Sequence record: NC_061449.1
Length of the DNA: 64,000 nt
Reading direction: 5' to 3' (one strand)
This document shows, piece after piece, positions 1 to 64,000 of the stretch (positions are counted from its first letter, which is position 1; each line of letters opens with the position of its first letter). The notes below the pieces were generated by a model. That model ran no database searches, was not told where the DNA came from, and was given only the letters and a program-made list of their open reading frames with translations. The position numbers and the translations under genes were made by a program.

Positions 1-1509
1 ATGGAAATGTTTTCGCTTGGCCTTGAAGTTAGGGCCATTCGAACAGTAACGAACCCAAAGATTAAGGAAGCATACAGGACGGCCATGATGGGCCGTCTTG
101 GCGTTTCTCACTTTAGTTCGGAAGTCACGCGCAAAGCATTCCGCCGCATAACTAAGCTGGTGGAAGTTAAGAGCGAAATAATTGAATGGGATGACTTGTT
201 GGAAGATCCTAACCTGAGCGAGGAGTTCAGGGATAGTCTGCGTGAGGCAGAGGAAACACCAGCGAAGACCATGAAGGGGTTCGATAAGATCTACGACAGT
301 CTGGAGAAGTATCGCCAGCGTCGTGATATCATGAACCTGGGTAAGATGATTGCCAAAGACTTCGGGGAAGCTGACCCGGAAGAGTTTGACGAGCAGACGT
401 ATATGCAAGAGCTGGCAGATAAGCTCGGGCAAGCGCAGCGTGGCACACGAACGACAGAGAAAGTCTGGACGTTTGGTGGCAAGAAGTCGAACGCAACCAA
501 GTTAGCGAAGCAGGTAATCACTAACCCGAAAGAAGTGATGTACAAGACTGGCTTCACAAGCTACGACAAAAAGAACGGCGGTTGGCCGACTACTGGCGTG
601 GTGTTGTTAGCTGGTTCAACGTCCGGCGGTAAGTCTGTGTTGTCGATGAACATCGCAGACCGCATGGCAAAGATCAATGGCATTCACTGTCTCAAGGTCA
701 CTCTCGAAATGACCGCCGAGCAGGAAATGAAGCGTATGCTGTCCATGATCAGTGGCATCGACTTCTGGAAGATCAAGCAAGGCAAACTCTCGCAGCGTGA
801 GCAGAAAGAACTGCTGAAAGCCGCGAAGAAGTACGACAAGCTCATGAGCAAGTCGAAGGGCCGTAACTCGTTCACCTCACCTGAGCGCGGCATGTCGATT
901 GATGACGTTCTGTATATGTCGATTCCATATGGCGTACACGTAACTTTCATCGACTACGTTGGTCTGCTTGAAGGTATCGACAACGACAACCAGTGGCGCG
1001 AGCTGTCTACAGTTGTTCGTAAAGCGAAAGTACACGCGTCAGCAACAGGTCAGCTTGTTGTTATCCTGTGTCAGCTTGATGATCAGTCTGGACGTATTCG
1101 TTACTCTGGCGGTATGCGTGAGCACGCCGACGTTGTATGGGCATGGAACTACTCTGACCCAGAAGTGCGTGAAGGTAAAATCATTCCTGTTCAGGTAATG
1201 AAAGCGCGTGATGGTGAGCTGTTCGAGATGCCTCTGAAAGACGTGTTTGAGAAAATGCGTGTTGAAGATGCAGAAGAAGGCACAGAAGTTCCGAAATCGA
1301 AAGCTATCTCTGCTGATGATATGGAGGGTGGCGGAGAGTCCAAGAAGAAATTCGGAAAAGGTAATTTCAAGAAGAAGGATAAGATTGAGATTAAGAAGTC
1401 TCGTCGTGGCGCTGCTGCGTTCCTCAATTCAGGCAACGATAGCGATGACGACGATGATGACGACCTACCGAAGAAAAAGAAAAAGCGTAAGTCGTATGAC
1501 GTAGCTTAG
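1..1509 (+). CDS. DnaB-like replicative helicase (SF4); true start may lie at or before the window edge
   Basis: Walker A GSTSGGKS, 'TLEM' motif, Walker B FIDYVGLL, 'LCQL', 'SGGMREHADVV'; Lys/Asp-rich low-complexity C-tail. Confidence 0.85.
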   Translation: MEMFSLGLEVRAIRTVTNPKIKEAYRTAMMGRLGVSHFSSEVTRKAFRRITKLVEVKSEIIEWDDLLEDPNLSEEFRDSLREAEETPAKTMKGFDKIYDSLEKYRQRRDIMNLGKMIAKDFGEADPEEFDEQTYMQELADKLGQAQRGTRTTEKVWTFGGKKSNATKLAKQVITNPKEVMYKTGFTSYDKKNGGWPTTGVVLLAGSTSGGKSVLSMNIADRMAKINGIHCLKVTLEMTAEQEMKRMLSMISGIDFWKIKQGKLSQREQKELLKAAKKYDKLMSKSKGRNSFTSPERGMSIDDVLYMSIPYGVHVTFIDYVGLLEGIDNDNQWRELSTVVRKAKVHASATGQLVVILCQLDDQSGRIRYSGGMREHADVVWAWNYSDPEVREGKIIPVQVMKARDGELFEMPLKDVFEKMRVEDAEEGTEVPKSKAISADDMEGGGESKKKFGKGNFKKKDKIEIKKSRRGAAAFLNSGNDSDDDDDDDLPKKKKKRKSYDVA

Positions 1510-1517
1510 GAGTCTTC

Positions 1518-1760
1518 ATGGACAATATCGAATGGCTCGTCTTTGATGACGAAGCCCGTAATAACATAGACAAGGATTATGTCTATCACGTTCGCACCAA
1601 GGAGGGTGCTGAACTCTCTGGCATGTACCCTAATGGCAACGGGTTCCACTGTCAGAATCCAGGCGAACCTAATCGTACTGATATGAGTGACGTTTCTCAC
1701 TATGCAGTGCAGATGACGTTCGACGATCACGCCGACAAGTACGTGTTCAAACGTGAGTAA
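1518..1760 (+). CDS. hypothetical protein
   Basis: 80-aa ORF, AGGAG RBS upstream, tight packing. Confidence 0.6.
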   Translation: MDNIEWLVFDDEARNNIDKDYVYHVRTKEGAELSGMYPNGNGFHCQNPGEPNRTDMSDVSHYAVQMTFDDHADKYVFKRE

Positions 1761-2556
1761 GCGTTACGAAGGTCCGTACGGACTCGTCGAGTCCGACAAC
1801 ATGGTTCCTCGCTGGACGTACCCTGTTAAGCATGGACAGATACGCCGAGTAGAAGCGTGGGAACTTGATACAATGCCAAACACCACTATGCGTGTGCGTA
1901 TGGTGAATGACATTCATGCAATCCACAGTACACCTGTAGAGGAACACGATGACGACTCACTCGACCTCGACGAAGAAGCCGCAGCGATCTCAAAAACTGA
2001 GTCCCGACTTCTTATCAAGCCTCGACTCAATGAAGTCCGTTCCCGTAAAAATAAAGACCACGTTGGTCCAGAAAACGTCTTCACAGTCCCAGCCGAAGTA
2101 ATCGACGGTACACTGGACAGTGTTGACGAACACGCGCAGACGTTCCGTGACTATCTGCTGCATCAGGTATTCAGCCCGATACTTGGGTTTGATATTGCAG
2201 CCGGTGAAGTAGAAGCGATCTCGAAAGACTGCCTCAAAACAGACCTAGAGATTGACAGTGAGCTTGTGCCTTATATTGAGCGCGTAGGGCTTGCTAACAT
2301 CATCGGTGTGATGCTGTCTAAGTCGCAGTCAGTGCCTGAGTCTGTGCGCAGTGATGTGCTGAAAGACTGGCTAATCAAATCGTTTGATGACGTGCGAGCA
2401 GAGCACAAAGCGAAGACAGGCAGTAATACGTTACGTGCCCAACTTCGTCGCTTGATGCACGGTAACGACGAGCTGGTTGCTAAAGGTGCTGGCATAGGTA
2501 CAACCCGCGGATTTACTGAATACAGGAAGAAGCAGAACGAGAATGGCCAAGCCTAA
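1753..2556 (+). CDS. hypothetical protein (position would fit terminase small subunit)
   Basis: 267-aa ORF overlapping the terminase large subunit start; function inferred from position only. Confidence 0.55.
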   Translation: MSKRYEGPYGLVESDNMVPRWTYPVKHGQIRRVEAWELDTMPNTTMRVRMVNDIHAIHSTPVEEHDDDSLDLDEEAAAISKTESRLLIKPRLNEVRSRKNKDHVGPENVFTVPAEVIDGTLDSVDEHAQTFRDYLLHQVFSPILGFDIAAGEVEAISKDCLKTDLEIDSELVPYIERVGLANIIGVMLSKSQSVPESVRSDVLKDWLIKSFDDVRAEHKAKTGSNTLRAQLRRLMHGNDELVAKGAGIGTTRGFTEYRKKQNENGQA

Positions 2557-5371
2557 AAAAGGCCCAGCATTCACGATACGTCCGAAACGAATAGCTGCAT
2601 TCGATGCGCTGCTTGGTGACGACGTTAAGGCGGATGCCGCATCCGATATGGATTTCTTATCGGAGAATAGTTCGAGTGGGATTAACTTTCTCGAAAAGGG
2701 CGAGGTTAACATTGTTGACCTCGTTGAAGGTGCTTTAGAACAACGCACACTTGTGCCGCGTGATTTGAAGTTTGATGACAGTTCGATGCCCCGCGCCAAG
2801 AACTTCCTTGAGTGGTGTACTAGTCCAGACTTCTTAAAAGCCGACCCGTATCTCGAACAGGCCATGATTGGTCTGCGCTTGTTTGGTGAGATCTGCGTTA
2901 AGTGCTCACCGAACTTGCAATGGATGTACACTGAAAACCATGAGCCACAAGAAACGACAGCCGCGATAGAGACACACTTACACCTACTGCATAACGGTGT
3001 GTGCCCTCATTGCGGCGCTCGTCGTTCTGAGATGATTCGCAGAAAAGAGATGAACTTCTACAACGAGCTGGCTGTGAACGCCGGACAGCGTTGTGTGATT
3101 GCTTCAACTCCTGTGTTGACCTCTCGTGGTATCATGCCTATCGGACACATGATGATTGGTCATGACAGTCCTGGATTCCATAAGCCGCAGCGTAACTTCA
3201 ATGCGCACAACGGCCGTGAGATCAAGAACGTCAGCCAAGTCTACGTGTCAGATGAAGCACCAACCAAAGTCGTCACGCTCGCTAATGGCATGTGGATTGA
3301 AGCAACTCATGAGCACCCTGTGCGCACTGAGCAAGGCTTTAAGAAAGTGTCTAAGCTGCGTGGCGGTGAGCGTATCGAAATCAAACTCGGTACGAACTCG
3401 TGGGGCAAGATACAGCGTCCAGTCTCTATCTATGATGCTGGTCTATCTACGCGAGAAGAAGCGCTGCGTTATATTGCTGAACGTAGTGTGCCTCTTGGCG
3501 AAAAGATGCAGTACGTTACCGAAGACCCAGACGCACTTCAAATGGTGTGGTCGATTCTAATCAACGCTGGCCACATGCCGCAGATCGTTCACGGTACGCG
3601 CATGTGGAGCTTGGTGTATGACTTGACTGAACAACCCGAGTGCCGTTCTGTTCACGTCGAGGTAATCTCCGTTGATGATGGTACGCCGCAGGTCACGTAT
3701 GACTTGCAGATGGAAGGACTGCCGCAGTTCGTTGCGTCCGGCCTTGTGCATCACAACAGCGGGAAGTCGGTTGTAGTAGCGATGATCTCGACCTATCTGA
3801 CGCACAGACTGCTTATGTCGCAGTCGCCTACCGGCATCTTGGGCATCGACAGCACAACCGTATTGCACGGTACGTTCGTTGCCCTGACACAGAAGCAAGC
3901 GTCTGATACACTCTGGACTCCGTACTTCAACTACATCATGGGTAGTCCGTGGTTCCAAGCATATCATGATCTGATTCGCAAACACGAACGCCGTTACGGC
4001 ATCGAGGTGATGAAGATTCGTGATACGTTCGTTCTGTACGGACACAGGAACTTCGTTATCTACCCTGCCGGGCCTGATGGTCGTATTCTTCGTGGTCGAA
4101 CCCGTGTACTTGCGGTAATCGACGAAGTGGCGTATTTCGATAACGACGCCCAATCCAAGAAGATCAAAGTCAGTGCTGGTGCTGTGTACGGTGCACTTGA
4201 CCGTTCACTTGCAACTGTTCGTTCTGCCGAGATGCGGCAAGTCGAATCTGGTTATGATGAAGCATTCACGGGATATTTCTGTAACATCAGTAGTCCAGTT
4301 CACGCCCGTGATAAGATTAACGAATTGCTTCGTATGTCAGTAGGCTCTGAGAAGCTGCTGGGTATTCATGCTCCTACATGGAAGATGAACCCGACAATGC
4401 CTCGCACCTCTGAGTTCTTAGTCGAAGCGTTTCGTCGTGACCCGGTAGGTGCAGCCCGAGATTACGGAGCAGAAGCACCGTTGTCAGCTAACCCATTCAT
4501 CACGCAGCCTACGTTTATCTCAGATGCTATACGTGAGAAAGGTCGTTCGATGTGTACTTATACCCACCACATCATTCGACACAAAGACGGTGAACGCCAG
4601 CGCTATGGTAGTCTCGTCAAAGCGGCAACGACAACCAAAGCGTCGATACTTGCAATTGACGCAGGCTTCTCGAACAACAGCTTCGCACTCGTTACAGGCT
4701 CACGCGATGAAGCCGGTATTATCAGTGTCGATTGTCTGGTAGAGATCGTACCGAAGCCTGGCATCCCTCTGAACTACACCCTCATATTTGACGAGCTATT
4801 GATTCCGCTATGTCGTGCGCGTAACGTCCGCGTAATGCTTGCTGACCAGTGGCAGTCACTCAAGTTGTTGCAGGATGCAAAACTGAAAGTGGATTCCATT
4901 GAGGAGTCCGACCAGTACAGCTTGAAGTATCAGGATATGTGGACTGTTAAGACGATGTTCGAATCGCAGCCTAGTCGTATCAGTCTGCCTCGAATGACTC
5001 ACGCGAAAACTATCGCTGACACGTTGAAATACGACGGCGATGAATACCCTCAGTGCTTCGAGAACAAACCAACAGAGCACTTGATCATGCAGTTGCAGAC
5101 TGTGCAAGATACAGGCCGCAGCGTAATCAAGAACACAGGGGCAACCGATGACTTGTGGCGAGCAATGGCACTCATGGTCTACGGATTTGAGTGTGGTGAG
5201 TACGACGAGTATCTGACGAAAGCGCCAGAAGTCTCAGTCAACCGTGACCCGAATCGCTTGGGTCGCGTAGCGCATAGACTCAACTCAGGCTCTGCTGGTA
5301 GTTCACGACAGGCGCTCACTGGTGGTCGAGTTCTTGGTTCTGCTCGCACTCGAATGATTGGCCGTAAATAA
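2543..5371 (+). CDS. terL: terminase large subunit, intein-containing
   Basis: After removing the intein, Walker A reads NAGQR-SGKS; Walker B VIDEVAYF; nuclease motif LAIDAGFSNNSF; C-terminal DDLWRA; CxxC pairs in the N-terminal part. Confidence 0.85.
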   Translation: MAKPKKGPAFTIRPKRIAAFDALLGDDVKADAASDMDFLSENSSSGINFLEKGEVNIVDLVEGALEQRTLVPRDLKFDDSSMPRAKNFLEWCTSPDFLKADPYLEQAMIGLRLFGEICVKCSPNLQWMYTENHEPQETTAAIETHLHLLHNGVCPHCGARRSEMIRRKEMNFYNELAVNAGQRCVIASTPVLTSRGIMPIGHMMIGHDSPGFHKPQRNFNAHNGREIKNVSQVYVSDEAPTKVVTLANGMWIEATHEHPVRTEQGFKKVSKLRGGERIEIKLGTNSWGKIQRPVSIYDAGLSTREEALRYIAERSVPLGEKMQYVTEDPDALQMVWSILINAGHMPQIVHGTRMWSLVYDLTEQPECRSVHVEVISVDDGTPQVTYDLQMEGLPQFVASGLVHHNSGKSVVVAMISTYLTHRLLMSQSPTGILGIDSTTVLHGTFVALTQKQASDTLWTPYFNYIMGSPWFQAYHDLIRKHERRYGIEVMKIRDTFVLYGHRNFVIYPAGPDGRILRGRTRVLAVIDEVAYFDNDAQSKKIKVSAGAVYGALDRSLATVRSAEMRQVESGYDEAFTGYFCNISSPVHARDKINELLRMSVGSEKLLGIHAPTWKMNPTMPRTSEFLVEAFRRDPVGAARDYGAEAPLSANPFITQPTFISDAIREKGRSMCTYTHHIIRHKDGERQRYGSLVKAATTTKASILAIDAGFSNNSFALVTGSRDEAGIISVDCLVEIVPKPGIPLNYTLIFDELLIPLCRARNVRVMLADQWQSLKLLQDAKLKVDSIEESDQYSLKYQDMWTVKTMFESQPSRISLPRMTHAKTIADTLKYDGDEYPQCFENKPTEHLIMQLQTVQDTGRSVIKNTGATDDLWRAMALMVYGFECGEYDEYLTKAPEVSVNRDPNRLGRVAHRLNSGSAGSSRQALTGGRVLGSARTRMIGRK
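3092..3757 (+). mobile_element. intein (222 aa, mini or degenerate endonuclease) in the terminase Walker A motif
   Basis: Starts CVIASTPVLT (block A), block B ATHEHPV, ends GLVHHN followed by Ser +1. Confidence 0.9.
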
Positions 5372-5414
5372 AAAGCTAATTTAGACGAGACAAGTTATTA
5401 CGAGGAATAAGATC

Positions 5415-5630
5415 ATGAGTAAGCACTACAACCCGTTGCTGAACAACAACTCTGTAAAGTCAGAGTCAAGCGCTACACAGGTGGACAGTACGAGTGCCGC
5501 GTTCGTAGTTGAAAGCGCTAACGTCTGTCCTAAGTGCAGTTCTTCTACAGTGCCGACACAATTGCTCTCAGGTGAGGGTGTTATGTTTTGCACTAGCTGC
5601 CGCGTGAGTCTCGCAATCCCTTTGAAGTGA
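5415..5630 (+). CDS. small zinc-ribbon protein
   Basis: CPKC…CTSC pairs, GAGG RBS. Confidence 0.65.
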   Translation: MSKHYNPLLNNNSVKSESSATQVDSTSAAFVVESANVCPKCSSSTVPTQLLSGEGVMFCTSCRVSLAIPLK

Positions 5631-5637
5631 GGTAAAG

Positions 5638-7572
5638 ATGGGTATTCAGGTTGGTCGTCGTCAACTGGGCGGCGCACCCCAAGAGCCTGCGAAGAAGAAA
5701 CAAAGTTCTCTCGGAGCAGCCTCTTTACCACGCGAGATAGGCAAAGCAATCCGCAGTGAGAGTTCGCGTCGTCACACAGACTTCGTATCTCAATCTGCGG
5801 GTGGCGCAGGAATGGCTGCCGGTAATATGCAAATTGGTACCGTGCCTCTTGATATCGACTTAGAGCCGATGATGGAAGGTATGGACTATGATGCTGACGA
5901 CCGACAGCTATTCAACGTCTACCGCGATATGTATCACTTCGACCCAATCTGCGGTTCATACGTAGACTTGTTCTCAACGCTGCCATTCTCCGATGTGAGT
6001 TTCAGTGGCGCGAAGGACAGTGTGCTTGAGCCGTATTACGAAGTGAACGAACGTCTGTCACTGACCACCAGTATGCCGAACATCACGACTGATATTCAGG
6101 TTACTGGCGCGTTCGTTGGCAGTATGATCTACAACAAAGACCGTAAGAAGTTCATTGACCTGATGACGCACCGTTACGACAACATCGACGTAACGCCACT
6201 GCCGTTTATCAGTCAGGACCCAATGTTTGAGCTGCGCATCCCTCAGTATGTGAAGTCTGCTTTCGCTAAAGAAGGTAAACGTATTGACGCGCTGAAAAAA
6301 GAGCTGGGCAGTGGGTTCGTTGATAAGTTGATGAACGACACGACGATGGAACTCGATCCCATCGGCACAATCTACATTCCACGTAAGACGTTCAGCTTCG
6401 GCGAGGGTATCTCGGTGTTACGCCGTGTGCTGCCGATCTGGCTGATCGAAAAGAACCTGTATCGTGGTACGCTGATTGAGTCTGGTCGTCGTCAACGCGG
6501 TATCTTACATGCCCAGCTGGGTGATGGTGATCAGTGGGAACCGTCGCAAGAAGAAATGGACTTTATGACCGACCTTCTTCTGTCTGCGGATAGTGACCCG
6601 ATTGGATCTATCATCACAACGCGTCTGGGTGTGAACATCAGTGAGTTCCGTCAAGGCGGTGACTTCTGGAAGATTACGGACATCTGGGACCAGACTGCTC
6701 AATTCAAAATGCGAGCTATGGGTATCAGTGAGGCCTTCCTTAGCGGTGAAGCGAACTATGACTCGGGTGCTGCTGGCCTGACGATTTTCGTTGAAGCGAT
6801 GCGAGCGTTCCGTGATCATCTGACGCGTAAAGTCTACTACGAGAAAGTCTTCCCTCTTATCAGTATGATGAACGGCCTTGCTGTTCAACGTAACGGTAAG
6901 ATCATCAAGAAGAACAATCTCATGGAAGGCGGCCTGACCGAAGTAATGTACAAACTGAATGACGGTAGCAAACTGTTTATTCCGAACGTGCATTGGTCTA
7001 AGCAACTGCGTCCTGATGTTGACCAAGCGATGATGGAAAACTTACGTGCGATGACTGAACTGGGTGTTCCGGTTCCATTACGTGCAATCGCTGCGGCTGG
7101 CGGGTACAACTTCGACCAGATTCTTATGGATCAGGATGAAGACCTCGCAATGCGTCGCAAGCTGATGGCGTATCGCAAACGTCAGTCTGAAATCGACGCC
7201 GAGTTCGCTCCGCCTGAACCTGGTGCTGGTGGTGAGGGTGATAGCTTTAGCTCGACCAGTAGCCTGTCTGCTGATCTGAAGCGTCGCCGTCGTCACGTAG
7301 CGGGCATTGGTCTATCGTCTGCCGTTCTCGGTGGTGAGCCGCGTAAGCTGCTTAATCGAGACTGGGGTGAGCGTTCTGAAATCTTCGAACTGTCCAAGAC
7401 AGGCAAGAAGAAGCACGTCTTCCGTCAGTCTGTCGCTAACTCAAAAGCTAACGACCAGATCTGGAAAGCGGCGAAGAACTACGAAGCCAACAAAACGATG
7501 CCTCTTGACAACGGCAAGGTGTCATTCCAGCCGACTGCTCATGAGCTTCGTGCAATGTCGAGAATCCGTTAA
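5638..7572 (+). CDS. probable portal protein
   Basis: 644 aa, just downstream of terminase; RRQRGILHAQLG resembles the T4 gp20-type clip region; helical character. Confidence 0.6.
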   Translation: MGIQVGRRQLGGAPQEPAKKKQSSLGAASLPREIGKAIRSESSRRHTDFVSQSAGGAGMAAGNMQIGTVPLDIDLEPMMEGMDYDADDRQLFNVYRDMYHFDPICGSYVDLFSTLPFSDVSFSGAKDSVLEPYYEVNERLSLTTSMPNITTDIQVTGAFVGSMIYNKDRKKFIDLMTHRYDNIDVTPLPFISQDPMFELRIPQYVKSAFAKEGKRIDALKKELGSGFVDKLMNDTTMELDPIGTIYIPRKTFSFGEGISVLRRVLPIWLIEKNLYRGTLIESGRRQRGILHAQLGDGDQWEPSQEEMDFMTDLLLSADSDPIGSIITTRLGVNISEFRQGGDFWKITDIWDQTAQFKMRAMGISEAFLSGEANYDSGAAGLTIFVEAMRAFRDHLTRKVYYEKVFPLISMMNGLAVQRNGKIIKKNNLMEGGLTEVMYKLNDGSKLFIPNVHWSKQLRPDVDQAMMENLRAMTELGVPVPLRAIAAAGGYNFDQILMDQDEDLAMRRKLMAYRKRQSEIDAEFAPPEPGAGGEGDSFSSTSSLSADLKRRRRHVAGIGLSSAVLGGEPRKLLNRDWGERSEIFELSKTGKKKHVFRQSVANSKANDQIWKAAKNYEANKTMPLDNGKVSFQPTAHELRAMSRIR

Positions 7573-7907
7573 TGTACAACGTGTCAACGTGTCCAATTGA
7601 CGGTACTGAGAAGGTGGTTGTGTATCGCCACCCTATCTTTACCGATTACGGTTTAGGCTTAAAGATTAATCGCGACGGCGAGATGACAGTTGTAGAATGC
7701 AACATCGTCACTGGCGTAATTGACGGTCAGTCTAAGCTGGAAACCATCACAGATCACAGCGCACCACTTGATGTTCAATTGTGGTGTTTTACGTGTATGG
7801 TGACTCTGCGTGAATCTGTAAATAGACAGAGCCTATCATTAGATGCCTCATTCCCGAATAACGGAGGCATCGTTTATTATAACCAAAATCAGGAGAGTAC
7901 ATCGTGA
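7572..7907 (+). CDS. hypothetical protein
   Basis: ORF overlapping both neighbours (coupled). Confidence 0.55.
   Translation: MYNVSTCPIDGTEKVVVYRHPIFTDYGLGLKINRDGEMTVVECNIVTGVIDGQSKLETITDHSAPLDVQLWCFTCMVTLRESVNRQSLSLDASFPNNGGIVYYNQNQESTS
7816..7824 (+). promoter_or_regulatory. CTGTAAATA motif (putative phage promoter element)
   Basis: Exact copy about 80 nt upstream of ORF 7904. Confidence 0.5.
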
Positions 7908-8290
7908 GTGGATTATTCCCGCATCGCGTTATCGATCAAAAAGAAGGTTTCGTATTCATCGTTCAGCCTGCTGACGACAACGATCCTGATGCAGTAGAAG
8001 CAGCACAGGAAGTTGAAGCCATCCTGGTAGAAGCGTGGCCGACTGCTCCTTCTGAACTGACCGTTGAAAACGTGAAAGACCCAGAAGAAGCAGAACTGAT
8101 CTACGCTGACATTGCGCAACTGCTGGAAGAAGCAGAACGCGAAGAAGCGAAACAGATCGTAATCACCAGCGTCGTTATTGCTGGCAATCTGGCAATCGTC
8201 AACTGTATGCTCACTGGTGAGGATCTGGAAGACGAAGATGAAGACGAAGACGATGATTCCGTTGAAGCCGACGAAGAAGACTTCGATTAA
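7904..8290 (+). CDS. highly acidic hypothetical protein
   Basis: 128 aa, D/E-rich C-terminus, GGAG RBS. Confidence 0.7.
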   Translation: MSGLFPHRVIDQKEGFVFIVQPADDNDPDAVEAAQEVEAILVEAWPTAPSELTVENVKDPEEAELIYADIAQLLEEAEREEAKQIVITSVVIAGNLAIVNCMLTGEDLEDEDEDEDDDSVEADEEDFD

Positions 8291-8299
8291 CGTCTGTCG

Positions 8300-8319
8300 T
8301 GAGGACCTTCGGGTCCTCA
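8300..8319 (+). promoter_or_regulatory. perfect C(UUCG)G hairpin overlapping the RBS/start of the next ORF
   Basis: TGAGGACC-TTCG-GGTCCTCA; the stem contains GAGGA and the A of the ATG at 8319. Confidence 0.7.
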
Positions 8320-8453
8320 TGAATCTAGCCGACGCGAATGTCGCATACGCAGCAAAGTTCCTTACGAACAAGACAGACGATGAAGCCCGTGCTCTGCTTG
8401 CTGCGCTCAAGAACGAGGAAGTAGAATCACTGTATAACTTCTTGGTGGCGTAA
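8319..8453 (+). CDS. small hypothetical protein (44 aa)
   Basis: ATG at 8319 in frame with track ORF 8178..8453; its stop overlaps the next ATG. Confidence 0.55.
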   Translation: MNLADANVAYAAKFLTNKTDDEARALLAALKNEEVESLYNFLVA

Positions 8454-8950
8454 TGGAAACAAATTCAGTGGACGAAAGTCCTAATAACGCAAGGCATCGC
8501 ATCTTCTTTAAGCAGCCGAAACGAGTCCCTCCCTTCGATACAGCTTTCGTTCGTTCCTCAAACAAGGAAGGTCTGAAAGTTCTCCTATCGGCTGCTCCTG
8601 AACATTGTCAGATTATTTTGTTTACGGACGGTCCCGGCGCCGCTTACGCCTTGAAACGCCTCTTTAAGCGCAACTTCAAACTCTGTTCGCAAGCTCCACA
8701 ACTTGACCTTAGGACACTTACGTTCACCGGTCAGGTCGTTCTACAGTTCGTTCGCGGTGGTGCAGTCGTAGACCCACTCGCTCGTTACTTCTGCGCTGGT
8801 GATAGCTATCTGCATGAGCTTGCCCAGACGACGAAGATTGCCGAAGTCGATACAGACACGATTGATATGTTCTGTTGCGGCTTAGGGTTTCATCGTGCGT
8901 TACGTGAGCGTGGTCGAGGTCGTTCTCTCGTATTCGCGGAGGAACAATGA
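8453..8950 (+). CDS. hypothetical protein
   Basis: 165-aa coupled ORF. Confidence 0.6.
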   Translation: METNSVDESPNNARHRIFFKQPKRVPPFDTAFVRSSNKEGLKVLLSAAPEHCQIILFTDGPGAAYALKRLFKRNFKLCSQAPQLDLRTLTFTGQVVLQFVRGGAVVDPLARYFCAGDSYLHELAQTTKIAEVDTDTIDMFCCGLGFHRALRERGRGRSLVFAEEQ

Positions 8951-9978
8951 GTGGTAGATCGTTTGCCAGTATAGGGAAAACCCCTACACCCGGCTCAGTA
9001 CCAAAGATGAAGATCAAGTACGGCAAGAAGCCGATGCTTCACGTTGTTGATGCGTCGAACTGGATGTGTCGTGCTTACTTCGCTACGCAGAAAAGTCCTA
9101 CGTATGCAAAAGACGGTACGCCGACTTATGGCCTGCGCCAGTTCCTGTATATGGTTAAGGACCTGATTGATATTGCTGCGAAAGACCCGAACGGTGCGTA
9201 TCTCGCTTTTTGCTTCGACCCAAGCTCAAGCGATACGTGGCGTTATCGTGCAATTCAACAATGGGCTGCTGAACACAAGAAGAAATACATTCGTCAGGTG
9301 TTCAAGAAGTCGAGCGACTACAAGGGTAACCGCGACCGAACTCAGACAGTAGAGCTTGGTCCGCAGATGACTCTTGCGCGTGAGATCTTGCAAATGGCAG
9401 GCTACTACGTAGGGATTAAAAAGCCTTACGAGTGCGATGACCTTGTAGGTACATTGAGCGACCGCTTCAAGCATGACTATCTGATCAAGCTGTATTCGCG
9501 TGATAAAGACTATGTGCAGTTGGTCGATCACAAAAACGTTGAGCTTATCATGCAAGCGCAGTCGAACGCTCCTGAACGCCGCTTCGATTTCAAAACAGCA
9601 CAGGGTTTCTTTGGTGTTCCTGCTGATCGTGTTATTGATATGCTCGCACTCTGCGGAGACGGCGTCGATAACGTTCCAGGCATTCCTGGGCTTGGCGAGA
9701 AGACCTCGATTGAGCTTATCAATAAGTGGGGAGGCGCGTTAGGTATTCGTGACGCTCTGCTCAGTGGTAAGTTGAAATCAAATGCCGGTTGGGCGAAAGC
9801 ACTGACCATGCAAGTACCGGCTATGGATATTGAATTGCAAATGGAGCTTGTAACTATCGACCGTAACGTTCCGTGTTTGCCTCGCAACATCGAAGCGTTC
9901 GCTCCGAGCAGACCAGACATAAAAGCGCTGAAAGCTACTAAGAAGCGCCTGGCTCTGCCTCAACTATTACACGTCTAG
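8947..9978 (+). CDS. 5'-3' exonuclease / flap endonuclease (PolA N-terminal, T4 RNase H-like)
   Basis: VVDASNWMCRAYFA, YKGNR, YECDDLVGTL, SRDKDYVQL, LCGDGVDNVPGIPGLGEKT (helix-hairpin-helix). Confidence 0.92.
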   Translation: MSGRSFASIGKTPTPGSVPKMKIKYGKKPMLHVVDASNWMCRAYFATQKSPTYAKDGTPTYGLRQFLYMVKDLIDIAAKDPNGAYLAFCFDPSSSDTWRYRAIQQWAAEHKKKYIRQVFKKSSDYKGNRDRTQTVELGPQMTLAREILQMAGYYVGIKKPYECDDLVGTLSDRFKHDYLIKLYSRDKDYVQLVDHKNVELIMQAQSNAPERRFDFKTAQGFFGVPADRVIDMLALCGDGVDNVPGIPGLGEKTSIELINKWGGALGIRDALLSGKLKSNAGWAKALTMQVPAMDIELQMELVTIDRNVPCLPRNIEAFAPSRPDIKALKATKKRLALPQLLHV

Positions 9979-9989
9979 AAGAGGACAGC

Positions 9990-10532
9990 ATGACGGAAAA
10001 GATTACGCAGTTGGAGAAATGGTTTGATGCAGCGAAAGTCGCATTCAAGATGGGGACAGTCAACCCTGATGGTGATGCTGCGTTGCTGTTGGCAATCCAT
10101 AAACGTCTGGTGAAAGAAGCCGAAGATTCAGGTGACGAAGATACTGTGACCGCAGCTCGGGTAGATCTGGAGGAATTTCTTGCAGACCTGCGCAAAGAGC
10201 TTCGCATGTACGACCTGATCTGTCGTCGCTTCAACACTGACCTGTACCCGAACATCAAAGTCGGTGATGACGTCAAAATCTATATCGCACTCATGGCACA
10301 AACGCCGGGTAGTGCTGTAATGGCAATGACGTACCTGTATCTCGCTCGCTGCTACACGCTGCAAGACATGATTCTGAACTTTCTCCCGAACGGCTTCCCT
10401 GCTAACGATGCTCTTGGCCTTACGTGGAGCATTCAGAAAGGGAACAGTGATTCGTTTACCGGAAATCTGGTGGACGATATTGAAACTGTAAATAGCCTGT
10501 ACAATAAGATGTATAGCTCTGGAGATAAGTAA
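9990..10532 (+). CDS. hypothetical protein
   Basis: 180-aa ORF with GAGG RBS. Confidence 0.65.
   Translation: MTEKITQLEKWFDAAKVAFKMGTVNPDGDAALLLAIHKRLVKEAEDSGDEDTVTAARVDLEEFLADLRKELRMYDLICRRFNTDLYPNIKVGDDVKIYIALMAQTPGSAVMAMTYLYLARCYTLQDMILNFLPNGFPANDALGLTWSIQKGNSDSFTGNLVDDIETVNSLYNKMYSSGDK
10486..10494 (+). promoter_or_regulatory. CTGTAAATA motif
   Basis: Exact copy 37 nt upstream of ORF 10532. Confidence 0.55.
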
Positions 10533-11125
10533 TGGATTTGTCTGCTATCGGTTACGCCCCGAAGCAGTTTCGAGTAATTCCCGTCGAGAAGGGCAATCTC
10601 GTTACTGACTTCATTCAAGGTAAGTTTCGCGTTATCGGCGTTGAGTGCAACGCTCGCGGTGCTTACGGTAGTCCTATTCAAAAGAGTATTGCACGTCGCT
10701 TCCCGGAAGTTGTGCGCAAGGTCGAATCAATCGACTACGAACACGAACTGACAATCGGTAAGACGCACATGATCCGTGTCGGTACTCAATATCGCCGCAA
10801 TATGTTTGTTGCTAACATGCACATTGCTCGCGGTTTTGGTCTGGGTCTCAATGGATCTTCTGCTGGAGCCCACAAGCCCATCAATCGTTTCAGTGAGAAG
10901 TTCCTCACGCGGGCGTTTGAAGACTTGTTGGAGCAGTGCGATAAAGAGAATGTTGCACTTGACCGACAGATCGCTATTCAGCGTTTCTATGGCGGACTCG
11001 GCGGGGTTTCGTGGGAAGAAGTATGTGTGGTGCTCGACGCTATCTGCGAAAAGTATCAGTTCAACATGTACGCTTATCTCCCTCGTAACTACAACACTAA
11101 CTTTGTGCGGGGCGTTGCGCAATAA
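10532..11125 (+). CDS. macrodomain-like protein (Poa1p / phage type)
   Basis: KGNLVTDF…IGVECNARGAYGSPIQKSIARRFPE…YGGLGGVSWEEV, matching the macrodomain pattern GD/N-L…CN…G…IA…FP…GxGGxxW. Confidence 0.7.
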   Translation: MDLSAIGYAPKQFRVIPVEKGNLVTDFIQGKFRVIGVECNARGAYGSPIQKSIARRFPEVVRKVESIDYEHELTIGKTHMIRVGTQYRRNMFVANMHIARGFGLGLNGSSAGAHKPINRFSEKFLTRAFEDLLEQCDKENVALDRQIAIQRFYGGLGGVSWEEVCVVLDAICEKYQFNMYAYLPRNYNTNFVRGVAQ

Positions 11126-11140
11126 CTCTGGGGTGTATTG

Positions 11141-11482
11141 ATGAATACAATACGCGGATTTGATTGGCTCTTTTACGGAGATGGAACCGATAGTGGCCAA
11201 CACTCAATTTTAAGTATCGTCGTTGAACAAGCGACGAAATCAATACAGGTAGAAGTGAAGCCAGGATGCGCCGTACCTGTAATTCAAGCGATTCAGGAAA
11301 ACGAAGTCCTGTACGCTCAGGCAGATAACGGTCTGTATCGAGTTCGCTATAGCTGTTCGTTCCGCAATCTTGATGCTAACGTTTTCCCGAAAGACAAAAC
11401 AACCTTCCGTTTGAAACTCATTGCATGTGATTTTCTTGCGGGCGTAACAACGCACGATAAGATGTCGGAGTACGTGCCATGA
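11141..11482 (+). CDS. hypothetical protein
   Basis: ORF in tight array. Confidence 0.55.
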   Translation: MNTIRGFDWLFYGDGTDSGQHSILSIVVEQATKSIQVEVKPGCAVPVIQAIQENEVLYAQADNGLYRVRYSCSFRNLDANVFPKDKTTFRLKLIACDFLAGVTTHDKMSEYVP

Positions 11483-12240
11483 TTACTGTACAGAAAATTG
11501 AAGCCCGTTTAAAGAGACTGGACTATACTCGGCCCTCACCTAGTCGTGAGATGCTTGAGGGACTTATGAAAGATGGACGCACTCGCATTCTAAGCAAATC
11601 AGCTTCGAGTGACTTGTGCAAAGACTCGTTGGAATACTTCGAGTTCTGTCTTTCTCAGGTCGGCTCTTTCTGTACTGCTTCGTATAATGCTGTAGAGATT
11701 GGTCTTTCTCTCAACATTCAACCGATCTACATAGCTGCTGCAATTAATCTTTACGGCAGCGACTGGCAGTTCCGTTTCCTTGAGCTTAAACGCTTTGGTC
11801 AGTTAGCTAGGGGTGACTACTCTGTGTGGAAATCGGCTGGGACATGGTTCGGTTTGGGTGAGTGTCGTCGTCGTTTGGTACGCGCTGGTACAACATCTGA
11901 GATCTCAACCGGCCAGTCTATCCTGCGTATGGCAGTACGCAAAGGTGAGATGGACAAGATACGTCAGATTGCAGAAACGCATCCACATCGCATGATGTCC
12001 ATTTTGGATAGAAAATGCGAGCCTTTGTATACTGACCCACGTATCGTTGCGTCAAAGAAAGCGCGTGAGAAAGCAAAAGCTGATGCCGCCGCTGCTGGCA
12101 AAAAGTTGGCGGAACCTCGCGCGTACAATGATCTAGCTGCTGTGTTCAACGGTCCTATTACACCGCCAGATAAGACGCGTGGCTTTAGTGATTCCTCGGA
12201 AACACGAGGCACTGTTAGCGGTCGTCGTTTTCGTGTTTAA
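11479..12240 (+). CDS. hypothetical protein
   Basis: 253-aa coupled ORF. Confidence 0.65.
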   Translation: MITVQKIEARLKRLDYTRPSPSREMLEGLMKDGRTRILSKSASSDLCKDSLEYFEFCLSQVGSFCTASYNAVEIGLSLNIQPIYIAAAINLYGSDWQFRFLELKRFGQLARGDYSVWKSAGTWFGLGECRRRLVRAGTTSEISTGQSILRMAVRKGEMDKIRQIAETHPHRMMSILDRKCEPLYTDPRIVASKKAREKAKADAAAAGKKLAEPRAYNDLAAVFNGPITPPDKTRGFSDSSETRGTVSGRRFRV

Positions 12241-12250
12241 GGAAAAAATA

Positions 12251-12634
12251 ATGGATAAGAAGTTAATCAGTACCCTCGTAAACAGTCTAAGTTCAGAGCC
12301 GCGTGGTCTTGCTGGAAAGTATGCAGACAAATCTGTTGGTCAGATCGCCAAAGAAGAAATTGGCATCTCGTTTATCGTAAATAACGCATTTGCCATGGAG
12401 CATCTTCTCTGGATGCCTGACCTTGAAGACAAATGGTTTGTACCTACAGAATCTCTCAACGATCTGTCTGCTGGTCTTATCGGTCATGTGGGTGCCGTGC
12501 CTGTCTATAGTGACTGGTATTATGGCCGCCCTGAGGACCGTATGCGTCCTTGCGATAAAATCCCGCGCGTCGGTGTTGTTCAAAATAACACGAACGAAAT
12601 TTTCCTGCTTACTGTCGAGCAATTTCGTCAGTAA
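12251..12634 (+). CDS. hypothetical protein
   Basis: ATG after AAGGA RBS, in frame with track ORF 12179..12634. Confidence 0.6.
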   Translation: MDKKLISTLVNSLSSEPRGLAGKYADKSVGQIAKEEIGISFIVNNAFAMEHLLWMPDLEDKWFVPTESLNDLSAGLIGHVGAVPVYSDWYYGRPEDRMRPCDKIPRVGVVQNNTNEIFLLTVEQFRQ

Positions 12635-12685
12635 AGGCTGCGAACGGTAATTTCGAGCGTCAAAACAAATAACGGAAATCTAATC

Positions 12686-13456
12686 ATGAGCAACGTTGAT
12701 AAAACAATGCCAGAAGGTCGCTGGGAGTTCAATGAGCCAGTTGCTGCTGTGTTCGATAACATGCTGCAAAACTCAATTCCTTCCTATGATCGTATGCGCG
12801 ATCTGACCTATCGTCTCGGTCGCCAGTTCGTAACTCCTGGTTCAGCTATCGTTGACCTGGGCGCTTCACTCGGCCGTGCTATCGAACCGTTCTGTGCTGA
12901 GTTCGGCGAGTACATGTATCTTCACGCTGCTGATCGTCCTGAGCCTGATCGTGAAGTTGGCAACATGTATTGCTGCTACGAGGTCGCGCCAGCAATGCTG
13001 GAGCGTCTGCGTGAAAACCCTGTGCTGAAAACGGCTAAAGCGAAAATCAGTAGCGAGTCGCTGGTGGAAGTAGACACGTTCCGCTTCGGCGAGCAGGTAG
13101 AGTGTTCGCTCATTCTGTCTGTGCTTACTCTCCAGTTCACGCCGATTGAGCACCGTCAGCACATTTTGGAGAAAGTGTACGACTCGTTGCAGAAAGGCGG
13201 TGCGTTCATTCTCGTTGAGAAAGTGTTGGGTGACGACAACTTCCTCGACCGTCTGCTTGTTGATACTTACTACGGCATGAAGGGCGACAACGGTTATTCG
13301 CAAGAGAGCATTGCGACGAAACGCAAAGCGCTTGAAGGTGTACTCGTACCTGTCAAGGCCGCGTGGAACGAAGAACTGCTGCGCAAAGCAGGCTTCGACC
13401 GCGTTGAATGTTTCTACCGCGATCTTAACTTCGCCGGATGGATCGCAATTAAGTAA
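12686..13456 (+). CDS. cmoA: carboxy-S-adenosyl-L-methionine synthase (CmoA family)
   Basis: WEFNEPVAAVFDNMLQNSIPSY, DLGASLG, TLQF, LVEK, NGYSQESIATKRKALEGV parallel E. coli CmoA ([51 protein letters not shown]), including the Arg199 equivalent. Confidence 0.9.
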   Translation: MSNVDKTMPEGRWEFNEPVAAVFDNMLQNSIPSYDRMRDLTYRLGRQFVTPGSAIVDLGASLGRAIEPFCAEFGEYMYLHAADRPEPDREVGNMYCCYEVAPAMLERLRENPVLKTAKAKISSESLVEVDTFRFGEQVECSLILSVLTLQFTPIEHRQHILEKVYDSLQKGGAFILVEKVLGDDNFLDRLLVDTYYGMKGDNGYSQESIATKRKALEGVLVPVKAAWNEELLRKAGFDRVECFYRDLNFAGWIAIK

Positions 13457-13463
13457 GGGAAGT

Positions 13464-14729
13464 ATGATGAAAGTAAACGGGCGTATCTTAGCAATCGTGC
13501 CACACAAGACCCTCCAGGACAGGACTAAGTCTGGTGTTGGTGCGTACATTGATGGACTTGAAGCGTACGGCTTCTGCGACTTCATCACTGACGGTGAAAA
13601 CAGCTCTGTCACCAAGAGCCTGTGGTTTAACTACGGTGATACCACTCTAAGCGACGGTTACAAAGTTGGTCACATCCAGAGTGCTCTGCTTGAAGCGCTC
13701 GACCGCATTCCGTATCGTGCAATTATTTGTAGCACCTACGAAGCTGTCGAAGCTGCTGTCGGTCTTGGTCTGCCTAAGATTATGCCCGTTTACTATCGTT
13801 CACACAACAGCTTCCTGTTAACGCAGGACCTGAATGGGCTTGGTGCTGAGAAGATGCACCGTGCGTTGCTGCAAGCGCCTGTGACTGGTCTGCGCATCTT
13901 AGCGAACTGTGATTCAACTGCGCGTGTGCTGTCTGAGATTTATAAAACTGAGGCTGCTGTCGCGTATAACGCATTCAGTGTATCTGACTACAATCCACCT
14001 GCGAAACGTAAACCTTCGCTGTTGATTATCTGTCGCTACGAAAAGGTTAAGCGTCCTGCGTTTGCTGCGCGTATCGCTGCTGCGTCTGGCTTACCTGTTC
14101 GTGTTATGACCGGCTCTGATCGTCAGGTCAAAAGCTGGGAGAAAGAGCTTGCTGATGCAGGCGTAAAAGATTACCAAGTCGTCAGTGGTTTGTCTGGTGA
14201 CGAGAAGATGGCGTTCATCGGACAATGTACCGTAGCGCTGTCATGTGCCGAAGTAGAGTCATTCGCTAACGGTGTGCGTGAGACTATCCCGTACTGCCCG
14301 ACGTTCGTTGTGCAAACTTCTAAGTACGATTGGGCGCGAGACTATACGCGCTTCTGCTCTGAGAACAAGCACATCCACATTCGCACTGTTGATCGTGTGA
14401 CTGCGAAAGAGGTGGAAGAACTGGGCAATGAGATTGCTTACTGGGCCCGCACCAAGTATCTGACTAAAGCTGAACGCGTTACGCTGCTGACCGAATGGTG
14501 CAAGCGCGTGGACAAAGGCTGGGCCGACTTCATGAAGAATGCAGTCGTGCCTGATGACGGCAAGCCGATGAAGACCGACCTGTCGAAAGAACTCGAAGAA
14601 AAAGGCGTAGTAGATTGGTCGAAGACGCAGACGTTAATGCGTACTGTAAAAGCTATACACAAGTGTCATGCTCGTATGGGCTTGACGTTCGATGGCACCA
14701 AAATCAAAACGAAAGGGAGGAAGAAATGA
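13464..14729 (+). CDS. GT-B fold glycosyltransferase (GT4-like)
   Basis: N-terminal SGVGAY, LLIICRYEKVKRP (R…K donor-binding pattern), ESFANGVRE (E-x7-E motif). Confidence 0.75.
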   Translation: MMKVNGRILAIVPHKTLQDRTKSGVGAYIDGLEAYGFCDFITDGENSSVTKSLWFNYGDTTLSDGYKVGHIQSALLEALDRIPYRAIICSTYEAVEAAVGLGLPKIMPVYYRSHNSFLLTQDLNGLGAEKMHRALLQAPVTGLRILANCDSTARVLSEIYKTEAAVAYNAFSVSDYNPPAKRKPSLLIICRYEKVKRPAFAARIAAASGLPVRVMTGSDRQVKSWEKELADAGVKDYQVVSGLSGDEKMAFIGQCTVALSCAEVESFANGVRETIPYCPTFVVQTSKYDWARDYTRFCSENKHIHIRTVDRVTAKEVEELGNEIAYWARTKYLTKAERVTLLTEWCKRVDKGWADFMKNAVVPDDGKPMKTDLSKELEEKGVVDWSKTQTLMRTVKAIHKCHARMGLTFDGTKIKTKGRKK

Positions 14730-15757
14730 GCGTGATTGGTGATATCTATAATATTCCGCAACCGTACGCGATGTTCTGTGGTAACGCCACGACGAAAGCA
14801 ATGGCGAAGATCACTGCCGGTATGGTTGAGTGGGCGTCAGAGAAAGTCTGCTGTGTAGTTGACGATGCTAATAACCTGTTCCCTGAAATGCCTCACGTTG
14901 AAATTCGTGACCTCAATAAGACCGATGCAGAAACTCTGGTCATCGGGTTTGCGCCTTTTGGCGGTCAGATTAACGAAGACATTGATCGCGCTATCTGCGA
15001 AGCATTGAAGCGTGGCCTGAACGTTGCTGCTGCTCTGCACGTCAAGCTGTCTGACAATCCTAAATACTTCGCTCTAGCTCGTGAGCATGGGGTATCGCTG
15101 TATGACTTCCGCCACCACCCTGAGCAATATCCTCTGGGCACTGGTCTTCCTCGTGCCGGTGTTCGTGTTCTTACTGTTGGTACTGACTGTTCGTGCGGTA
15201 AGAAATTTACTGCACTCGCACTGACTAAGAAGCTGACCGAGCTGAAACAGAAAGCTGTGTTCTGTGCTACCGGTCAAACTGGTTTTCTGATTAGCGGTCG
15301 CGGCATCAACAACGACACTGTGGTCGCTGACTTCCTTGCTGGTGCTGCTGAGTGGCTGTCACCTGCTGACGAAGAAGCTATCTATCTGATTGAAGGTCAA
15401 GGTGCGTTACGCCATCCGGCGTACACTGGTGGCAGCATGAGTCTGATTGCTGGCTCCCAGCCCGACGCTATCGTTGTCTGCCACACTGTTGGCCGTAACT
15501 TCATGATGAACACCGAGCGCGAGATCAACATCGTTGACGAGATCTCTGCTAATCTCGCTGCTGCCGCAATGCACGACTGGTACCCGAAAGTCGTCGGTAT
15601 CAGTATCAACTTCTGCGAAGTGAAGATGACGAAGAAAGAGCGCGAAGTATATTTGCGTAATCTTTCTAAAAGCAGTGGTTACGTGGCGTTTGACCCACAA
15701 GCTGGCGGTGAAGAGTTTGACCGTGTTGCGCACTACATCACGACGCTCAAACGCTGA
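14726..15757 (+). CDS. DUF1611 family protein (DgcN-like, P-loop)
   Basis: VLTVGTDCSCGKKFTALAL, ATGQTGFLI, DFLAGAAEWL, IEGQGALRHPAY, GSQPDAIVVCH; ATGA overlap with the GT gene. Confidence 0.85.
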   Translation: MSVIGDIYNIPQPYAMFCGNATTKAMAKITAGMVEWASEKVCCVVDDANNLFPEMPHVEIRDLNKTDAETLVIGFAPFGGQINEDIDRAICEALKRGLNVAAALHVKLSDNPKYFALAREHGVSLYDFRHHPEQYPLGTGLPRAGVRVLTVGTDCSCGKKFTALALTKKLTELKQKAVFCATGQTGFLISGRGINNDTVVADFLAGAAEWLSPADEEAIYLIEGQGALRHPAYTGGSMSLIAGSQPDAIVVCHTVGRNFMMNTEREINIVDEISANLAAAAMHDWYPKVVGISINFCEVKMTKKEREVYLRNLSKSSGYVAFDPQAGGEEFDRVAHYITTLKR

Positions 15758-16701
15758 TGAAAGTCTTAATCGACAATGCCGCGTTAGCGAGTAATGCGGC
15801 CTATTTAAAATCACTCGCTCCGTCCATGATTCCGGTTGTGAAAGGTAATTTCTACGGTCATGGTTTAGATTGTGTGAGAGCATTCTCCTTAGGGTTTGAG
15901 GTGCTCGCTGTCCATAGCGACCGCGAAGCACTTGCGCTGCGTGAACTCGAACTCGACCACACGCTGTTAATTCTCGGCGGTGTATACGGTCGCATGTGGA
16001 ATACAGTGCCTGTTCTGAACGCAAAGCAAGTCGGCAAGTATGAAGGACGATACGCTGTGTTTGCTGATTGGGGCTGTCGTCGCATCAACGTCAAGCCCGA
16101 AGATCTCACGCACCCACCCGCGTTGATTCTTGTTCACTCGGATGACTATCGTGTGCCTGTGTCTGAGTACGACGCTAATGAGATCGCACAACGCTACAAC
16201 GTGCCACTGTCTATGCTGTCTGTAGGCTCAAGCATGAACGTGCTCGATCAATATTCACCGAAGTTGAAACCTCGTGTCGGTATGGCAATTACCGGATATA
16301 GTAGCGATGAAACTGTGAACGGTAATTTGTGTGTAGCGAAGACAGTGCTTGCTCGTACCTGCGATAAGCTGGATGCGGGTCGAGTATTCGGTTACGGTGC
16401 GTTGGTGCCTAACAGCGCAGACAAGTTCCTGTACTCGATTGATGTTGGTTATTACGATAACCTGTATCAGTCCAACAAGAACACACCTGTGTATTGTCCT
16501 GATGCACCACATGCACAGGTCACGCTTCTCACAGGCGTTGCCAACGCAATCAGCATGAACCATGCCTTCGTATTGTCAGATATCGAGCTACCGTTTGACT
16601 CTGAGATTGAAATACTCGGACCTAACGTTCGCGCAGACTATCTGGCTAAACTCCACGGAACAACAACTGCGAATATTTTAAGGCTGGGTAATCATGGCTA
16701 A
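15757..16701 (+). CDS. alr: PLP-dependent amino-acid racemase (alanine racemase family)
   Basis: PVVKGNFYGHG (PLP Lys), EALALR, FGYGA (catalytic Tyr), GYYDN, ISMNH. Confidence 0.85.
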   Translation: MKVLIDNAALASNAAYLKSLAPSMIPVVKGNFYGHGLDCVRAFSLGFEVLAVHSDREALALRELELDHTLLILGGVYGRMWNTVPVLNAKQVGKYEGRYAVFADWGCRRINVKPEDLTHPPALILVHSDDYRVPVSEYDANEIAQRYNVPLSMLSVGSSMNVLDQYSPKLKPRVGMAITGYSSDETVNGNLCVAKTVLARTCDKLDAGRVFGYGALVPNSADKFLYSIDVGYYDNLYQSNKNTPVYCPDAPHAQVTLLTGVANAISMNHAFVLSDIELPFDSEIEILGPNVRADYLAKLHGTTTANILRLGNHG

Positions 16702-17563
16702 ACACGTTTTGCGCAAGCTGTTTGAACAGCACGTTAAAGCAGAGGTCAAAGATGACAAGGTGGCAGTGCTGCTGTCCAGTGGTCTTGACGGACTTGTTAG
16801 CGGGCTTGCTGCCCATGACTTAGGAAAGAAGGTACACGCCTTTACTTTCCAAATGGGCGACAACGAAAGTTTCGACAGCAAACACGCACGTAAAGTCGCA
16901 GAGAAGATGGGATGGGAGTTCACGCTTGTGAAAGTCCCTACGTCTGACAGCGCTATCGTACAGGGTTGGAAAGCGCTTCACGCGAAGTACCGTTGCGTTA
17001 AGAAGCGCGACTATGAGTGCGCATATCCTATGGTGTATTGCTACAAGGCAATCAAGGATGCAGGTTACAAGTATGTACTGAGCGGCCTTGTCGCTGATGC
17101 CTACTTCTGTTTTGCGCGTAACACTCACATCGCTAAAATCAGCGGACCGCACAGCGTACTCGAAAAGTTCGACGAGTACCGCAAAGCATATTGGGCACCG
17201 TGGTTCAAGAGCGGTAAGAAGTCTCTCGGCGTTGATGGATATAACCCTAGCGGTATGCTGCAACACGAAATGCTGTGCGACTCTTTCGGTCTGACGCACG
17301 TTAACCCGTGGCTGATAAAGAAAGTCCATGACTACTTCATTGGTCGTTCATGGCAAGAACTAAATCAACCCAAGCAGAAAATGCCAATAACAGAAGCATG
17401 GGCTGATCACATCGCGGTTGTAGGCCATCGCCCGCATCGCGGTTATCAAACAGAAGCTGGAGTACCTGCGTACTTCGAACGCTTACTGGATAATCCTGAG
17501 ATCAACTTCAACGGTCGCAAGCGTGTTATGGACCTTGCCCGTGATTGGTCAACGAGGACTTAA
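16694..17563 (+). CDS. asparagine-synthetase-like ATP-dependent amide ligase (synthetase domain only)
   Basis: VAVLLSSGLDG PP-loop, HAFTF…DSKHARKVAEKMG, YVLSGLVADAYF (cf. VLSGEGADELF); no N-terminal glutaminase domain. Confidence 0.8.
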   Translation: MAKHVLRKLFEQHVKAEVKDDKVAVLLSSGLDGLVSGLAAHDLGKKVHAFTFQMGDNESFDSKHARKVAEKMGWEFTLVKVPTSDSAIVQGWKALHAKYRCVKKRDYECAYPMVYCYKAIKDAGYKYVLSGLVADAYFCFARNTHIAKISGPHSVLEKFDEYRKAYWAPWFKSGKKSLGVDGYNPSGMLQHEMLCDSFGLTHVNPWLIKKVHDYFIGRSWQELNQPKQKMPITEAWADHIAVVGHRPHRGYQTEAGVPAYFERLLDNPEINFNGRKRVMDLARDWSTRT

Positions 17564-17564
17564 C

Positions 17565-18185
17565 ATGTTAGTACACATCATTGACGGAAACGTGGGCGGT
17601 AACTATGTGTTCCACAAGCTGCAAGAGTCTGGTATCAACGCGCGTGTCCATGCGCCTAGTGACCCACGCCGCCGTGCAGTAGCAGCAACCTACCCTTCGC
17701 TGTCTATGGGATTTACTCCCGAAGAGATCGAGAAGCATATCGGTAATGTGCTTGGCACCTATCGAGGCCTGTTCTTGATTAGCAGTTATGTAGGTTCGCT
17801 GGTGGCTCGTAGCATGATTGACCAGTGTGGTCAGAGTCATAACATCATTTATTGCGATGATCTACAGTGTGGGTCTATGCCTGTTGTTGCTTCCTCAATT
17901 TCTGTAAATGTATATCAGAAGCAACGACGACTCGGACGTATTGCAGGTAGACTCAAACACTTCGACCTCGACCACGAATTTATTATCGCTGATAAATCAG
18001 TGCGATTTGCGTCAGGTTCAGAGTTTGATGAACACGGCGCGCGTGAAGAACTGGACGATACGCCTAAGTTTCTATCGAGTCCGTCAATGATTGTTGCTGC
18101 ACACAAACTCGGTGTGAAGCGCAGCATGTATCACAACTATGCAGGTCTGGTGCGAGAGTTCCTTGAAAAGCGCCAGCAGCAATAA
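17565..18185 (+). CDS. hypothetical protein, possibly degenerate Asp/Glu racemase (MurI) fold
   Basis: N-terminus HIIDGNVGGNYV resembles MurI IFDSGVGGLSV; the canonical catalytic CNT is not present (ISSYVGS instead). Confidence 0.55.
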   Translation: MLVHIIDGNVGGNYVFHKLQESGINARVHAPSDPRRRAVAATYPSLSMGFTPEEIEKHIGNVLGTYRGLFLISSYVGSLVARSMIDQCGQSHNIIYCDDLQCGSMPVVASSISVNVYQKQRRLGRIAGRLKHFDLDHEFIIADKSVRFASGSEFDEHGAREELDDTPKFLSSPSMIVAAHKLGVKRSMYHNYAGLVREFLEKRQQQ

Positions 18186-18197
18186 CGCGAGGGCACG

Positions 18198-18461
18198 ATG
18201 ATTAATCGCTTTCAGTTAAAACGAGTTCCAGTGATTGAAGCCTGTCAGTGGAACGGTGAGAACGTTGAGGAGATGAATGAGTTTCTCAACGGCAGCGGTT
18301 ACGTTGTAGGGCGTTACGTTCAAATCGGTATGACGGACCAGTACGGCAAGCCTACTCTTGCGAACGTGGCAGTTGGCAACTATGCAATAAAACACGAAGA
18401 TGGTAAGTTCGATGCAATCACAGCATCCGAGCTGCACACCAACTACGTGTTGGCAGATTGA
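18198..18461 (+). CDS. small conserved phage-type protein
   Basis: VIEACQWNGENVEEM…GNYAIKHEDGKF pattern common in phage small proteins. Confidence 0.65.
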   Translation: MINRFQLKRVPVIEACQWNGENVEEMNEFLNGSGYVVGRYVQIGMTDQYGKPTLANVAVGNYAIKHEDGKFDAITASELHTNYVLAD

Positions 18462-18468
18462 GGGCACG

Positions 18469-18924
18469 ATGAACCTGTTTTCTATTTTAAAGCAGCAAGT
18501 GAAGAAAGCGCTATCAACCGAAGCGAACCACGAGCCTGAGATTCGCTCTCTGTTCGACTGGCGTTACTCTGTGGAAATCAAAGGCCAGATGTATATCGTC
18601 GGTAAGACTGGCGCTAACACCTGCTTCTATATCGAGCCAGGTACTTCTGAGCCTATCGCTTGTTACCCTGATGCGTTACTCGAAAAGATCGACGAGTGGG
18701 GAGCGAGCAAGTACGTGTCGTATTCGATCTTCTTCAAACGCTTCGATAGCCCTGTTGCTGAGAACATCAAAACTCTCGAAAAGGCAATGAGCGGCAAACC
18801 GAAGACCTTTAAGAAAGGCTACTTCATCTGTGGTGTGACACCGAAAGGCAAGCGTGAGAAACTCTATCGCTTGCAGCAAGGTCTGTCAGGTATGCAGTGG
18901 GTAGCTGTGGAGAAACAAGCATGA
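18469..18924 (+). CDS. hypothetical protein
   Basis: ATG after GAGGG RBS. Confidence 0.6.
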   Translation: MNLFSILKQQVKKALSTEANHEPEIRSLFDWRYSVEIKGQMYIVGKTGANTCFYIEPGTSEPIACYPDALLEKIDEWGASKYVSYSIFFKRFDSPVAENIKTLEKAMSGKPKTFKKGYFICGVTPKGKREKLYRLQQGLSGMQWVAVEKQA

Positions 18925-19130
18925 GTAAGCGCATTCAATTCCTTTTGTCCTGTAGCGCGTTTGTCTCAGGCTTGCTTCTGACGCTGGTGATCTTCGCTCT
19001 GATTGTGTTCAATGTTGTTATGGACATATCAAAGGAAGTAACCACACCTCTGCTGATCGTTCTCGTTGTTTGTTTTATTAACAACATGTCAACGGTGTTC
19101 TTGATGCGGACCAACAACTCTAAATCGTAA
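18921..19130 (+). CDS. small membrane protein (2 TM)
   Basis: Two hydrophobic stretches, ATGA overlap. Confidence 0.6.
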   Translation: MSKRIQFLLSCSAFVSGLLLTLVIFALIVFNVVMDISKEVTTPLLIVLVVCFINNMSTVFLMRTNNSKS

Positions 19131-19159
19131 CGCACGGTCTGTCCGTGTGAGGAGCAAGT

Positions 19160-19453
19160 ATGATTAGTGACATTACAGTCGGCCATATCTACAAGTCGCC
19201 TAGCGACAAGCCATTTATTGTTGACTGCATTGCTGCACACGGACAGGATTGCTCATTGCCTATGGTTGTCTATCGTAATCTCGAACCTACGTCAGACAGA
19301 CCTGCGGATAGCGTGTGGGTAATCCCTGAGTCGTTGTTTGTGATGCAGTTCTCTGAGTACGAATCAGGAGAGCACCATGAACACAACGAGCTTGTATCAT
19401 CATCTGGAGTCAAGGGGGTTTGCTCCTTCTTTCTATCACTGCTGGCTAAGTGA
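19160..19453 (+). CDS. DUF1653-like small protein
   Basis: GHIYKSPSDKPFIV…PMVVYRNL…VWVIPESLF pattern. Confidence 0.6.
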   Translation: MISDITVGHIYKSPSDKPFIVDCIAAHGQDCSLPMVVYRNLEPTSDRPADSVWVIPESLFVMQFSEYESGEHHEHNELVSSSGVKGVCSFFLSLLAK

Positions 19454-19890
19454 AACGCAAATGACCGTGCCGCTGTTTGGCTTCGACCGAGCTATGCGTG
19501 GTCTACAGGTCTACACACCAGATGCACCAAAGCATGATAAGAACCCGAAAGCGTGTCGCTACTTCACGCGAGCATTCGGCGGCAAGCAGTTGGTGTGGGG
19601 ATCGGAAATTAAACCTGAACGGGTCGACCGTCTTCTTAACTGAGTCTGTGTTCAAGGCGTGTGCTCTGCATCGCGTTGGACTCAACGCTTGGTCCGTTCT
19701 AGGTTCAGATGTTAGTCTGCACCTTTATCGTCAGTTGCGTCTTCTCGGTCTACGTTTCGTCTGTCTTGGTGACAACGATGCCGCAGGTGAAAAGTTTAGT
19801 CAGACGTTTGGACTAGGCACCACCAGCAAAGACCTTGACGAAATGACTGACAGTGAACTTCTCGATTTAACTCTCCCATTCGTAAGGTAA
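19377..19890 (+). pseudogene. TOPRIM (primase-like) gene split by a +1 frameshift near 19597-19608
   Basis: Frame A ends …KQLVWGSE; frame B continues LNLNGSTVFLTESVFKA…SVLGS…LGDNDAAG (TOPRIM E and DxD motifs); removing one base gives about 170 aa. Confidence 0.75.
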
Positions 19891-19895
19891 CTGAA

Positions 19896-20348
19896 ATGCC
19901 AAACGTAAATGAAGCACAAAAGAAGCACAAGATCATCGTGCGTATTCTCGGTGATGTTGGTAGTGGTAAGTCGGCTGCGTACTGCCGCATTGCAGCGATG
20001 TTGAAAGACAGTGGTGCGACCGTTGTTCACGCTGACGAGAAAGCATGGAACATGTTGCAGAATGCTGGTGAAGCAGCCTCGGCTCAAGCTGATCTGTATC
20101 AGTTTGCTCCAGAAGTTGTTCTGGAAGAGGCCTGCATTCGCACTGACTCGGCTATGTCGAAAAATCAGATCATGCAGTATTTCGCGTATGCCCATCTGCC
20201 TACGCATTTGCAGCGTGTAAGTAAACCGTTCGCGCTGCTGGCTCAAGAGATGGACCAGTATCTGCCTGACGGTGCTGAGAAGTCTGCTGGTCTGCGTAAA
20301 CTTCTCGAAGCTAAAGACTGCGCTGTTCGTGCAGTAGTCGCCAAGTAA
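19896..20348 (+). CDS. fusion: N-terminal P-loop-like segment plus C-terminal helical hairpin (Acb2/Tad1-like)
   Basis: ILGDVGSGKS; C-terminal YFAYAHLP…LPDGAEKSAGLRKLLEAKDCAVRA. Confidence 0.6.
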   Translation: MPNVNEAQKKHKIIVRILGDVGSGKSAAYCRIAAMLKDSGATVVHADEKAWNMLQNAGEAASAQADLYQFAPEVVLEEACIRTDSAMSKNQIMQYFAYAHLPTHLQRVSKPFALLAQEMDQYLPDGAEKSAGLRKLLEAKDCAVRAVVAK

Positions 20349-20362
20349 TCTGGAGGACAAAC

Positions 20363-20746
20363 ATGCCTCGTTTTATTCGACCGCCTGTGATCGTTAAGTC
20401 CGTACCTACTGTATCAACTACGTCAGCTACTGACTTTTTCGGTCAGCTCGCTCCTGTTAACCACGTTGTTAATCTTGACGCAGTGCAGGCGTTGCATCGT
20501 GAGATGATTGGCGCAGGGCACATCGAACAGTTCACTACTGATATCGGTCTGCACCCGAACGACGTTCTGCCTGATAACGAGAGTCACGTAAGTGTGCCAG
20601 CTCTTGCTTTCTTCCTTGAAGGTGGTGAGTGTGAAATCTGGTACTTCTGCGGACCTGAGCGTACTCTGGCTGAATGGGCTGCTGTGCGCGATAAGGTTGA
20701 GCAGGCTGTGTTCGATAACTCGTACTATCATGAGATCGAAGCCTAA
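20363..20746 (+). CDS. hypothetical protein
   Basis: GGAGG RBS, 127 aa. Confidence 0.65.
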   Translation: MPRFIRPPVIVKSVPTVSTTSATDFFGQLAPVNHVVNLDAVQALHREMIGAGHIEQFTTDIGLHPNDVLPDNESHVSVPALAFFLEGGECEIWYFCGPERTLAEWAAVRDKVEQAVFDNSYYHEIEA

Positions 20747-20773
20747 TAACCTAAACAGCTAAAGGAGGCGATC

Positions 20774-20800
20774 ATGAGCGATTGGTTCTACGACTGGTAA
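20774..20800 (+). CDS. putative 8-aa micro-peptide MSDWFYDW
   Basis: Perfect AAGGAGG SD about 6 nt before ATG, directly followed by a terminator. Confidence 0.35.
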   Translation: MSDWFYDW

Positions 20801-20806
20801 TAAACA

Positions 20807-20832
20807 AAGGGTGGCCATTTGGCTGCCCTTTT
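20807..20832 (+). terminator. intrinsic terminator
   Basis: AAGGGTGGCC-ATTT-GGCTGCCCTT then T residues. Confidence 0.75.
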
Positions 20833-20870
20833 CTGATCTTAGACAACTAAAACAAGCCCATAAGGACCAT

Positions 20871-20920
20871 GTAGAACCGTGCGTAGACAGTATAGAACCA
20901 TGCGTAGGCAGCGTAGAAAC
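20871..20920. repeat. imperfect 21-bp tandem repeat (about 2.4 copies)
   Basis: GTAGAACCGTGCGTAGACAGT / ATAGAACCATGCGTAGGCAGC / GTAGAAAC. Confidence 0.7.
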
Positions 20921-20957
20921 ACCACCTTTTTCTTGAGCAATGGGAAGCGCTTAAAAA

Positions 20958-20966
20958 CTGTAAATA
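20958..20966 (+). promoter_or_regulatory. CTGTAAATA motif
   Basis: Intergenic, 18 nt upstream of the dam ATG. Confidence 0.65.
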
Positions 20967-20984
20967 CTGATAAAGGAGAGAAAA

Positions 20985-21827
20985 ATGACCGTAATCAGTC
21001 CAATCCGTTATCAGGGCAATAAGCGAAGCCTTATCCCTCTTATTCTTGAGCACACACCAAGCGTACAAGACTGTCCGCGTATGGTCGATGTGTTTGGTGG
21101 TAGTGCCACTGTGTGCGCTAACATGCCTCAGAAGTTTCGTGTGTACAACGAGCTTAGTCCTCAGGTGTTTGAGATCGTTAAGATGCTGGTTGAGCAAGAC
21201 CCGAAGAAAACTCTCGGTCAAGTCAAGCGTCTGGTAAAACACTGGTGCCTGACAAACAGCAACGAAGCGAACTATGATGCGTTTCGAACTGTCGTCCAGA
21301 AGAAGCGTACACCGATATTGCATTACGTTGCACACAGACATGCGCACTCGAATATGCTGCGCTTCAACCAGCAGGGTGTGTACAACGTAGGCTTTGGTGA
21401 TCGTGGTCTGATTGGAAAGTTCGACGAGCTGGAGCACGAACTCACTACTTTCCACAGTCACATGCAGGGTGTCCACCTGACGAACATGAAGTACGGTAAG
21501 TTACTGAGTCGCTTAGGCCACCAACTGAACTACAACACGTTCTGTTACTTCGACCCGCCGTATCTGGCGAGCGGTGCAATGCAGTACGGCAAGTGGACTG
21601 AAACGAATGAGCGTAACCTGCTTGCTACTCTGGAGCAACTCAATCGCTTAGGCGTACCGTGGATGTTGAGCAACGTAACCGAACACCGACACTTCTCAAA
21701 CGATTTGTTGAAGCGCTGGTTAAAGAAACACGCAACGACCGTGTTGTACCCGAACAAAAGCTATGCGATGAACAATGGCCAGAGTGGCTCGCATGGTACT
21801 GTTGAAATTCTGGCAATGAACTACTGA
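20985..21827 (+). CDS. dam: DNA adenine methyltransferase (Dam / D12 class)
   Basis: SPIRYQGNKRSL, DVFGGSATV, YFDPPY; GATC specificity not established. Confidence 0.88.
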   Translation: MTVISPIRYQGNKRSLIPLILEHTPSVQDCPRMVDVFGGSATVCANMPQKFRVYNELSPQVFEIVKMLVEQDPKKTLGQVKRLVKHWCLTNSNEANYDAFRTVVQKKRTPILHYVAHRHAHSNMLRFNQQGVYNVGFGDRGLIGKFDELEHELTTFHSHMQGVHLTNMKYGKLLSRLGHQLNYNTFCYFDPPYLASGAMQYGKWTETNERNLLATLEQLNRLGVPWMLSNVTEHRHFSNDLLKRWLKKHATTVLYPNKSYAMNNGQSGSHGTVEILAMNY

Positions 21828-21905
21828 GGCTGCTGTGTCTCCACTAAGAAGTAATCTGTAAAACAATAACGTACCAACCATTTGACTACATATTAAGGAT
21901 ATAAA

Positions 21906-22487
21906 ATGAAAGAGTTCCTGTCTAAGTATTTCGACCTGCGTGAGTACGATAGCTGGCCACTGGCTGCGCTGTTCTTCGGTGCTGCGTTCTCAATCGTTAG
22001 TGACTTCCTGTTCGACTATAATGCGCTCTGGCCTGTTCTGGTTGTCTTCGCAGTTTATTCGGTCGCTATCATCCTTGATACACGCAAGATCATGGATAGC
22101 GGCCACACGGCACCATCATGGGGATGGCTGTTCTTCGTGCCTGTCTATCTGTGGAAACGCGACACGCTTACGCAAAAGAAAAACCGCAACATTAGCTACG
22201 CGTGGTTGATTCTGTGTGTTCTGTCTTTTGGCAGTGGCTTCTATGCTATGAACAAAGACAATCACACTGCGGTAGAGCAGGACGTGTGCAGTGTGCTCGA
22301 TACGCTCGATAGCATGAAAGCAAACAACGTGACCTGCGTTCGTGCGTACAACATGGAAGAACAATACGACGGTTACTGGAAAGGCAGTGCGCATCTGTCC
22401 AACAACCGCGACGTAAACGTAAGTGCCGACTACAACAAAGAGAAAGGCATGGTGTACGTTCAAATTCACAGTCTGCTTGGAGAGTAA
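21906..22487 (+). CDS. membrane protein
   Basis: Several N-terminal TM segments plus a soluble C-terminal domain with a Cys pair. Confidence 0.7.
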   Translation: MKEFLSKYFDLREYDSWPLAALFFGAAFSIVSDFLFDYNALWPVLVVFAVYSVAIILDTRKIMDSGHTAPSWGWLFFVPVYLWKRDTLTQKKNRNISYAWLILCVLSFGSGFYAMNKDNHTAVEQDVCSVLDTLDSMKANNVTCVRAYNMEEQYDGYWKGSAHLSNNRDVNVSADYNKEKGMVYVQIHSLLGE

Positions 22488-22488
22488 C

Positions 22489-23187
22489 ATGGAACAGGAA
22501 CAAGATCTGCGAGATATGCCTCAGCATATCGTTAACGGCTTCTCCTTCCGCGAGGGTTCAGCCAAGCTCATGTCTTTCGCACTTGACGTTGTACGCCTCG
22601 GTGGTAAGATCGAAGAATCTTTCTGGGAAGATCATCTCGTGGAAGACCTGAACAAGATTGATCTCATGAGTCTTGTCCACATTACTGGCCCTGTGATTGA
22701 TCGTTGTCAGTTTGATTTGTTTGAGTCGCTGGAGCGCTGTCGCAGGAACGCGCACGTCCTGCTTGAAGCGATTATCTACGGTTACGATCTGCTGATGCAG
22801 GAACTGGAGACTGCTTTCCTCGAAGAAGATGGTGCCTCTCTATTCATTCGCCGCAACAAAACGAACATGTTTAGCCGCGAACTGATTCAGTACCTGACGC
22901 GTCCTGCCGAAGAGAAAGACATTCTGATGCTTCACGCGTATCGTCGTCAGTCTGCCGGTCTGTGTGACGCCGAGCCTGTTGTGTTGGGCATTCGCACCAC
23001 TGATAGCAATCAGTTCGTTTGGAACGGTGAGTGGCGGGCGTATCTGACGATGCCACTGGAGATGCGCAAGATGCACTTCCGCAACTGGTACTACAATCAC
23101 GCTCTGACCGAGCATCGCATGAAAGCGATGATCAGCGCGTATCTGCATCACAAATTCCCCGAGCAGTTCGGAGGTAAGAGTGCATAA
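22489..23187 (+). CDS. hypothetical protein
   Basis: ATG after GGAG, long ORF. Confidence 0.65.
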   Translation: MEQEQDLRDMPQHIVNGFSFREGSAKLMSFALDVVRLGGKIEESFWEDHLVEDLNKIDLMSLVHITGPVIDRCQFDLFESLERCRRNAHVLLEAIIYGYDLLMQELETAFLEEDGASLFIRRNKTNMFSRELIQYLTRPAEEKDILMLHAYRRQSAGLCDAEPVVLGIRTTDSNQFVWNGEWRAYLTMPLEMRKMHFRNWYYNHALTEHRMKAMISAYLHHKFPEQFGGKSA

Positions 23188-23653
23188 CTTCGCTGAACTG
23201 CGCGAGCGTCTGGTGCAGGCGCTCGATATGTCTATCGTGAGTAGCGGACAGTCTGCTTGTTACGTCGATGCAACAGGCAAACCCATGGGTCTGGTAAGTC
23301 ACTGGTGCCCTGAGTCTGCTGAAAACATTCTGCTTGTGATCGAGCGTTACGGTCTGCATGTAGAACGTACAGTCGACCCGAAACACAAACCTAGGCCTGG
23401 CGAAGAAGACAGAATTGTGTGGCAGTTCAACGTGTGGTCACGCAATCCGATCTATCGCACACTGTCTCAGGACTACGGACGCATCTTGCAGCACGGTCCG
23501 CGTATCGTCGGTCCGGACCTGACTACTGCTGTGTTTACGTGGGCAGTGCTTCGTGCCGAACGCGTTAAGCAATTACGTGAGTCTAAAACTGAAGGGAAGC
23601 TCTACAACTTCGGTACGCTGCGGGAGAAGGTGTATGTATCACCAGCTCAGTGA
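23180..23653 (+). CDS. hypothetical protein
   Basis: GTG after GGAGG. Confidence 0.6.
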   Translation: MHNFAELRERLVQALDMSIVSSGQSACYVDATGKPMGLVSHWCPESAENILLVIERYGLHVERTVDPKHKPRPGEEDRIVWQFNVWSRNPIYRTLSQDYGRILQHGPRIVGPDLTTAVFTWAVLRAERVKQLRESKTEGKLYNFGTLREKVYVSPAQ

Positions 23654-24044
23654 CGACGCAACGTCCGATGAAATCCGCCAGTATTACGAACGGATTCATC
23701 AGGACGCCGAAGCGATCATGCAGCAGGTGTGGGCGCTTCGTGGTTGGACGGTGCGTTGGGAATGGCACAATGGCATTTGCGACGATTGTGAGTTTGTCTT
23801 TGACGAGACAGGCAAGTGTCGTGGCACTAAGTCAGATGCTATTCCTCAACAGGTTGGTATAGCTGACCGCATCGACGCGCTAAAGCTGACGGTTACGCAT
23901 ACCAAGAAATCTGTAAAGATCAGTAACAAACTTGCTGATACGCCAGTTGAAGGAAAAGGTCGTAATGTACGGCTTGCATATCTCGACTGGTTGCTTAACC
24001 TTGAAAAGCAAAAAGCTGAGGAGAAAAAGTGCGCTGCAACTTAA
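23634..24044 (+). CDS. hypothetical protein
   Basis: ATG after GGAG in frame with track ORF 23553..24044. Confidence 0.55.
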   Translation: MYHQLSDDATSDEIRQYYERIHQDAEAIMQQVWALRGWTVRWEWHNGICDDCEFVFDETGKCRGTKSDAIPQQVGIADRIDALKLTVTHTKKSVKISNKLADTPVEGKGRNVRLAYLDWLLNLEKQKAEEKKCAAT

Positions 24045-24550
24045 ACGAATTACCGATGAACCTCGATCAGGCTGAACACATCATGGCCAGTGTGTTTACG
24101 CTTGCTGGCGCATCGAAGTCTAAACGCCGCGCTACCGCTGCGATGTTGATTCACTTCCACAATGGCTTCCCTACTGTGATCAGTAGCGGTGTTAACGGTA
24201 CTGAGCCTGGTGCAAGCAACGTCATGGAGAACGAAGACCTGACTCTTTCTCTCGACACAGTTATCCATGCAGAGGTGAACTGCCTCAACCGCATGGAAGA
24301 ATACAGCATGTGGGCGAACGAAGAAGACATTCTGTTTTGCACCGACTCACCGTGCCCGAACTGTCTTGCTGACCTCGAAGCCGAAGGCGTTAAGACCGTT
24401 GTGTACGCGCGTGAGTATCGCCTGACTGATCATCTGGACGCATCTCCCATCAAGATGTTCTGTCTGGATATGGACAGCGTTGTCCAGCGTATGCAGCACG
24501 GCATCGACCGCATCAAAGAAGTGATCGCAACAACACCAGCGTCTAACTAA
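24029..24550 (+). CDS. dCMP deaminase-like zinc deaminase
   Basis: SSGVNGT, HAEVNC and SPCPNC zinc motifs, VVYAREYR. Confidence 0.85.
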   Translation: MRCNLNELPMNLDQAEHIMASVFTLAGASKSKRRATAAMLIHFHNGFPTVISSGVNGTEPGASNVMENEDLTLSLDTVIHAEVNCLNRMEEYSMWANEEDILFCTDSPCPNCLADLEAEGVKTVVYAREYRLTDHLDASPIKMFCLDMDSVVQRMQHGIDRIKEVIATTPASN

Positions 24551-24575
24551 GACCAATAACTGAGAGGCTCTCAAC

Positions 24576-25328
24576 ATGGAAAGCAAATTCGAATCGGGTT
24601 TTAAATGCCGCCCTCTGACTAAAGAGCAACAGGACGAAGCGTTCCGTGCGTTCGATAGGCAGCAACAAGAGTCACTTGAGCGTCTTGTGCAGATGATTGA
24701 ATCTGATCCCGTGTTGAGGGCCCAGCACGAAGCGGCTCGTCGCTATGACCACCAGCAGAAGTTTGGTAACTTAGACTTCTCCAAACTCGAAGACAGGGTT
24801 ATGGCTAATGCTGTCATGGGTAGCATGTCTTCACCGCGCAGTAACATCGAAGAACTTTCTGGTACGCTTGAACATTCGTCAGGTGTTGTTCGTGGTGTTG
24901 TGCAGCGCTTCCCGCGTATGTCAGATAACCTGCCGCGTGATGGTCGCATTAAAGTTGACGTAGCACCAGGGAAACGTATGCTGCAAACTGATATTCATTT
25001 GGGTAATGTGAAGACTGCTGATTTGACTGACGCTATTGCCGCAGTTGCATTCGGTCTTAGTGGCGAACAACTTGGCGTTATTCCTGCTGAGTCTGGTGGT
25101 GGTCAATCTACACCAGAACATCTCCCTCTGCATTATCTGCAATCTGAGAAGGGTCCAGACTACGTTACGGTGGATGCTAAGACAGGACAGACCGTTCACA
25201 TCCAGTACAAAGCGGGTGGTGGGTGGTCTGCTGAACGTCGTGATCGTGCTGCAACGTCAACTTCTGACCGCAAGAAGCTCCGTGCTAAAACACGCGCACA
25301 AAAGAAAGCGCGCCGTAAACAACGTTAA
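24576..25328 (+). CDS. hypothetical protein with basic C-tail
   Basis: 250-aa ORF. Confidence 0.65.
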   Translation: MESKFESGFKCRPLTKEQQDEAFRAFDRQQQESLERLVQMIESDPVLRAQHEAARRYDHQQKFGNLDFSKLEDRVMANAVMGSMSSPRSNIEELSGTLEHSSGVVRGVVQRFPRMSDNLPRDGRIKVDVAPGKRMLQTDIHLGNVKTADLTDAIAAVAFGLSGEQLGVIPAESGGGQSTPEHLPLHYLQSEKGPDYVTVDAKTGQTVHIQYKAGGGWSAERRDRAATSTSDRKKLRAKTRAQKKARRKQR

Positions 25329-25337
25329 GGTATTGCT

Positions 25338-25826
25338 ATGTCTGATTTTAATGAGTTCAAAGATAGTTTTCTTCGAGCTGTTGGTGTAGACCCAAAACTG
25401 CTCGACTTACCCGAAGACCCAGATGGTGCTGAGATCTTTAACAGCCTATCCTCCAACGATCAACGTAAAGTCCGAATAGGTCTTGCGTTGATGCAACTTC
25501 AAATCCCTGATGAAGTTCGTTATGAGTTGCTAACGAACCATCTGGACGAAACTGAGCGTCTGGTTAATACTGCGTATCAGGACCTGGGTGCCTCGCTTGT
25601 GAACAAGCTGGCTCAAGCAGGCGACGCGGAAACTAAATCGACACTCGGTAGTGTTCGTCTGGCTATGCTGATGAACATTCTGGGTTTTGATGATGCCACT
25701 CTCACTGGCGTCTTGACCGACCCTATTCTCGCTCGTCGTGCCAGCCTTGTTGCTGTGACGTGCATGAACGAGATGGGTCAGAAAATCCAACAATTGTACG
25801 ACGAGAAAAGCAATGAGCCAACCTAA
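25338..25826 (+). CDS. hypothetical protein
   Basis: 162-aa ORF. Confidence 0.65.
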   Translation: MSDFNEFKDSFLRAVGVDPKLLDLPEDPDGAEIFNSLSSNDQRKVRIGLALMQLQIPDEVRYELLTNHLDETERLVNTAYQDLGASLVNKLAQAGDAETKSTLGSVRLAMLMNILGFDDATLTGVLTDPILARRASLVAVTCMNEMGQKIQQLYDEKSNEPT

Positions 25827-25977
25827 CAATCCATTAGCAGATTACTTCAACGCAGACGCAGTTATCCCAGGCGTAGACGACGCAGAAGATCGTGTCGAAG
25901 CTATGCGCGACGGAGGCGGCGAAGTCGTTGACGATAAAGATGCTGATGGTTGCGAAAGCGGCGCCTGTAAAATCTAA
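25813..25977 (+). CDS. 54-aa protein mimicking the C-terminal redox tail of ribonucleotide reductase alpha (NrdA)
   Basis: Translated by hand: MSQPNNPLADYFNADAVIPGVDDAEDRVEAMRDGGGEVVDDKDADGCESGACKI*; E. coli NrdA ends …TRDG…QDDGCESGACKI; below the ORF-track size cut-off. Confidence 0.75.
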   Translation: MSQPNNPLADYFNADAVIPGVDDAEDRVEAMRDGGGEVVDDKDADGCESGACKI

Positions 25978-25980
25978 CTC

Positions 25981-26003
25981 ATGGGGCCTAGTGCCCCATT
26001 TTT
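25981..26003 (+). terminator. intrinsic terminator
   Basis: ATGGGGC-CTAGT-GCCCCAT then TTTT. Confidence 0.7.
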
Positions 26004-26015
26004 GTTTTGGGGAAC

Positions 26016-26546
26016 ATGATGCAAACAGCTTATCGTTGTAAGCACTGCAAGTACGTTCATATCGGTAAAGTCAGTAGCTGCGACTGTCAAGGCAGTAAGA
26101 AATTTGAATACACGTTGGTGAAAATCATCGACGTGCCTGAGAACGAAGACGGTGTTCCTGACTTCAAAGATCTCAAACACTCACGCGCTCAACGTTACGT
26201 CAACGTAAAGAACGGAACGTATGGCAACGGCATTTATGAGCTACGTGAAAAGCGAGAAGGTGAGCGCTACTGGTGGACGCATCTGGGTCAGATGCAAAGC
26301 GGTCTTGACAGCACTGACGCAGGCTATAAGATGTGCGAAGACAACCGCAAAGCTAACTGCGTTCTGGCTGCGGCCGGCCCTGTGATGCTCGAAGCGTTGT
26401 ACATGACCTATCAGTATTTCCATCGTAAGCGTTTGGTACAAGGCGATACGCCACAGACCGCTATGCGACTCTCCATCATCGCAGATGCAATTCGTCAAGG
26501 CACAGACCTGTCTGTGTTCGATACGCCTCAAGTACCTAAGGAGTAA
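26016..26546 (+). CDS. hypothetical protein with Cys-rich N-terminus
   Basis: YRCKHC…CDC. Confidence 0.6.
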   Translation: MMQTAYRCKHCKYVHIGKVSSCDCQGSKKFEYTLVKIIDVPENEDGVPDFKDLKHSRAQRYVNVKNGTYGNGIYELREKREGERYWWTHLGQMQSGLDSTDAGYKMCEDNRKANCVLAAAGPVMLEALYMTYQYFHRKRLVQGDTPQTAMRLSIIADAIRQGTDLSVFDTPQVPKE

Positions 26547-27188
26547 GTGATGTTTTACGATATTCTGAAAGCGATACCTGCGATCATCCTGTGCTATATT
26601 CTTTGGCGTTATGTCATGAACAAGGTCGAACGTGACCGTCACCTGATTAAAGCACAGGAGCACTATAACTGCGGGCGTCTGGATCGTGGCAACGTCTGGG
26701 TACATTTGAAGACAGGCCGACCGTATACTGTGCTGTGTCTAACCAATACAGGTACTTCAAAGGCCGGGTGGGAAATCAATGTCATCTACACGAATGACTT
26801 CCAACAGATCTTCAACAGGCCATTCAGCGAGTTTTGCCACAAGTTCACACACGTTAGTCGTGGTGAAAATAAGGAACAATTCAATACCACTCTTGCGTGG
26901 ATGCAGATGGAGGCTAACACGCGAATCACTCTGCCGAAAGAGGGTGAGATTTGGGTTGAGAGTTCTCGACGCAACGAGCCTCCACAGAAACTGGCAGCAC
27001 AAGGACATGTCGCAAAAGTCTTTCCACTGCGTGTCCGCATTGATCTTGTGTTGGGTATTGGTCAAGCCCATCCTATCGTTGTGTATACTGTAAATGAAGA
27101 ACACCAAACAGCGATGTTACTTTCGCAGTTTATCTTCGTTTATCACAAAGAGGTCGAAGCCAATGACACAGCAAGCGCTAGTGTTTAA
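26547..27188 (+). CDS. hypothetical protein with DUF1653-like domain(s) and N-terminal TM
   Basis: GNVWVHLKTGRPYTV…VIY…NRPFSEF; second similar unit GEIWVE…IVVY…LLSQF. Confidence 0.6.
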   Translation: MMFYDILKAIPAIILCYILWRYVMNKVERDRHLIKAQEHYNCGRLDRGNVWVHLKTGRPYTVLCLTNTGTSKAGWEINVIYTNDFQQIFNRPFSEFCHKFTHVSRGENKEQFNTTLAWMQMEANTRITLPKEGEIWVESSRRNEPPQKLAAQGHVAKVFPLRVRIDLVLGIGQAHPIVVYTVNEEHQTAMLLSQFIFVYHKEVEANDTASASV

Positions 27189-27510
27189 GTACGTGATGTT
27201 CGTCCGCACTCGTAATAAAGAGCGCACGGACGGCGTACACATGCCAGTGATATTCCCGTCGCATATCATGCACTCTGATATGGATGAGGCAATGATTGGT
27301 TACGCGGTATATAATGGCCACGTGGAGAATCACTACTACCAGCAGATGAAAGCTGTGTCTGCTGGCTTCATCGATCTGCGTACCCTTCAATGCTTCGGCG
27401 AGTCTGAGTCTCTGGAACTGAAATCACGTCCAGAAGACAGCGCGATTATCGCAGAGTACATGAAGACTCAAGGCAAAGGCGCAGAAGCACCGCCGGAGGT
27501 TGACGAGTGA
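27163..27510 (+). CDS. hypothetical protein
   Basis: ATG after GAGG; MKAVSAGF…CFGESESLELKSRPED phage-type motif. Confidence 0.6.
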   Translation: MTQQALVFKYVMFVRTRNKERTDGVHMPVIFPSHIMHSDMDEAMIGYAVYNGHVENHYYQQMKAVSAGFIDLRTLQCFGESESLELKSRPEDSAIIAEYMKTQGKGAEAPPEVDE

Positions 27511-27848
27511 TGGACATTCTCAAAGCAATCTGGAACAGTCCGTTTTGGGATAGCCCCGCCTCAGCATTCGTCGTGCCTGTTGTTCTCATTGGTTTCTTTG
27601 TGCTGACCGAGTACCTTGAGCGTAGAACGTTTCGCCTGTCACGCAAAGCATTTGCAGACGGCTGGGACCCACAGAATGACACGCGCTTTCGTCACAAGTG
27701 GTTTCCGTCCATGACGTGTCGCCTTGTATATTACTCGAACAGTCCGAACGACAAGTTCACACCGTCGGTATTGGTTCAAAGAAGCAGCGGGCGTTACGTT
27801 GAATTGCCAGCCTATGTTTTACGTTATCGCTATAACGAGATCAAATAA
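27507..27848 (+). CDS. hypothetical membrane-anchored protein
   Basis: One N-terminal TM. Confidence 0.55.
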   Translation: MMDILKAIWNSPFWDSPASAFVVPVVLIGFFVLTEYLERRTFRLSRKAFADGWDPQNDTRFRHKWFPSMTCRLVYYSNSPNDKFTPSVLVQRSSGRYVELPAYVLRYRYNEIK

Positions 27849-28198
27849 TGCCTCCTGTAATTCGTTTCAACGAACAAACCTGCGAACTGCTGAAAAAGAC
27901 TTTCGGCATTGATTCACCTTTCATTGTCGTGCGTCGTGAGCGCATCATCGAAGACGGTAAGCCTTTCGGTGAGCGTGTCTATTTGAACAACGGCATTCAC
28001 ACCGTGACTGTGCCTAACGTACAGGGTCTCGACTTCGGCGATAAGCTGTATCTCGCCGAAGATATGGAAGTGTATGAGTGGCACCCGCACTTCGGCCTTC
28101 ATCCTACCATTCATCATTCTGTAAGCAATAACCAGAAGACTGCGCTCTCGTTCGGCCTTCATCCTATCATCTACCATAAAGACAGTCGGAACTCTTAA
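27848..28198 (+). CDS. hypothetical protein with duplicated C-terminal FGLHP motif
   Basis: 16-bp direct repeat TTCGGCCTTCATCCTA at 28091 and 28151. Confidence 0.6.
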   Translation: MPPVIRFNEQTCELLKKTFGIDSPFIVVRRERIIEDGKPFGERVYLNNGIHTVTVPNVQGLDFGDKLYLAEDMEVYEWHPHFGLHPTIHHSVSNNQKTALSFGLHPIIYHKDSRNS

Positions 28199-29298
28199 TG
28201 AACAAGCAACCTCTTGATCTGCGCGATCCAAATCAATACGAAGTTTACTCTCTGCACTGCGTAGACGAACAGTACATCAACCTAGGCAACGCTATTCTGG
28301 CGTGTGGTACTGACGAATCAGATCTCGGTCGCACCGAAGATACGTGGCGTACTCTGATTGGCGTCGGCTTCCAGTTGTCTAATACACTGATCGCTTTCCC
28401 TGCGCTGCTGTCTGCACGTAAGAACTGGTTCGCTGCTGTGGATGAAACCTGCTGGTTCATGCGCGGCGACACGAACATCAGCACTCTCCAGTCTAAAATC
28501 TGGAACGAATGGGCAGATGAAGAAGGCGAATGCGGTCCTATCTACGGTGAGATGTGGCGGCGCTGGCCTGACCTGAAAGCGTACTACGACTACACGCAAC
28601 CACAGCACTCTGAGCCTACTGCTGAGATGATTCGTGTGCGTAACGAAATCCTGCGTATGCGCGAAGACGGGTATATCGAAACGCAACTGACTGACGGGCG
28701 CATTCTGTTCGAAGGTCAGATTGACCAGTTCGCTAACGCACTGCATCAGGTTATGGCGCGTTCTCGCTCTCGTCGTATTCGCGTTCAGGCATTCAACCCT
28801 GCGTATCAGAACATGCAGGGTCTGCCTCCGTGTCACACCGAATTTGAGTTCAATGTGACTCAGCCTACTCAGTACGAGATCGCACAGATGGAAGCGCGCG
28901 GTATGGCTCCGTCTGACGCATCGTTGCATATCGTTGTGACCATGCGTTCCAATGATGTGCTGCTCGGGCGCCCGTTCAACATCATGGGCTACAGCGCGAT
29001 GCACCAACTGATTGCCAAGTGGGCTGGGTTGAACGTAGGTAGCTTTACGCTGAACACGACGAACACGCATCTGTATACGCATCACTTCGAAGCGTTCGAA
29101 CAGCAGAAGCAACAATGGGCGGCGCTCAGTGACCTGATGAAGAAAACTGGTCAGCCTATTCAATACCCGCTGCTCGAAATCAGCGACGACATTCTCGGCC
29201 TAACGCCAGAAGAGTTGCTGGACAACGCAACGGTCGAGTGGTTCCAACTTCTCGACTACTCCCCTGCACCAGCAGTCAAAGGGCGTGTTACCAAATGA
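28198..29298 (+). CDS. thyA: thymidylate synthase
   Basis: IWNEWADE…GPIYGEMWRRW, RR, LPPCH catalytic Cys, RSNDVLLGRPFNI, HLY. Confidence 0.92.
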   Translation: MNKQPLDLRDPNQYEVYSLHCVDEQYINLGNAILACGTDESDLGRTEDTWRTLIGVGFQLSNTLIAFPALLSARKNWFAAVDETCWFMRGDTNISTLQSKIWNEWADEEGECGPIYGEMWRRWPDLKAYYDYTQPQHSEPTAEMIRVRNEILRMREDGYIETQLTDGRILFEGQIDQFANALHQVMARSRSRRIRVQAFNPAYQNMQGLPPCHTEFEFNVTQPTQYEIAQMEARGMAPSDASLHIVVTMRSNDVLLGRPFNIMGYSAMHQLIAKWAGLNVGSFTLNTTNTHLYTHHFEAFEQQKQQWAALSDLMKKTGQPIQYPLLEISDDILGLTPEELLDNATVEWFQLLDYSPAPAVKGRVTK

Positions 29299-29945
29299 AT
29301 AACGATAACTTCATTTTGATTAAACGCCTGAGTGCGTTCCTATATGTGGGGTATGCAGAGCAGGAGCTGTATATCCCACGTCGTGGCGTTCAGAGCATTC
29401 ACGTTGTCATTCCTGATCCGAAAGGTGATGACGAACCTATTCTGGACATGCAGGCGCGTTGCATCTATCATCTGCCGCACAACTGTTTCATTCTGCAAGC
29501 AACGCAGAACGACGAAGCCTCTGAGTCAATGTGTGCTATGAAGTCGCATTGCAAGTACAACGAAGGTCTGTTCCAGAAGTCAGTACACGGCCGCGAGCAA
29601 GCTGCCCTTAACCTGATTATGAACGAGCTGCGTGACGCAGAAACAGATCACCCGACGTGGCCGGAAGAATGTATTCACGCTGCGTCCATTGTCGTCGAAG
29701 AAGCAGGTGAGTTGCTGCGGGACTGCGCTACGTTTGAAGAAAACGGTGATGAACGTCTGATCGTTAACATGCAGTTGGAAGCGGTGCAGACAGGTGCAAT
29801 GGCAGTGCGCTTCATTAAGAATCTGCCGTTCAGCCAGAAGCGCACTATCCCACACAACGCTCTGCGTTCTATCCTCGAATCTGAAATGTCGCCAGAAGAA
29901 CAACTGATTGAGTTGCGTCGTCTGGTGCAAAATGGAGTGAGCTGA
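29295..29945 (+). CDS. protein with C-terminal MazG-like (all-alpha NTP pyrophosphatase) domain
   Basis: HPTWPEE…IVVEEAGEL…LEAVQTGAMAVRF. Confidence 0.65.
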   Translation: MNNDNFILIKRLSAFLYVGYAEQELYIPRRGVQSIHVVIPDPKGDDEPILDMQARCIYHLPHNCFILQATQNDEASESMCAMKSHCKYNEGLFQKSVHGREQAALNLIMNELRDAETDHPTWPEECIHAASIVVEEAGELLRDCATFEENGDERLIVNMQLEAVQTGAMAVRFIKNLPFSQKRTIPHNALRSILESEMSPEEQLIELRRLVQNGVS

Positions 29946-30835
29946 TGAAACTGTTAGGCTACGCTGCCTGTGGCGGCACACCCTTTCGTATTCTGCGTGT
30001 AGAAGACGCAGGTAAACTCACTGACGGTACGCACGAACGTATTGACCTGTTCGACTGTATCTTCACTAACGTTGACGTGTCGCACGACATTGATACAGGT
30101 CATGCTATTCTCTCGCTGCCTGAACCTACTGACTGGCGTGTCGATATGACCAGTAAGATGTTCACTAAAGAATACATGGACTGGTTCAACGGTTACACAC
30201 CGACAATCGAAGTCCTACTGAACGCCCACAAGCTGAAAGCGATTCTGCCGAACATCACGCAGGAGTTTGACCAGTTCGTTGTGTGGCTGAAAGAGCAAAT
30301 AGCGAAGATGCCAACGCTCGAAGTTGAGTTTAAGCACGACACACTGAAAGCTGTTAAGACAGGCAACAAGTACGACATTTGGATGTTGTACAAACACTAT
30401 CTGATGGTTGACGGCAATCTGATTGTGACGCGTAACCCTGAAGGTGATGTTATCTTCCACGATGCGCACATCTCTGAAAAGGGTACGCAACATTGGTTGC
30501 TTGAGCACAACAAAGAGATGATGCGCCTAGCAGCAGAAAACGATCTGCTTGCTGCATACATCACGTTCGGCGTTGACCGTGGTGCGCCTAAGTACCAGTA
30601 TACGTTCGTTGCCCGCGACGGTGGTTACACGACTCGTCCTGTAGATGATGCAGAGTTCACGCACATCTCAATTCGCGGTCAGATGCCTGTCGTGTTGTTC
30701 AAAGACGAAGGCGCTAATCTGAATCTCACTGTGAGCATCGAACAGCACTTCCCTCAGAAGTATCTGGACTTTGAACGCAGTGCTCGGCCAACAATCGGCT
30801 ACAACCATGCACTAAATCTGATTCGTTTCATCTGA
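29945..30835 (+). CDS. hypothetical protein
   Basis: 296-aa coupled ORF. Confidence 0.65.
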   Translation: MKLLGYAACGGTPFRILRVEDAGKLTDGTHERIDLFDCIFTNVDVSHDIDTGHAILSLPEPTDWRVDMTSKMFTKEYMDWFNGYTPTIEVLLNAHKLKAILPNITQEFDQFVVWLKEQIAKMPTLEVEFKHDTLKAVKTGNKYDIWMLYKHYLMVDGNLIVTRNPEGDVIFHDAHISEKGTQHWLLEHNKEMMRLAAENDLLAAYITFGVDRGAPKYQYTFVARDGGYTTRPVDDAEFTHISIRGQMPVVLFKDEGANLNLTVSIEQHFPQKYLDFERSARPTIGYNHALNLIRFI

Positions 30836-30885
30836 GGCGCTGTCTCTTGTTCAGCATAATTTGATTATCTAACAGGAGACTTGCC

Positions 30886-31221
30886 ATGAAATATGATCCG
30901 AAGAAAGACTTTCACCCTTTTCAATATCTGGGTGCACCTAAAGTTCCGCACACAGGCTTCTTAGGCAGCACAGTGAACTTAGTCGAGAACGACGTAAACA
31001 TCGGTCAAGACGAATGCACGTTTGAGTTTACTGTCGCCCAGATGAATGAGATGGACAGAGGTACTGTTACGTTCCGGGCGAAAGACTCGGGCGGAGGTAT
31101 CGACATTAAGAAATGCTCGGTCTCTGGTCTGAAAATGGTAATTAAGCTGGACCGTCGTGTTGTGCAGTTCGGCAAAGTTCAGGTCGAATGGCAAACGACA
31201 CCCCGACACTATTACTACTAA
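30886..31221 (+). CDS. hypothetical protein
   Basis: AGGAG RBS, 111 aa. Confidence 0.6.
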   Translation: MKYDPKKDFHPFQYLGAPKVPHTGFLGSTVNLVENDVNIGQDECTFEFTVAQMNEMDRGTVTFRAKDSGGGIDIKKCSVSGLKMVIKLDRRVVQFGKVQVEWQTTPRHYYY

Positions 31222-31263
31222 TCTGTAAAGACAGAGAAAGAGCAACCGAAAAGAGATACGACA

Positions 31264-31974
31264 ATGGCAAAAACTGCTATCAAAGCAAAGGAAGGGAAAA
31301 AGAAAAAGAACGACGGACTAAAGTTTGAGTTGAAGAAACTCAACTCCGTCGCCCAGTTGAAAGGTGCAGCGTACAACCCACGCTTCATTACAGACAGTCG
31401 CCTGAAAGCGCTCGAAGGTTCTTTGGGTAGTTTCGGTGACCTGTCTGGTATCGTGTTCAACAACAACGTCAAATCGGGCGTGTTGATCTCTGGCCACCAG
31501 CGCCTGAAATCAATCGAGGGCTGGAAGACTCGCATCGAGGTCCAGAAGTCTGTTGATAAGCACGGTACAATCGGTCTGGGCTACATTCACGCAACGCATC
31601 CAAAGAAAGCTGATAAGGTGATCAGCATTCCTCTGCGTATCGTGAACTGGACCGATAAGAAAGCTGAGTATGCTGCAAACATCGCGGCGAACGCTCACGG
31701 CGGTGAGTTCGATAACAAGAAACTCGCCAAGCTGGTTGAACAGCTCGACCTCAACACAATCAAGCCTCAGTTACTTGGTCTTGACCCGTTAGAGATTCGC
31801 GGCCTGCAACAAAAGCTGAAAGTACAGGCTGTTGTGCAGGACGAAAAACGCGCTGGCAAGACTACCGGCCAGATGAACGGTAGTACCGGTAAGTTCAATG
31901 AGTACAACGCCGATGATGTTGGCGATACTCTGAACTGCACCTGCCCGCGCTGTGGATTTAAGTTCGAGGGATAA
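31264..31974 (+). CDS. ParB/sulfiredoxin-like N-terminal domain protein with C-terminal CPxCG zinc knuckle
   Basis: LKGAAYNPRFI…SLGSFG…LISGHQRLKSI; ends CTCPRCGFKFEG; directly upstream of the C5-MTase. Confidence 0.8.
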   Translation: MAKTAIKAKEGKKKKNDGLKFELKKLNSVAQLKGAAYNPRFITDSRLKALEGSLGSFGDLSGIVFNNNVKSGVLISGHQRLKSIEGWKTRIEVQKSVDKHGTIGLGYIHATHPKKADKVISIPLRIVNWTDKKAEYAANIAANAHGGEFDNKKLAKLVEQLDLNTIKPQLLGLDPLEIRGLQQKLKVQAVVQDEKRAGKTTGQMNGSTGKFNEYNADDVGDTLNCTCPRCGFKFEG

Positions 31975-31975
31975 T

Positions 31976-34105
31976 ATGATCATCAAGCCGCCTACGATGA
32001 AGGAAATCAACAAGCTGGATAAACCCTGGCGTGGTATGAGTTTCTTCGCAGGTTGCGGTGGTTCTTCTACCGGCCACAAGATGGCCGGTATCAACATCTT
32101 GCTGAGTAACGAGTTTGTTGACCCAGCAAGAGAGTCATATGAAGCGAACCACCCGACAACTAAAGTGCTGCCTCATGACATTCGCCGCCTCGATCCCGGT
32201 AAGCTGTTACGTTACTGCGGTCTCGATAAAGGCGAACTTGATTTACTTGACGGTAGTCCTCCATGCTTCACCGAAGACACTATCATTCATACAGCAGACG
32301 GCATGAAGTTCATCTCGGACATGAACGTCGGCGACAGAGCGATGACCAGTGTCGGGCAGTATTACCCCGTATACGACACAATGGTCAGACCGTATGTCGG
32401 TACGATGCACAAAGTTGAAACGCTGATCAGCAGTAACAAGGCGACGCCAGAGCATCCGTTCTTCGTTAGACGTGCTCTGGCCGAAGGTGGTTACTCTGAC
32501 CCGTTCTGGTGTGATGCGAAAGACGTGCAGGAAGGCGACTTGCTTGGCACTCCTCGAGTTACTCCAGACCAACAGCCGGGTGTGTATTACGATCAGATTG
32601 CGCAACTGCCTAAGACGATTCAGCAGTGGGTGAGCATTCCTGAGTTCTGGTGGATGGTGGGGCACTGGTGCGATCGGGGTTCAATCGAAACCGTTAGCGG
32701 CATTGAAGTCGTTAGCTTCGAATCGCATACCAGTCTTGAGAACGCGATGATTGAGCAGGCGTTTGACGCGCTCAAACTCAGTAGCCTGAATCGTATCGAC
32801 ACGATGACTGCGCAACGTAAAACGTTCCGTACTGTTATCGATGCAGAGCTGGTACAGTTCTTGCGTCGTTTCGTAAGTCAGGGCAACAACACGTTCTCCC
32901 GTCGTCTTCCTGCAATGATGTTCCACATGAGCGCCGAGCTGAAACAACAATTCATTCTCGGTTGTGCTGGGCATGACTATGTGACTGCTATGGGCACGGG
33001 TCTAGCGATCACATCAAGCAGCAAACGCTTCCTGCTTGAGCTTAACTACCTGTGCTGTTCTGCTTTCAATCGCCCTCTGTTTAACGGTATGATTTGGGGT
33101 GATGTTTACTTCGGTAGCACCATGACACCCCGCGAGCGTAACAGTTCGCGTGAGCATATAGGCTACCTGTTCCTGCAGGACGAGCACAACTTCTTCCACG
33201 AGTTCAGTGATAGCGATTCGCATCTCTGGACCGAAGTGATTGAGAACCTTGCGTATCAAGCAACGTGCGACGTGTACAATTTCTCTGTTGAAACAGACGA
33301 AACGTATGTGGCTAACGGTGTTGTAGTCCACAACTGCAAAGGCTTCTCGACTGCTGGTGTAAAAGAAGAAGGCTGGGGCAAAGAGGTTAAGTACAGCGAC
33401 AATAAATATCAGCAGGTGGATGACCTGTTCGATCAGTATTGTCGTATGCTGCAAGGCATGATGCCTAAGGTGTTCACGGCAGAAAACGTTAGTGGTCTTG
33501 TGAAGGGGATCTCGAAAGGGTATTTCCTTGAGATCATGAAGACGTTCGACAAGCTCGGTTATTATGTACGAGCGCCAATGCTGAATGCCTGTTGGCTAGG
33601 TGTACCTCAGTCGCGTGAGCGTATCATCTTCATGGGTGTGCGTAAAGACATAGCCCATGCGCTTGGCTATAAGTCGGCTCGCGAGGCTGTGCCTGATGTT
33701 ATCCCGTGCGATACGCAAGCCTTCCTGGGTGATGCGTTGCCTCACATCTTACGATACAAGACGACGCAGAAAGACCTGATCAAGTATCTGCCTGCAATTA
33801 ACGGACCGATGCCTACGATTACAGCGTCTGATGCAATCGCGTATGAAACCGCGCGTTTCTCGTCTGCTGGGTTTATCGAAGATAACAAAGGCCATCGCCG
33901 TAAACTGACCATCGACGAACTGCTGGTAGTATCTGGAATGCCGTCTGACTATAAGCTGGTTGGCAAATTCGAAGAACAGTGGGAACGTCTTGGTCGTGTC
34001 TGTGTGCCAGCAATGACACACGCAGCATCGAAGGCTTTCATCGAACATATTCTTTTGCCTTACGCGAAGAAGAAAAAGAAAAAGCCCGGCGATATATTTA
34101 AATAA
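31976..34105 (+). CDS. C5-cytosine DNA methyltransferase family, intein-split; candidate carboxymethyltransferase
   Basis: Motif I FFAGCGG, IV GSPP-C (split by intein), VI AENV, VIII QSRERI, IX RKLTIDEL, motif X ERLGRVCVP (Arg where GN[AS]V has Asn); ATG at 31976 after GAGGG. Confidence 0.9.
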   Translation: MIIKPPTMKEINKLDKPWRGMSFFAGCGGSSTGHKMAGINILLSNEFVDPARESYEANHPTTKVLPHDIRRLDPGKLLRYCGLDKGELDLLDGSPPCFTEDTIIHTADGMKFISDMNVGDRAMTSVGQYYPVYDTMVRPYVGTMHKVETLISSNKATPEHPFFVRRALAEGGYSDPFWCDAKDVQEGDLLGTPRVTPDQQPGVYYDQIAQLPKTIQQWVSIPEFWWMVGHWCDRGSIETVSGIEVVSFESHTSLENAMIEQAFDALKLSSLNRIDTMTAQRKTFRTVIDAELVQFLRRFVSQGNNTFSRRLPAMMFHMSAELKQQFILGCAGHDYVTAMGTGLAITSSSKRFLLELNYLCCSAFNRPLFNGMIWGDVYFGSTMTPRERNSSREHIGYLFLQDEHNFFHEFSDSDSHLWTEVIENLAYQATCDVYNFSVETDETYVANGVVVHNCKGFSTAGVKEEGWGKEVKYSDNKYQQVDDLFDQYCRMLQGMMPKVFTAENVSGLVKGISKGYFLEIMKTFDKLGYYVRAPMLNACWLGVPQSRERIIFMGVRKDIAHALGYKSAREAVPDVIPCDTQAFLGDALPHILRYKTTQKDLIKYLPAINGPMPTITASDAIAYETARFSSAGFIEDNKGHRRKLTIDELLVVSGMPSDYKLVGKFEEQWERLGRVCVPAMTHAASKAFIEHILLPYAKKKKKKPGDIFK
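32264..33334 (+). mobile_element. intein (357 aa) with degenerate LAGLIDADG-like region, inserted at the catalytic Cys
   Basis: Starts CFTEDT, block B ATPEHPFFV, block F/G VYNFSVETDETYVANGVVVHN, +1 residue Cys (the catalytic PC Cys). Confidence 0.92.
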
Positions 34106-34113
34106 GGGCGTCT

Positions 34114-34218
34114 ATGTTCTACGTAGGCTTAGGGTTAGGTGTCGTGATTGGAATCGTTCTCACGATATTCTGTCTGTGGTTTTTCTTCCTGAAGGACTTC
34201 GCGGTATTTCGACCGTGA
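34114..34218 (+). CDS. 34-aa single-TM protein
   Basis: MFYVGLGLGVVIGIVLTIFCLWFFFLKDFAVFRP; below the track cut-off. Confidence 0.45.
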   Translation: MFYVGLGLGVVIGIVLTIFCLWFFFLKDFAVFRP

Positions 34219-34251
34219 CCAAAGAGGACAAGGAAGTCCGGGAGATTTAAA

Positions 34252-34815
34252 ATGGCATACTGTTTAGTTCGTTCTATGATGATTGCGCATGTGCAAGATG
34301 GTCAGTTGGTTTGTTCTAAGTACAAGATCAAACTGGGAGGCGCAAACTCTACAGAGCTGTTCAACTTCATGCAGCGTGTGTTCTATGAGTACAATGGCCG
34401 CATTCTACTCGAAGACGAACAGGACCGTGATGTTCTGCCTACGCTCAACTACCGCAAGCAGGCTAAAGTGCTTGAAGGTACAGGCAGCGTGTTCTCGCGT
34501 ATTGTTCAGCTCGCGGTAAAACACAACATCACGAATTGTCGTCTGGTCAATTGCTTCAAAGACAGCGACGTGGGCTTCATGTTCTATCTACTGCAACCAA
34601 CCGTAGTCGCCTGTCAGATTCTTGAGACAGACAAAGAAGAACTGGTCGGTAAAACGTTGCTGGTGGGCGCCGACGCTGACGTTGATTATGTCGGCCGCAA
34701 TGTCGTGCCTGTTATCTGCGGTGAAAACTTCGACGTTGATGATAAGCTGTTAGGCAACAACATGTTCTCGCTGTATGACGATAGCAGCAAGCTCATGGTA
34801 ATGGTCGGTAAGTAA
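34252..34815 (+). CDS. hypothetical protein
   Basis: 187-aa ORF, GGAG RBS. Confidence 0.6.
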   Translation: MAYCLVRSMMIAHVQDGQLVCSKYKIKLGGANSTELFNFMQRVFYEYNGRILLEDEQDRDVLPTLNYRKQAKVLEGTGSVFSRIVQLAVKHNITNCRLVNCFKDSDVGFMFYLLQPTVVACQILETDKEELVGKTLLVGADADVDYVGRNVVPVICGENFDVDDKLLGNNMFSLYDDSSKLMVMVGK

Positions 34816-34816
34816 C

Positions 34817-34987
34817 ATGATACGCTACCCGATAATCTTCTTCGCTACATGGATTCTGGTAGCGTATGCGTTATCCACAGTGGACGTTACTTACGAGTGG
34901 TGTGAAAAGATTGGCATGGTGTCTGGTGCTATCATCACTCACTTTGAAATGAAATGGCAGCGCTTCATCAAGGAGCAAAGCCGATAG
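34817..34987 (+). CDS. small hydrophobic protein (56 aa)
   Basis: MIRYPIIFFATWILVAYALS…; directly after the previous stop. Confidence 0.45.
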   Translation: MIRYPIIFFATWILVAYALSTVDVTYEWCEKIGMVSGAIITHFEMKWQRFIKEQSR

Positions 34988-35057
34988 CCGCCGAGTAATC
35001 GGCATCTCGGTGTGTAGCACAAACGTGACTACACCCTCTACCTAAAAGGTATGTACT

Positions 35058-35726
35058 ATGACTAAGCAACACACTTCCTATAGTTCTGCATTCGCAATCG
35101 GTGAAAAGGCCTTGCTGTCTCTCGATAACTTCGGACAAAGCAAAGTACCGTACGGTGTTATTGAAGGCTGCATGTTCTACGGCGAGCAGCGCATGTTTCG
35201 CGTCAGCCTGTTTGTGAACGACGGACCAGAGAATAAACCGTCAGCGTTCTTACATCAAGGTCGACCTGTTGATGGTTTCCTTGCGGACGATCTGAAAGCT
35301 ATCACCGACTATCAGTACGCAGATCACATCGGACATATCGGTCGCTTCGAAGATCCAAAGCACGAAGCAATCGGTGATACTCAGTTCAAAACAGGCCAGC
35401 TGGTGGAAGTTGATATTGACCTTGAGATCCCAGGTGAGTACGACAAGTTCAACATCCCTGTGCTGATTACAGGCGTTACTTATGTTGAAGGTAAGGTGCT
35501 GTACGAAGTGAGTATTCAACGTGCTTACTACACTGACGGTCGTATTACTGGAGGTCGTTTAGTTCGTGATACTTTGAGCAATATCGACAGCATCTACATT
35601 AAGCCTATGCACGGCTGGCCGAAGACTTGCCTCGAAACAGAAGGTGACTTCCGATTACAGGGAACCGTCACAGGTCGTGTGAGTTGTGCGACTGAGAATC
35701 AGAGCGCTAAACCGCGTTCTAAGTAA
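35058..35726 (+). CDS. hypothetical protein with two similar small beta-barrel-like units
   Basis: FAIGEKALL…VIEGCMF…FRVSL and FKTGQLVEV…LITGVTY…YEVSI. Confidence 0.6.
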   Translation: MTKQHTSYSSAFAIGEKALLSLDNFGQSKVPYGVIEGCMFYGEQRMFRVSLFVNDGPENKPSAFLHQGRPVDGFLADDLKAITDYQYADHIGHIGRFEDPKHEAIGDTQFKTGQLVEVDIDLEIPGEYDKFNIPVLITGVTYVEGKVLYEVSIQRAYYTDGRITGGRLVRDTLSNIDSIYIKPMHGWPKTCLETEGDFRLQGTVTGRVSCATENQSAKPRSK

Positions 35727-35733
35727 CATCATG

Positions 35734-35770
35734 TGGGTGGCCTAGGCTGCCCATTTTTGTTTTTTTTTTT
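35734..35770 (+). terminator. intrinsic terminator with long T tail
   Basis: TGGGTGGC-CTAG-GCTGCCCA then TTTTTG and an 11-T run. Confidence 0.8.
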
Positions 35771-35809
35771 ATGTATAATTTTATTGTACATTTCTTCGTT
35801 CGAGGTACG

Positions 35810-36811
35810 ATGTTCATGCAATTCGCAATAGCAAATACATTAGGGATTCCAGCAGACGTTCTAGCTTCGGCGAAAGCACGGCTGCTGTTATTCGACGCGT
35901 CTGTAGACCCAAAGCTCGCCGTAAAAGATTGGACACGATATGCCGTTCAATGTAGAGGAGTAATAGCAAGTCTTGTTGGCAGTGTGTATACCACAGGACA
36001 GATTCAAGGTGTGCGTGACAGAAAACATTATCCTGCAACTGGTGGTGCTCTTTCGTCTTCTGCGCAAACAACACCTCTGGCCGCTACTAACTACACAACT
36101 CTGGCAGATCTCGATACGAGTAATTCCAGTCTCGGTATCAAGTACGGAAATCGAATAAGACTACCATCCAGCACAGTCGCACCTCCCACATGGGATAGTG
36201 ATGGTTACGGACTCCCACAAGATCTGATGATCATTTCTTCCAAAGCAGGTGAGTTGAAGGCTGAGGTGAGTGCAAGCGTCAGTTGTTATTTCACCAGAAC
36301 GTTCAAGCCCGATCCGAATCGCACCATAACTCGAACGAACACTATAAATAGCTATTCTGTTCTTCGTGGTATCAAGTTAAATAAGACTGCGGTCAACTTG
36401 AATTTTCGTATAGCTCCCGCAGTGTTGTCACAGTCTAAAGTCGCAGATCTGCCTGCAGGGATCTTTCTTGCCAATAGAGCAATTCAGGGAGTCTACTACG
36501 AAACTGAGTATTACAAAACAAGCTATGCACCTGTAGATAAATTTCAGAATGGTGACGCTGGATATATTCCTCTAGGGACCGTTAGTAAGATTCCAGTTTA
36601 TCTGGACTCAACAGAAGAGGATGAAACCGTGGTGCCGACTTGGGCGGCGCTGCAAGTTGACTCAATTGGAGGCGAATCCATTCTGAGATTCACTGTAGGA
36701 GAAGATGGAGATTTTATTCCTACGTCATCTTGTGTTCCTGGCAAGTACATGAAGCTGGTGGAAAATCCAAATAGGATGCTGCGCATCCGTCAACATCTAC
36801 AGAACCTGTGA
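35810..36811 (+). CDS. virion-fibre-family paralog (related to the 47-58 kb array), isolated cassette
   Basis: KARLLLFDASVDP resembles RQRMFLFADNVEPP / RRRMFLFSDDVEPP of ORFs 57658 and 56595; T/S-rich; bounded by terminators. Confidence 0.55.
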   Translation: MFMQFAIANTLGIPADVLASAKARLLLFDASVDPKLAVKDWTRYAVQCRGVIASLVGSVYTTGQIQGVRDRKHYPATGGALSSSAQTTPLAATNYTTLADLDTSNSSLGIKYGNRIRLPSSTVAPPTWDSDGYGLPQDLMIISSKAGELKAEVSASVSCYFTRTFKPDPNRTITRTNTINSYSVLRGIKLNKTAVNLNFRIAPAVLSQSKVADLPAGIFLANRAIQGVYYETEYYKTSYAPVDKFQNGDAGYIPLGTVSKIPVYLDSTEEDETVVPTWAALQVDSIGGESILRFTVGEDGDFIPTSSCVPGKYMKLVENPNRMLRIRQHLQNL

Positions 36812-36818
36812 AAAATAA

Positions 36819-36843
36819 GGGTGGCTTCGGCCGCCCATTTTTG
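36819..36843 (+). terminator. intrinsic terminator (UUCG loop)
   Basis: GGGTGGC-TTCG-GCCGCCC then ATTTTT. Confidence 0.8.
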
Positions 36844-36853
36844 TATCTGAATA

Positions 36854-36862
36854 CTGTAAATA
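36854..36862 (+). promoter_or_regulatory. CTGTAAATA motif
   Basis: Intergenic, immediately after a terminator, 16 nt before ATG 36879. Confidence 0.7.
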
Positions 36863-36878
36863 TCTGACAGGAGGAAAC

Positions 36879-37220
36879 ATGAAAGATGATCTGCATGGTA
36901 TTCGAGACTTCATCAAAGGTCGCCTAGATGAAGAAACGAAGGACATTGCTATGAGTGATGACATGGTGCTTAGCCGCACTCGTGACATTGCTGGTGGCGT
37001 TGTCCGAGCTATCACTCGCACGGTGCGTAATGACGGTTTCAGCATTACCTGTGACAGCACCAACAACACGCAGGAGATGATTGATAACAATGTTCTGGCT
37101 GTTAACATCGTTGTCAACGATCCGCATTTAATAAATCAATTACTCAGAGGGAACGACAATGCTAAAACGTCTATTAGCCTTGTTCTGCCGCAAGAAGAAG
37201 CCAGTCCAAAAGACTTTTGA
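36879..37220 (+). CDS. hypothetical protein
   Basis: AGGAGG RBS. Confidence 0.6.
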   Translation: MKDDLHGIRDFIKGRLDEETKDIAMSDDMVLSRTRDIAGGVVRAITRTVRNDGFSITCDSTNNTQEMIDNNVLAVNIVVNDPHLINQLLRGNDNAKTSISLVLPQEEASPKDF

Positions 37221-37611
37221 AGAAAAGCTGCACAAACTCGGTGGCTATCAACCTGCCGAGAAGACCAGCGACTATGATCTGACTGCGCGAGTTGATCGTC
37301 ACGGCCGAACGCATTTCGCCAAAGACGAAAAGCCAGTCAAGACTACGCCTATGCCTCCGCGTAAAAACTTCAACGGTCAGACTCGTCGCGGTATGACAGT
37401 CAATCAGGCTTCTTCTAATCGTGCTCAGACAGACGATTTGATGCTCGCTATGATGATGCAGCAAACCTATGTTGCGCCGTCACCCATTCGTTCACACGAC
37501 GATAACTGCCGTGTAGATCACACGCCAAGCTATCGCCATAGTGATCCTGATCCAAGCCCGTCATACGATGGCGGTTCTGATTCTGGCTACAGTGGAGGCG
37601 GTTGTGATTAA
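37159..37611 (+). CDS. hypothetical protein with S/G/D-rich tail
   Basis: GAGGG RBS; ends SYDGGSDSGYSGGGCD. Confidence 0.6.
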   Translation: MLKRLLALFCRKKKPVQKTFEEKLHKLGGYQPAEKTSDYDLTARVDRHGRTHFAKDEKPVKTTPMPPRKNFNGQTRRGMTVNQASSNRAQTDDLMLAMMMQQTYVAPSPIRSHDDNCRVDHTPSYRHSDPDPSPSYDGGSDSGYSGGGCD

Positions 37612-37945
37612 ACGTCTAATGAACTGGATAGGCTTGATGCTTATCTCAGAAAAGAACAAGCGCAAGCTGCGTCAGCACGAAGCAATGATGCGCGCCTGCA
37701 CCGACGTGTATGACTGGTGCGGTGCAGACCTACCGCAGACGGCAGAAGCGGTTGAGTACGTTCGTACACGCGCTCTCGGTTATGAGAACCGATTGAACAT
37801 TCATAACGGTAAAATCATGACGCCGTATGAGTGTCACACAGGTATCAGCGATTGGCGTGATGCTATGCGCCGTAAGTATCTGCATAGCGAAGTGGACTTT
37901 GACGGGCATACGTTCACTGCACCAAAGAACGAATCTGTAAACTAA
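37604..37945 (+). CDS. hypothetical protein
   Basis: GTG after GGAGG. Confidence 0.55.
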   Translation: MIKRLMNWIGLMLISEKNKRKLRQHEAMMRACTDVYDWCGADLPQTAEAVEYVRTRALGYENRLNIHNGKIMTPYECHTGISDWRDAMRRKYLHSEVDFDGHTFTAPKNESVN

Positions 37946-37976
37946 GAACACAATCAACATATACCGAGAATAAACT

Positions 37977-38441
37977 ATGGAACGTAACACTGACGAAAAG
38001 ATTGTGGTACTGGACGCTGATGTGTATCGCACTCTTGTACAATACGCAGAATGCGGTGAACGCGACTGCGGGACTAACTTCTTTGGGAAATCCGTGAAAG
38101 AACTCGAAAAACACGCGCGACATTTCAATTCGCACTTACGTCCTCCGTTTGAGCGTATGCTTGAAAACGAACGTCTGGGTAAAGCAGAGCGTCGTCGCCT
38201 CGTAAAGAAAGCTCGTCGCCTGAGTTCGCAGCGCGAGCCTGTACGTTTCCTTGTTGACCACCAGCACAAGGTCATCTACCCTATCATCATTACCGGCGTG
38301 TCGTCTGATAATCAACTGCGTTTGAAGTATCACGCACTGTCAGATGGATGGGACTCATGCGCTATGGTCGACCGCATCTTCGAAACACCAGAAGAGTTGC
38401 CTCAGTCGTATCGTATGCTCAAGGAAGGGGAAATGGTCTGA
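37977..38441 (+). CDS. hypothetical protein
   Basis: 154-aa ORF. Confidence 0.6.
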   Translation: MERNTDEKIVVLDADVYRTLVQYAECGERDCGTNFFGKSVKELEKHARHFNSHLRPPFERMLENERLGKAERRRLVKKARRLSSQREPVRFLVDHQHKVIYPIIITGVSSDNQLRLKYHALSDGWDSCAMVDRIFETPEELPQSYRMLKEGEMV

Positions 38442-38842
38442 TGAAAGCACTGTCTATTCGCCAACCGTGGGCATGGCTGATTACTCAAGGCCACAAGAAG
38501 ATTGAGAACCGTACGTGGGATACAAAGAAGCGCGGACGTTTTCTCATTCACGCCAGCTCGAAGCGTCCTAGTGACGATGACATGCAGGCTGCTAAAGAGA
38601 TCTGCGATAAGCTGCACATCAAGCTACCGGAGAAGCACGAGTTTGTGCTTGGTGCTATCGTTGGTTACGCTACGTTGTGTGGCACGACAACGAAGTCTGA
38701 CGATCCATTCTTCTTCGGCCCTGTCGGTCTACAACTGAAAGACTGCCGTGCCGTTGAGCCTATCCGCTTCAAGGGCGCTCTCAGTTTCTTCAACACACCG
38801 TACTGTGTCGTAGGCGGTAATGTGATCTTGTCTCCACGATGA
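38441..38842 (+). CDS. ASCH domain protein
   Basis: MKALSIRQPWAWLITQGHKKIENRTW…RGRFLIHAS…GAIVG…KGALSFF. Confidence 0.9.
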   Translation: MKALSIRQPWAWLITQGHKKIENRTWDTKKRGRFLIHASSKRPSDDDMQAAKEICDKLHIKLPEKHEFVLGAIVGYATLCGTTTKSDDPFFFGPVGLQLKDCRAVEPIRFKGALSFFNTPYCVVGGNVILSPR

Positions 38843-39054
38843 GGCCCATACTGGTTGTTCATAGAGGCAAATTGCTGCTTGCTCAACTGGTAAACGAAGA
38901 TCGCAATGACGTGTACTTTGTTCGGCATATAAAAGTGCGGAACGTGAACATGTACGTTACAGGACTCGCACCAGTTGCTACTGTTGTGTTTCTCTATGGC
39001 TACTCGCCTACTGCTGATGACTATGAGGTTGTCAGGCAGATGCGGGGTATGTAA
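38839..39054 (+). CDS. small hypothetical protein
   Basis: ATGA overlap, ends just before a terminator. Confidence 0.5.
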   Translation: MRPILVVHRGKLLLAQLVNEDRNDVYFVRHIKVRNVNMYVTGLAPVATVVFLYGYSPTADDYEVVRQMRGM

Positions 39055-39057
39055 AAC

Positions 39058-39083
39058 AAGGGGTGGCCTCGTGCTACCCTTTT
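39058..39083 (+). terminator. intrinsic terminator
   Basis: AAGGGGTGGC-CTCGT-GCTACCCTT then TT. Confidence 0.65.
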
Positions 39084-39100
39084 CGCGTTTAAGGAGCACC

Positions 39101-39517
39101 ATGTTACCGTTTGCACCTAAGACCCGTGTAGTTAGTATGCGTAATGGCAATAAGGATTACGACGTGCGTATCGACCGTGAGACTAAGTGGGGAAATAAAT
39201 TTTATATGACCCATGAGTCTGTGGCCGAGCGTGATAGGGTATGCGACGAACACGAAATAGATTTGTGGTTAAAGATCTATGACGGTGAGATACGCATAAG
39301 TCATTTGCTTGAACTCTACGGCAAGCGACTGGGCTGCTGGTGTAGCCCGAAGCGCTGTCACGGTGACGCATTAGCAAGAGCAGCAGAATGGGCGTACAAT
39401 GCAAACTGTAAATGGGAGCGTATAAAAGCCACTTACAGGAAACGCCGTCGTGCAGCAGCCAAAGCCAATCGTCAAAAAGACAGGAAGAAAGTTTCTCGCC
39501 GCAAGTCCATCTCTTAA
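39101..39517 (+). CDS. DUF4326 family protein
   Basis: VRIDRETKWGNKF…LYGKRLGCWCSPKRCHGDAL. Confidence 0.85.
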   Translation: MLPFAPKTRVVSMRNGNKDYDVRIDRETKWGNKFYMTHESVAERDRVCDEHEIDLWLKIYDGEIRISHLLELYGKRLGCWCSPKRCHGDALARAAEWAYNANCKWERIKATYRKRRRAAAKANRQKDRKKVSRRKSIS

Positions 39518-40016
39518 AGCAGTCAATTGGGAAGTGTATGTGAGTCCGTTTAGCGGTACTGCTTACGGGCAGTTCGCTGTAGCGTGGGGAGATTCCTACG
39601 TTGTGATTCACACGCTCGACGCAACTGATGCGCTCCGTGATACCTGTGATCAACTCTATCTGGACAAGTTAGACAAGATCATTATCAGCCTTAGCACATT
39701 CATGGATCTATTGGGTACCACAAATATCGGCCATAGTCGTGAGTGGTTGAACCCTATTGAAACTGGAGCCACAGGGAGCGTGGCATTCTGCTATTCAGTC
39801 ACTCCTACAGAAGCCACCATATATTTCGAACTCGCATCTTGTACGGAGAAGATCCGCTTCTACCCTGCACCTACAGGTCGCAGCAGGCTACGCAACCTCA
39901 AGACCTATCTTGGTCGTCTGCACAAAGAGCTGGTGGTACATAGACAGGCCATGTCTGAAACTATGAGCGTAGTTAACGAAACAAGGGCTATGTTGAAATC
40001 TGTAAATAAAGCATAG
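39450..40016 (+). CDS. hypothetical protein (start uncertain)
   Basis: Long ORF filling the gap. Confidence 0.55.
   Translation: MQQPKPIVKKTGRKFLAASPSLKAVNWEVYVSPFSGTAYGQFAVAWGDSYVVIHTLDATDALRDTCDQLYLDKLDKIIISLSTFMDLLGTTNIGHSREWLNPIETGATGSVAFCYSVTPTEATIYFELASCTEKIRFYPAPTGRSRLRNLKTYLGRLHKELVVHRQAMSETMSVVNETRAMLKSVNKA
40000..40008 (+). promoter_or_regulatory. CTGTAAATA motif
   Basis: 37 nt upstream of ATG 40046. Confidence 0.55.
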
Positions 40017-40045
40017 AATCACTATACCTAGAATAAGGACCTATT

Positions 40046-40372
40046 ATGGCAATGACAGAATTGCAGTTTGCTCTTTCCATGTTTGCTCAGAAATGTACTG
40101 AGGCAGCATTGCTGGCCACAGAGGCGCAGCAGTTTGGTATGGAACACAAAGACGGTGGCGGCAAGACAGTCGAGGAACGTCTGTACAGCAACATGCGTGA
40201 TATTGATGCGGCTCGCTATCTGCTCGAAGAAAAGACGCGCGGGTTTGAGTACGTTCCTGATCTTATTCGTTCTTTGGACCGTACCGACGAATTGAGAGCG
40301 CTCATGGAACAGGCCAAAGATAGCGGCCATGTTATGCGTGAAGACGAAGACGACGAAGACGAGGATGAATAA
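40046..40372 (+). CDS. hypothetical protein, acidic tail
   Basis: AAGGA RBS. Confidence 0.6.
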   Translation: MAMTELQFALSMFAQKCTEAALLATEAQQFGMEHKDGGGKTVEERLYSNMRDIDAARYLLEEKTRGFEYVPDLIRSLDRTDELRALMEQAKDSGHVMREDEDDEDEDE

Positions 40373-40887
40373 TGAGCTATTCATTTGTTGTTGAGTGGAA
40401 CATCCGCTTAAAGCCTGATACGCCGAAAGAAGTTATCAGCATGTTGAAAGCGTGGCACAAGCACCCACACCGCTTCGACGAGTTTTTGCATCTCGGCGTT
40501 GACGTTAGTGCTGCGCTGGGGTGCCGTGATAGTGAAGGCTTCGCAGGTGTTGTGCCTGAGCGCAACTTCATTCACGGTAGTGGTGTGGTATCTTATATTC
40601 GCACCTGCGCTAACTTCTCTCGTCGCTCTCAGGGGACAGACCGTCTGTTAGGATTCATCAACTGGCTTGAGCCCTACATCGACCATCGCGACGACGTGAT
40701 TGGTATCATGCGCGGCGAAGACGACCTGTATGATATTCACGATGATCGCGTGAACATGTGGTCTGACGAACCTCATGTTCCTACTAAAACTTATTACGAA
40801 ATTCGCGTCGTTAACAACCATGCTCAAATCAAATACGCGCGTGGTGATCTCTACAACCTCTATCCGTGGGTACAACATGCTTACTAA
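40372..40887 (+). CDS. hypothetical protein
   Basis: Coupled ORF. Confidence 0.6.
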   Translation: MSYSFVVEWNIRLKPDTPKEVISMLKAWHKHPHRFDEFLHLGVDVSAALGCRDSEGFAGVVPERNFIHGSGVVSYIRTCANFSRRSQGTDRLLGFINWLEPYIDHRDDVIGIMRGEDDLYDIHDDRVNMWSDEPHVPTKTYYEIRVVNNHAQIKYARGDLYNLYPWVQHAY

Positions 40888-41551
40888 TATCGCTCGCCTC
40901 GTCGCTACACAAGCACACACAGGTCAGGTACGCAAGTACACTAACGAACCCTACATCAATCATCCGCTGCGTGTTGCACAGTGGTTGTCGCAGTTTCACG
41001 TAGGTGAACTGATTGAAGCCGCTGCTATCTGCCACGATGTTATCGAAGACACAGGCGTTGGCCACAGTGCTCTCGAAATGACTGTCGGCACACAGGTTGC
41101 TGATCTGGTTCTCGAAGTAACCAACAACGAATACCCTGAAGGTACGCCTCGTATCGAGAAGTTTTGGGGCAACATCATTAAGTTGCTGAACGCCAGTCAT
41201 CAGGCGCAGACGCTCAAGTGCGGTGACTGCTATGACAACTGCAAAGACGTGTACGAGCTGGACCCGTCGTATGCTGCGCGTTACATCGCAGAGAAGTTCT
41301 TCATGATTCGTTTGTTCACTCGCGCTCAGGGTGACGTGCGTTCGGCCGTGCTGCAACTGCTGTCTGATATCTTCAACAAAATGTCCGACGGGCATCGCAT
41401 CTACTGTCTGGAGTATATGCAGCGTCTGGAACGTGAATGCCCAGACAGCCTGTTGATCCATTTCCACAATGCGCTGGCCGAAGCACAGAACTACAACGGC
41501 TACACGCTGCGTATCGGAGATTCATATGGAACTGAAACTGCCTCCGTTTAA
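40877..41551 (+). CDS. HD-domain hydrolase, RelA/SpoT-hydrolase (small alarmone hydrolase, Mesh1-like)
   Basis: AHTGQVRKYTNEPYINHP, AICHDVIEDT, VLEVT, KCGDCYDN. Confidence 0.85.
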   Translation: MLTNIARLVATQAHTGQVRKYTNEPYINHPLRVAQWLSQFHVGELIEAAAICHDVIEDTGVGHSALEMTVGTQVADLVLEVTNNEYPEGTPRIEKFWGNIIKLLNASHQAQTLKCGDCYDNCKDVYELDPSYAARYIAEKFFMIRLFTRAQGDVRSAVLQLLSDIFNKMSDGHRIYCLEYMQRLERECPDSLLIHFHNALAEAQNYNGYTLRIGDSYGTETASV

Positions 41552-41888
41552 AACGCGTGACACCCGCGTCGAGCACATGGCCATTCAAGACAAACAAGCC
41601 ACTGCTATTATGCGAGTCAATGAGACTCGCTGGTGGGGCTTCAAGAAGCGTGAGTTGTGTATTGTTATCAACTGCCGTAAGATAACACGCAAAGAACCTG
41701 AATGGGCATCGTATGTTAAATGGGAAGACGGTTACATGGTCGCTCCTGTTTGCAGCGATAGCGATGTGCTTGAGGTGGCGAACCGTACGCTGCGGGATAT
41801 GCGCAATCTGCACTTCAAAGACTTTGGCCAGTTGCTGGCCTATCGGTTGTCTATTCACATAAGGAAGAATCATGGCAGAACAGTTTGA
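41526..41888 (+). CDS. hypothetical protein
   Basis: ATG after GGAG. Confidence 0.55.
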   Translation: MELKLPPFKTRDTRVEHMAIQDKQATAIMRVNETRWWGFKKRELCIVINCRKITRKEPEWASYVKWEDGYMVAPVCSDSDVLEVANRTLRDMRNLHFKDFGQLLAYRLSIHIRKNHGRTV

Positions 41889-42519
41889 GTTGACGGCCAA
41901 AGATGTTGAAGCGTATTGGCGAGGTCGTGCGTACATTGAAGCTGCTCGTTTGGCTCATGATGCGCACGATGACAAGACTGCTAATACCATGACGTATCAG
42001 GCGATTGAGCCTTATCTCGAACAAGGCCGTGCTGCTATTGCTGACGAACAAGCGGCGCATACAGGTGATGATTTGCCTGACGCAGTGTTTGAAGAAGGGC
42101 AGACGCTTGAAGCACGTTTCGTTGTGCTGCTCGCTCTGATGCTGGACAGTGATCGACACGAAGTTGGCGGGAAAACGATTCTTTCTATGGCGCATCTGTC
42201 TGCGGCCGCGCGTGATAAGAAGATCGTGCTGGTGCTTAATGGCCACAACACTGCGCTTGCTCGAAGCCTTGCGCTTGAGTCAGGTTACGAAGTGCGTGAT
42301 TCTGGTTTGATTGAAGCTGCTCGCGCTATGAACGATAAGCTAATCAGACGCACCGAGATGACGGGTTTCTTCGAACTCGATACACCTCGTGTACGCAAAG
42401 AGCCTGACCCTAATCTGAAAGCCGTTCGTCAGAAGCATAATCGTGTAGGCAGACATTCAGGCCACCAGCGTTTCAGCGCGAAGCCTGCTCGTCAGAACTT
42501 CAAAGGCCGAGGCCGATGA
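41872..42519 (+). CDS. hypothetical protein with basic C-tail
   Basis: AAGGA RBS, 215 aa. Confidence 0.6.
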   Translation: MAEQFELTAKDVEAYWRGRAYIEAARLAHDAHDDKTANTMTYQAIEPYLEQGRAAIADEQAAHTGDDLPDAVFEEGQTLEARFVVLLALMLDSDRHEVGGKTILSMAHLSAAARDKKIVLVLNGHNTALARSLALESGYEVRDSGLIEAARAMNDKLIRRTEMTGFFELDTPRVRKEPDPNLKAVRQKHNRVGRHSGHQRFSAKPARQNFKGRGR

Positions 42520-42896
42520 TTCACGAAATGTATGCGATTGAATACGCGAACAATATTCCTACTCGTATTCACGTATTTAAGGCGGAAGCAGACTCGCAGC
42601 AATCTGATTACCGTGCGCTAGTCAGCATGGGCGCTTTCGATAGGCGTATGGGTTTGATTTGTGCTCGCGATCTTACGGCCAAACGCTTCTGGCTGAAACG
42701 CAAGTTTGAGTGGGAACAACTGGTGGAGAGCGACCGACGTATGATGCGTCTACGTCATTCTCCTATTTGGATTAATCTTCCAAAGCAGATACACGAAGAC
42801 CTATGGTCGTTCTATCGTGCAGTCGGCTGGGATTACAAGCAGAAGAAATTCGTTGACCAAAAATCCACTATCTCTGCCACAGCAGCATCCGCTTGA
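42516..42896 (+). CDS. hypothetical protein
   Basis: ATGA overlap. Confidence 0.55.
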   Translation: MIHEMYAIEYANNIPTRIHVFKAEADSQQSDYRALVSMGAFDRRMGLICARDLTAKRFWLKRKFEWEQLVESDRRMMRLRHSPIWINLPKQIHEDLWSFYRAVGWDYKQKKFVDQKSTISATAASA

Positions 42897-43009
42897 TGTG
42901 GTATCGACGCGCACGGGAGTCTTTCTCGATGTGCTTAATAATGAAAAGACGCCAGCAGGTGAATGTATCAGTAGTGTTGTAGATGCTGTCCTTGCTCAGG
43001 GGAGTGACA

Positions 43010-43363
43010 ATGTTGAAAGATTGGTTGATAACAACGGAGACAGTCGTACACACGCTGACTGTTGATCTCAAAGAGGGTACAGCAGTTGGTGTTGTCGAAA
43101 CTATCTACTACGGTCCTAAACGCTTAGGCAAGCGCCTCATCCACAGCACAAGCATAGCCTGCATGTGTCACGATATTTATCGTCGTCATTTGACGTGGAC
43201 AGAAGCAAATAGCATGTCTGACTTGCTTCCTAAGTACAACACAGCGAAGTCATTGAGTCGTAGACTGCGCACTGAACTTAACAAACTCGTTGCAGAAGGT
43301 AAAGTACATGGCGAGTCCATTAGCGGAAATCAACATCGGCAGCCCGTTGCCGGACAGCAGTGA
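43010..43363 (+). CDS. hypothetical protein
   Basis: ATG after GGGAG. Confidence 0.5.
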   Translation: MLKDWLITTETVVHTLTVDLKEGTAVGVVETIYYGPKRLGKRLIHSTSIACMCHDIYRRHLTWTEANSMSDLLPKYNTAKSLSRRLRTELNKLVAEGKVHGESISGNQHRQPVAGQQ

Positions 43364-44036
43364 CCTGATCTTCAAACAGATTCTTGATGGTAGCATTGAG
43401 ATTCTGGACAGCACACTCGACTTGCACAAGCAAAGCAATGTGCTGCTACGTAACACCAAAGAGTTGGGTATTGATATACTCAACGGTACTTGGACCTATA
43501 CGCCTAAGTATACGTATGAGAACAGACATCCTCTGGCATATACGTTCGGTCACATGATGGCTGATCCAAATAGCACGTATCAGGAACTGGCCAAAGAGCT
43601 TACGTCCAAAGCGGAGCAAGACTTGTTCTATGGTCCGTTGCGTAAGCTCCGTGCGTTCTTGATTAACCATGACACAGCTACAGGTAAAACTAATCTGCGT
43701 CTGCCTGATGCGTGGGAAGTTCGCATTGACGACAATCTGAATATGCGTGACTTCATGGGTATCGTCGAAGGCTATGTCGCCACGCAGATGCGTCAGGAAA
43801 TCTCTGCGCTTGTGTATGAGCGATACTATGCGTCAGGTGATACTGCTAAAGACGCCAAAGCCCGTCTACTGGTCAGCAACGGTAAAGTGAACATGGTAGA
43901 CCCTGAGCGCAACTACACCGTCTGCGCTGCTACCTTGTTTGATATGACGCCTGTGTTCAAGTTCATCTCTCGTCCGTGGGATCACGGTCTGACGCAAGAG
44001 CATTTGCGCGCCTATCGCAAGTTAGTAAATCTGTAA
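43308..44036 (+). CDS. hypothetical protein
   Basis: Long ORF. Confidence 0.6.
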   Translation: MASPLAEINIGSPLPDSSDLIFKQILDGSIEILDSTLDLHKQSNVLLRNTKELGIDILNGTWTYTPKYTYENRHPLAYTFGHMMADPNSTYQELAKELTSKAEQDLFYGPLRKLRAFLINHDTATGKTNLRLPDAWEVRIDDNLNMRDFMGIVEGYVATQMRQEISALVYERYYASGDTAKDAKARLLVSNGKVNMVDPERNYTVCAATLFDMTPVFKFISRPWDHGLTQEHLRAYRKLVNL

Positions 44037-44039
44037 ATA
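44031..44039 (+). promoter_or_regulatory. CTGTAAATA motif
   Basis: 54 nt upstream of ATG 44094. Confidence 0.6.
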
Positions 44040-44093
44040 CTAACTGCTAAAGTTATCTGTCTAAACTAACTATCATCAAAAGAGGAACAAAGC

Positions 44094-44801
44094 ATGGCTT
44101 CTAAAGAACGTGGCGGTGTTGTGGACAATTCAAGCAAATCAGCAAAAGCTGGTGGTGCTGGTAAACGTGTCACTGCGCCTGTATATAACGGTACTCAAAC
44201 TTCTGCGCACGTAGCTTCTGCTGCATCTACCGCAAGTAGTCCAGTGGCGGGCGGCCTGTCGCTTGCTGCACAACTCTACAGCCGGGCTGATAGCCTGCGC
44301 TATGCCACATCCACTCTGGCCGATACGTTGCAGCGTCTGGGTCTGTACGAACCTGCTCCTGCTAAAGGCGAGGATCTGGCATCAGGCGCGCACGATAACG
44401 TGCTGCGTGTGCTCAACGAAGACCTGAACAGTGCAATGCGTTTCGCCAATAACGTTCTGTTTGAGTCTGTTCACGGTAGCGACGAAGAGGAAATCAGCGA
44501 AGACTGCGAACAAGAGAAAGAAGTTCAAGGTGCTATTCACAAAACGCAATTCGGGCGCAGCGTTTACGGTGACGCACAGACAGCTATCGCTCGTCTGCTG
44601 AGTATTCAGAGCATGGCTAACCGCATCAATCTGTCTCTGGTCGGCGTTGAAGGTCCTGTTGATTGTCGCGCTTCTCAGGTAGTTGACAGCGTTCACAACT
44701 GCCTGTGCAATCTGGCGGATCACATCGACGATACCGTCACGACGCTGCATCGCGTTAACTCTGACCTGTCCATCAACCTGCTGGGAGCTATTTCAGAATG
44801 A
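44094..44801 (+). CDS. hypothetical helical protein
   Basis: GAGG RBS; low-complexity N-terminus. Confidence 0.65.
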   Translation: MASKERGGVVDNSSKSAKAGGAGKRVTAPVYNGTQTSAHVASAASTASSPVAGGLSLAAQLYSRADSLRYATSTLADTLQRLGLYEPAPAKGEDLASGAHDNVLRVLNEDLNSAMRFANNVLFESVHGSDEEEISEDCEQEKEVQGAIHKTQFGRSVYGDAQTAIARLLSIQSMANRINLSLVGVEGPVDCRASQVVDSVHNCLCNLADHIDDTVTTLHRVNSDLSINLLGAISE

Positions 44802-45790
44802 TCGATTTCGCTGCTGTTAAATTCGACGAAGATCGTATGCCGTATATTGTTGAGCGCGGCGAGAAGGGTAAGTTTAAGCGTCGCTACCTGAATGATGCGG
44901 AACAACAAGCACACAAAGAGTGGGACGCCGAGCGTGTTCGTAAACTGAACGAAGCTGCCGTTCGTCCTGCTCGCGGCCAAACTGCATCGTTCCAGAACGT
45001 TGATACTGTCGGTGCTGATCGTGCCGCTGCGCGTAACTCTACTCTGCGTACCGGTTACGGTCCGACTGATGGTCCTACTGGTCCTGTCGGACCTGGACCT
45101 TGCCCTGCAGGTGAGTTCTCTCCGATCCCTCCATCAATCGAAAGCGGCTCAGACACAGACGTCCCTGTTGGTCCGCGTGTTGCGCGCCGCTCTGTCAGTC
45201 TGATGGATAGCATTGCGCATCTGACCATCGCGCTGTATGAGTTCGGCGCGATTGACAATGCCTGTGTTGCTGATCTGCGTTCGCGTATCATCGATCTGTT
45301 TGAAGGACAGAACGAAGACAGCGCTGGCACCATTCGTGAAGAAGGCGCACTGATTCCAGCCTACGACTATGTTCGTGGCATGGCGCACTACATGCACAAT
45401 GCGTACTTCGAGTCACGTACTCAGGCTCCATTAAAAGTTGTGGGCTGGCACGCCGCACCGATCATCACTCTGACTCAGTTCCTGATGGGTCAAGTATTCC
45501 CTGACGGTGATATGGCATCTCGCGCCCAGTCTGGCGTACTGCTCAACCGTGCGGATGAAGATATTCGTGCGCTCGCTCTGGACATTGTGACTGTCTACAA
45601 CAACATTCAGGCTGACATTAGCGAAACAGGTAATCGCCTGCTGGGTGAAGCACCTACCGAAATCGGTGAAATCAACGTAGGCTTCGGTGAACTGTCCAAG
45701 CTCGATGTTGTGCGTGGCGTTGATGAAATGCTGGAGTATCTGGTAATTCGCATCGACAGTCTGACACAGATGCTGCGCGATCAACTGTAA
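44798..45790 (+). CDS. hypothetical helical protein with Pro/Gly linker
   Basis: ATGA overlap; GPTDGPTGPVGPGPCP linker. Confidence 0.65.
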   Translation: MIDFAAVKFDEDRMPYIVERGEKGKFKRRYLNDAEQQAHKEWDAERVRKLNEAAVRPARGQTASFQNVDTVGADRAAARNSTLRTGYGPTDGPTGPVGPGPCPAGEFSPIPPSIESGSDTDVPVGPRVARRSVSLMDSIAHLTIALYEFGAIDNACVADLRSRIIDLFEGQNEDSAGTIREEGALIPAYDYVRGMAHYMHNAYFESRTQAPLKVVGWHAAPIITLTQFLMGQVFPDGDMASRAQSGVLLNRADEDIRALALDIVTVYNNIQADISETGNRLLGEAPTEIGEINVGFGELSKLDVVRGVDEMLEYLVIRIDSLTQMLRDQL

Positions 45791-45806
45791 TCTGCTATAG
45801 AAATAG

Positions 45807-45846
45807 AAAAGGGCGGCCCTCGTAATTGAGAGTCGCCCTTTTTTTT
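45807..45846. terminator. bidirectional intrinsic terminator between convergent gene blocks
   Basis: AAAAGGGCGGC…GTCGCCCTTTTTTTT, A-run on one side and T-run on the other. Confidence 0.85.
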
Positions 45847-45848
45847 CG

Positions 45849-46313
45849 TTATAGCGCTAAACCTATACCGATAGCTGCTGCAATGCGCGTCAACCACAAT
45901 TGAAAATCGGCAGACTTCTGATCTTCAATACGTGCCTTACGCTCTGCTGATAAGTCATCGGATAGTCCGTTCGCCCTCACCTCTTCGGCTTGAGCCAAAC
46001 GCAGTAGTTTGTTGCGTTCTTCAATCGTCAGGTTCAACACATCGAGTAACTTGTTTCGTTCTTCGGTGCGCGTCTTGTCTGACTCATACAAATTGATCAA
46101 ATCAACCATTCCCTTATTGTCGAGCACTGCAACCTTCTTGTCGTCTACAACTTTGACAACGACTTGAGGCTTGGCAGGAACGGCTTCCTTTTCCCACTCA
46201 ACACGATTGATCTGCTGAATGTCTTGCATGGTTGTTTTCTTGGTTGGTTCGATGCCAGACAACGAACTACAACCAGTAACTAGCAAGCACAGGAGTAACG
46301 TGATTATTTTCAT
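45849..46313 (-). CDS. spanin-like lipoprotein (o-spanin or unimolecular spanin)
   Basis: Lipobox LLVTG|C, coiled-coil, hydrophobic C-terminus WLTRIAAAIGIGLAL. Confidence 0.6.
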   Translation of the reverse strand: MKIITLLLCLLVTGCSSLSGIEPTKKTTMQDIQQINRVEWEKEAVPAKPQVVVKVVDDKKVAVLDNKGMVDLINLYESDKTRTEERNKLLDVLNLTIEERNKLLRLAQAEEVRANGLSDDLSAERKARIEDQKSADFQLWLTRIAAAIGIGLAL

Positions 46314-46606
46314 AGCTTATTGTACCTGTCCACCAGCTCGTCCATGCTGTCTTCTTTGGTCGGAGGCTTAACATCAGTCTCAGGCTTCCGCGTGTTCAGT
46401 TCTTTCACCGCCTCGTTGACAGTCTTGCTGTCTTGGACTTGGTTCTCGATTGCTGCTTCACGCGTATTGTCAGCGGCTTTCTGTTCACCTGCGGTAGTTG
46501 AAGGGCTTGTCTTCGGACGACGGAACAACAACGCCGTAACGACAAGCACAATAACAGATGCGAAAACCTTCCAGTATTTTCTCACGATCTCAATAGCCTT
46601 AGACAT
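46310..46606 (-). CDS. i-spanin-like inner-membrane protein
   Basis: N-terminal TM (VFASVIVLVVTALLF) followed by a polar periplasmic-type segment; overlaps the lipoprotein gene by 4 nt. Confidence 0.5.
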   Translation of the reverse strand: MSKAIEIVRKYWKVFASVIVLVVTALLFRRPKTSPSTTAGEQKAADNTREAAIENQVQDSKTVNEAVKELNTRKPETDVKPPTKEDSMDELVDRYNKL

Positions 46607-46620
46607 AATCACGCACTCCA

Positions 46621-46929
46621 CTATTCTGCTTTGTCTTTATCCTGCTCCTGCGCTTTGGTTGTCTGCATGTTGACAAGGTTCTCAACTGTGAACGCCAAAG
46701 AGAAGTAGGTAAGATGGTCTGTCTGGCCGTTCATCAGTAAACCAATGAACATACCTGTAGACACAAACACTGCGGCTACGGAGGAGATTGGATTCAGCGT
46801 CCAATACTCTTTCCAGTTTAAGCCTTCTCGCTTGGTCTTGACCACATAGTTCATCAAGACGCCGCCAACATATGAAAGAAAGAAGGCTACGATTTGAATC
46901 GTTGGCATTTGTGATAAAACATCACCCAT
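46621..46929 (-). CDS. holin-like membrane protein
   Basis: 102 aa, 2-3 TM, charged C-terminus, next to spanin-like genes. Confidence 0.5.
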   Translation of the reverse strand: MGDVLSQMPTIQIVAFFLSYVGGVLMNYVVKTKREGLNWKEYWTLNPISSVAAVFVSTGMFIGLLMNGQTDHLTYFSLAFTVENLVNMQTTKAQEQDKDKAE

Positions 46930-46950
46930 GTTTAATACTCCCTATTAGAC

Positions 46951-46980
46951 AAAAAGAAAGGGCAGCCGAAGCCGCCCTTA
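46951..46980 (-). terminator. intrinsic terminator (UUCG loop)
   Basis: Minus strand: AAGGGCGGC-TTCG-GCTGCCCTTTCTTTTT. Confidence 0.8.
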
Positions 46981-46984
46981 TCGA

Positions 46985-47224
46985 TCAAAGTTGATCAGCT
47001 GTGATCTGACCATCTTGATACAGTTCACGCTTGCGCGTTTTCCATGCAGAGGAGACTTCTGAGAAGAACTCCTTCATACGGTCGTCGTCAAGTTCAAACG
47101 GTTGCTGTACGCCATACTTCTCGCACATACCGTTAAACGTTGTCGCGTACTCTTGTTGAAGCAGAGATTTGTCAGCGCTCACGCTCGTGTACTGCTGCGC
47201 TTTCAGGGCTACTGTTAGTTGCAT
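46985..47224 (-). CDS. small hypothetical protein
   Basis: KYGV…ELDDDRMKEFF…WK phage-type motif; GAGG RBS. Confidence 0.6.
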   Translation of the reverse strand: MQLTVALKAQQYTSVSADKSLLQQEYATTFNGMCEKYGVQQPFELDDDRMKEFFSEVSSAWKTRKRELYQDGQITADQL

Positions 47225-47259
47225 GATACCGTCCTCTTAATGTGTACTCGCATAAATTA

Positions 47260-47859
47260 TTATACGAATTTCAAAATGAGGTCGTTGACGATCACTGCTT
47301 TCGACTGGTCGGTAGGTGCAGTGTTGTTTGCATACACCTTGCCTCCAACGAGTTTCAAATCAGCGTTCGAGTTCTCATTGCCTACACTACAGATAGCGAG
47401 GAATGCAGCACCTACATCGTTGTTGCCTGTCTGCAAGTTTACCGTATTCGAGTACGCACCTACAACGATACACCAAGTAGGCGTAGCGTCTTTCAGGAAG
47501 TAACACGAACGGTTATCACTGTACGAAACAGCAAGACGCATGTTCATCGCAGACGCAAGCAGCACAGGAACGTTAGCAGCATTAAGCGTCATCGCAGCCT
47601 TGTTGCCCGTCACACCACCAACATAATCAGCAACACGCGCAGACAGCAGTGGTCCCATACGCGTGTATATAGCGTTGTTACTCGCCAACTGAGTTGCCTC
47701 TGCAAGCAGAGCCTGAACTTCTGCTTTAGTAGGCATCGTGCCAGTATAAAACAGAATTGAGTTAGCAGTCGTGGTGAACGCTGTAGGGACTGAGGCACTC
47801 ACGAGGCTACTGTACGCGTTACGCATCATTGCGTTTGCCGTCGCAGGGAGCATTTTCAT
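47260..47859 (-). CDS. virion structural/fibre paralog (short type)
   Basis: FYTGTMPT…ATPTWCI…SVGNENSNADLKLVGG. Confidence 0.65.
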   Translation of the reverse strand: MKMLPATANAMMRNAYSSLVSASVPTAFTTTANSILFYTGTMPTKAEVQALLAEATQLASNNAIYTRMGPLLSARVADYVGGVTGNKAAMTLNAANVPVLLASAMNMRLAVSYSDNRSCYFLKDATPTWCIVVGAYSNTVNLQTGNNDVGAAFLAICSVGNENSNADLKLVGGKVYANNTAPTDQSKAVIVNDLILKFV

Positions 47860-48770
47860 TACACACCCTCCAGGAAGTTATCTGCGATACGAATAGTTAA
47901 ATCAGATACGGCCATAGTGCCATACTGACCAATAGACGACGTACCCAGAGTAATGTCAGCACCTACATCAAGCACCATGCCGTAGTAATCTTCTGGCACA
48001 GAACCCATATAAGCAGCAACGCCAGTTGGCACTGCGAGAGTCAGCGGAACAAGCACCACATGCGTGAATGCAGCAACAACAAAGTCACTTGCTTTCTCTG
48101 CGTAAGGTGTGAACATCAACTGGTTGGTAGACGCCGTACCGTTCATGCTCAAGCGCAGTTTACGGGCCACGATATCCAGACCGTCATTCATGCCTGACAC
48201 CACAGTAATGCGCGTCCAGACAAGAGTAGTAGGGTCCTGATACTCAAGACGGATATTGCCTGTATTGATCGCGCTTGCATTAGGTACGAAGATAGAACGA
48301 AAACGCAGAGTACGACCATAATCGTATTCTACAATATCGTTAGAATCCATAGAAGGACCTACACTGACAACCGTGTCAGAGCAAGCAGCAATGTTTGCCA
48401 GTACCTGCTGAGGAGTCTTCGACCATCCAGCTTGCGGTGTATAGCGAGAATACTCGGGATAGACAGCATACGTCTGCACAGCTTGTTTGGTCACAGGGTC
48501 AAACATCATACGACCTTGACCATACCCGCCGATAGGCATCAGACTGCGCACACGCGAGAACTGACGACAAAGAATACCGTTAGCATCTGCTACTTGTGTC
48601 TGATACTTTAGCTCGACAGCGGCGCGTGAACTCGCAACCAAATCGACGAACGATTTAGGTACGCTGCTACTACTACCAGTGCGGAAGAACGCTGCCCACC
48701 CACTGGAGTTAGCCAACGTACCGACTGTTTGCAGTAGCTGATACAGCGCTTGCTTTTCAGAGGTAATCAT
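47859..48770 (-). CDS. virion structural/fibre paralog (long type, discoidin-like insert)
   Basis: VEYDYGRTL…LEYQD…WTRI…ARKLRL. Confidence 0.6.
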   Translation of the reverse strand: MITSEKQALYQLLQTVGTLANSSGWAAFFRTGSSSSVPKSFVDLVASSRAAVELKYQTQVADANGILCRQFSRVRSLMPIGGYGQGRMMFDPVTKQAVQTYAVYPEYSRYTPQAGWSKTPQQVLANIAACSDTVVSVGPSMDSNDIVEYDYGRTLRFRSIFVPNASAINTGNIRLEYQDPTTLVWTRITVVSGMNDGLDIVARKLRLSMNGTASTNQLMFTPYAEKASDFVVAAFTHVVLVPLTLAVPTGVAAYMGSVPEDYYGMVLDVGADITLGTSSIGQYGTMAVSDLTIRIADNFLEGV

Positions 48771-48779
48771 AAATCCTCC

Positions 48780-49313
48780 TTAGAATTTGATACGCAGATC
48801 GGCAAGGCGCACAGGCTGGTTGAGAGCAACAGTACCACCGAGGATGCGCATATCAGCATTGGAGTTTTCATCGCCCACAGTGCCTGTAATGATGACTGTG
48901 GCGATGTTACCGTTAGAGAAGCCTCCCCACGCGTCCGATGTTTGTGCCGCTGTTGTCATACGCAGCATGAACCACGTAGGAGTTCCAGCAGCAGCCACAG
49001 TAGCAAGGCTAGACTGACCGCCGAGAGGTAACGACAAGATGTTGTTGTCGTAGTCCATTGTTGGCGTGATTGCCTGAACAGCGCAGTTGGCCAACATCTG
49101 AGATTGCGCCGCGAACGCCGAAATAGTGCTGGCTGTCCACGTAAACTGAGAAGCGGTTGTTGTGTTAAGTGCAGTTAACTGGTCGTCAGTAGGAGGCGTA
49201 CCCGAGAACAGCGCAACATGGATCAAGTTAGCTGCGATGCTAGACCCTGGTGTCATGCGTTGGAAAAGAGCGGCCATTGCCTGAGTGCTGTTGTATGCTT
49301 TAGACGCGCGCAT
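48780..49313 (-). CDS. virion structural/fibre paralog (short type)
   Basis: LFSGTPPT…AGTPTWF…GTVGDENSNADMRILGG; start reassigned to ATG 49313. Confidence 0.65.
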   Translation of the reverse strand: MRASKAYNSTQAMAALFQRMTPGSSIAANLIHVALFSGTPPTDDQLTALNTTTASQFTWTASTISAFAAQSQMLANCAVQAITPTMDYDNNILSLPLGGQSSLATVAAAGTPTWFMLRMTTAAQTSDAWGGFSNGNIATVIITGTVGDENSNADMRILGGTVALNQPVRLADLRIKF

Positions 49314-49314
49314 A

Positions 49315-50379
49315 TTAATAAACCTCCAGTGTTGCAGGACGATACGTAACAGTAAACGCACCAACAGCCTGTTCTTGGCCAGGTACGACGGTAGCATCGT
49401 TAAGCAGAAGATCGAAGTTCGCACTCTGCTTGAGATCGTCAGTGACGGTCAGACCGTAATGTGCGAAGATACGACTGTACGACACAGGGTTAATGTTAAT
49501 ACCAATTGAGATAGAACCCCATGAAGAACCGTAGATGACAGGCATCATCACCGCATGTTGGATCTTACCAAGAGTACGAGGAGAAGTACCAGCAGCATAG
49601 TCTCCGTAGAACTGAAGGGCAAAGGCACCATAGCCTGTAGATGCAAACGGGTTAGCAGCAGCTTTAGAAACAAAGCGGAAGCGACGACCTTGAACAGTCG
49701 CAGGCAGTTGATAGTATCGCTCAACGTTCGAGGTGTTGATTGCCAGATACGTAGTCACGTTAACAACATCGGTCCAAGTGCTACCATTCTGTACCTGCAA
49801 GTACAGAGCATTTGCAACAGCGGAATTGAGAACGTTGTTTGTACCAGTAGTCAGCGTAAGAGCGCCGAGTGAATTGAGAACAATCTCGGCGCCGAAGTCA
49901 TACTCAGCAATAGTCCACGAACCATCAGCGTTCGCAGTCTTGACCGGAATCACAGAAGAAGTAGATGACGGCGCAGCACACGCAGACTGAGTAGCAGATG
50001 TTGTAGAGCAGCAACGATGCAGCAGAATAGTAGCAAACAGCATGTCCAGTTGATACTGGAAGTTAGTGATGTTGGCTGCCACGTCCTGATATACGGCACT
50101 GTAGCCTGCAAAGGTAACTTTAGGCAACACACGTTTGCCGCGATACCCCTGAGCAGTAGTCCATGCTGGTGGGGGTGACGTCTGATAGCTGGTGGTGTTA
50201 GGAATAAGGTTCTGTTGTCCGCCTCCTGCTTGTGACTGCAAGAACGCACGACCAGATACCATGTTGTTCAGCAGCGTTTGCAGATCGTAGTTGACAACAG
50301 CAGGAAGATTCCCTTCCATAAATGCACCGTACATGACTGTAAGTGCGTTTTGATAAATCGGTAGGATTTTCATATTCAT
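49315..50379 (-). CDS. virion structural/fibre paralog (long type, discoidin-like insert)
   Basis: WTIAEYDFGAEI…LQVQNGSTWTDV…GRRFRFV. Confidence 0.65.
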   Translation of the reverse strand: MNMKILPIYQNALTVMYGAFMEGNLPAVVNYDLQTLLNNMVSGRAFLQSQAGGGQQNLIPNTTSYQTSPPPAWTTAQGYRGKRVLPKVTFAGYSAVYQDVAANITNFQYQLDMLFATILLHRCCSTTSATQSACAAPSSTSSVIPVKTANADGSWTIAEYDFGAEIVLNSLGALTLTTGTNNVLNSAVANALYLQVQNGSTWTDVVNVTTYLAINTSNVERYYQLPATVQGRRFRFVSKAAANPFASTGYGAFALQFYGDYAAGTSPRTLGKIQHAVMMPVIYGSSWGSISIGININPVSYSRIFAHYGLTVTDDLKQSANFDLLLNDATVVPGQEQAVGAFTVTYRPATLEVY

Positions 50380-50410
50380 ACCCTTGGTTTAAAGACAGTT
50401 CAAATTAATG

Positions 50411-50434
50411 ACGTGGCAGCCGAAGCCACCACGT
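50411..50434 (-). terminator. UUCG hairpin, probable terminator or processing site
   Basis: Minus strand GTGGTGGC-TTCG-GCTGCCAC; no clear U-tract. Confidence 0.5.
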
Positions 50435-50439
50435 GTGTC

Positions 50440-50964
50440 TTACAGTTGAATGGTAAGATCGAGGAAGCGATATGCTTGACCTGTCTTAATCGTACCGCCA
50501 ATGAACTGTAGTTCTGCATCACTGCCTTGAGCGCCAACAGAACCAATCCAGAATGGACCGCTAATGTATGCGCTATTTGCAAATCCGATCCAGTTGTTCG
50601 TAGCATTAGCAGGACAGATACGTGCGACGTAGAACGTAGGAGTACCATCGGCGACCCCCACAAGAGTGGATGCTTGGCCCGCAAGAGGCAAAGTAACTGT
50701 TCGAGTGCCTACGTTGACAATAGGTGTGATTGCGGCAGAGGCCAACACACCTAAGCAGTCAGACGAGCTAAGTCCGAGGTTGTTGCACACGAAACCCCAG
50801 TTAAGCAGGCTGTTAACAGCATTTGGGCCCATAGCATCTAATGCCTTGCTGATCTTCGGTGCAGTGCCTTTGAACAGACCGATATGAAGTGTGTTCGCAG
50901 CCAAAGTCGAAGCAGGAAAAGCTGCATTCATCTGAGCGAGCGAAAGACCTTTGTTACTAATCAT
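50440..50964 (-). CDS. virion structural/fibre paralog (short type)
   Basis: LFKGTAP…DGTPTFY…GSVGAQGSDAELQFIGG. Confidence 0.65.
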   Translation of the reverse strand: MISNKGLSLAQMNAAFPASTLAANTLHIGLFKGTAPKISKALDAMGPNAVNSLLNWGFVCNNLGLSSSDCLGVLASAAITPIVNVGTRTVTLPLAGQASTLVGVADGTPTFYVARICPANATNNWIGFANSAYISGPFWIGSVGAQGSDAELQFIGGTIKTGQAYRFLDLTIQL

Positions 50965-52037
50965 GCGCCCCTCCCGACGATAGCATCTTGTTTAACGCGA
51001 AACATCGGTACAGGTGCTTCGCCAAGCGCAAAGCTGTACGTTGTGTCTGGCATCAGCACGTCATACGAACCTGCCTGTTTGATATCGTCTGTGACAGTAA
51101 GGTGCGTCATACCAAAGTAGCGACCAGCGGCAGTTGCCTGAGCTGCGGGCACGTTGAAGTTCCACGGTGTGCTATTTGCATAGCTTGCGTAGTGCATCAG
51201 GTTAAGTACAGACATGTGCTTGTACTTACCTAACGTTCGTGGCTTAGTTCCTGTGTAGTTACCGTAGAACTGTAAGCTGAACGGATAGTGCCCTGTAGTT
51301 GACCACGGCCATGATGCTGTTTTGTTGATTAAACGGAACTTCTGTGCTTTGATTGTAGCAGGAAGCGTGTATGCCATAGGCGACCAGTTAGTCGTTGTGC
51401 GTACATTCGCATAACAGTCAACAGCATCTACCCACTGACCATCAACATAGGCTTGCAGCCAAGTACCATTAGTACCCAATGCCATAAGCGAACTTACAGT
51501 CGCTCCTACAGAGATTCCCACCAGACCTTTAAGTTCCATCTCGGCCCCGAAATCATATTCTGCAATCAACCAGTTACCGGCTTCTGTCAGATTGTATTGG
51601 GGGCTTAGATAGTAGCCTGTGCCTGTAGAGAACTGAGTACCGTAAGTACCCATTTTATGTGCCAGAATAGTTATTGCCACACTTTCGTTATATGCGTTGA
51701 CGATGTTTGCAAAACGAGCGTCCAGCGCAGGCAGACGGACCTTAGGTACTATGCGGGTGAGAGCACCGATAGCAGCTCCGTAACCCAAGTTGCCACTGAA
51801 CTCTACCCACGCAGGATAGAAGTTCGTGCCGAGAAAAGTTGAGGCAGTTACAGGAGTAAATTGCCAACGAAACGGTGCGACTGATACTGGCTGCTTTTGA
51901 AATAAGCGAATAGTGATAGCATCATTGAACGTGCTGTGAATACCGCGTTCGCCGCCAGCAGGCACATCCGTGTCATACAACAGACCTAGAGCGAACACAG
52001 AAGCTACGTTCGCTGCCTGATACGGAAAGAGTTCCAT
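50961..52037 (-). CDS. virion structural/fibre paralog (long type)
   Basis: WLIAEYDFGAEM…LQAYVDGQWVD…AQKFRLI; clearly paralogous to 49315..50379. Confidence 0.65.
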   Translation of the reverse strand: MELFPYQAANVASVFALGLLYDTDVPAGGERGIHSTFNDAITIRLFQKQPVSVAPFRWQFTPVTASTFLGTNFYPAWVEFSGNLGYGAAIGALTRIVPKVRLPALDARFANIVNAYNESVAITILAHKMGTYGTQFSTGTGYYLSPQYNLTEAGNWLIAEYDFGAEMELKGLVGISVGATVSSLMALGTNGTWLQAYVDGQWVDAVDCYANVRTTTNWSPMAYTLPATIKAQKFRLINKTASWPWSTTGHYPFSLQFYGNYTGTKPRTLGKYKHMSVLNLMHYASYANSTPWNFNVPAAQATAAGRYFGMTHLTVTDDIKQAGSYDVLMPDTTYSFALGEAPVPMFRVKQDAIVGRGA

Positions 52038-52046
52038 AATGCGTCC

Positions 52047-52625
52047 TTAGCTGAATGTGATGTTGTTGAGGGAGATAGTGCCATTCAGGTTGAACGTACC
52101 ATCACCGTTGTCTGTTAGTGGTGCACCCATGCTAATAAGGTCTTGCGGGGTGAACTCAAACACGGAAGCAATCGCCGCAGTACCTGTAGACATAACAGTT
52201 GTGTTAGTGCCAATCATCAGGTACATACGGTTGAATGCTTTCGCGTAACTGAAACGGCCAAGCGAGTTATTCAGGTCAAGTGTGCGCTTACCTCCACCAA
52301 CGTTGATTACGCGGACGATGCCAGAAGAAGCAAACGCAGTGTCCATTACTACACCCGGTGCGTTTGCTGCCAAATAAGTACGCAACGTGCTAAGACTGAA
52401 CAGGGCTTGCGCTTGGTTGCTCCATACATCATCTGGTACAGTGTCTCCCGAAGAGAACACAATGATTGCTGTAGGCTCAGTTGACGTAGGCATACCGCCT
52501 GACTGCAAATTACCAGAACTGTATCCAGTAATGGAATATGGCGACCATGGCCATTCTATTGTAGGGTTGATGGTAGACCCTAAAGAATCGCCGCGCATGT
52601 TGAGCATCGCTTTGGAGATATACAT
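52047..52625 (-). CDS. virion structural paralog (short, diverged)
   Basis: IIVFSSGDTVP; same size and position pattern as the other short members. Confidence 0.55.
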   Translation of the reverse strand: MYISKAMLNMRGDSLGSTINPTIEWPWSPYSITGYSSGNLQSGGMPTSTEPTAIIVFSSGDTVPDDVWSNQAQALFSLSTLRTYLAANAPGVVMDTAFASSGIVRVINVGGGKRTLDLNNSLGRFSYAKAFNRMYLMIGTNTTVMSTGTAAIASVFEFTPQDLISMGAPLTDNGDGTFNLNGTISLNNITFS

Positions 52626-53527
52626 CAGCTACTCCTCTGTGTGAAGCGAAGTTTAGGACAATACATCATGTTCTTCTTACTCGGAATAACCTGTTCAGTT
52701 AACTTGAACGGCCCCTGAGTACCGACAGCTCCGGCAGTGAACATGATTTCATCACTGTAGTTTATGTCGCCGTGGGTGAACGTGTTGCAGTGTGCGAGCG
52801 CTGCCCACGTAGGCGAAGTCACAGCAGCAGAAGACGGCACATCCACATCAGACAGGAACACATGAGGAACATGCGGACCGCCAGATGCGTTGTACTTGTA
52901 GCGATACTTCTTAGAAGCAACAGGGGATGAAAGCACACGACAGTTTGCATCCCCAGCCAGAGCAGAAGTAGCACCGAGTTGGATTTCATCACCGTTATCA
53001 TTCACCGCCACAAGGATGAAGCTATTGTTCGGAGTAGCGTTGTACTTCAGGTATTTGATCGTCACTGGAGTATCAAACTCGAAGTCGATATCCATCTGAG
53101 GGAATCGTGCCAGAGGTGCGCCGATACTTCCAGCGCCAATCAATGGTGTGATGTTACGATCAGTAGTGACTGAACGAGTGATACGATGAGGCACAAGTTG
53201 AGATACCACAATAGCAGCAGTGCCAATGGTCCCATAGTACGATACCCCTTTAGGTATGTACTGAGATTGCAGAGCAAGTGCAATGACGTTGCCGTTCTCA
53301 ATCCCAGTAATGGGGTTTCGCACAATACCGATAGCCTGATTATACATATCGGCAAGTGACTTATTGTTGAAGGCCGCTTCGAAGCCCTCTTTTGACGTAG
53401 GCAGTTTGCCACTGAACGCGAAGATATTCCAGCCTGCACCAACATTAGGATCATTGATCAGGCCGGCAGTATTCGTGATAGAGCCTAAAACTGACTGCGC
53501 CATTATACGTGTGTTAATGATCTTCAT
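52625..53527 (-). CDS. virion structural/fibre paralog (long type)
   Basis: IFAFSGKLPT, IDFEFDTPV…SKKYRY, GAVGTQG. Confidence 0.6.
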   Translation of the reverse strand: MKIINTRIMAQSVLGSITNTAGLINDPNVGAGWNIFAFSGKLPTSKEGFEAAFNNKSLADMYNQAIGIVRNPITGIENGNVIALALQSQYIPKGVSYYGTIGTAAIVVSQLVPHRITRSVTTDRNITPLIGAGSIGAPLARFPQMDIDFEFDTPVTIKYLKYNATPNNSFILVAVNDNGDEIQLGATSALAGDANCRVLSSPVASKKYRYKYNASGGPHVPHVFLSDVDVPSSAAVTSPTWAALAHCNTFTHGDINYSDEIMFTAGAVGTQGPFKLTEQVIPSKKNMMYCPKLRFTQRSS

Positions 53528-53982
53528 TAGCTCACCACCGGTGCAACAGATTTGTTATTTGCTTTCGTGTCGGACAGATCAAGCGCAGGCACCGACACAC
53601 GGAACACGATGTTATCGTACAGAGGTTCGATCGTTTGGTCTGTGACGAAAGACCCTGTGACGAGCGGTGCGTCTATACGAGGCGCGGCTAGATTAGACGC
53701 GAACGTCCGTGGCGTAAACTTAGACTGCACCTGAGTAGCGAGAGCACCCACCAGCACAATCTGATCAACCATATTGACCTGCTGCGCCTTTATCTGAGCG
53801 CGGCTATAAGTAACAAGGTTAAGCTGGTCCGCATCCGTTAGACGCTGACGGGTTGTTGTCGAAATACCCTCGGCAGTGCTACGCTTGTATGGTTGAGAGT
53901 CAGAACTGATCTCAATCTGAGACAGGACGAACACGAAGTCTGCAAAGAGATCTGGGTCATACGCAATAACTGGTACGAACAT
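53527..53982 (-). CDS. hypothetical structural protein
   Basis: Coupled ORF inside the array. Confidence 0.55.
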   Translation of the reverse strand: MFVPVIAYDPDLFADFVFVLSQIEISSDSQPYKRSTAEGISTTTRQRLTDADQLNLVTYSRAQIKAQQVNMVDQIVLVGALATQVQSKFTPRTFASNLAAPRIDAPLVTGSFVTDQTIEPLYDNIVFRVSVPALDLSDTKANNKSVAPVVS

Positions 53983-53983
53983 G

Positions 53984-55072
53984 TTATACTCCTTGTCTCA
54001 CGCTGTATCTGTTAATGATAGGCGTGTATGCGGCATTGCCTCCACCGTAACCACCAGTTACCTGCTGTATTGTTGCCGACACAGGTTTCTGAATTGCGTA
54101 GACAAACTGGTCAACTTGCTCGCCATCAAGGAAGACTGTGTGCGTGTTGGTGTTTGCGTCGTACACATACTTGAAGTGTACAACACGGCCCGACCACAAG
54201 GCAGCGTATGGTGATATAGGACGAACCACTTTTGCAGGCGCACTGCTTTGGTTTGCATTGTTCCAAATCAGCAGGCCTTTCTCATTGGAGCGGTCGAATG
54301 CGATAGCCAGTCTGTCTGTTAGGCTTGTGCCAATTTTAATCAGCGACCATTCAGCGTAGTCAGCAGTACCTGACTGGCTGTAGTCACACTCAATAGTGAA
54401 CGATTTGCTGCAATCAAAGTTAGGTACAGACGGTGTGGATATTACACCAGCAGTCCCGAGATCAATACCCTGACTGTCTGTAGATACTTTGGCGCCCGTG
54501 GATGTGTACGCAAGGCCAACATAGTCCGTGAAGGCTCCAGTGTTGAAGCATCCAAGGTCGAACGCTGTATACTCAGATCCAGTAAGCCATGTAGCACCCG
54601 TAGTTTCAGTCCACATCTGCGTCAGGCTAATCGAGAACGCGAGAATAGTAATCTGCGTCTTGTAGCCGTTCGGGTCGAACTTAACGTTCAGGTCAGGATA
54701 GAGCAGCGTAACGTCTGTACCAACAGTGAGACATATAGGCAGGATGCCACCGAGAATCAAATGTGTCGGTACACCCTCAGCCGTAGCAGTAAGAGAGCAA
54801 TCAGAGATAGACAGCTTGTTACGGTCGATAGTACGAACGCAGTTGGTACCTTTGGCAATCACGGTACAAATGCCTGTAGATGCAGCAAGAGCAGCATCAA
54901 ATACGTAACCGGCACCTGTAGCAGCCTGAAAGTTCAGACACTTGTTAATGTCTGCTTCTGTGTAGCCGCTATTGAGTTTCACCAGATAGCAGGACTTATC
55001 GTCCGCTGCGCTCTGGGCAAACAGTCGTGATAACTGAGGCACAGCAGAGTTTGCGAATAACTTATAGTTCAT
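53984..55072 (-). CDS. structural protein with C-terminal LamG/ConA-like domain
   Basis: FTIECDY…HFKYVYD…VFLDGEQV; start reassigned to ATG 55072. Confidence 0.6.
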   Translation of the reverse strand: MNYKLFANSAVPQLSRLFAQSAADDKSCYLVKLNSGYTEADINKCLNFQAATGAGYVFDAALAASTGICTVIAKGTNCVRTIDRNKLSISDCSLTATAEGVPTHLILGGILPICLTVGTDVTLLYPDLNVKFDPNGYKTQITILAFSISLTQMWTETTGATWLTGSEYTAFDLGCFNTGAFTDYVGLAYTSTGAKVSTDSQGIDLGTAGVISTPSVPNFDCSKSFTIECDYSQSGTADYAEWSLIKIGTSLTDRLAIAFDRSNEKGLLIWNNANQSSAPAKVVRPISPYAALWSGRVVHFKYVYDANTNTHTVFLDGEQVDQFVYAIQKPVSATIQQVTGGYGGGNAAYTPIINRYSVRQGV

Positions 55073-55073
55073 G

Positions 55074-56030
55074 TTATACCTCTGTAGACAGGCGAAGCTG
55101 GGCGACAGAAGCGAACTCACCTGGGCCCAGAGCGGTGGACAACAACTCGATAGGCTTGCCGCTACCGATAGCACCGACTTCACATGCGAAGTAAGTAGGG
55201 ATATAGCTGCCGTTGGCAAGAGCACCATAGTTAGTGTCTTGAATAACCACAAGCGCTGTCCTGATTGTCTTGTACGCAGCATTGCGGCCAACATCGGATG
55301 CAGTCACAGGCAGCACACGACGAGAGCCTGACGTCTGGATGAACCGATAGCGCTTTGAAGCAGGAACAGCAGAGGCAATCATGTTACCTTCTTGGTTCGC
55401 ACCGAGAGTCCACGCAACAGCAGTCCCCACGACACCGGCAGCATCGATAGGAGCAATCGTACCGGCACATGCAGTAGACATATCACCAACATCAGACAGC
55501 ACTGCATCAATTGTCACTGTGTAGTCATACGTCAGGTCAACTGTGGACAAATGTATGCCCGGCATCAATGCGTCGTGAGGAATACCTGCGTAGTCCCAAG
55601 GTCGATAGCCAGCAGGACCAACGCCCCACAGAGCTTTATTGCCCGCGTCGTTGCTGGTGGCATACGCTGTTTGAATCTGAACAGAAGCAGCACCGCTATA
55701 CCCTACCGGACGAGCCTTAGACGGATAGTGAACAGTCACACCGTTCTTGATTTCGTACACATGACCGGAACGTGCTTTCCAACCTTCCTGTTGGTCCATC
55801 AGAGGCAATAGACCTTCTGTGGTAGGACGCAGCACAAGACGAGTAGCAGCAACAGCGTTATCAAACAGGTTGCGCATATCGAGCAGGTGCTGAGAGAAAT
55901 TACCCTGATCAGCCATCTCTGTGTCAAAGAAGAACACGTTGACACCGTGACCATTAGCCGCATTTGATGCCCAGCCTGAGCCAAGCGACAGCACACTGAA
56001 GGGCAGTAAGTTGTGTCCTAAGATGCGCAT
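55074..56030 (-). CDS. virion structural/fibre paralog (long type)
   Basis: VDLTYDYTV…SKRYRF…CEVGAIGSG. Confidence 0.6.
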   Translation of the reverse strand: MRILGHNLLPFSVLSLGSGWASNAANGHGVNVFFFDTEMADQGNFSQHLLDMRNLFDNAVAATRLVLRPTTEGLLPLMDQQEGWKARSGHVYEIKNGVTVHYPSKARPVGYSGAASVQIQTAYATSNDAGNKALWGVGPAGYRPWDYAGIPHDALMPGIHLSTVDLTYDYTVTIDAVLSDVGDMSTACAGTIAPIDAAGVVGTAVAWTLGANQEGNMIASAVPASKRYRFIQTSGSRRVLPVTASDVGRNAAYKTIRTALVVIQDTNYGALANGSYIPTYFACEVGAIGSGKPIELLSTALGPGEFASVAQLRLSTEV

Positions 56031-56527
56031 TAGAACTCCTTAGAATCTTTGACAACGGTAGCGAGGAACTTACCGTTACGCAGGTTGGATGCAGACAGAA
56101 TTAAGTCTGCACCTGAGCCAGCAGCACCGATAGTCAGAATCAAGAAGCCTCCGTACGGCGTGCTTGAGATATCTTTGTTGAAGACAATCACGTTGTACTT
56201 GCTCAACAAATCGCTGATACTACCAGCGAATGTACCTTGCAGCGTAGCGCTCAAACGGAACTTATACTTGTTGTCCTGACCGTGAATCCAACGCACAGGG
56301 TTAACAGTAACAGAAGTCAGGTCAAGCACCGCAGTAGCACCGATTGCAGCCTGCACTGTAGTGCCGTCGGCAACAACAATGTTTGCAGGGTCAGGTACTT
56401 TAGCGAGGCAGATCGTCTTCTGCATATTCGATAGGCCATACTTCAACGGCGGATCAGAGGCAGGACGTTTGCCCGCATCTGGAATCACAATGCCGTTGGC
56501 GACCAAAGGGAATGAAACTATTTCCAT
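56030..56527 (-). CDS. virion structural paralog (short type)
   Basis: C-terminal IGAAGSGADLIL. Confidence 0.6.
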   Translation of the reverse strand: MEIVSFPLVANGIVIPDAGKRPASDPPLKYGLSNMQKTICLAKVPDPANIVVADGTTVQAAIGATAVLDLTSVTVNPVRWIHGQDNKYKFRLSATLQGTFAGSISDLLSKYNVIVFNKDISSTPYGGFLILTIGAAGSGADLILSASNLRNGKFLATVVKDSKEF

Positions 56528-56594
56528 TGTATATCTCCAGTTGACTCGCTTTAAATTACTGACAAGTTGAATCTTATAGGAAGTAGAACTTGTC

Positions 56595-57647
56595 TTACAT
56601 CAAAAACCGACGCTCTACCACATGAGGGCTGTAGGTGTTCATTGAAGCAACAGGCACCTCGTTGGGATCTATATCGGATGCAACATCAAAATCAACACCC
56701 GACTTAGACACGACAACATACACAGGAGCTGTACGCTCGAATGCTATAGGCATCGCACCCCACTTAATTCCATAGCTAGGTGTGTCTTCGTGTGTACCTT
56801 GACCGAAATAAACAGCGTCAGCCTGTGCAGCAGAACTACCGATAGCTGCGCCAGAATATGACGTTGTATACGACCAGCCACCTCCAGAAAAGTAATACGA
56901 ACCGTACGTCGATGATGCGTAAGGCTGAAACAGTCTCGGGAATATCGTGTTAGCAAATGTTTGATGGTCGTAAGGCGTACCGGCATAAAGTGGATCTAAG
57001 GTCATGACGTTGGTTGTCACGGTTGCTGTATCAGCAGCAATATTCAACGAGGTGATGCCGATGTTTTGTAGGTATGAAGTTTCTGAACGTGACCATCTGC
57101 CTATACCACTGCCCCCTCCTCCATAGATAGTGCCGCCACTGCTCGACGTCATACCAGCAGACGTTGTAGGCACAGAGTACAGAGACTTGGTAAACGTAGA
57201 CCCGTCGAATGCAGGTAGAACCATATCATAATAGGCGGGCACTATTGGATTGATGCTGCCATATGAATCAAGCAGACTCCCTCTACCTTCTTGTGCGGTG
57301 CTGGCACCTGCATCTAACTTACCGATAGCATAATATCGACAGAACATGTCAATAGCGCTTACGGTAGGGCTGCCATAATTCTGAGAGAAGCCTGACTTGC
57401 GAATAGACGGTGCGTAGTTGTAGTAAAGGCGATTGCCTTTCCACCCTGCACCTCGAACACACTGCATCTTATTCTGCGCATTGACGAGAGCGCAAAAGGA
57501 ACGTGACTTGTTAATCGTGTCAATCATCTCAGGATAAGACGATTTGTCTGTAGGTGGTTCTACGTCATCAGAGAACAGGAACATACGGCGTCGAGCCATT
57601 TCGATCTTCTTCTCTAACAACTGAGCCCCGTTGGATATGAAAAGCAT
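56595..57647 (-). CDS. virion structural/fibre paralog
   Basis: N-terminus nearly collinear with 57658..58701 (RRRMFLFSDDVEPP…FCALVNA…CVRGAGWKGNRLYYNY). Confidence 0.65.
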   Translation of the reverse strand: MLFISNGAQLLEKKIEMARRRMFLFSDDVEPPTDKSSYPEMIDTINKSRSFCALVNAQNKMQCVRGAGWKGNRLYYNYAPSIRKSGFSQNYGSPTVSAIDMFCRYYAIGKLDAGASTAQEGRGSLLDSYGSINPIVPAYYDMVLPAFDGSTFTKSLYSVPTTSAGMTSSSGGTIYGGGGSGIGRWSRSETSYLQNIGITSLNIAADTATVTTNVMTLDPLYAGTPYDHQTFANTIFPRLFQPYASSTYGSYYFSGGGWSYTTSYSGAAIGSSAAQADAVYFGQGTHEDTPSYGIKWGAMPIAFERTAPVYVVVSKSGVDFDVASDIDPNEVPVASMNTYSPHVVERRFLM

Positions 57648-57657
57648 ACTCAGTACC

Positions 57658-58701
57658 TCACATTAAATATTTCCTACTCATTTCCAACTCAGGCAGTTGT
57701 TTCATCTGCATTACAGGTTTGGTTCCAGGCGTCGCTAAACCTGTCTGTTCAAAATCTTCTTCCGCCTTTAGAATGACTGCATACATAGGATCGTTAGGCG
57801 TTTGACCAACGATAGGCATCATACCCCACACCAGAGGGTAATTGGCCGTATTAGCTTTGTTGCCTATGCCATAGATAAGACTCGCATCATCTGTCGCAGA
57901 TCTTCTGTACGGACCATTACTATAGGTCGTACCCGAACCGATTACGCTATCACTGTAGGGGCTGCGTGTGACAGTATACACCTTAGTGAACATAGTCATC
58001 GTTCTTGGCCCCACAGTCTGAGGGGATGTATCATATATAGCCCCAGATTGGGTTGAAATGGTTCGCGTAATAGTGGCGCGATCTAACGCAGCATTCAGCT
58101 CTGTGACTTGGATATGTTCAGCAAGAGTCGTAGTAGTCTCCTCGTGTCTGCCTGTAACTATCCCCAAGCTGGTGGTTGTATTCCAGTTCCGGGTATAGGA
58201 TAATGATAGACTAGGATATGTGACCAGAGGCGTAGATAGAGCAGACAGGGCAGAGCCGTCACAAGGAGGCAGTATCATTACTTTCTCTAGAGGACTCGTT
58301 GGCCGCGAATCATCTACGTTCTCAAGTAGACTTGACAACACGGTTAACCAGGTTCCGCCTCGAAGACGTCCGATGCTATAGTATTTCCCAAATACATCGA
58401 ATATAGTCTGCGTAGACGTGGCGTTCGAAGTCTCTATCGAGTTCGTAGGAACACCCAACGATGGGACGTAGTTATAGTAAAGATAGTTGTTTCTCCATCC
58501 AGCAGAGCGCACACATGACATACTCAGATCTGCATTGACCTTAGCGCAGAAGCCTCGTGACGCATTGATTTTAGTCAACACATCAAACATCGCTGTATTG
58601 CTATGCGGAGGCTCCACGTTGTCTGCAAACAGAAACATTCTCTGCCGTGCGATACTCACTTTCTTTTTCAGCACAACTGGTGCCCCGGATACGAAAATCA
58701 T
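57658..58701 (-). CDS. virion structural/fibre paralog
   Basis: RQRMFLFADNVEPP…FCAKVNA…CVRSAGWRNNYLYYNY. Confidence 0.65.
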   Translation of the reverse strand: MIFVSGAPVVLKKKVSIARQRMFLFADNVEPPHSNTAMFDVLTKINASRGFCAKVNADLSMSCVRSAGWRNNYLYYNYVPSLGVPTNSIETSNATSTQTIFDVFGKYYSIGRLRGGTWLTVLSSLLENVDDSRPTSPLEKVMILPPCDGSALSALSTPLVTYPSLSLSYTRNWNTTTSLGIVTGRHEETTTTLAEHIQVTELNAALDRATITRTISTQSGAIYDTSPQTVGPRTMTMFTKVYTVTRSPYSDSVIGSGTTYSNGPYRRSATDDASLIYGIGNKANTANYPLVWGMMPIVGQTPNDPMYAVILKAEEDFEQTGLATPGTKPVMQMKQLPELEMSRKYLM

Positions 58702-58768
58702 CAGTCACTCCTTGAAAATGGCAGCACAAGGTAAAAAGGCCCGTACCGTTAAGATACAGGCCTATATG

Positions 58769-59350
58769 TTACACTAGCAGACGACCTGCGATAGTAATTG
58801 CAACGCCGTTCAGTGTAGTGTCCGCGGTGTCAGGCGCAATAACACGAAGCTGGTCACCTGCAACCAGAATGATCTCTTGGTCCTGATAGGGAGCGAGAGG
58901 TGCAAACACACCGGTCTTAGAGCCAGCACCGAAAGTGATCGTACCAAGCTGAATAACAGCCTGAGTATTCGTATCATACACGCTTACTTTGAATGCTGCG
59001 AGTGCAGTAGCTGCAACATCGGCAGTGGCCATAGAGCCGGCAAAGTTTTTAATGATTGCGGTTGTGCGCACAGACAGGTAGCGAGCTATCTCCTGACCGC
59101 CAGCGTAGCGCTTGAGAACACTCATGCCTACGTCATAGGGATTTACAGACTGTAGTTGATTAACCCACTTGTTACGCACTTGAGAGTACGCATACAGACC
59201 AGGCTGATTAGAACCTGACACAGCAGTCAGATTCCACACACGACCATTGGAAGGGTTAGACGGAAAGGTAGGGCCAGATGAATTAGGGTCACCTGGTGCG
59301 CGGACGATCTGCGCTTGTTCGCCTGCGAGTTGAAGACCATACGTTAACAT
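58769..59350 (-). CDS. structural protein (tail/fibre associated)
   Basis: GPTFPSNPSNG N-terminal motif, beta-rich C-terminal domain. Confidence 0.6.
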   Translation of the reverse strand: MLTYGLQLAGEQAQIVRAPGDPNSSGPTFPSNPSNGRVWNLTAVSGSNQPGLYAYSQVRNKWVNQLQSVNPYDVGMSVLKRYAGGQEIARYLSVRTTAIIKNFAGSMATADVAATALAAFKVSVYDTNTQAVIQLGTITFGAGSKTGVFAPLAPYQDQEIILVAGDQLRVIAPDTADTTLNGVAITIAGRLLV

Positions 59351-59361
59351 TGTTTATCTCC

Positions 59362-59583
59362 TTAGGCGATTCGCACTTGACCCGTAACTGCATACGGGAA
59401 AATAACTTTGACAGTATTGTCATCGACGATAACCACATCGAGCGGAAGAACCTGATGAAGTCTCCCGTCAGGCTGCATCGTTGCTGTAGTAATCGCGACC
59501 ATACGCCCGAAGTTATGCGTAATCGTCCATTCAGAAGCGGCCTCTTCCTGTTTAAAGGTACGACCCATCGAATAGTTGATCAT
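59362..59583 (-). CDS. single 'THNxG' beta-repeat domain protein
   Basis: WTITHNFG…PLDVVIVDDNTVKVIF…GQV. Confidence 0.65.
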   Translation of the reverse strand: MINYSMGRTFKQEEAASEWTITHNFGRMVAITTATMQPDGRLHQVLPLDVVIVDDNTVKVIFPYAVTGQVRIA

Positions 59584-59594
59584 GCGAATCTCCC

Positions 59595-60191
59595 TTAGTA
59601 CAGAATAACAGTACCAGACTCAGGATTCTCGAAAGTAATCGTAAGCTGGTTAGTGCTATCATGCACGATAGATTTCGGCTGCACTTCTTTAGTGCCTTGA
59701 TAGACACGCACAGCAGGATTATAACCGAGGTTGTGAGTTACTACCCACGACGCTGCATCTTCGAAAGATGCAGTGAACGCAACGGTAGGTGCAGGCTGAC
59801 CGTTCTCAACACCAGACAGCAGCACAGCAGTACCGGCAACAGGCTCAGGCCACAGAATCACTGTAGTGTCAGCGTCCTGCGCATGAATAGATGACGGCAT
59901 GACAACATCACCGTTCTCGTCATAACACTGAACGATAGGCGTTGCGATGTTCATGTTGTGCTTCACTTCCCAGCGCGAAGACGCAGACGCTTGTGCGTAG
60001 CGGAACATCGTCATCTGCTGAGTCAGCGGCACCCACACAGGGAGGTCAAGCAACTCTACACAGAACATCAGGCGCTTGTCCATGAAGATAGCCATACCCG
60101 GCTGCGGGTTTTCAGGCCAATCTTGAACTTCTGCAAATTTGAAGTTCTTGATCGAACCAAACTCTAAATCGAGCGTCCCGAGGACTTTCAT
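59595..60191 (-). CDS. protein with two 'THNxG' beta-repeat domains
   Basis: WEVKHNMN…DADTTVILW and WVVTHNLG…STNQLTITF; start reassigned to ATG 60191. Confidence 0.65.
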   Translation of the reverse strand: MKVLGTLDLEFGSIKNFKFAEVQDWPENPQPGMAIFMDKRLMFCVELLDLPVWVPLTQQMTMFRYAQASASSRWEVKHNMNIATPIVQCYDENGDVVMPSSIHAQDADTTVILWPEPVAGTAVLLSGVENGQPAPTVAFTASFEDAASWVVTHNLGYNPAVRVYQGTKEVQPKSIVHDSTNQLTITFENPESGTVILY

Positions 60192-60210
60192 AAATCTTCT
60201 CCCGAAAGGT

Positions 60211-60240
60211 AAAAAGGGCAGGCAGATGCCCACCCTTTAT
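60211..60240 (-). terminator. intrinsic terminator
   Basis: Minus strand AAAGGGTGGGC-ATCT-GCCTGCCCTTTTT. Confidence 0.75.
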
Positions 60241-60257
60241 TAGGCTACTTAATCGAA

Positions 60258-61886
60258 TTACGCTTCTGGTTCAACGTAGGCGTTAGCACCAGTTACGAAT
60301 GCGATTGCGACTTTCTTCGCAGTAGTCAGCTCGACACGCAGGCTGTTAGCGTCGATGAACACGATTTCATCAGGGATGATCTGATAACCAGTGTCATCAA
60401 CAACGGTAACAGTACCGTACTTAACGCCAGCGTTGTGCGTGAAGGTGTGTGCAGTCGCAGCAGCATCACCAGCAGAAGTCTTGTTGTACTGGTACAGTTT
60501 TGCAGCAGAGCCGCCTGAGCCAGCAGCGATAGCGTCGTCAACGTACTTCTTGGTAGGAACGCTGGTATCAGTCAGCGGGTCAGTACCAGTCAGGGTCAGC
60601 GCTTTGACAGAACCACCGGTCGCGTCGATGAAGCCACCAGCAGTTTTAACAGCAGCAACATCAACGATGATTTTGCTGTTTTCTGTATCTTGTTTCAGAC
60701 CCGCGCCCAGGGCAGCGGCAGCAATCTGTGCGTAACCAACACCACCGTCAGCGATTGCCAGACCATCAACAGAACGTGCCAGAGTAGCGCCGTCGAGTTT
60801 AACGCGAGTGCTACCAGCGTTATCTTCCAGACCACCGGCAGCATCCAGCTTCGCAGTTACAGCGTTATCGGTAATCTGAACACCAGCACCAACTTTAACG
60901 TTAACAACGTTGCCGTCTTTTTCCAGACCGGCGCCAGCGTTGAACTCAGAAGCACCGCCAAAGGTAGTCCACTGAGTACCATCGAAGCGACGATACTCTT
61001 TGATCGCTTTAACCCAGGTCACAGCGCCGCCAGCTTCGCTGTCAGTCGGATCGAATACGATTACGAACTTGGTACCGTCGTAACGCACGATCATGTTGTC
61101 AACCAGATCGGTAATGCTACCGAAGTTCGGGTTGATCTGGTCAGCGGCCAGAATGATATACTGTTTGCCAGCTACCAGCTCTGGGTCGAGGGTGCCGTCC
61201 TGCTGGATAGCATCAGAGTCGTGCAGCCAGTCGATACCAGCGATAGCGTTTTCGATATCGATCTTACGAGCGGCATCGTTCGCGTTCACTGGAGCAGCCA
61301 GGTTAGCTACGGTGTTACCGTTAGCATCGAGGTCGCCAGTCAGTTGGCCGTTAGCAGCATTCAGCTTACCAGCAAGAGCAGTTTCGTTCGCGTTAGCTTT
61401 GTTGCTAACAGCAGTGATCTGAGACTGGACGTTTGAGCTTACACCAGACAGATAGCCCAGTTCAGCGGCAGTGACGTTGGAGGTTTGCAGTTCGCTGTCT
61501 GCTCCAGCGATCACAACACCGTTCTCAGTCAGGCCGGAGATTTTGTCTTGCTTGGTAGCAACAACGGTTTCAACGTGTTTCTTAGAAACAGCAGCGTTAT
61601 CACCAGAAGCAGACTGGTCTGGACCAGACAACAGCAGGTCCGCAGTCATCGGCACAGTACCGTCGGCAAGGATTACGCCTTCTACCGGACCGCTACCAGC
61701 ACCGAACTCTTTGATTTCAGTACCGTCGAAGTATTTGTACTTCTTATCGGTGCTGTTGTACCAGATACGGGCTTCTTGCGAAGCAACCAGATCACCTACA
61801 GCCGGGTCAGCAGCCAGAACTTCTGGACGGAAGTTCTTAATCTGGGCGCCGAGCATTAAATCAAGATTACCAGTACGCATTGTCAT
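60258..61886 (-). CDS. tail fibre / virion appendage protein
   Basis: DAVSKKHVE / DAARKIDIE / PTKKYVD fibre motifs, AGAGLEKDG / VGAGVQITD beta-spiral-like repeats, C-terminal THNAG domain. Confidence 0.75.
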   Translation of the reverse strand: MTMRTGNLDLMLGAQIKNFRPEVLAADPAVGDLVASQEARIWYNSTDKKYKYFDGTEIKEFGAGSGPVEGVILADGTVPMTADLLLSGPDQSASGDNAAVSKKHVETVVATKQDKISGLTENGVVIAGADSELQTSNVTAAELGYLSGVSSNVQSQITAVSNKANANETALAGKLNAANGQLTGDLDANGNTVANLAAPVNANDAARKIDIENAIAGIDWLHDSDAIQQDGTLDPELVAGKQYIILAADQINPNFGSITDLVDNMIVRYDGTKFVIVFDPTDSEAGGAVTWVKAIKEYRRFDGTQWTTFGGASEFNAGAGLEKDGNVVNVKVGAGVQITDNAVTAKLDAAGGLEDNAGSTRVKLDGATLARSVDGLAIADGGVGYAQIAAAALGAGLKQDTENSKIIVDVAAVKTAGGFIDATGGSVKALTLTGTDPLTDTSVPTKKYVDDAIAAGSGGSAAKLYQYNKTSAGDAAATAHTFTHNAGVKYGTVTVVDDTGYQIIPDEIVFIDANSLRVELTTAKKVAIAFVTGANAYVEPEA

Positions 61887-61904
61887 TCTCCTGAGTGCGT
61901 GGGA

Positions 61905-62648
61905 TTAGAAGTACAGGCTATCACAATCATCTAAGCTACAACGTAGCTTTTGATATGCGGCAACTCGTGCTTCTGTTAGATTGATATACTTATCATCAAT
62001 ATTGTACTTCACTCTGACAGGTACATCGTACCCATCAAGCAAGCCGTGACGTTGATATACTTCGAGGCGAAGTACCGGGGAACTGACCTGACAGCGTTCC
62101 ATGATGTTCAGGTCAATTTTATCTGCATAGATGAACGGTCGTTCGCGCTTACACATGATATAATCTATCTCGTGTAAATTAAAGAGTGTGAAGTTCATAT
62201 AGCCAATAATGAACTCAGCAATCAAACGGAACGATTCACTCATGTCCTGCCGAAACTGTTGTGTGAGAATCTGGTCAACATAGGGCCTGATAGCCATACG
62301 CATCTCATACCAACTCTCACAAAACAGCGCGGGGAAGTCTTCAGGGTGATGGGCCATGAGACCCAGCACACCATTTTCTGTATCTGCGAAAGAGCTTAAA
62401 ATGTCCGCAGCGTCAATGTCCGTTTCGACACCACAGCCTGTTGAAATAAATCGACGTTCAATCTCTCTCAACCAAGACTCTGATGCAGATAGGTATTGAA
62501 GTAGTGTTTCTCTGGCGGCAGCCGTGAACTCATGCCTGTTGGAATCTAAAACTTCTCCAAGCATGAAGGCTTTCGCTTTGTAGAAATCACAATAGCGTTC
62601 GGCAGTAAAGCGTCGAAACCCTATGTTATTCCTCAAATAGCCCATCAT
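61905..62648 (-). CDS. hypothetical protein
   Basis: 247-aa ORF. Confidence 0.6.
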   Translation of the reverse strand: MMGYLRNNIGFRRFTAERYCDFYKAKAFMLGEVLDSNRHEFTAAARETLLQYLSASESWLREIERRFISTGCGVETDIDAADILSSFADTENGVLGLMAHHPEDFPALFCESWYEMRMAIRPYVDQILTQQFRQDMSESFRLIAEFIIGYMNFTLFNLHEIDYIMCKRERPFIYADKIDLNIMERCQVSSPVLRLEVYQRHGLLDGYDVPVRVKYNIDDKYINLTEARVAAYQKLRCSLDDCDSLYF

Positions 62649-63163
62649 CGCAATGCCCTCAAATCATTCAACTCCGTATTGCCTTGAGCATTAGGGGTTG
62701 TATAAAGAGAACTGGATATGCTCTGCAAACGCAGACCGAGTTTCTCAAGTTCTTGCTGGTTTCCGCCCAACTTCTCAAGAACCTCTCGCATCAACTCGAC
62801 AGACCCTTGATGGTCGCGGGACTGTTGAGAGATGATTCGTTCGAAGCGCTGCATGGCACGAAGAACAGAGTTCAAGCCCTCTTTCATATCCAAATTATCA
62901 ACTGGCGCAGAATCAGAGATTGACTGTATCATCCGCATCATCTGTGCCAAGTCGGCTTGCAGCAATTCACCATCAGGGTTGATGGTCGATGCTGCTGCTT
63001 CCAGCTCTGCGTTCCGCTCTTTCAATTGCTCCAGTTCTTCAAGCTGAGGCAGTAGCTTCCACCAAACGTAGGCACCGCCCGCGATCAGTAGAACAACAGA
63101 GAAGACAGTCGCATAGTTGGACGCGAGCAACTTGTCTAAAATATCCGCCCACATTATATTCAA
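62645..63163 (-). CDS. membrane-anchored coiled-coil protein
   Basis: N-terminal TM followed by heptad-like helices. Confidence 0.6.
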   Translation of the reverse strand: MNIMWADILDKLLASNYATVFSVVLLIAGGAYVWWKLLPQLEELEQLKERNAELEAAASTINPDGELLQADLAQMMRMIQSISDSAPVDNLDMKEGLNSVLRAMQRFERIISQQSRDHQGSVELMREVLEKLGGNQQELEKLGLRLQSISSSLYTTPNAQGNTELNDLRALR

Positions 63164-63444
63164 CCCTTACAGGTGTTATCGTTCAGGTCAACGATGACCC
63201 GTTCGGCACCTGGTTCGTTTACGTCAGTGGTTTTGTACGTGTGCGCCATCCGAGGCTTGAACTCTAAGCAGCTTTGTCCGTAACGTCCATCGACAACACA
63301 AATGGCAGACAAGCAGCTAACATCTTCCTTGAGTATTAAATTTTCAGGAGACTGGTTAACACTCCTAACAGCAGTGATCACGAAACCAACCACAGCGAGA
63401 GCAATGACAACCACAATGGCAATCCTAATTCGCTTGGCTTGCAT
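63160..63444 (-). CDS. small membrane-anchored protein
   Basis: N-terminal TM, three Cys in the soluble part. Confidence 0.6.
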   Translation of the reverse strand: MQAKRIRIAIVVVIALAVVGFVITAVRSVNQSPENLILKEDVSCLSAICVVDGRYGQSCLEFKPRMAHTYKTTDVNEPGAERVIVDLNDNTCKG

Positions 63445-63509
63445 TTCGGGTTCTACCTCATGGGTCCTTTTATATGTCTGAAATTAGCGAACCACTTACG
63501 TATTGGAGG

Positions 63510-63998
63510 CTATTCCTCCAATACGCCGCTAATCTCCGAAAACATATTCTTGTACACTAAAGAACCATTCAGCTTGTCCAGTCTCTCAGGCAGAACGTAG
63601 AGGTGAGGCGATGTGCGCATGTTAGCCCACGTCTTCTCGTTACGATCCAGACCTCCAAGCATAGGTACGATAACCATACTCAGGTTCTTGTTTGCCTTGA
63701 CGAAACCAATGTCAATATGTTTCCTGTTTATGCTTCTGAACAACTTGTTGATTGCGTCCAAACCAACAGGTCGATTAAATTCCGTATCACTAACAGTATT
63801 GACAAGGCTGATAAGAAAACCTTTATCTTTGCTTTCAATGTCGAATAGGTCAGACTTTAAATCACCAACAGTGGACGCAGCGAAGTACGACACGTCATGC
63901 CCATAGTCTTTGAGACAAGCACCGAGCGCACGAGCTGATTCGATGTGCGCTACGTTGTCATCTCGTAGAATGTAAACAGGAGCATCAGCTTGGTACGT
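63510..63998 (-). CDS. hypothetical protein, 5'-truncated by the window edge
   Basis: The frame of track ORF 63510..63893 stays open to the window end (TYQADAPVYILRDDNVAHIESARALGACLKDYGHDV…). Confidence 0.6.
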   Translation of the reverse strand, partial: TYQADAPVYILRDDNVAHIESARALGACLKDYGHDVSYFAASTVGDLKSDLFDIESKDKGFLISLVNTVSDTEFNRPVGLDAINKLFRSINRKHIDIGFVKANKNLSMVIVPMLGGLDRNEKTWANMRTSPHLYVLPERLDKLNGSLVYKNMFSEISGVLEE

Positions 63999-64000
63999 GC

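Follow-up and report, generated by a model that had tools for sequence, protein, structure and literature searches.

A DUF1611 protein and a compact PLP racemase as candidate accessory enzymes of a 5-carboxymethylcytosine cassette in an Erwinia jumbo phage

The window considered here comprises bases 1–64000 of the 263,916-bp genome of a jumbo phage, Erwinia phage pEa_SNUABM_17 (MZ443777). A preliminary description of this stretch had taken it to be phage DNA, and had picked out a DUF1611 gene followed by a gene for a compact, 314-residue PLP racemase. The source is indeed a phage, and the two genes are present as annotated, unnamed coding sequences, pEaSNUABM17_00019 (14726..15757, forward strand, 343 aa) and pEaSNUABM17_00020 (15757..16701, forward strand, 314 aa), with the families and motifs that had been assigned to them. 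The pair sits between genes for homologues of CmoA and CmoY. Upstream, on the same strand, are a CmoA-like carboxy-S-adenosyl-L-methionine synthase (12686..13456, 256 aa) and a GT-B/GT4-like glycosyltransferase-like protein (13467..14729, 420 aa), the latter an optional member of the cassette. Downstream is a CmoY-like AMP-forming amide ligase (16694..17563, forward strand, 289 aa), 3.2 kb from the CmoA-like gene. The glycosyltransferase-like, DUF1611, racemase and CmoY-like genes form a run with stop-to-start overlaps: the first two overlap at ATGA, the racemase start has one base in common with the DUF1611 stop, and the end of the racemase gene overlaps the start of the CmoY-like gene by 8 nt. 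A CmoX-like gene, split by an intein, lies some 15 kb from the rest of the cassette (31952..34105, forward strand, 717 aa). The preliminary description had missed this cassette for 5-carboxymethylcytosine (5cxmC) hypermodification, a context which explains the DUF1611–racemase pair.

In Synechococcus phage S-B43, CmoA, CmoX and CmoY make 5cxmC and its glycine amide; the same study reports ParBc proteins as frequent companions of CmoX (PMC12783734). By homology, all three enzymes have counterparts in the window. The CmoA-like protein matches TIGR00740 with 145 bits (E 2.2e-42), which is under the NCBI cut-off but above the score of the proven SpCmoA (116 bits), to which it is 30% identical; a homologue in phage Y3, 82% identical to the window protein, is annotated as a Cx-SAM synthase. 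The CmoY-like protein consists of the asparagine-synthetase C-domain/PP-loop only (PF00733, E 8e-15) and shares 34% of 276 aligned positions with the characterised SpCmoY (E 2e-53). Among all DUF1611-linked cassettes the CmoY-like proteins are 58–84% identical, and this subfamily has an insertion of about 13 residues and a conserved GHRPHRGYQTEA segment, both of which are missing from SpCmoY. For the CmoX-like protein, a putative DNA cytosine-C5 carboxymethyltransferase, the best PDB match is SpCmoX (8YF3, E 1.9e-52, versus 1e-14 for the HaeIII methylase). It has SPPC at residue 102, and the ERLGR at residue 681 puts an arginine at the position of SpCmoX R350. A predicted intein at about 32264–33334, just ahead of the catalytic cysteine, is indicated by Pfam matches to Intein_splicing and Hint and by a PF00145 match which stops at 32266 and restarts at 33335. 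Upstream of CmoX is a protein (31264..31974, forward strand) which has no Pfam match, but 81 of its 100 neighbours in the ESM Atlas fall in ParB_N-containing clusters (score 0.95); its likeness to ParB_N is a lead only. In one cassette elsewhere (L023) a DAHP synthase gene adjoins CmoY, which fits a boosting of prephenate for CmoA and thus a logic of precursor supply.

The DUF1611 protein has both domains of its family, a Rossmann-like N domain (PF17396 DUF1611_N, E 1.9e-18) and a P-loop C domain (PF07755 DUF1611_C, E 4.8e-49), and its residues 10–328 align with a solved family member, PDB 7XRJ (E 4.9e-58). Its score against the NCBIfam DgcN model (NF041892) is 298 bits, under the equivalog cut-off of 480 bits. 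The bacterial DgcN to which this name refers, which we take to be its only characterised relative, is called an N-acetyltransferase and presumably uses acetyl-CoA. DgcN reportedly acts, as a DUF1611 N-acetyltransferase, together with DgcA in a D-glutamate pathway; DgcA is said to be an N-acetyl-D-glutamate racemase of the enolase superfamily, and the pathway to be catabolic. In a phylogenetic tree the phage DUF1611 sequences form a clade of their own, split from the bacterial sequences with support of 100/99. Fifty-one positions that are near-invariant in bacteria are kept in the window protein, among them the P-loop, TGQTG, EGQG and C252-H253, while about 25 others are changed. The latter include the invariants R37, Q44, R46, W86 and W219, which are replaced in the phage clade, so that the substrate, and even the donor specificity, of DgcN may not carry over. 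A different activity could then be envisaged, in which DUF1611 is an ATP-dependent P-loop ligase that builds a dipeptide containing a D-amino acid, or lengthens the amino acid, to give a product which CmoY attaches through its free N-terminus. The invariance of the Walker-A-like GTDCSCGKK and of further P-loop features would suit such a ligase, as would the replacement of several DgcN invariants, and the product would resemble glycine in leaving a free alpha-amine and a terminal carboxylate for a CmoY-type pocket. Most of the catalytic core is kept, however, ATP use is only predicted, and the near full-length alignment with 7XRJ and the name of the one characterised relative favour an N-acetyltransferase; a ligase activity is therefore thought improbable.

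For the racemase-like protein, PF01168 is over threshold across residues 5–78 only, PF00842 remains under threshold, and the TIGR00492 (alr) score is 37 bits against a cut-off of 168 bits. A profile of the family itself matches 2,958 proteins at E<=1e-3; past a few close relatives, the matches listed are proteins of 300–400 amino acids along which nearly the whole profile aligns. The AlphaFold2 model (pLDDT 93.5) is that of a fold-type-III PLP barrel with a C-terminal beta domain, and in a Foldseek search of the PDB each of the best 50 matches is an alanine racemase (TM about 0.8, TMq 0.69–0.82). The protein is some 50 residues shorter than Alr, with the barrel and outer helices trimmed. Its motifs are KGNFYGHG (residues 29–36), GYYDN (231–235, for GYADG) and SMNH (266–269). 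K29, Y213, R173, R109, H127 and Y33, the equivalents of Lys39, Tyr265', Arg219, Arg136, His166 and Tyr43, are kept in each of 12 family members, and M267 in 11 of them. Tyr265' and Arg219 are racemase-specific features of the fold. The alanine-specific pocket and gate formed by Tyr354, Asp313 and carbamylated Lys129 is missing, these residues being replaced by Ala305, Asn268 and Phe102. The change at the inner gate, Tyr354 to alanine, is found in 11 of the 12 members. Tyr354 limits side-chain size in alanine racemase, and the serine racemase VanT has asparagine at this position. Predicted fold and sequence agree in pointing to a probably competent enzyme, with all of the two-base catalytic residues kept, and the altered gate fits a non-alanine substrate, as the preliminary description had proposed.

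It might be argued that the protein is catalytically dead, or catalyses a different PLP reaction, for instance a decarboxylation or an aldol cleavage, and is dispensable baggage. The score far under the alanine-racemase equivalog cut-off would be in keeping with this, as would the loss of the gene from close relatives and the existence of a more distant relative, P0013, in which the PLP lysine is gone and which has neither DUF1611 nor CmoY beside it. Yet the cassette-linked members, at 30–50% identity, have held on to the equivalents of Lys39, Tyr265', Arg219, Arg136 and His166 in every case, and eight lineages keep both the gene order and the overlap, which makes a dead or diverted enzyme very unlikely.

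Eight divergent phage lineages have the gene order DUF1611, racemase, CmoY-like, and clustering at 50% identity separates their racemase-like proteins from one another; the adjacency of DUF1611 and the racemase is thus not due to chance. Wherever the contig allows, CmoA is close to this unit, and in four lineages (L006, L020, L021 and L026) CmoX is directly adjacent to the cassette, with CmoY contiguous with CmoX and CmoA. The racemase is present in eight of the 12 lineages of the phage DUF1611 clade, while a CmoY-like gene lies directly downstream of DUF1611, or of DUF1611 and the racemase, in all 12. The constant partner of phage DUF1611 is therefore the CmoY-like ligase and not the racemase. 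In bacteria, as the preliminary description had stated, DUF1611 neighbours an enolase-family gene: an MR_MLE gene is directly downstream in eight of nine sampled loci, and Cmo genes were found at none of 78 bacterial-type DUF1611 loci. The enolase-superfamily DgcA partner is absent from the phage loci, where a racemase-like or CmoY-like gene is directly 3' of DUF1611 instead. The racemase does sit where bacteria have the enolase-family gene, so that the idea of a swapped partner holds for position, though not for constancy of association.

The unit is also variable among close relatives. The racemase is missing from 22 of the 34 phage records with DUF1611, including the closest relatives of the window phage, AD1 and Alexandra, and the tree indicates at least two losses. 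Conservation of the pairing, on which the preliminary description had staked its interpretation, thus fails within the genus while holding across the eight distant lineages. When SNUABM_17 is compared with AD1, identity is 83–97% for the flanking genes but only 58% for DUF1611; the DUF1611 allele co-varies with the presence of the racemase. CmoY, by contrast, is 82–84% identical between phages with and without it. The glycosyltransferase-like gene and the racemase occur together in SNUABM_17; SNUABM_46 has the first without the second, and AD1 and Alexandra lack both. In Y3 the ligase is a different one, and an oxygenase is present.

These patterns also bear on whether the pair is concerned with DNA at all. 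Free amino acids are the substrates of both families, and bacterial DgcN belongs to a catabolic pathway; one could imagine that the pair manipulates host D-amino acids or peptidoglycan precursors, or salvages D-amino acids, and merely lies beside the Cmo genes. In every lineage found, however, it is inserted between Cmo genes with overlapping frames. Phage-clade DUF1611 never occurs without a downstream CmoY-like gene, and the DgcA partner of the catabolic route is absent. The compact racemase family, seen in phage or metagenomic contigs only and not found in 185,579 prokaryote genomes, was met with nowhere else. A role unconnected with DNA is judged very unlikely. Of the uses that had been suggested for a D-amino acid, DNA modification fits the gene context, whereas virion modification and altered cell-wall precursors find no support in it.

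The glycosyltransferase-like protein of the window has no Pfam match, but its ten best family-bearing matches in the ESM Atlas are all Glycos_transf_1 (score 0.98), and its L021 homologue gives a weak match to PF00534; the gene occurs in six of the 12 phage lineages. Immediately 3' of the ligase in Alexandravirus and Sasquatchvirus is p206 (17565..18185, forward strand), without a match in any family library searched; it is syntenic in AD1, Alexandra, SNUABM_28 and Y3, and its membership of the pathway is uncertain. Then follows p150 (18469..18924, forward strand), a basic protein which accompanies CmoA cassettes in many unrelated phages. In most lineages (L006, L020, L021, L023, L026, L028, L031 and Y3 among them) a custom HMM places it beside the cassette; its AlphaFold2 model (pLDDT 89) has no fold match in the PDB.

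The cassette proteins divide by charge. CmoX, CmoY, the glycosyltransferase-like protein and p150 are basic, with pI values of 9.0–9.5 (medians 9.3 for CmoY, 9.0 for the glycosyltransferase-like protein and 9.5 for p150), while the acidic group, at 5.2–6.4, is made up of CmoA, phage DUF1611 and the racemase; the median for the phage DUF1611 clade is 5.8, against 5.6 for bacterial DgcN. Taken as a proxy only, pI sorts small-molecule enzymes from DNA-facing proteins. This division is relevant to the suggestion that the pair works on the DNA itself, the ligase attaching an L-diamino acid by its side-chain amine, the racemase epimerising the alpha-centre on DNA and DUF1611 capping the D-alpha-amine. 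Thymidine hypermodification offers examples of PLP enzymes whose substrates are amino acids tethered to DNA, the trimmed outer helices and the alanine at the inner gate in 11 of 12 racemases could admit a tethered substrate, and the co-variation of DUF1611 allele and racemase also speaks for this reading. Against this, the racemase and phage DUF1611 are acidic where all of the presumed DNA-facing proteins are strongly basic, and alanine racemase is an obligate homodimer with its active site buried at the dimer interface. On-DNA tailoring is accordingly judged unlikely.

The reading to which the evidence leans, by a modest degree, is that DUF1611 and the racemase are accessory enzymes of the 5cxmC pathway which make a D-configured amine donor for DNA. 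For the core pathway the gene homologies come from the present analysis and the presumed activities from the S-B43 homologues; for the accessory steps, which amine is used, whether it is of D-configuration and in what order the steps follow are all inferred. CmoA would make carboxy-SAM, from which the intein-containing CmoX would move the carboxymethyl group onto C5 of cytosines in phage DNA, and the CmoY-like ligase would adenylate the 5cxmC carboxylate and couple it to an amine. In this type of cassette the amine would be a D-configured amino-acid derivative rather than glycine. The opened inner gate points to a free L-amino acid bigger than alanine as the probable substrate, which the compact PLP racemase would turn into its D-form; the DgcN-like protein would then act on this. 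By analogy with DgcN this would be an N-acylation, which would render racemisation irreversible. DgcN's known reaction uses up the alpha-amine that the ligase needs, so the scheme requires either a second amine or another DUF1611 reaction; in its simplest form an N-alpha-acyl-D-diamino acid, keeping a free amine, would be ligated through its side chain. In cassettes that have it, the basic GT-B-like protein would then decorate the group carried by the DNA. On this scheme the racemase would serve for supply, and could be lost wherever the host pool suffices or a diverged DUF1611 allele can do without it. Given the similarity of CmoY in phages with and without the racemase, both may ligate the same amine, for which an L-amino acid and a D-amino acid from the host are candidates. 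It is offered only tentatively, then, that these phages carry a hypermodified cytosine not known before, 5cxmC amide-linked to a D-amino-acid derivative from the phage racemase and DgcN-like enzyme, possibly N-acylated, and glycosylated in some lineages.

When the 5cxmC system was reported, as recently as December 2025, the glycine amide was the only downstream product given for it, and the authors stated that amines yet to be identified must serve the other ligase clusters (PMC12783734). The present cassette type, with its conserved unit of DUF1611, PLP racemase and CmoY-like ligase, with or without the glycosyltransferase-like gene, is a lead to such an amine product, and is found in cultured Erwinia and Dickeya jumbo phages which differ naturally in gene content. 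The probable attachment of a D-amino-acid-derived block to phage DNA would be a chemistry without earlier description. If the scheme is correct, it would be, to our knowledge, the first D-amino acid in a natural DNA modification, and we know of no earlier role for DUF1611 outside D-glutamate catabolism; both DUF1611 and a minimal alanine-racemase scaffold would gain new functions. Assigning the genes to steps would extend phage-DNA chemistry, with relevance to restriction evasion, sequencing artefacts and enzymatic DNA-labelling tools.

Among known systems, the CmoA–CmoX–CmoY system of S-B43 (Yang et al., Nat Commun 2025, PMC12783734) shares its three enzymes with the window, where the ParB_N-like neighbour is also present. 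S-B43 has three genes only and attaches glycine (PMC12783734), whereas the window's cassette type adds DUF1611 (always), the racemase (8/12), the GT-B-like gene (6/12) and p150, and the window's CmoX is distant and intein-bearing. PMC12783734 and its accessible supplements make no mention of DUF1611 or a racemase. Bacterial DgcN–DgcA shares the two-domain DUF1611 protein and a racemase gene directly downstream in the same orientation. The bacterial racemase is of the enolase type and acts after N-acylation, however, whereas the phage partner, a PLP enzyme of fold type III, depends on a free amine and must act before it; the gene context in the phages speaks for DNA modification rather than for the breakdown of amino acids. 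Alr/DadX, VanT and the lysine and broad-spectrum racemases have fold and catalytic residues in common with the window racemase, whose family differs in being found only in phage cassettes. In phages ViI, M6, SP10 and PhiW-14, amino acids are appended to 5-hydroxymethyl-dU and then tailored by PLP-dependent and other enzymes. A C5 handle on a pyrimidine, an appended amino acid, subsequent tailoring and a PLP enzyme in the cluster are themes common to these thymidine pathways and the window. The handle is a carboxylate on cytosine in the window and a phosphorylated hydroxymethyl on uracil in the thymidine pathways, attachment in the window is by an AMP-forming amide ligase, unlike in those pathways, and the PLP enzyme is a racemase in the one and a decarboxylase in the other.

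The 64-kb window is the beginning of the Erwinia phage pEa_SNUABM_17 genome (MZ443777; genus Alexandravirus, 263,916 bp). Its interval 14726–16701 corresponds to exactly two CDS which, like every gene of this region, are labelled 'hypothetical protein'. The coupling of a DUF1611 gene to an alanine-racemase-type gene proposed in the preliminary description is confirmed: the first product carries both DUF1611 domains, the second has the alanine-racemase fold, and the motifs quoted for it are present. What that description overlooked is the gene context around the pair, which is that of a Cmo DNA hypermodification cassette.

In Synechococcus phage S-B43, CmoA produces carboxy-SAM, CmoX generates 5-carboxymethylcytosine in DNA, and CmoY ligates glycine with ATP; ligases of other clusters were suggested probably to use unidentified amines (Yang et al., PMC12783734). 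Upstream of the pair, a CmoA-like gene (12686–13456) encodes a protein 30% identical to the S-B43 enzyme, SpCmoA, scoring 145 bits against TIGR00740, where the experimentally proven SpCmoA itself scores 116. Downstream of the pair lies a CmoY-like gene (16694–17563) with an asparagine-synthetase domain, 34% identical to SpCmoY (E 2e-53). A CmoX-like C5-methyltransferase homologue is encoded at 31952–34105. Its closest solved relative is SpCmoX (8YF3; E 1.9e-52, versus 1e-14 for HaeIII), and it has both CmoX-defining features, namely SPPC and an Arg equivalent to R350. Judged by sequence, the system belongs with CmoA, CmoX and CmoY on every criterion tested. An older comparative paper supports this grouping of genes, since it records a CmoA-like methyltransferase, an asparagine synthase and a DNA-cytosine methyltransferase as all present in the related phages AD1 and Y3 and all missing from JA11. 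A ParB_N-like gene precedes CmoX, which is a lead only; ParB-type genes are reported to be common beside CmoX (PMC12783734). PADLOC returned no match for any cassette protein. The CmoX gene also contains an intein of ~357 aa (about 32264–33334), which separates SPP, the first part of the catalytic motif, from the catalytic Cys. It starts with CFTED and ends with VVHN, after which CKGFSTAG follows, and the predicted spliced junction resembles the uninterrupted SPPCKGFSTAG of the homologue at locus L026.

The arrangement recurs well beyond this genome. Among racemase clusters with the catalytic lysine and sufficient flanking sequence, all eight have the racemase gene downstream of DUF1611 and upstream of an asparagine-synthetase-like gene; neighbouring reading frames usually overlap, stop codon with start codon, and the phage backbones differ. 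With order and overlaps retained in eight lineages, the idea that two metabolic morons came together by chance is ruled out. CmoA is close by in the racemase loci wherever the contig permits, and a CmoX with SPPC and ERxGR directly adjoins in L006, L020, L021 and L026. When 111 loci were scanned with custom HMMs, DUF1611 separated cleanly into a phage clade and a bacterial type. A CmoY-like gene follows phage-clade DUF1611 in all 12 lineages, and the racemase is interposed in 8 of them; neither a Cmo gene nor a compact racemase was found at any of the 78 bacterial-type loci. Bacterial DgcN loci, which made up most of the yield of the metagenome scan, served as the control set. IMG/VR scans returned only Alexandravirus-type genomes and one further contig, L031.

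Conservation of the pair in relatives holds across the eight clusters but breaks down inside the genus, where the racemase is missing from the entire genome in 22 of the 34 phage records with DUF1611, including those of AD1, Alexandra, SNUABM_28 and SNUABM_46. The racemase is accordingly rejected as the constant partner of DUF1611; the ligase, by contrast, is always there. In a maximum-likelihood tree all phage DUF1611 proteins form a single clade (support 100/99), on which three changes of racemase association are needed; in the simplest history the racemase was gained once, after the basal L031 lineage had split off, and lost at least twice. Between pEa_SNUABM_17 and AD1, CmoA, CmoY and the proteins p206 and p150, encoded 3' of the ligase gene, are 97, 83, 89 and 94% identical, whilst DUF1611 (L002:5001–6056 in AD1) is only 58.5% identical. 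With flanks at 83–97%, the DUF1611 allele thus changes along with racemase presence, a mosaicism that suggests allele replacement or fast divergence linked to whether the racemase is present. At the same genomic position, Y3 (L030, record 12641–15232) and related Sasquatchvirus-type records carry CmoA, an 'oxygenase' and another asparagine-synthetase-like ligase, which shows about 24–34% identity across part of the protein; DUF1611 is absent there. The site is a hotspot for the exchange of alternative hypermodification cassettes.

The racemase-like protein (15757–16701, 314 aa) matches Ala_racemase_N over residues 5–78 only, with Ala_racemase_C below threshold. A profile built from it and its five closest relatives retrieved 2,958 proteins at E<=1e-3; among the matches listed, those beyond a few close relatives are proteins of 300–400 aa aligned over nearly the whole profile. 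Its AlphaFold2 model (pLDDT 93.5, pTM 0.91) has alanine racemases as all of the best 50 Foldseek matches in the PDB, at TM about 0.8, and attributes the compactness to shorter barrel helices, all strands being predicted. Twelve members of the compact family were aligned with 50 ordinary alanine racemases. All 12 keep the PLP lysine K29, Y213 (Tyr265', the second catalytic base) and R173 (Arg219, which binds the pyridine nitrogen), as well as R109 (Arg136), H127 (His166) and Y33 (Tyr43). Tyr354 and Tyr265' form the inner gate of alanine racemase, Tyr354 restricting how large a side chain can be; in VanT, a serine racemase, this position is Asn. Tyr354, a Tyr in 42 of the 50 ordinary enzymes, is Ala in 11 of the 12 compact ones; Asp313 is replaced by Asn in 10 of 12, Lys129 by Phe or Tyr, and GYADG by GYYDN. 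Since the catalytic residues are kept and those of the gate changed, the protein resembles a competent racemase of the two-base type whose pocket has been opened. The altered gate fits the non-alanine substrate suggested in the preliminary description. The close family is tiny, amounting to about nine clusters at 50% identity, and a scan of prokaryote genomes gave no match to it. A distant relative, P0013 (L028:6001–6942), has lost the PLP lysine; its gene lies between a CmoA-like gene and p150, without DUF1611 or ligase, in what looks like a decayed cassette remnant.

The DUF1611 protein (14726–15757, 343 aa; PF17396 E 1.9e-18, PF07755 E 4.8e-49) aligns with PDB 7XRJ near end-to-end (E 4.9e-58). 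Its clade retains the P-loop, TGQTG, EGQG and C252-H253. R37, Q44, R46, W86 and W219, invariant in 65–69 of 69 bacterial sequences, are substituted in the phage clade, which has private invariants of its own (P77, F128, Y135, N195, N196 and T198). Given these replacements, the substrate, and possibly the reaction, may differ from those of DgcN.

Other genes accompany the cassette. A GT-B-like protein, encoded upstream of DUF1611 and found in 6 of 12 lineages, probably adds further decoration. The basic protein p150 (18469–18924; ~150 aa, median pI 9.5) is encoded downstream of CmoA-type cassettes in many unrelated phages, with homologues in L006, L020, L021, L023, L026, L028, L031 and Y3. Its AlphaFold2 model is confident (pLDDT 89); p150 had no family match, no PDB chain shared its fold at E<=0.001, and the Atlas was uninformative. 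Possibly the protein is a part of the modification machinery, or a reader of the mark, that has escaped recognition. In the metagenomic phage locus L023 (7841–8704), as in L024, a shortened DAHP synthase gene (TIGR00034 180 bits, above cut-off) stands right after the CmoY-like gene, plausibly as a shikimate-pathway boost supplying prephenate for CmoA; its place beside the ligase shows that precursor-supply genes are recruited to such cassettes. A few kilobases downstream of the cassette, a D12-class (Dam-like) N6-adenine DNA methyltransferase is encoded at 20985–21827 (PF02086 E 1.9e-23), so that two or more kinds of DNA modification are probably present in this phage. Ahead of the cassette lie genes for a 5'-3' exonuclease and a 197-aa protein (8947–9978 and 10532–11125). 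The latter has a match to phrog_335 ('phosphatase'); at the corresponding position AD1 and Y3 have genes annotated O-acetyl-ADP-ribose deacetylase. In L023 and L028, both metagenomic phages, a comparable pair of exonuclease and 197-aa genes likewise stands ahead of the cassette.

Gene content and order, stop-start overlaps, family assignments and retained catalytic residues are observed here; by analogy with characterised homologues, the cassette would carry out Cx-SAM synthesis, DNA cytosine C5-carboxymethylation and ATP-dependent amide ligation. We infer that the pair of DUF1611 and racemase supplies this CmoY subfamily with the amine that it attaches. The two enzymes might instead tailor the modification on the DNA itself. 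However, DUF1611/DgcN-type and racemase families act on free amino acids. Furthermore, the phage DUF1611 (pI 5.8; bacterial DgcN 5.6) and racemase (6.4) are acidic, as is CmoA (5.2), whereas the presumed DNA-facing proteins CmoX (9.5), CmoY (9.3), GT-like (9.0) and p150 (9.5) are strongly basic. Together these points, with pI as a proxy only, favour a small-molecule role. A PLP racemase requires a free alpha-amine and hence acts before any N-acylation. With a D-specific N-acyltransferase acting after the reversible racemase, an L-amino acid would be drawn towards the N-acylated D-form; alternatively, DUF1611 may be an ATP-dependent ligase producing a dipeptide. If the product is N-acylated, its use by the ligase would require a second amine, hence the tentative proposal, the weakest step, that a D-diamino-acid derivative is attached by way of its side chain.

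DUF1611 and the racemase are not mentioned in PMC12783734 or those of its supplements examined, and the literature searched held no further paper tying either to Cmo genes; in the literature accessible here, the conserved unit of DUF1611, racemase and ligase has not been described. In bacteria the association with an enolase-family gene, stated in the preliminary description, was borne out, with an enolase-superfamily gene directly downstream of DUF1611 in 8 of 9 loci sampled. The phage DUF1611 belongs to the same family as DgcN, yet it departs from that equivalog in score (298 bits against the NCBIfam DgcN model, under the 480-bit cut-off), in the absence of a DgcA partner and in several invariant residues. 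Likewise, the racemase shares the fold and catalytic set of alanine racemase but differs in the alanine-specific features and falls short of the equivalog score. The order of events would also be reversed: bacterial DgcA acts after N-acylation, whereas the PLP racemase of the phage pair would have to act before it.

Follow-up and report, generated by a model that had tools for sequence, protein, structure and literature searches.

Gene organization of the ligase locus

A 64,000-nt stretch of the genome of Erwinia phage pEa_SNUABM_17 (NC_061449; a 264-kb jumbo phage, 263,916 bp in length), hereafter called the window, was analyzed around a gene for a putative ATP-dependent amide ligase (Table 1). 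The ligase ORF begins with an ATG codon, is open throughout and is annotated in NC_061449 as the hypothetical protein MPK72_gp021. It belongs to an operon that starts with a homologue of the carboxy-SAM synthase CmoA and further encodes a glycosyltransferase-like protein, a DUF1611/DgcN-like protein and an alanine-racemase-family (Alr-type) enzyme. The last three genes and the ligase gene are predicted from sequence to be translationally coupled, as they overlap by 4 nt (GT/DUF1611), 1 nt (DUF1611/Alr) and 8 nt (Alr/CmoY). The gene for the 206-aa protein that follows the ligase is also found in genera with other ligase types, and its AF2 model (pLDDT 41.2) gave no fold assignment.

The window also encodes a candidate for CmoX, the carboxymethyl transferase. 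Both sequence features published for CmoX are present in this protein, namely the SPPC motif, which is interrupted here by an intein, and the carboxy-SAM Arg. A D12-class adenine methyltransferase (20985–21827) was considered for the same role and rejected, because it is an ordinary Dam-like protein and a proper CmoX is present; this methyltransferase retains 99.6% identity among phages whose cassettes differ.

Table 1. Genes and sequence features of the window (residue numbers refer to the encoded ligase; AsnB, Escherichia coli enzyme).
Feature	Coordinates	Strand	Basis or remark
CmoA homologue (carboxy-SAM synthase), first operon gene	12686..13456	+	NCBIfam CmoA 2e-42, homology
GT-B/GT4-like glycosyltransferase-like protein, 420 aa, accessory	13467..14729	+	Absent from 8/24 isolates
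DUF1611/DgcN-like protein, 343 aa, constant partner of the CmoY sub-clade	14726..15757	+	Profile matches, context
Alanine-racemase-family (Alr-type) PLP enzyme, 314 aa, accessory	15757..16701	+	PLP Lys and catalytic Tyr kept; in 8/24 isolates
CmoY-type ATP-dependent amide ligase (predicted), AsnS-family PP-loop synthetase domain alone, 289 aa	16694..17563	+	Homology, Pfam, fold
PP-loop SSGLDG, residues 28–33 (AsnB SGGLDS 234–239); S28, G30 and D32 invariant	16775..16792	+	Alignment
Loop CVKKRDYEC, residues 101–109 (AsnB 318–326)	16994..17020	+	Alignment
LSGLVAD, residues 129–135 (AsnB LSGEGSD 345–351)	17078..17098	+	Alignment
Variable segment, residues 136–170, tracks racemase presence	17099..17203	+	Mosaic test
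Second variable patch, residues 206–218, pooled with 136–170	17309..17347	+	Mosaic test
Conserved 206-aa protein, starts 1 nt past the CmoY stop	17565..18185	+	Backbone gene
ParB-like protein, 5' of CmoX	31264..31974	+	Homologues near CmoX in metagenome contigs L009 (adjacent) and L016 (~1.7 kb upstream)
Candidate CmoX, a C5-MTase homologue carrying SPPC and, at the SpCmoX R350 position, Arg (ERLGRV)	31952..34105	+	Alignment
Intein in CmoX, ~357 aa, at the catalytic Cys	32264..33334	+	First residue Cys, end HN, next residue Cys

A stand-alone synthetase domain related to SpCmoY

The ligase matches the Pfam family Asn_synthase (PF00733; E 8e-15, 55.8 bits with a cut-off of 21) over profile positions 1–133 of 354 only, and a six-frame search found this domain once in the whole pEa_SNUABM_17 genome. 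A single-sequence search of the PDB yielded a marginal match to ASNS (E 0.24), and the assignment rests on profile and fold searches. The AF2 model of the ligase (pLDDT 93.9) matches the synthetase domain of human ASNS with Z 22.1 and an rmsd of 3.0 Å over 259 aa (chain residues 228–524), followed by beta-lactam synthetase (Z 21.6), carbapenam synthetase (Z 21.2), E. coli AsnB (Z 19.7) and TsnB9 (Z 17.1); no other PP-loop enzyme exceeds Z 12.4. The fold alignments with ASNS, beta-LS, CarA and AsnB span 253–261 residues, which corresponds to the whole length of the model. The protein thus has the SGGxDS-type PP-loop, the second SGxxxD motif and the full domain fold of the AsnS-like PP-loop synthetase superfamily, in agreement with a sequence-only reading that had recognized an asparagine-synthetase-type PP-loop domain and nothing else, and had placed its SSGLDG and LSGLVAD motifs correctly. 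In the profile alignment with AsnB (1CT9), residue 3 of the ligase aligns with residue 208, the start of the AsnB synthetase domain, and the N-terminal Ntn glutaminase domain is therefore absent, as the same reading had stated. Its absence extends to the genome, since a six-frame search of all 263,916 bp gave no match to the glutaminase family GATase_7, while all fourteen control genomes were positive.

Similar to AsnB and ASNS (PDB 1CT9 and 8SUE), the ligase shows the whole-domain fold (Z 19.7–22) with aligned PP-loop and SGxxxD motifs, and by analogy the same chemistry would be expected, i.e., formation of an acyl-adenylate followed by attack of an amine. In E. coli AsnB, Glu348, Thr322 and Arg325 have roles in the formation of beta-aspartyl-AMP. 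By contrast, Glu348 is replaced in the ligase by Leu132, and Thr322, Thr323 and Arg325 correspond to Arg105, Asp106 and Glu108; in addition, the stretch from the Mg-binding Asp to the PFLD-like motif is longer by about 30 residues. The scores against asparagine-synthetase equivalogs are far below the cut-offs (54.7 vs 267 bits for TIGR01536, 27.5 vs 499 for NF006949), and the lack of the Ntn domain, the catalytic residues and the equivalog score all set this protein apart from asparagine synthetases. The beta-lactam and carbapenam synthetases (PDB 1MBZ and 1Q19) share with it the AsnS-family fold (Z 21.2–21.6) and have diverted the adenylate from asparagine to a different acceptor. However, they possess a vestigial N-terminal domain and catalyze an intramolecular cyclization of a small molecule, whereas the ligase has no N-terminal domain and occurs in a DNA-modification context in a phage.

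The closest characterized relative of the ligase is SpCmoY of Synechococcus phage S-B43 (UniProt A0A514ABJ0), with 34% identity and a pairwise E of 2e-53 over nearly the full length (residues 14–287 vs 10–263). Indeed, the best matches outside the Alexandravirus group in the phage collection come from S-B43 and two near-identical Synechococcus phages. SpCmoY, whose gene coordinates are confirmed in the source data, consists of an AsnS-type ATP-binding domain without the glutamine-hydrolyzing domain (Supplementary Table 1) and, with ATP, ligates glycine to 5-carboxymethylcytosine (5cxmC) in DNA both in vivo and in vitro, requiring no partner protein for the complete reaction (Yang et al., Nat Commun, December 2025, PMC12783734). 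Several ligase clusters in that study retain the residues binding the alpha-amino-acid carboxylate, and ammonia was proposed as the amine for another cluster, one that carries a glutaminase domain; only one ligase, a glycine-using one, was characterized, and the question of further amines was left open by the authors (PMC12783734).

Like SpCmoY, the Erwinia phage ligase is a stand-alone PP-loop domain encoded in the same phage as CmoA and a CmoX with the SPPC motif and the Arg, and together with the near full-length homology these are the features by which it is classed as a CmoY-type protein. Both Mg-binding Asp residues, the PP-loop and Asp135 (AsnB Asp351) are invariant among the aligned homologues, and so are C101, K103, K104, E108 and C109 across 21 aligned homologues that include SpCmoY and represent both CmoY clades. 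G131 and A134, a PKQK motif and H248 are likewise shared with SpCmoY, and neither clade shows any variation at R275 and R277. The two proteins differ in the PP-loop, which reads SSGLDG instead of SGG[VM]DS, as well as in a 13-residue insertion at 168–183 and about 15 fixed substitutions of the sub-clade to which the ligase belongs, some of which lie near the catalytic SGxxAD motif. The Erwinia phage CmoX is also distinguished by its intein and by its distance of 14 kb from the ligase gene.

Two further claims of the sequence-only reading can be judged from this relationship. That the acceptor is carboxymethylated DNA appears well supported because of the homology to SpCmoY and the presence of both CmoA and CmoX in the window, although it is no longer a new idea since its publication in December 2025. 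The basic segments that had been taken to fit nucleic-acid binding are both present (KYRCVKKR at residues 98–105 and KSGKKS at 172–177), but the proposed function fares less well: the conserved KK falls in the loop matching the AsnB active-site loop 318–326, KSGKKS is not conserved and sits inside the sub-clade-specific insertion, and SpCmoY acts on DNA although it is acidic (pI 5.8 vs 9.3 for the ligase).

The DUF1611 partner and the cassette forms

A gene for a DUF1611 protein adjoins the ligase of this CmoY sub-clade in all 34 phage records and in all 11 metagenome contig types, whereas no DUF1611 gene was found near any of the 72 SpCmoY-like loci, which also lack the GT4-like protein and the racemase in their vicinity. 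The sub-clade with this constant partner is previously undescribed, and its genomic context is new. The DUF1611 protein matches the NCBIfam DgcN model (NF041892) with E 1e-88, its 297 bits being under the equivalog cut-off of 480, as well as PDB 7XRJ (E 5e-58). The substrates described for DgcN are acidic amino acids of the D-type, and similar to the DgcN-DgcA pathway of D-glutamate, a DgcN relative is paired here with an enzyme that inverts the chirality of an amino acid. Bacterial DgcA, however, is a different kind of racemase with an N-acetylated amino acid as substrate, whereas the Erwinia phage pairs its DgcN relative with an Alr-type, PLP-dependent racemase of free amino acids, and the two lie within a DNA hypermodification operon. 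It should be noted that the reaction of characterized DgcN is the acetylation of free D-glutamate at its alpha-amine, which would make this amine unavailable for ligation, and the simple analogy thus fails to explain the role of DUF1611.

Three cassette forms occur in one genus, comprising the ligase with DUF1611, the same pair with the GT4-like protein, and the pair with both the GT and the Alr-type racemase. The first form is represented by vB_DsoM_AD1 and Alexandra, the second by pEa_SNUABM_34 and pEa_SNUABM_7, and the third by pEa_SNUABM_17. Among 24 cultured Erwinia and Dickeya jumbo-phage isolates, 16 lack the racemase and encode a ligase that is 81–84% identical to the one studied here. 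When phages with and without the racemase are compared, DUF1611 diverges more than any other protein, with 58% identity vs a background of 84–99%. In four independent metagenome contigs (L009, L011, L016 and L017), the genes for CmoX, CmoA, DUF1611, Alr and CmoY are grouped in a single block.

The ligase sequence itself appears to be mosaic with respect to the racemase. Compared with the nearest racemase-free relative, mismatches amount to 42% in residues 136–170 and 206–218 vs 11% elsewhere (p 2.5e-6), and residues 136–170 are 83–86% identical to more distant racemase-bearing lineages. Cys139, Ala147 and Trp167 accompany the racemase and are replaced by Leu, Gln and Phe in its absence, a split that holds in 14 out of 14 contexts. 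In a tree-aware test this covariation amounts to only one or two independent comparisons and therefore cannot reach significance; an added metagenome scan contributed two more loci, both of already known racemase-free lineages. The pattern fits a non-glycine, possibly a D-amino-acid, amine as judged from sequence. The earlier proposal that the amine is supplied by the neighboring racemase is accordingly no more than suggestive, with the retained PLP Lys and catalytic Tyr, the 8-nt gene overlap and the covariation in its favor, and the predominance of racemase-free isolates and the small number of events (about two) against it.

Proposed DNA modification and alternative scenarios

A literature search for the DNA chemistry of Alexandraviruses gave no paper on this subject. 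In the pathway that we propose, CmoA would convert SAM and prephenate to carboxy-SAM, and CmoX, assuming that its intein is spliced out, would transfer the carboxymethyl group to C5 of DNA cytosines to give 5cxmC. The PP-loop of the ligase would bind ATP, the 5cxmC carboxylate would be adenylated with release of PPi, and an external amine would attack the acyl-adenylate, yielding an amide and AMP. From the homology and gene content, we consider it likely that 5cxmC DNA is the substrate of the ligase and that the amine is external. In the sub-clade this amine is probably an alpha-amino acid other than glycine, the identity of which may be set together with the DUF1611/DgcN-like partner; for pEa_SNUABM_17 we tentatively suggest a D-amino acid from the coupled Alr-type racemase, and the GT4-like protein may afterwards add a sugar. 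Taken as a whole, a CmoY-type amide ligase working on the phage's own DNA, with a probable non-glycine amine, is the best explanation of the locus and a fairly likely one. The company of the sub-clade, i.e., the DgcN-like protein and, in this phage, the racemase and the sugar transferase, points to a more elaborate putative DNA decoration. A rather doubtful extension is that phages of the Alexandravirus type tailor the 5cxmC-linked D-amino acid further, through acylation by the DgcN-like protein, glycosylation by the GT4-like protein or both, and that the DgcN-like protein constitutes an obligatory second subunit or step of the ligase.

With the CmoA/CmoX/CmoY pathway already known, the Erwinia phage window offers a concrete candidate for the use of other amines, and the cassette series within cultured phages, in which a short segment of the ligase appears to change in step with the racemase, is a natural comparison set for the ligase amine. 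If the proposal is true, the three cassette forms would represent natural steps of growing complexity in DNA modification, with host restriction as the driving force, and the modified base would be the first to contain a D-amino acid, possibly as a glyco-aminoacyl group. A D-amino-acid amine or a glycosylated adduct would extend the range of chemistry known from DNA bases, the widespread DUF1611/DgcN family would acquire its first role in DNA modification, and new amide ligases would become available for enzymatic DNA labeling. Since these phages are under development against fire blight, the escape of their DNA from restriction is also of practical relevance.

The strongest alternative is that the enzyme and its product are the same as for SpCmoY, with glycine attached to 5cxmC (5gcxmC) and DUF1611, the racemase and the GT-like protein acting later or elsewhere, e.g., in further tailoring or in D-amino-acid and cell-wall metabolism of the host. 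The 34% identity to SpCmoY, a C-terminal RKR/D motif and active-site loops that stay unchanged between the two clades, the alpha-carboxylate-binding residues kept by several clusters (PMC12783734) and the persistence of the ligase in the racemase-free isolates are all consistent with this scenario. We nevertheless regard it as unlikely, given the strict pairing of DUF1611 with the present sub-clade only, the insertion and fixed differences of this sub-clade near the catalytic motif, the mosaic segment that tracks the racemase and the predicted translational coupling of all four genes.

Still less likely is a two-component ligase, in which by analogy CmoY would only adenylate 5cxmC and DUF1611 would deliver the D-amino acid, resulting in an N-(cytosin-5-ylacetyl)-D-amino acid. 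This compound would be analogous, in substituted form, to the N-acetyl-D-glutamate that DgcN produces. The constant adjacency and coupling of the two genes would be in line with such a division of labor, as would the relationship of DUF1611 to DgcN and 7XRJ, the described action of DgcN on D-type acidic substrates and the high divergence of DUF1611, which is expected if this protein reads the amino acid. However, SpCmoY completes the reaction without a partner (PMC12783734), and the DUF1611 score lies under the DgcN equivalog cut-off.

Ammonia-dependent amidation, in which the ligase would use free NH3 like a stand-alone AsnB synthetase domain and produce 5-carbamoylmethylcytosine, appears very improbable. 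Although the AsnS-type domain without glutaminase is compatible with it, and NH3 has been proposed for a different, glutaminase-bearing cluster (PMC12783734), the AsnB Glu348 position is occupied by Leu, the nearest relative uses an amino acid and shares the conserved C-terminal Arg/Lys motif with the ligase, and both the racemase and DUF1611 would be left without a role. Finally, a DNA-independent auxiliary metabolic gene producing free asparagine, another small-molecule amide or a beta-lactam-like compound, as the Pfam and NCBIfam family names and the beta-lactam and carbapenam synthetases among the structural neighbors might suggest, is scarcely credible in view of the score far under the AsnB equivalog cut-offs, the loss of AsnB Glu348, Thr322 and Arg325, and the location of the gene within the CmoA/CmoX blocks of many phages.

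Fold, motifs and characterised relatives of the ligase

The gene MPK72_gp021 of Erwinia phage pEa_SNUABM_17, to which the window is 100% identical, is annotated as encoding a hypothetical protein; this Alexandravirus, a jumbo phage with a genome of 263,916 bp, infects Erwinia amylovora. The gene product matches the Pfam family Asn_synthase (E 8e-15), with weaker matches to the QueC and NAD-synthase PP-loop families, and is the only Asn_synthase homologue in the whole phage genome. The AF2 model built from 20 homologues (pLDDT 93.9, pTM 0.91) fits the synthetase domain of human ASNS end to end (chain 228-524; Z 22.1, rmsd 3.0 Å over 259 residues), as well as those of beta-lactam synthetase (Z 21.6), carbapenam synthetase (Z 21.2), E. 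coli AsnB (Z 19.7) and TsnB9 (Z 17.1); for other PP-loop enzymes (LarE, ArgG, NadE, GuaA and ArtA) Z did not exceed 12.4. By profile alignment, LLSSGLDG corresponds to the AsnB PP-loop (232-239), S130-G131-L132-V133-A134-D135 to AsnB S346-G347-E348-G349-S350-D351, and the loop C101-VKKRDYE-C109 to AsnB 318-326; the N-terminus coincides with the start of the AsnB synthetase domain. GATase_7 was detected in 14 out of 14 control genomes and nowhere in the pEa_SNUABM_17 genome. The sequence-only reading of a stand-alone asparagine-synthetase-type ligase without a glutaminase domain is thus confirmed, and the amine must come from outside. The four motifs quoted in that reading (SSGLDG, LSGLVAD, KYRCVKKR and KSGKKS) were all found where it had placed them.

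When 50,697 phage genomes were searched by translated comparison, 34 records contained close copies of the ligase (81–100% identity); they correspond to 24 different jumbo phages of Erwinia or Dickeya. Next in rank came Synechococcus phage S-B43, with a gene annotated as "putative asparagine synthase", and two phages nearly identical to it. According to the source data of Yang et al. (Nat Commun 2025, PMC12783734), the S-B43 gene (147774-148589) encodes SpCmoY, to which MPK72_gp021 is 34% identical (E 2e-53, residues 14-287 versus 10-263). In the pathway described there, carboxy-SAM is produced by phage CmoA; cytosine in DNA is carboxymethylated by CmoX, a homologue of C5-MTases that has Arg350 and an SPPC motif; and SpCmoY carries out ATP-dependent ligation of glycine to 5-carboxymethylcytosine (5cxmC) in E. 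coli and in vitro, the in vitro substrates being genomic DNA and a 110-bp duplex (PMC12783734). Knowledge of both the enzyme class and the pathway dates from December 2025.

The window contains homologues of both partner enzymes. In the CmoX candidate, the similarity to SpCmoX resumes at CKGFS, the Arg of ERLGRV aligns with R350, and an intein interrupts the SPPC motif precisely at its catalytic cysteine; provided that the intein splices, the candidate would carry both published sequence features of CmoX. No intein is present in the CmoX homologues on metagenome contigs L009 (394 aa) and L016 (346 aa).

The suggestion that basic segments of the ligase fit nucleic-acid binding is weakly supported. 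Lys103 and Lys104 are invariant in both CmoY clades and lie within the loop aligned to the AsnB active-site loop, so that phosphate binding (of ATP or the DNA backbone) is a reasonable role for them, whereas KSGKKS falls in a clade-specific insertion and varies among homologues (KSGLDG, REGASG, ELGKDS and others). The window ligase is basic (pI 9.3) and SpCmoY acidic (pI 5.8), yet the latter acts on DNA, and overall charge is therefore no evidence for DNA binding.

Features of the ligase locus and of compared loci
Feature	Location	Strand	Description
CmoA homologue	12686-13456	+	first gene of ligase operon; NCBIfam CmoA 2e-42; 30% identity to SpCmoA
GT-B/GT4-like protein (GT)	13467-14729	+	420 aa; homologues with weak Glycos_transf_1 and Glyco_transf_4 matches; Atlas neighbours all GT4
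DUF1611/DgcN-like protein	14726-15757	+	Pfam E 6e-49 and 2e-18; PDB 7XRJ E 5e-58
Alanine-racemase-family protein (Alr)	15757-16701	+	314 aa; PLP lysine (VVKGNFYGHG) and second catalytic tyrosine (FGYGA) kept
CmoY-type ligase MPK72_gp021	16694-17563	+	open ORF, 289 aa
206-aa protein	17565-18185		begins 1 nt past CmoY stop
D12-class (Dam-like) adenine methyltransferase	20985-21827		99.6% identical to AD1 counterpart
CmoX candidate, C5-MTase homologue	31952-34105		717 aa; 56% identical to SpCmoX in N-terminal part up to DGSPPC
Intein in CmoX candidate	32264-33334		~357 residues; Hint/intein signatures; Cys start, His-Asn end, Cys next
DUF1611 of phage AD1	L001:6831-7886
DAHP synthase (PF00793)	L014:7876-8739
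GNAT acetyltransferase	L007:9192-10100; L008:9526-10434		302 aa
Acb1-family gene	L016:9556-10065
Sister-genus locus, Erwinia phage Y3	L022:4025-6616
Sister-genus locus, pEa_SNUABM_5	L021:4051-5744

A DUF1611-linked cassette

Three genes, GT, DUF1611 and Alr, lie between CmoA and the ligase, and the overlaps along GT, DUF1611, Alr and CmoY (4, 1 and 8 nt) indicate that the four are translationally coupled. The DUF1611 protein matches NCBIfam DgcN (E 1e-88) with 297 bits, below the 480-bit cut-off. None of the three genes is mentioned by Yang et al. (PMC12783734), whose text contains neither "DUF1611" nor "racemase". Among the isolates, the cassette takes three forms with eight phages each, and the module recurs on metagenome contigs with ligase homologues of 55–81% identity, where CmoX is often joined to it.

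Gene content of the cassette in isolates (SNUABM numbers, pEa_SNUABM phages) and metagenome contigs
Genes	Phages or contigs
CmoA-DUF1611-CmoY	AD1, Alexandra, 2910A, SNUABM_33, 22, 18, 16, 28
CmoA-DUF1611-CmoY + GT	SNUABM_25, 13, 34, 45, 46, 14, 7, 21
CmoA-DUF1611-CmoY + GT + Alr	SNUABM_17, 1, 23, 31, 40, 32, 3, 20
ParB-like, CmoX, CmoA, GT, DUF1611, Alr, CmoY	L009
CmoX, GT, DUF1611, Alr, CmoY, CmoA	L011
CmoX, DUF1611, Alr, CmoY, CmoA	L016, L017
CmoA, GT, DUF1611, Alr, CmoY	L014
DUF1611, Alr, CmoY	L013, L018
DUF1611, CmoY	L015, L104
GT, DUF1611, CmoY	L007, L105

DUF1611 is present in all contexts whose upstream gene is visible. From IMG/VR, 433 relatives were retrieved, and 72 of the best 80 are SpCmoY-like (34–41% identity); none of these 72 loci has DUF1611, Alr or GT nearby, whereas CmoA occurs in 42 and CmoX in 46 of them. 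The window ligase thus belongs to a CmoY sub-family of its own, with the DUF1611 partner as the defining feature. Further characteristics are an SSGLDG form of the PP-loop, an insertion of 13 residues (168-183), a conserved HRPHRGYQTEA block and a basic pI. In sister genera, another AsnS-like ligase (~24% identity) without DUF1611 occupies the same position after CmoA, standing alone in Rivsvirus and followed by an annotated "oxygenase" in Sasquatchvirus Y3; the locus thus resembles a hypermodification cassette that can be exchanged. Neither PMC12783734 nor any other paper found describes a DUF1611-coupled CmoY sub-family with optional racemase and GT, the mosaic ligase segment discussed below, or the series of cassette forms in a single genus. 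The interest is moderate to good, since cultured phages allow direct testing of the cassette.

The racemase, a variable ligase segment and the amine

Compared with phage vB_DsoM_AD1, which lacks GT and racemase, proteins neighbouring the cassette are 84–99% identical, CmoA 97%, CmoY 84% and DUF1611 58%. DUF1611 is the fastest-changing or an exchanged part of the cassette. Mismatches between the two CmoY proteins reach 42% in residues 136-170 and 206-218 versus 11% elsewhere (Fisher p 2.5e-6). Comparison with racemase-free SNUABM_34 (p 7.6e-6) and the racemase-free lineage P0008 (p 7.9e-4) showed this excess as well; it was not significant against P0011, a fourth, more distant racemase-free lineage (42% versus 33%, p 0.25), and absent against every racemase-bearing lineage. 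Over residues 136-170, the window CmoY is 83–86% identical to the more distant racemase-bearing lineages P0005, P0006 and P0007, compared with 60% to AD1. Racemase-bearing and racemase-free contexts are all separated by residues 139 (C/V versus L), 147 (A versus Q) and 167 (W versus F), from which the racemase state of six contigs was predicted correctly in all six cases before their neighbours were viewed. On the tree of the rest of the protein only two changes of racemase state are needed, leaving one or two independent comparisons, too few for a statistical test of association; on the segment-only tree one change suffices, with weak support (65).

The variable segment comes directly after Asp135, which binds Mg, and the region around it exceeds that of AsnB by ~30 residues; its presumed AsnB counterpart, as mapped by the profile alignment, carries aspartate-binding residues. 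We read the segment as a specificity element changing in step with the racemase, in agreement with the earlier idea of a racemase-supplied amine. Alternatively, two recombination events within the CmoY gene may have produced it.

The reaction we propose builds on five observations: the fold, the motifs for nucleotide and Mg binding, the missing glutaminase domain, a tested 5cxmC ligase as homologue, and the presence of CmoA and CmoX alongside the ligase. In this reaction, the ligase would adenylate the 5cxmC carboxylate in phage DNA, and an external amine would attack the activated carboxylate. With an amino acid as the amine, the CmoY product would chemically be an N-(substituted acetyl)-amino acid, which suggests, by analogy, that DUF1611 might recognise or help form this bond, or acylate a second amine on the adduct. 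It is also plausible that the amine is glycine and that other cassette genes tailor the product afterwards. Neither ammonia as the amine nor free asparagine as the product is likely: Glu348, Thr322 and Arg325 of AsnB are replaced in the window ligase, whose scores stay well under the equivalog cut-offs, and the gene lies in a DNA-modification context.

Additional genes near the cassette

On contig L014, a DAHP synthase gene overlaps the end of the CmoY homologue. This enzyme opens the shikimate pathway leading to prephenate, the co-substrate of CmoA, and the phage may thereby boost its carboxy-SAM supply. The GNAT acetyltransferase of L007 and L008, one or two genes downstream of CmoY in a racemase-free lineage, is possibly another tailoring enzyme. 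On L016, the CmoX-DUF1611-Alr-CmoY-CmoA block is followed ~1.7 kb downstream by an Acb1-family (anti-CBASS phosphodiesterase) gene. The 206-aa protein following CmoY had no family match and its AF2 model was not confident (pLDDT 41); its N-terminus resembles a beta-alpha-beta nucleotide-binding start (HIIDGxVGG), and it is 58–100% conserved across jumbo-phage genera with different ligase types. Finally, a homologue of the D12 methyltransferase is also located near the cassette in L013.

Follow-up and report, generated by a model that had tools for sequence, protein, structure and literature searches.

All de novo synthesis of DNA precursors goes through ribonucleotide reductase (RNR), whose re-reduction via the tail of the alpha subunit has long been studied; some phages are known to contribute an entire RNR, a thioredoxin or a single subunit. 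In the class Ia enzyme of Escherichia coli, this tail extends over residues from about 735 to 761 of NrdA and includes Cys754 and Cys759. For yeast R1, Zhang and colleagues are said to have found in 2007 that the tail can also work on the adjacent subunit and has a competitor in Sml1, and Spd1, Hug1 and Dif1 are further small disordered regulators of fungal RNR. The C-terminal Cys pair of the large subunit is indispensable in yeast R1 for regenerating the catalytic pair and mediates the interaction with thioredoxin (Trx) or glutaredoxin (Grx), and the short, disordered Sml1 acts on the large subunit and blocks regeneration by the Cys pair (PMC6382339).

Spare copies of the C-terminal part of an enzyme have been described for pyruvate formate-lyase, as YfiD (GrcA) of E. 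coli and Y06I of phage T4 duplicate its C-terminal catalytic segment behind a disordered N-terminus, and Y06I is encoded by the phage and serves the host enzyme (PMC8683613). A third kind of comparison is given by the orphan host-like NrdB proteins of Serratia phage PCH45, the phiEcoM-GJ1-like phages and several nucleus-forming jumbo phages, which supply one part of the host RNR without NrdA. No report of a detached RNR alpha tail in phages was found in the literature.

Such a tail is encoded by gene gp038 in the window, that is, the stretch of 64,000 nucleotides from Erwinia phage pEa_SNUABM_17 analysed here, whose relevant features are collected in Table 1; by megablast, its bases 24000-28000 were 100% identical to the phage genome at matching positions. 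A preliminary description of this DNA had drawn attention to the ORF with its DGCESGACKI end, to a terminator behind it and to the nearness of the dCMP deaminase and thyA genes. The ORF was found as described in the ORF list and its translation, 4 nt beyond the stop codon there is a stem-loop (25981-25999) with a T run behind it, and annotation and Pfam matches bore out both neighbours, the second as a ThyA-family gene. The same description had the ORF missing from the track, which was wrong for RefSeq, where record NC_061449.1 lists it as MPK72_gp038 with the product name "hypothetical protein".

Table 1. Features of the gp038 locus, in coordinates of the window.
Feature	Position	Strand	Description
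Erwinia phage pEa_SNUABM_17 (NC_061449.1, 263,916 bp)	1-64000		Source of the window; Alexandravirus; host Erwinia amylovora
dCMP deaminase gene gp035	24056-24550	+	Upstream of gp038; Pfam and RefSeq
gp036	24576-25328	+	Between gp035 and gp037
gp037	25338..25826	+	162 aa, predicted all-helical
gp037/gp038 overlap	25813..25826	+	14 nt; gp038 in +1 frame relative to gp037
gp038 (MPK72_gp038, YP_010302497.1)	25813..25977	+	Stop included; ATG start; 54 aa; in ORF list and RefSeq
N-terminal half of gp038, aa 1-31	25813..25905	+	Acidic, family-specific, without NrdA counterpart in alignments
NrdA-tail-like half of gp038, aa 32-54	25906..25974	+	R-D-G anchor, Gly-rich acidic linker, Lys-Ile end
Cys47 of gp038	25951-25953	+	First Cys of CX4C pair
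Cys52 of gp038	25966-25968	+	Second Cys of CX4C pair
Terminator-like hairpin	25981..26009	+	7-bp stem with 5 G-C pairs, 5-nt loop, then T-rich run
ThyA-family gene	28198-29298		Downstream of gp038; Pfam 1.2e-54

The last 10 residues of gp038 are identical, at 10 of 10 positions, to residues 752-761 of E. coli NrdA, as had been claimed beforehand and was confirmed both with PDB 2xax_A and with the translated chromosomal nrdA of NZ_CP015229.1. A degenerate DNA pattern for this end plus a stop matched at least 120 stretches in bacterial genomes; the 120 listed were all ends of NrdA-like ORFs, so that the same 10-residue end was present in the NrdA of all 120 Enterobacterales genomes sampled, five of them labelled Erwinia. 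The NrdA ends of Proteus phage Privateer and Escherichia phage A73 were near-identical to that of gp038 as well. In a multiple alignment, the T-R-D-G of NrdA, at the end of its ordered core, came to lie opposite R32-D33-G34 of gp038, so that the likeness to NrdA covers the whole flexible tail.

By score alone, the 10-residue match to NrdA was below significance, with E values of 0.78, 1.6 and 1.2 in separate searches, and with 10 to about 23 residues the match is also short. When a family profile from which the window-type allele had been left out was run against 177,635 PDB sequences, E. coli NrdA was the sole match, from end to end. With the last 28 residues as tblastn query, 83 records in 2.3 Gb of phage DNA matched; the 60 listed consisted of family members and of class Ia NrdA from phages, matched at its extreme C-terminus, together with two rows of uncertain identity (a weak match to a hypothetical protein and an unannotated record). 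As the match runs end to end, the profile retrieves only NrdA and the tblastn matches are nearly all family members or NrdA, chance is not a reasonable explanation of the resemblance.

The identical end, the R-D-G anchor, the CX4C spacing and the separate 54-aa ORF uphold the earlier proposal of a free-standing copy of the C-terminal redox tail of NrdA. The final 10 residues contain the Cys pair, whose second member is third from the end, and the protein terminates in Lys-Ile, all as in NrdA; an acidic flexible linker starts from R-D-G, which AF2 modelled as coil with pLDDT near 50. On the other hand, the tail of NrdA is attached to the large subunit of RNR (Ribonuc_red_lgC barrel), whereas gp038 is a free-standing ORF, detached from the catalytic domain and encoded by a phage without RNR; it also adds an acidic, family-specific N-terminus of roughly 30 residues, and its linker is four residues shorter and Gly-rich. 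Judged by its sequence, gp038 resembles the tail without being a subunit of RNR.

At the DNA level, the last 33 nt of gp038 agreed with E. coli at 29 positions, with the 120 Enterobacterales at 25-31 and with other family members at 24-28. With regard to a recent capture from a host nrdA, the DNA identity of these 33 nt was not discriminating, and it singled out no bacterial donor.

The AF2 model of the whole protein was mostly coil (mean pLDDT 54), with short helices predicted at aa 7-11 and 24-33, and gp038 is predicted to be intrinsically disordered. Searches of Pfam, NCBIfam and PHROGs with gp038 gave no match, and hence no homology to a glycyl-radical domain. Its likeness to GrcA/YfiD and Y06I may be taken as an analogy of architecture only: all are small, free-standing duplicates of a C-terminal segment with an N-terminus that is disordered, or predicted to be so in gp038, and Y06I is a precedent for a spare copy carried by a phage. 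Those proteins have a glycyl-radical loop and replace a cleaved segment, whereas a thiol-disulfide exchange is proposed for gp038 and a loss of the host tail is not known. Short length and disorder are also common to gp038 and Sml1, but the Sml1-type proteins are cellular, checkpoint-controlled inhibitors that contain no copy of the tail, and gp038 has no sequence similarity to them (no Pfam match).

The 14-nt overlap with gp037 suggests translational coupling of both genes. No terminator was predicted on the + strand between the dCMP deaminase gene and gp038, and gp035, gp036, gp037 and gp038 probably form one operon. The hairpin behind gp038 is intrinsic terminator-like in its predicted structure and ends this putative transcription unit; in Klebsiella phage Miami and Yersinia phage phiR1-37, too, an annotated terminator directly follows the homologue. 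AD1, SNUABM_23, Y3 and SNUABM_7 have the same gene order (dCMP deaminase, gp036-like, gp037-like, tail), and gp037 in particular is conserved as the gene immediately before the tail gene in Alexandravirus, Sasquatchvirus (Y3) and Snuvirus. It was absent from this position in Miami and PCH45, and the upstream genes at the tail locus were unrelated in Miami, PCH45 and phiR1-37.

The AF2 model of gp037 was all-helical (pLDDT 70, pTM 0.43) and gave no match with E below 1 when compared with PDB by Foldseek; searches of Pfam, PHROG and NCBIfam with gp037 were also negative, and an alignment of 18 sequences revealed no invariant Cys column. A programmed frameshift that fuses gp037 and gp038 was considered and rejected, as the overlap in Y3 is 1 nt long with another frame relation, which makes a conserved fusion unlikely.

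When gp038 was compared with its counterpart in Dickeya phage AD1, 3 of 165 nt differed, all of them synonymous, so the proteins were 100% identical. In the same pair of genomes, 122 of the 489 nt of gp037 differed (25%), with 47 non-synonymous codons, and 52 differences were counted in the 569 bases downstream of gp038, the flanks thus diverging by 9-25%. This pattern of substitutions indicates that gp038 is under purifying selection. The comparison with pEa_SNUABM_23 yielded the reverse, as the gp037 protein was 86% identical and gp038 63%. From these opposite patterns we infer that two gp038 alleles circulate in Alexandravirus and are exchanged at the gene boundary; that of the window is the one with the NrdA-identical end.

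A tblastn search of 50,697 phage records detected free-standing, full-length homologues in Alexandravirus, Sasquatchvirus (Y3), Snuvirus, Yoloswagvirus, Salmondvirus (Dickeya phages JA11, JA13, JA29 and JA33), Miamivirus (Klebsiella, Raoultella and Stenotrophomonas phages) and Maaswegvirus (FBKp24 and relatives), as well as in Serratia phage PCH45, Salmonella phages SA002 and SPLA10, Yersinia phage phiR1-37 and further Erwinia jumbo phages. All the listed records with such a copy were longer than 200 kb and belonged to jumbo phages of Enterobacterales, with one labelled Stenotrophomonas, and the family is spread over several unrelated jumbo-phage lineages. The conservation in relatives was thus borne out: dozens of genomes, belonging to several genera, keep the ORF with its frame unbroken and its stop in place. 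Six clusters, five of 44-58 aa and one of 259 aa, came out of an exhaustive profile search against 1.84 billion representative proteins, and the metagenome contigs that encode their members reach 268 kb; a word-indexed search gave two close relatives of gp038, and a search of IMG/VR only copies of isolate genomes already in the set.

Miami gp244 (E 2e-4) and the C-terminus of Yoloswag gp34 (1.1e-10) matched phrog_10239 (PHROGs v4), a family with no function assigned in PHROGs and no noted link to RNR. The window protein did not match this profile at E <= 0.01; it is connected with it through the Miami homologue, which it matched by tblastn with an E value of 4e-4 in both directions. The architecture common to gp038 and the members of phrog_10239 is clear from their sequences. 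No published description of the tail family was found in the literature.

Among 18 distinct family members, both Cys were kept in all, the second was always third from the end, and the terminal residue was always Ile, preceded by Lys in 16 of them. Four residues separate the Cys pair in 16/18 members and two (CX2C) in the remaining two, from Y3 and Yoloswag. A Gly-Gly-Gly-Glu run is found 7-9 residues before the first Cys in 16 of the 18, and the last 50 residues of the members contain 13-17 acidic against 2-4 basic residues. The tail also forms the C-terminus of two larger proteins, the 146-aa Yoloswag gp34 and the 259-aa P0008, whose gene takes the place of the small one in a PCH45-like contig from a metagenome, and extra N-terminal Cys motifs are present in JA11 gp019 and P0005. 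A common fusion partner, considered because the N-termini of Yoloswag gp34 and P0008 looked like gp037 by eye, was discarded as hhalign probabilities were below 1%.

Expression data are available for phiR1-37 g117, a clear member of the family, which was nearly silent in RNA-seq (3.9, 1.5 and 1.2 units vs thousands for its neighbours; PMC4848604), and this counts against a universal expression of the family. The g117 gene is a solitary one with a predicted host-type promoter in front of it, whereas gp038 lies inside an operon and overlaps the preceding gene.

A tail-less phage RNR had been put forward as one possible client of the detached tail. When the whole genome of the window phage was searched in pieces by tblastn with NrdA and NrdB from E. 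coli, Privateer and A73, only the 10-residue tail was recovered, and no RNR domain of any class was present in its 36 ORFs of at least 450 aa, in which 24 Pfam families were found. The phage thus has neither nrdA nor nrdB, which refutes that client. No other homology to nrdA was detected in any frame over the whole genome, so the ORF is not a decaying nrdA remnant, the outcome by which the preliminary description would have abandoned its own proposal. An RNR split into pieces was rejected too, because tblastn and Pfam found the remaining nrdA pieces encoded nowhere else in the genome. The absence of NrdA was tested in full in two carriers, the window phage and PCH45, and by annotation in a third, phiR1-37, whose gene table contains eight nucleotide-metabolism genes and no reductase (PMC4848604). 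Having no RNR, the window phage would therefore depend on host NrdAB for its deoxyribonucleotides. A crude scan for CxxC motifs in the small ORFs of the window phage and PCH45, which is a weak test, revealed no phage thioredoxin or glutaredoxin.

In PCH45, the tail-family member occurs in the same genome as a host-like NrdB that is 80.6% identical to that of E. coli, and tblastn over the whole genome found no NrdA; this combination suggests that such phages rely on the NrdA of the host. Many jumbo phages, nucleus-forming ones among them, have a host-like NrdB gene, and these phages were absent among the 40 most host-like phage NrdA matches. Unlike gp038, the orphan NrdB is a complete subunit of the enzyme, and the window phage has none. 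Both PCH45 and Erwinia phage RAY leave the host chromosome undegraded (PMC10299810).

On balance, we consider it rather likely that gp038 acts on the electron relay between host NrdA and Trx/Grx, in one direction or the other. The more specific proposal, that it is a trans-acting helper, a spare electron-shuttling arm of host NrdA, is put forward tentatively. The gene would be translated from the dCMP-deaminase operon, and the Cys47/Cys52 pair would be kept reduced by host thioredoxin or glutaredoxin, like the NrdA tail. The terminal Cys-x-Ile end would then enter the active site of host NrdA, where the dithiol would exchange with the disulfide of the catalytic cysteine pair, and host RNR turnover would thereby be sustained during phage DNA synthesis. 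What is directly supported is the tail identity, the free-standing state, the conservation, the purifying selection, the lack of a phage RNR and the predicted disorder.

The helper reading is favoured because these phages need host NrdA and PCH45 supplies the matching NrdB, and the location of gp038 in a nucleotide-metabolism cluster also speaks for it. The invariant positions of the family are those that define the NrdA tail, and as Trx-type reductants accept many disulfides, such strict conservation would point to a specific pocket that the tail fits, beyond its being reducible. A free 25-residue chain of the NrdA tail exists as a solved structure (PDB 1qfn_B), which we take to be the mixed disulfide of the tail with glutaredoxin 1, so that a detached tail would be a competent glutaredoxin substrate. 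For the helper reading, the reduction by Trx/Grx, the entry into NrdA and the helping direction are the steps that we infer.

Host NrdA has its own tethered tail, so it is not obvious what a diffusible one would add, which tells against a helper. So do the shortness of the NrdA match and its lack of significance by score, the almost silent state of g117, and the two CX2C members, in whose hosts NrdA presumably has CX4C. In a stronger form of the proposal, the family would take over the deoxyribonucleotide synthesis of the host: the freely diffusing tail would dock into the reductase, possibly anchored by its acidic N-terminal half and, in nucleus-forming phages, maybe along with an orphan host-like NrdB, and would rewire or boost the re-reduction of the enzyme. 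This form is possible and somewhat more doubtful.

The same tail identity and conservation apply equally to an inhibitor or decoy, in which gp038 would compete for the NrdA active site or occupy host Trx/Grx and so lower or redirect the RNR or thiol-redox capacity of the cell. Being small, acidic and predicted to be disordered, the protein is like known RNR-binding regulators, of which yeast Sml1 has been described as blocking R1 regeneration (PMC6382339). In a shuffle test against NrdB C-termini, in which the figure is the fraction of shuffles reaching the observed score, the N-terminal halves of the Miami (0.003) and FBKp24 (0.034) members beat the shuffles, with 0.037 for the sum over 15 members, which would suit a blocker of the beta site. 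The likeness to an NrdB tail is absent in the window protein (0.94), so that mimicry of the NrdB C-terminal tail by the N-terminal half of gp038 was not supported, and a weak lead is left for Miami and FBKp24. Furthermore, a 264 kb DNA phage without RNR needs the activity of the host enzyme, and an NrdA inhibitor would undo the investment of PCH45 in making host NrdA work, as this phage carries both the family and a host-like NrdB but not NrdA; a substrate with two Cys would also resolve mixed disulfides and make a poor Trx/Grx trap. An inhibitor is thus unlikely. The same low standing is given to a portable tail that docks with Trx/Grx and delivers electrons to a phage partner, gp037 or fused domains, with nothing to do with RNR, so that its resemblance to NrdA would come only from recognition by the same host reductants. 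The fusions to unrelated N-terminal domains in Yoloswag gp34 and P0008 fit such a tail at least as well as a helper, and the apparent translational coupling to gp037 in three genera and the extra N-terminal Cys motifs in JA11 gp019 and P0005 agree with it; however, Miami, PCH45 and phiR1-37 have other, unrelated genes upstream of the tail, gp037 lacks an invariant Cys, hhalign found no common partner domain, and the strict terminal Cys-x-Ile would exceed what recognition by Trx/Grx is expected to need.

An acidic peptide that binds metal or is otherwise unrelated, whose C-terminal Cys pair converged on that of NrdA by chance or shared chemistry, appears improbable. The weak score of the NrdA match, the extra Cys clusters of JA11 gp019 and P0005, which hint at metal sites, and the existence of CX2C variants would agree with it, but the alignment extends end to end with a common R-D-G anchor, NrdA accounts for nearly all other matches in the large searches (PDB, and the 60 listed of 83 phage records), and the window allele has the NrdA end at all 10 positions. 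We regard as very improbable that gp038 is a non-functional leftover of a deleted nrdA or a spurious ORF. Its shortness and the barely transcribed g117 of one relative would allow this, but the phage genome holds no other nrdA homology, frame and stop are intact in dozens of genomes of several genera, the three differences from AD1 are all synonymous between flanks that diverge, and the N-terminal region is family-specific.

By its sequence features, gp038 is a well-known enzyme arm in a detached, viral form, and it is probably directed at the DNA-precursor supply of the host. The likeness to the NrdA tail provides the first testable functional lead for phrog_10239, a conserved family of hypothetical proteins. 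If the peptide served phage partners, it would define a portable module for docking with thioredoxin or glutaredoxin. If instead gp038 acts on host NrdA, it would show how jumbo phages without RNR secure the precursors for genomes of 200-300 kb, including nucleus-forming phages that leave the host DNA intact, and it would offer a natural tool, acting in trans, for studying the entry of the tail into the active site. If the spare-arm reading is true, the phage would rebuild a hybrid RNR from the host alpha subunit and phage accessory parts, and with gp038 a "spare arm" for RNR would be known from a virus for the first time, adding a new type of metabolic mimicry.

Between gp037 and gp038, the gene for the free-standing NrdA-tail-like peptide, there is a recombination boundary. 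Compared with Dickeya phage AD1, gp038 shows 98% DNA identity, whereas gp037 shows only 75%, and the comparison with pEa_SNUABM_23 reveals the opposite pattern across the two genes. Two gp038 alleles, of 54 aa and 52 aa types, are in circulation in Alexandravirus. One gp037 homologue (P0016) is labelled at NCBI as a Salmonella enterica serovar Infantis protein; the contig that encodes it, 266,333 bp long, seems to be the genome of an Alexandravirus-like jumbo phage that was submitted as part of a bacterial assembly.

Elsewhere in the tail family, g117 of phiR1-37 is nearly silent, with published RNA-seq values (PMC4848604 supplement) of 3.9, 1.5 and 1.2, although a promoter, a ribosome-binding site and a terminator of its own are predicted. 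Two other members bear N-terminal extensions, that of JA11 gp019 with a second CX4C and that of P0005 with four Cys inside nine residues; these additional cysteine motifs hint that the two proteins may bind a metal or have a further redox site. On a PCH45-like metagenome contig, a protein with an AcrVA2-like Pfam match is encoded three genes 5' of a 259-aa tail-bearing protein.

The NrdB of Serratia phage PCH45 is 80.6% identical to that of E. coli, and the PCH45 genome encodes no NrdA. NrdB at 77-80% identity was also detected in pEt-SU, Survivor, Kc263, OBP, AH04, N1M2 and Ea35-70, and likewise in the 52-kb phiEcoM-GJ1-like phages. The 40 phage NrdA matches that most resemble the host enzyme included none of these phages.

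Coordinates of the features described (window numbering for pEa_SNUABM_17, locus numbering for the others)
Feature	Source	Coordinates	Length
gp036	pEa_SNUABM_17	24576-25328	250 aa
gp037-gp038	pEa_SNUABM_17	25338-25977	
ThyA-family protein	pEa_SNUABM_17	28198-29298	366 aa
g117	Yersinia phage phiR1-37	L017:3959-4114	
gp019	Dickeya phage JA11	L019:3884-4138	
NrdB	Serratia phage PCH45	L027:26783-27889	
AcrVA2-like match	PCH45-like metagenome contig	L150:1526-2809	

In the window phage, ORFs of at least 450 aa outside the gp038 locus include one with Radical_SAM and Fer4_12 domains and two with intein splicing domains. Closer to gp038, gp036 gave no family match; it has a strongly basic, Lys/Arg-rich C-terminal tail, and its position between the dCMP deaminase gene and gp037 is kept in related phages. 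The ThyA-family protein, labelled hypothetical in RefSeq, exceeds the length of the Pfam model that it spans by about 100 aa, with 341 of its residues aligned across 264 profile positions, and may be a variant pyrimidine-modifying enzyme.
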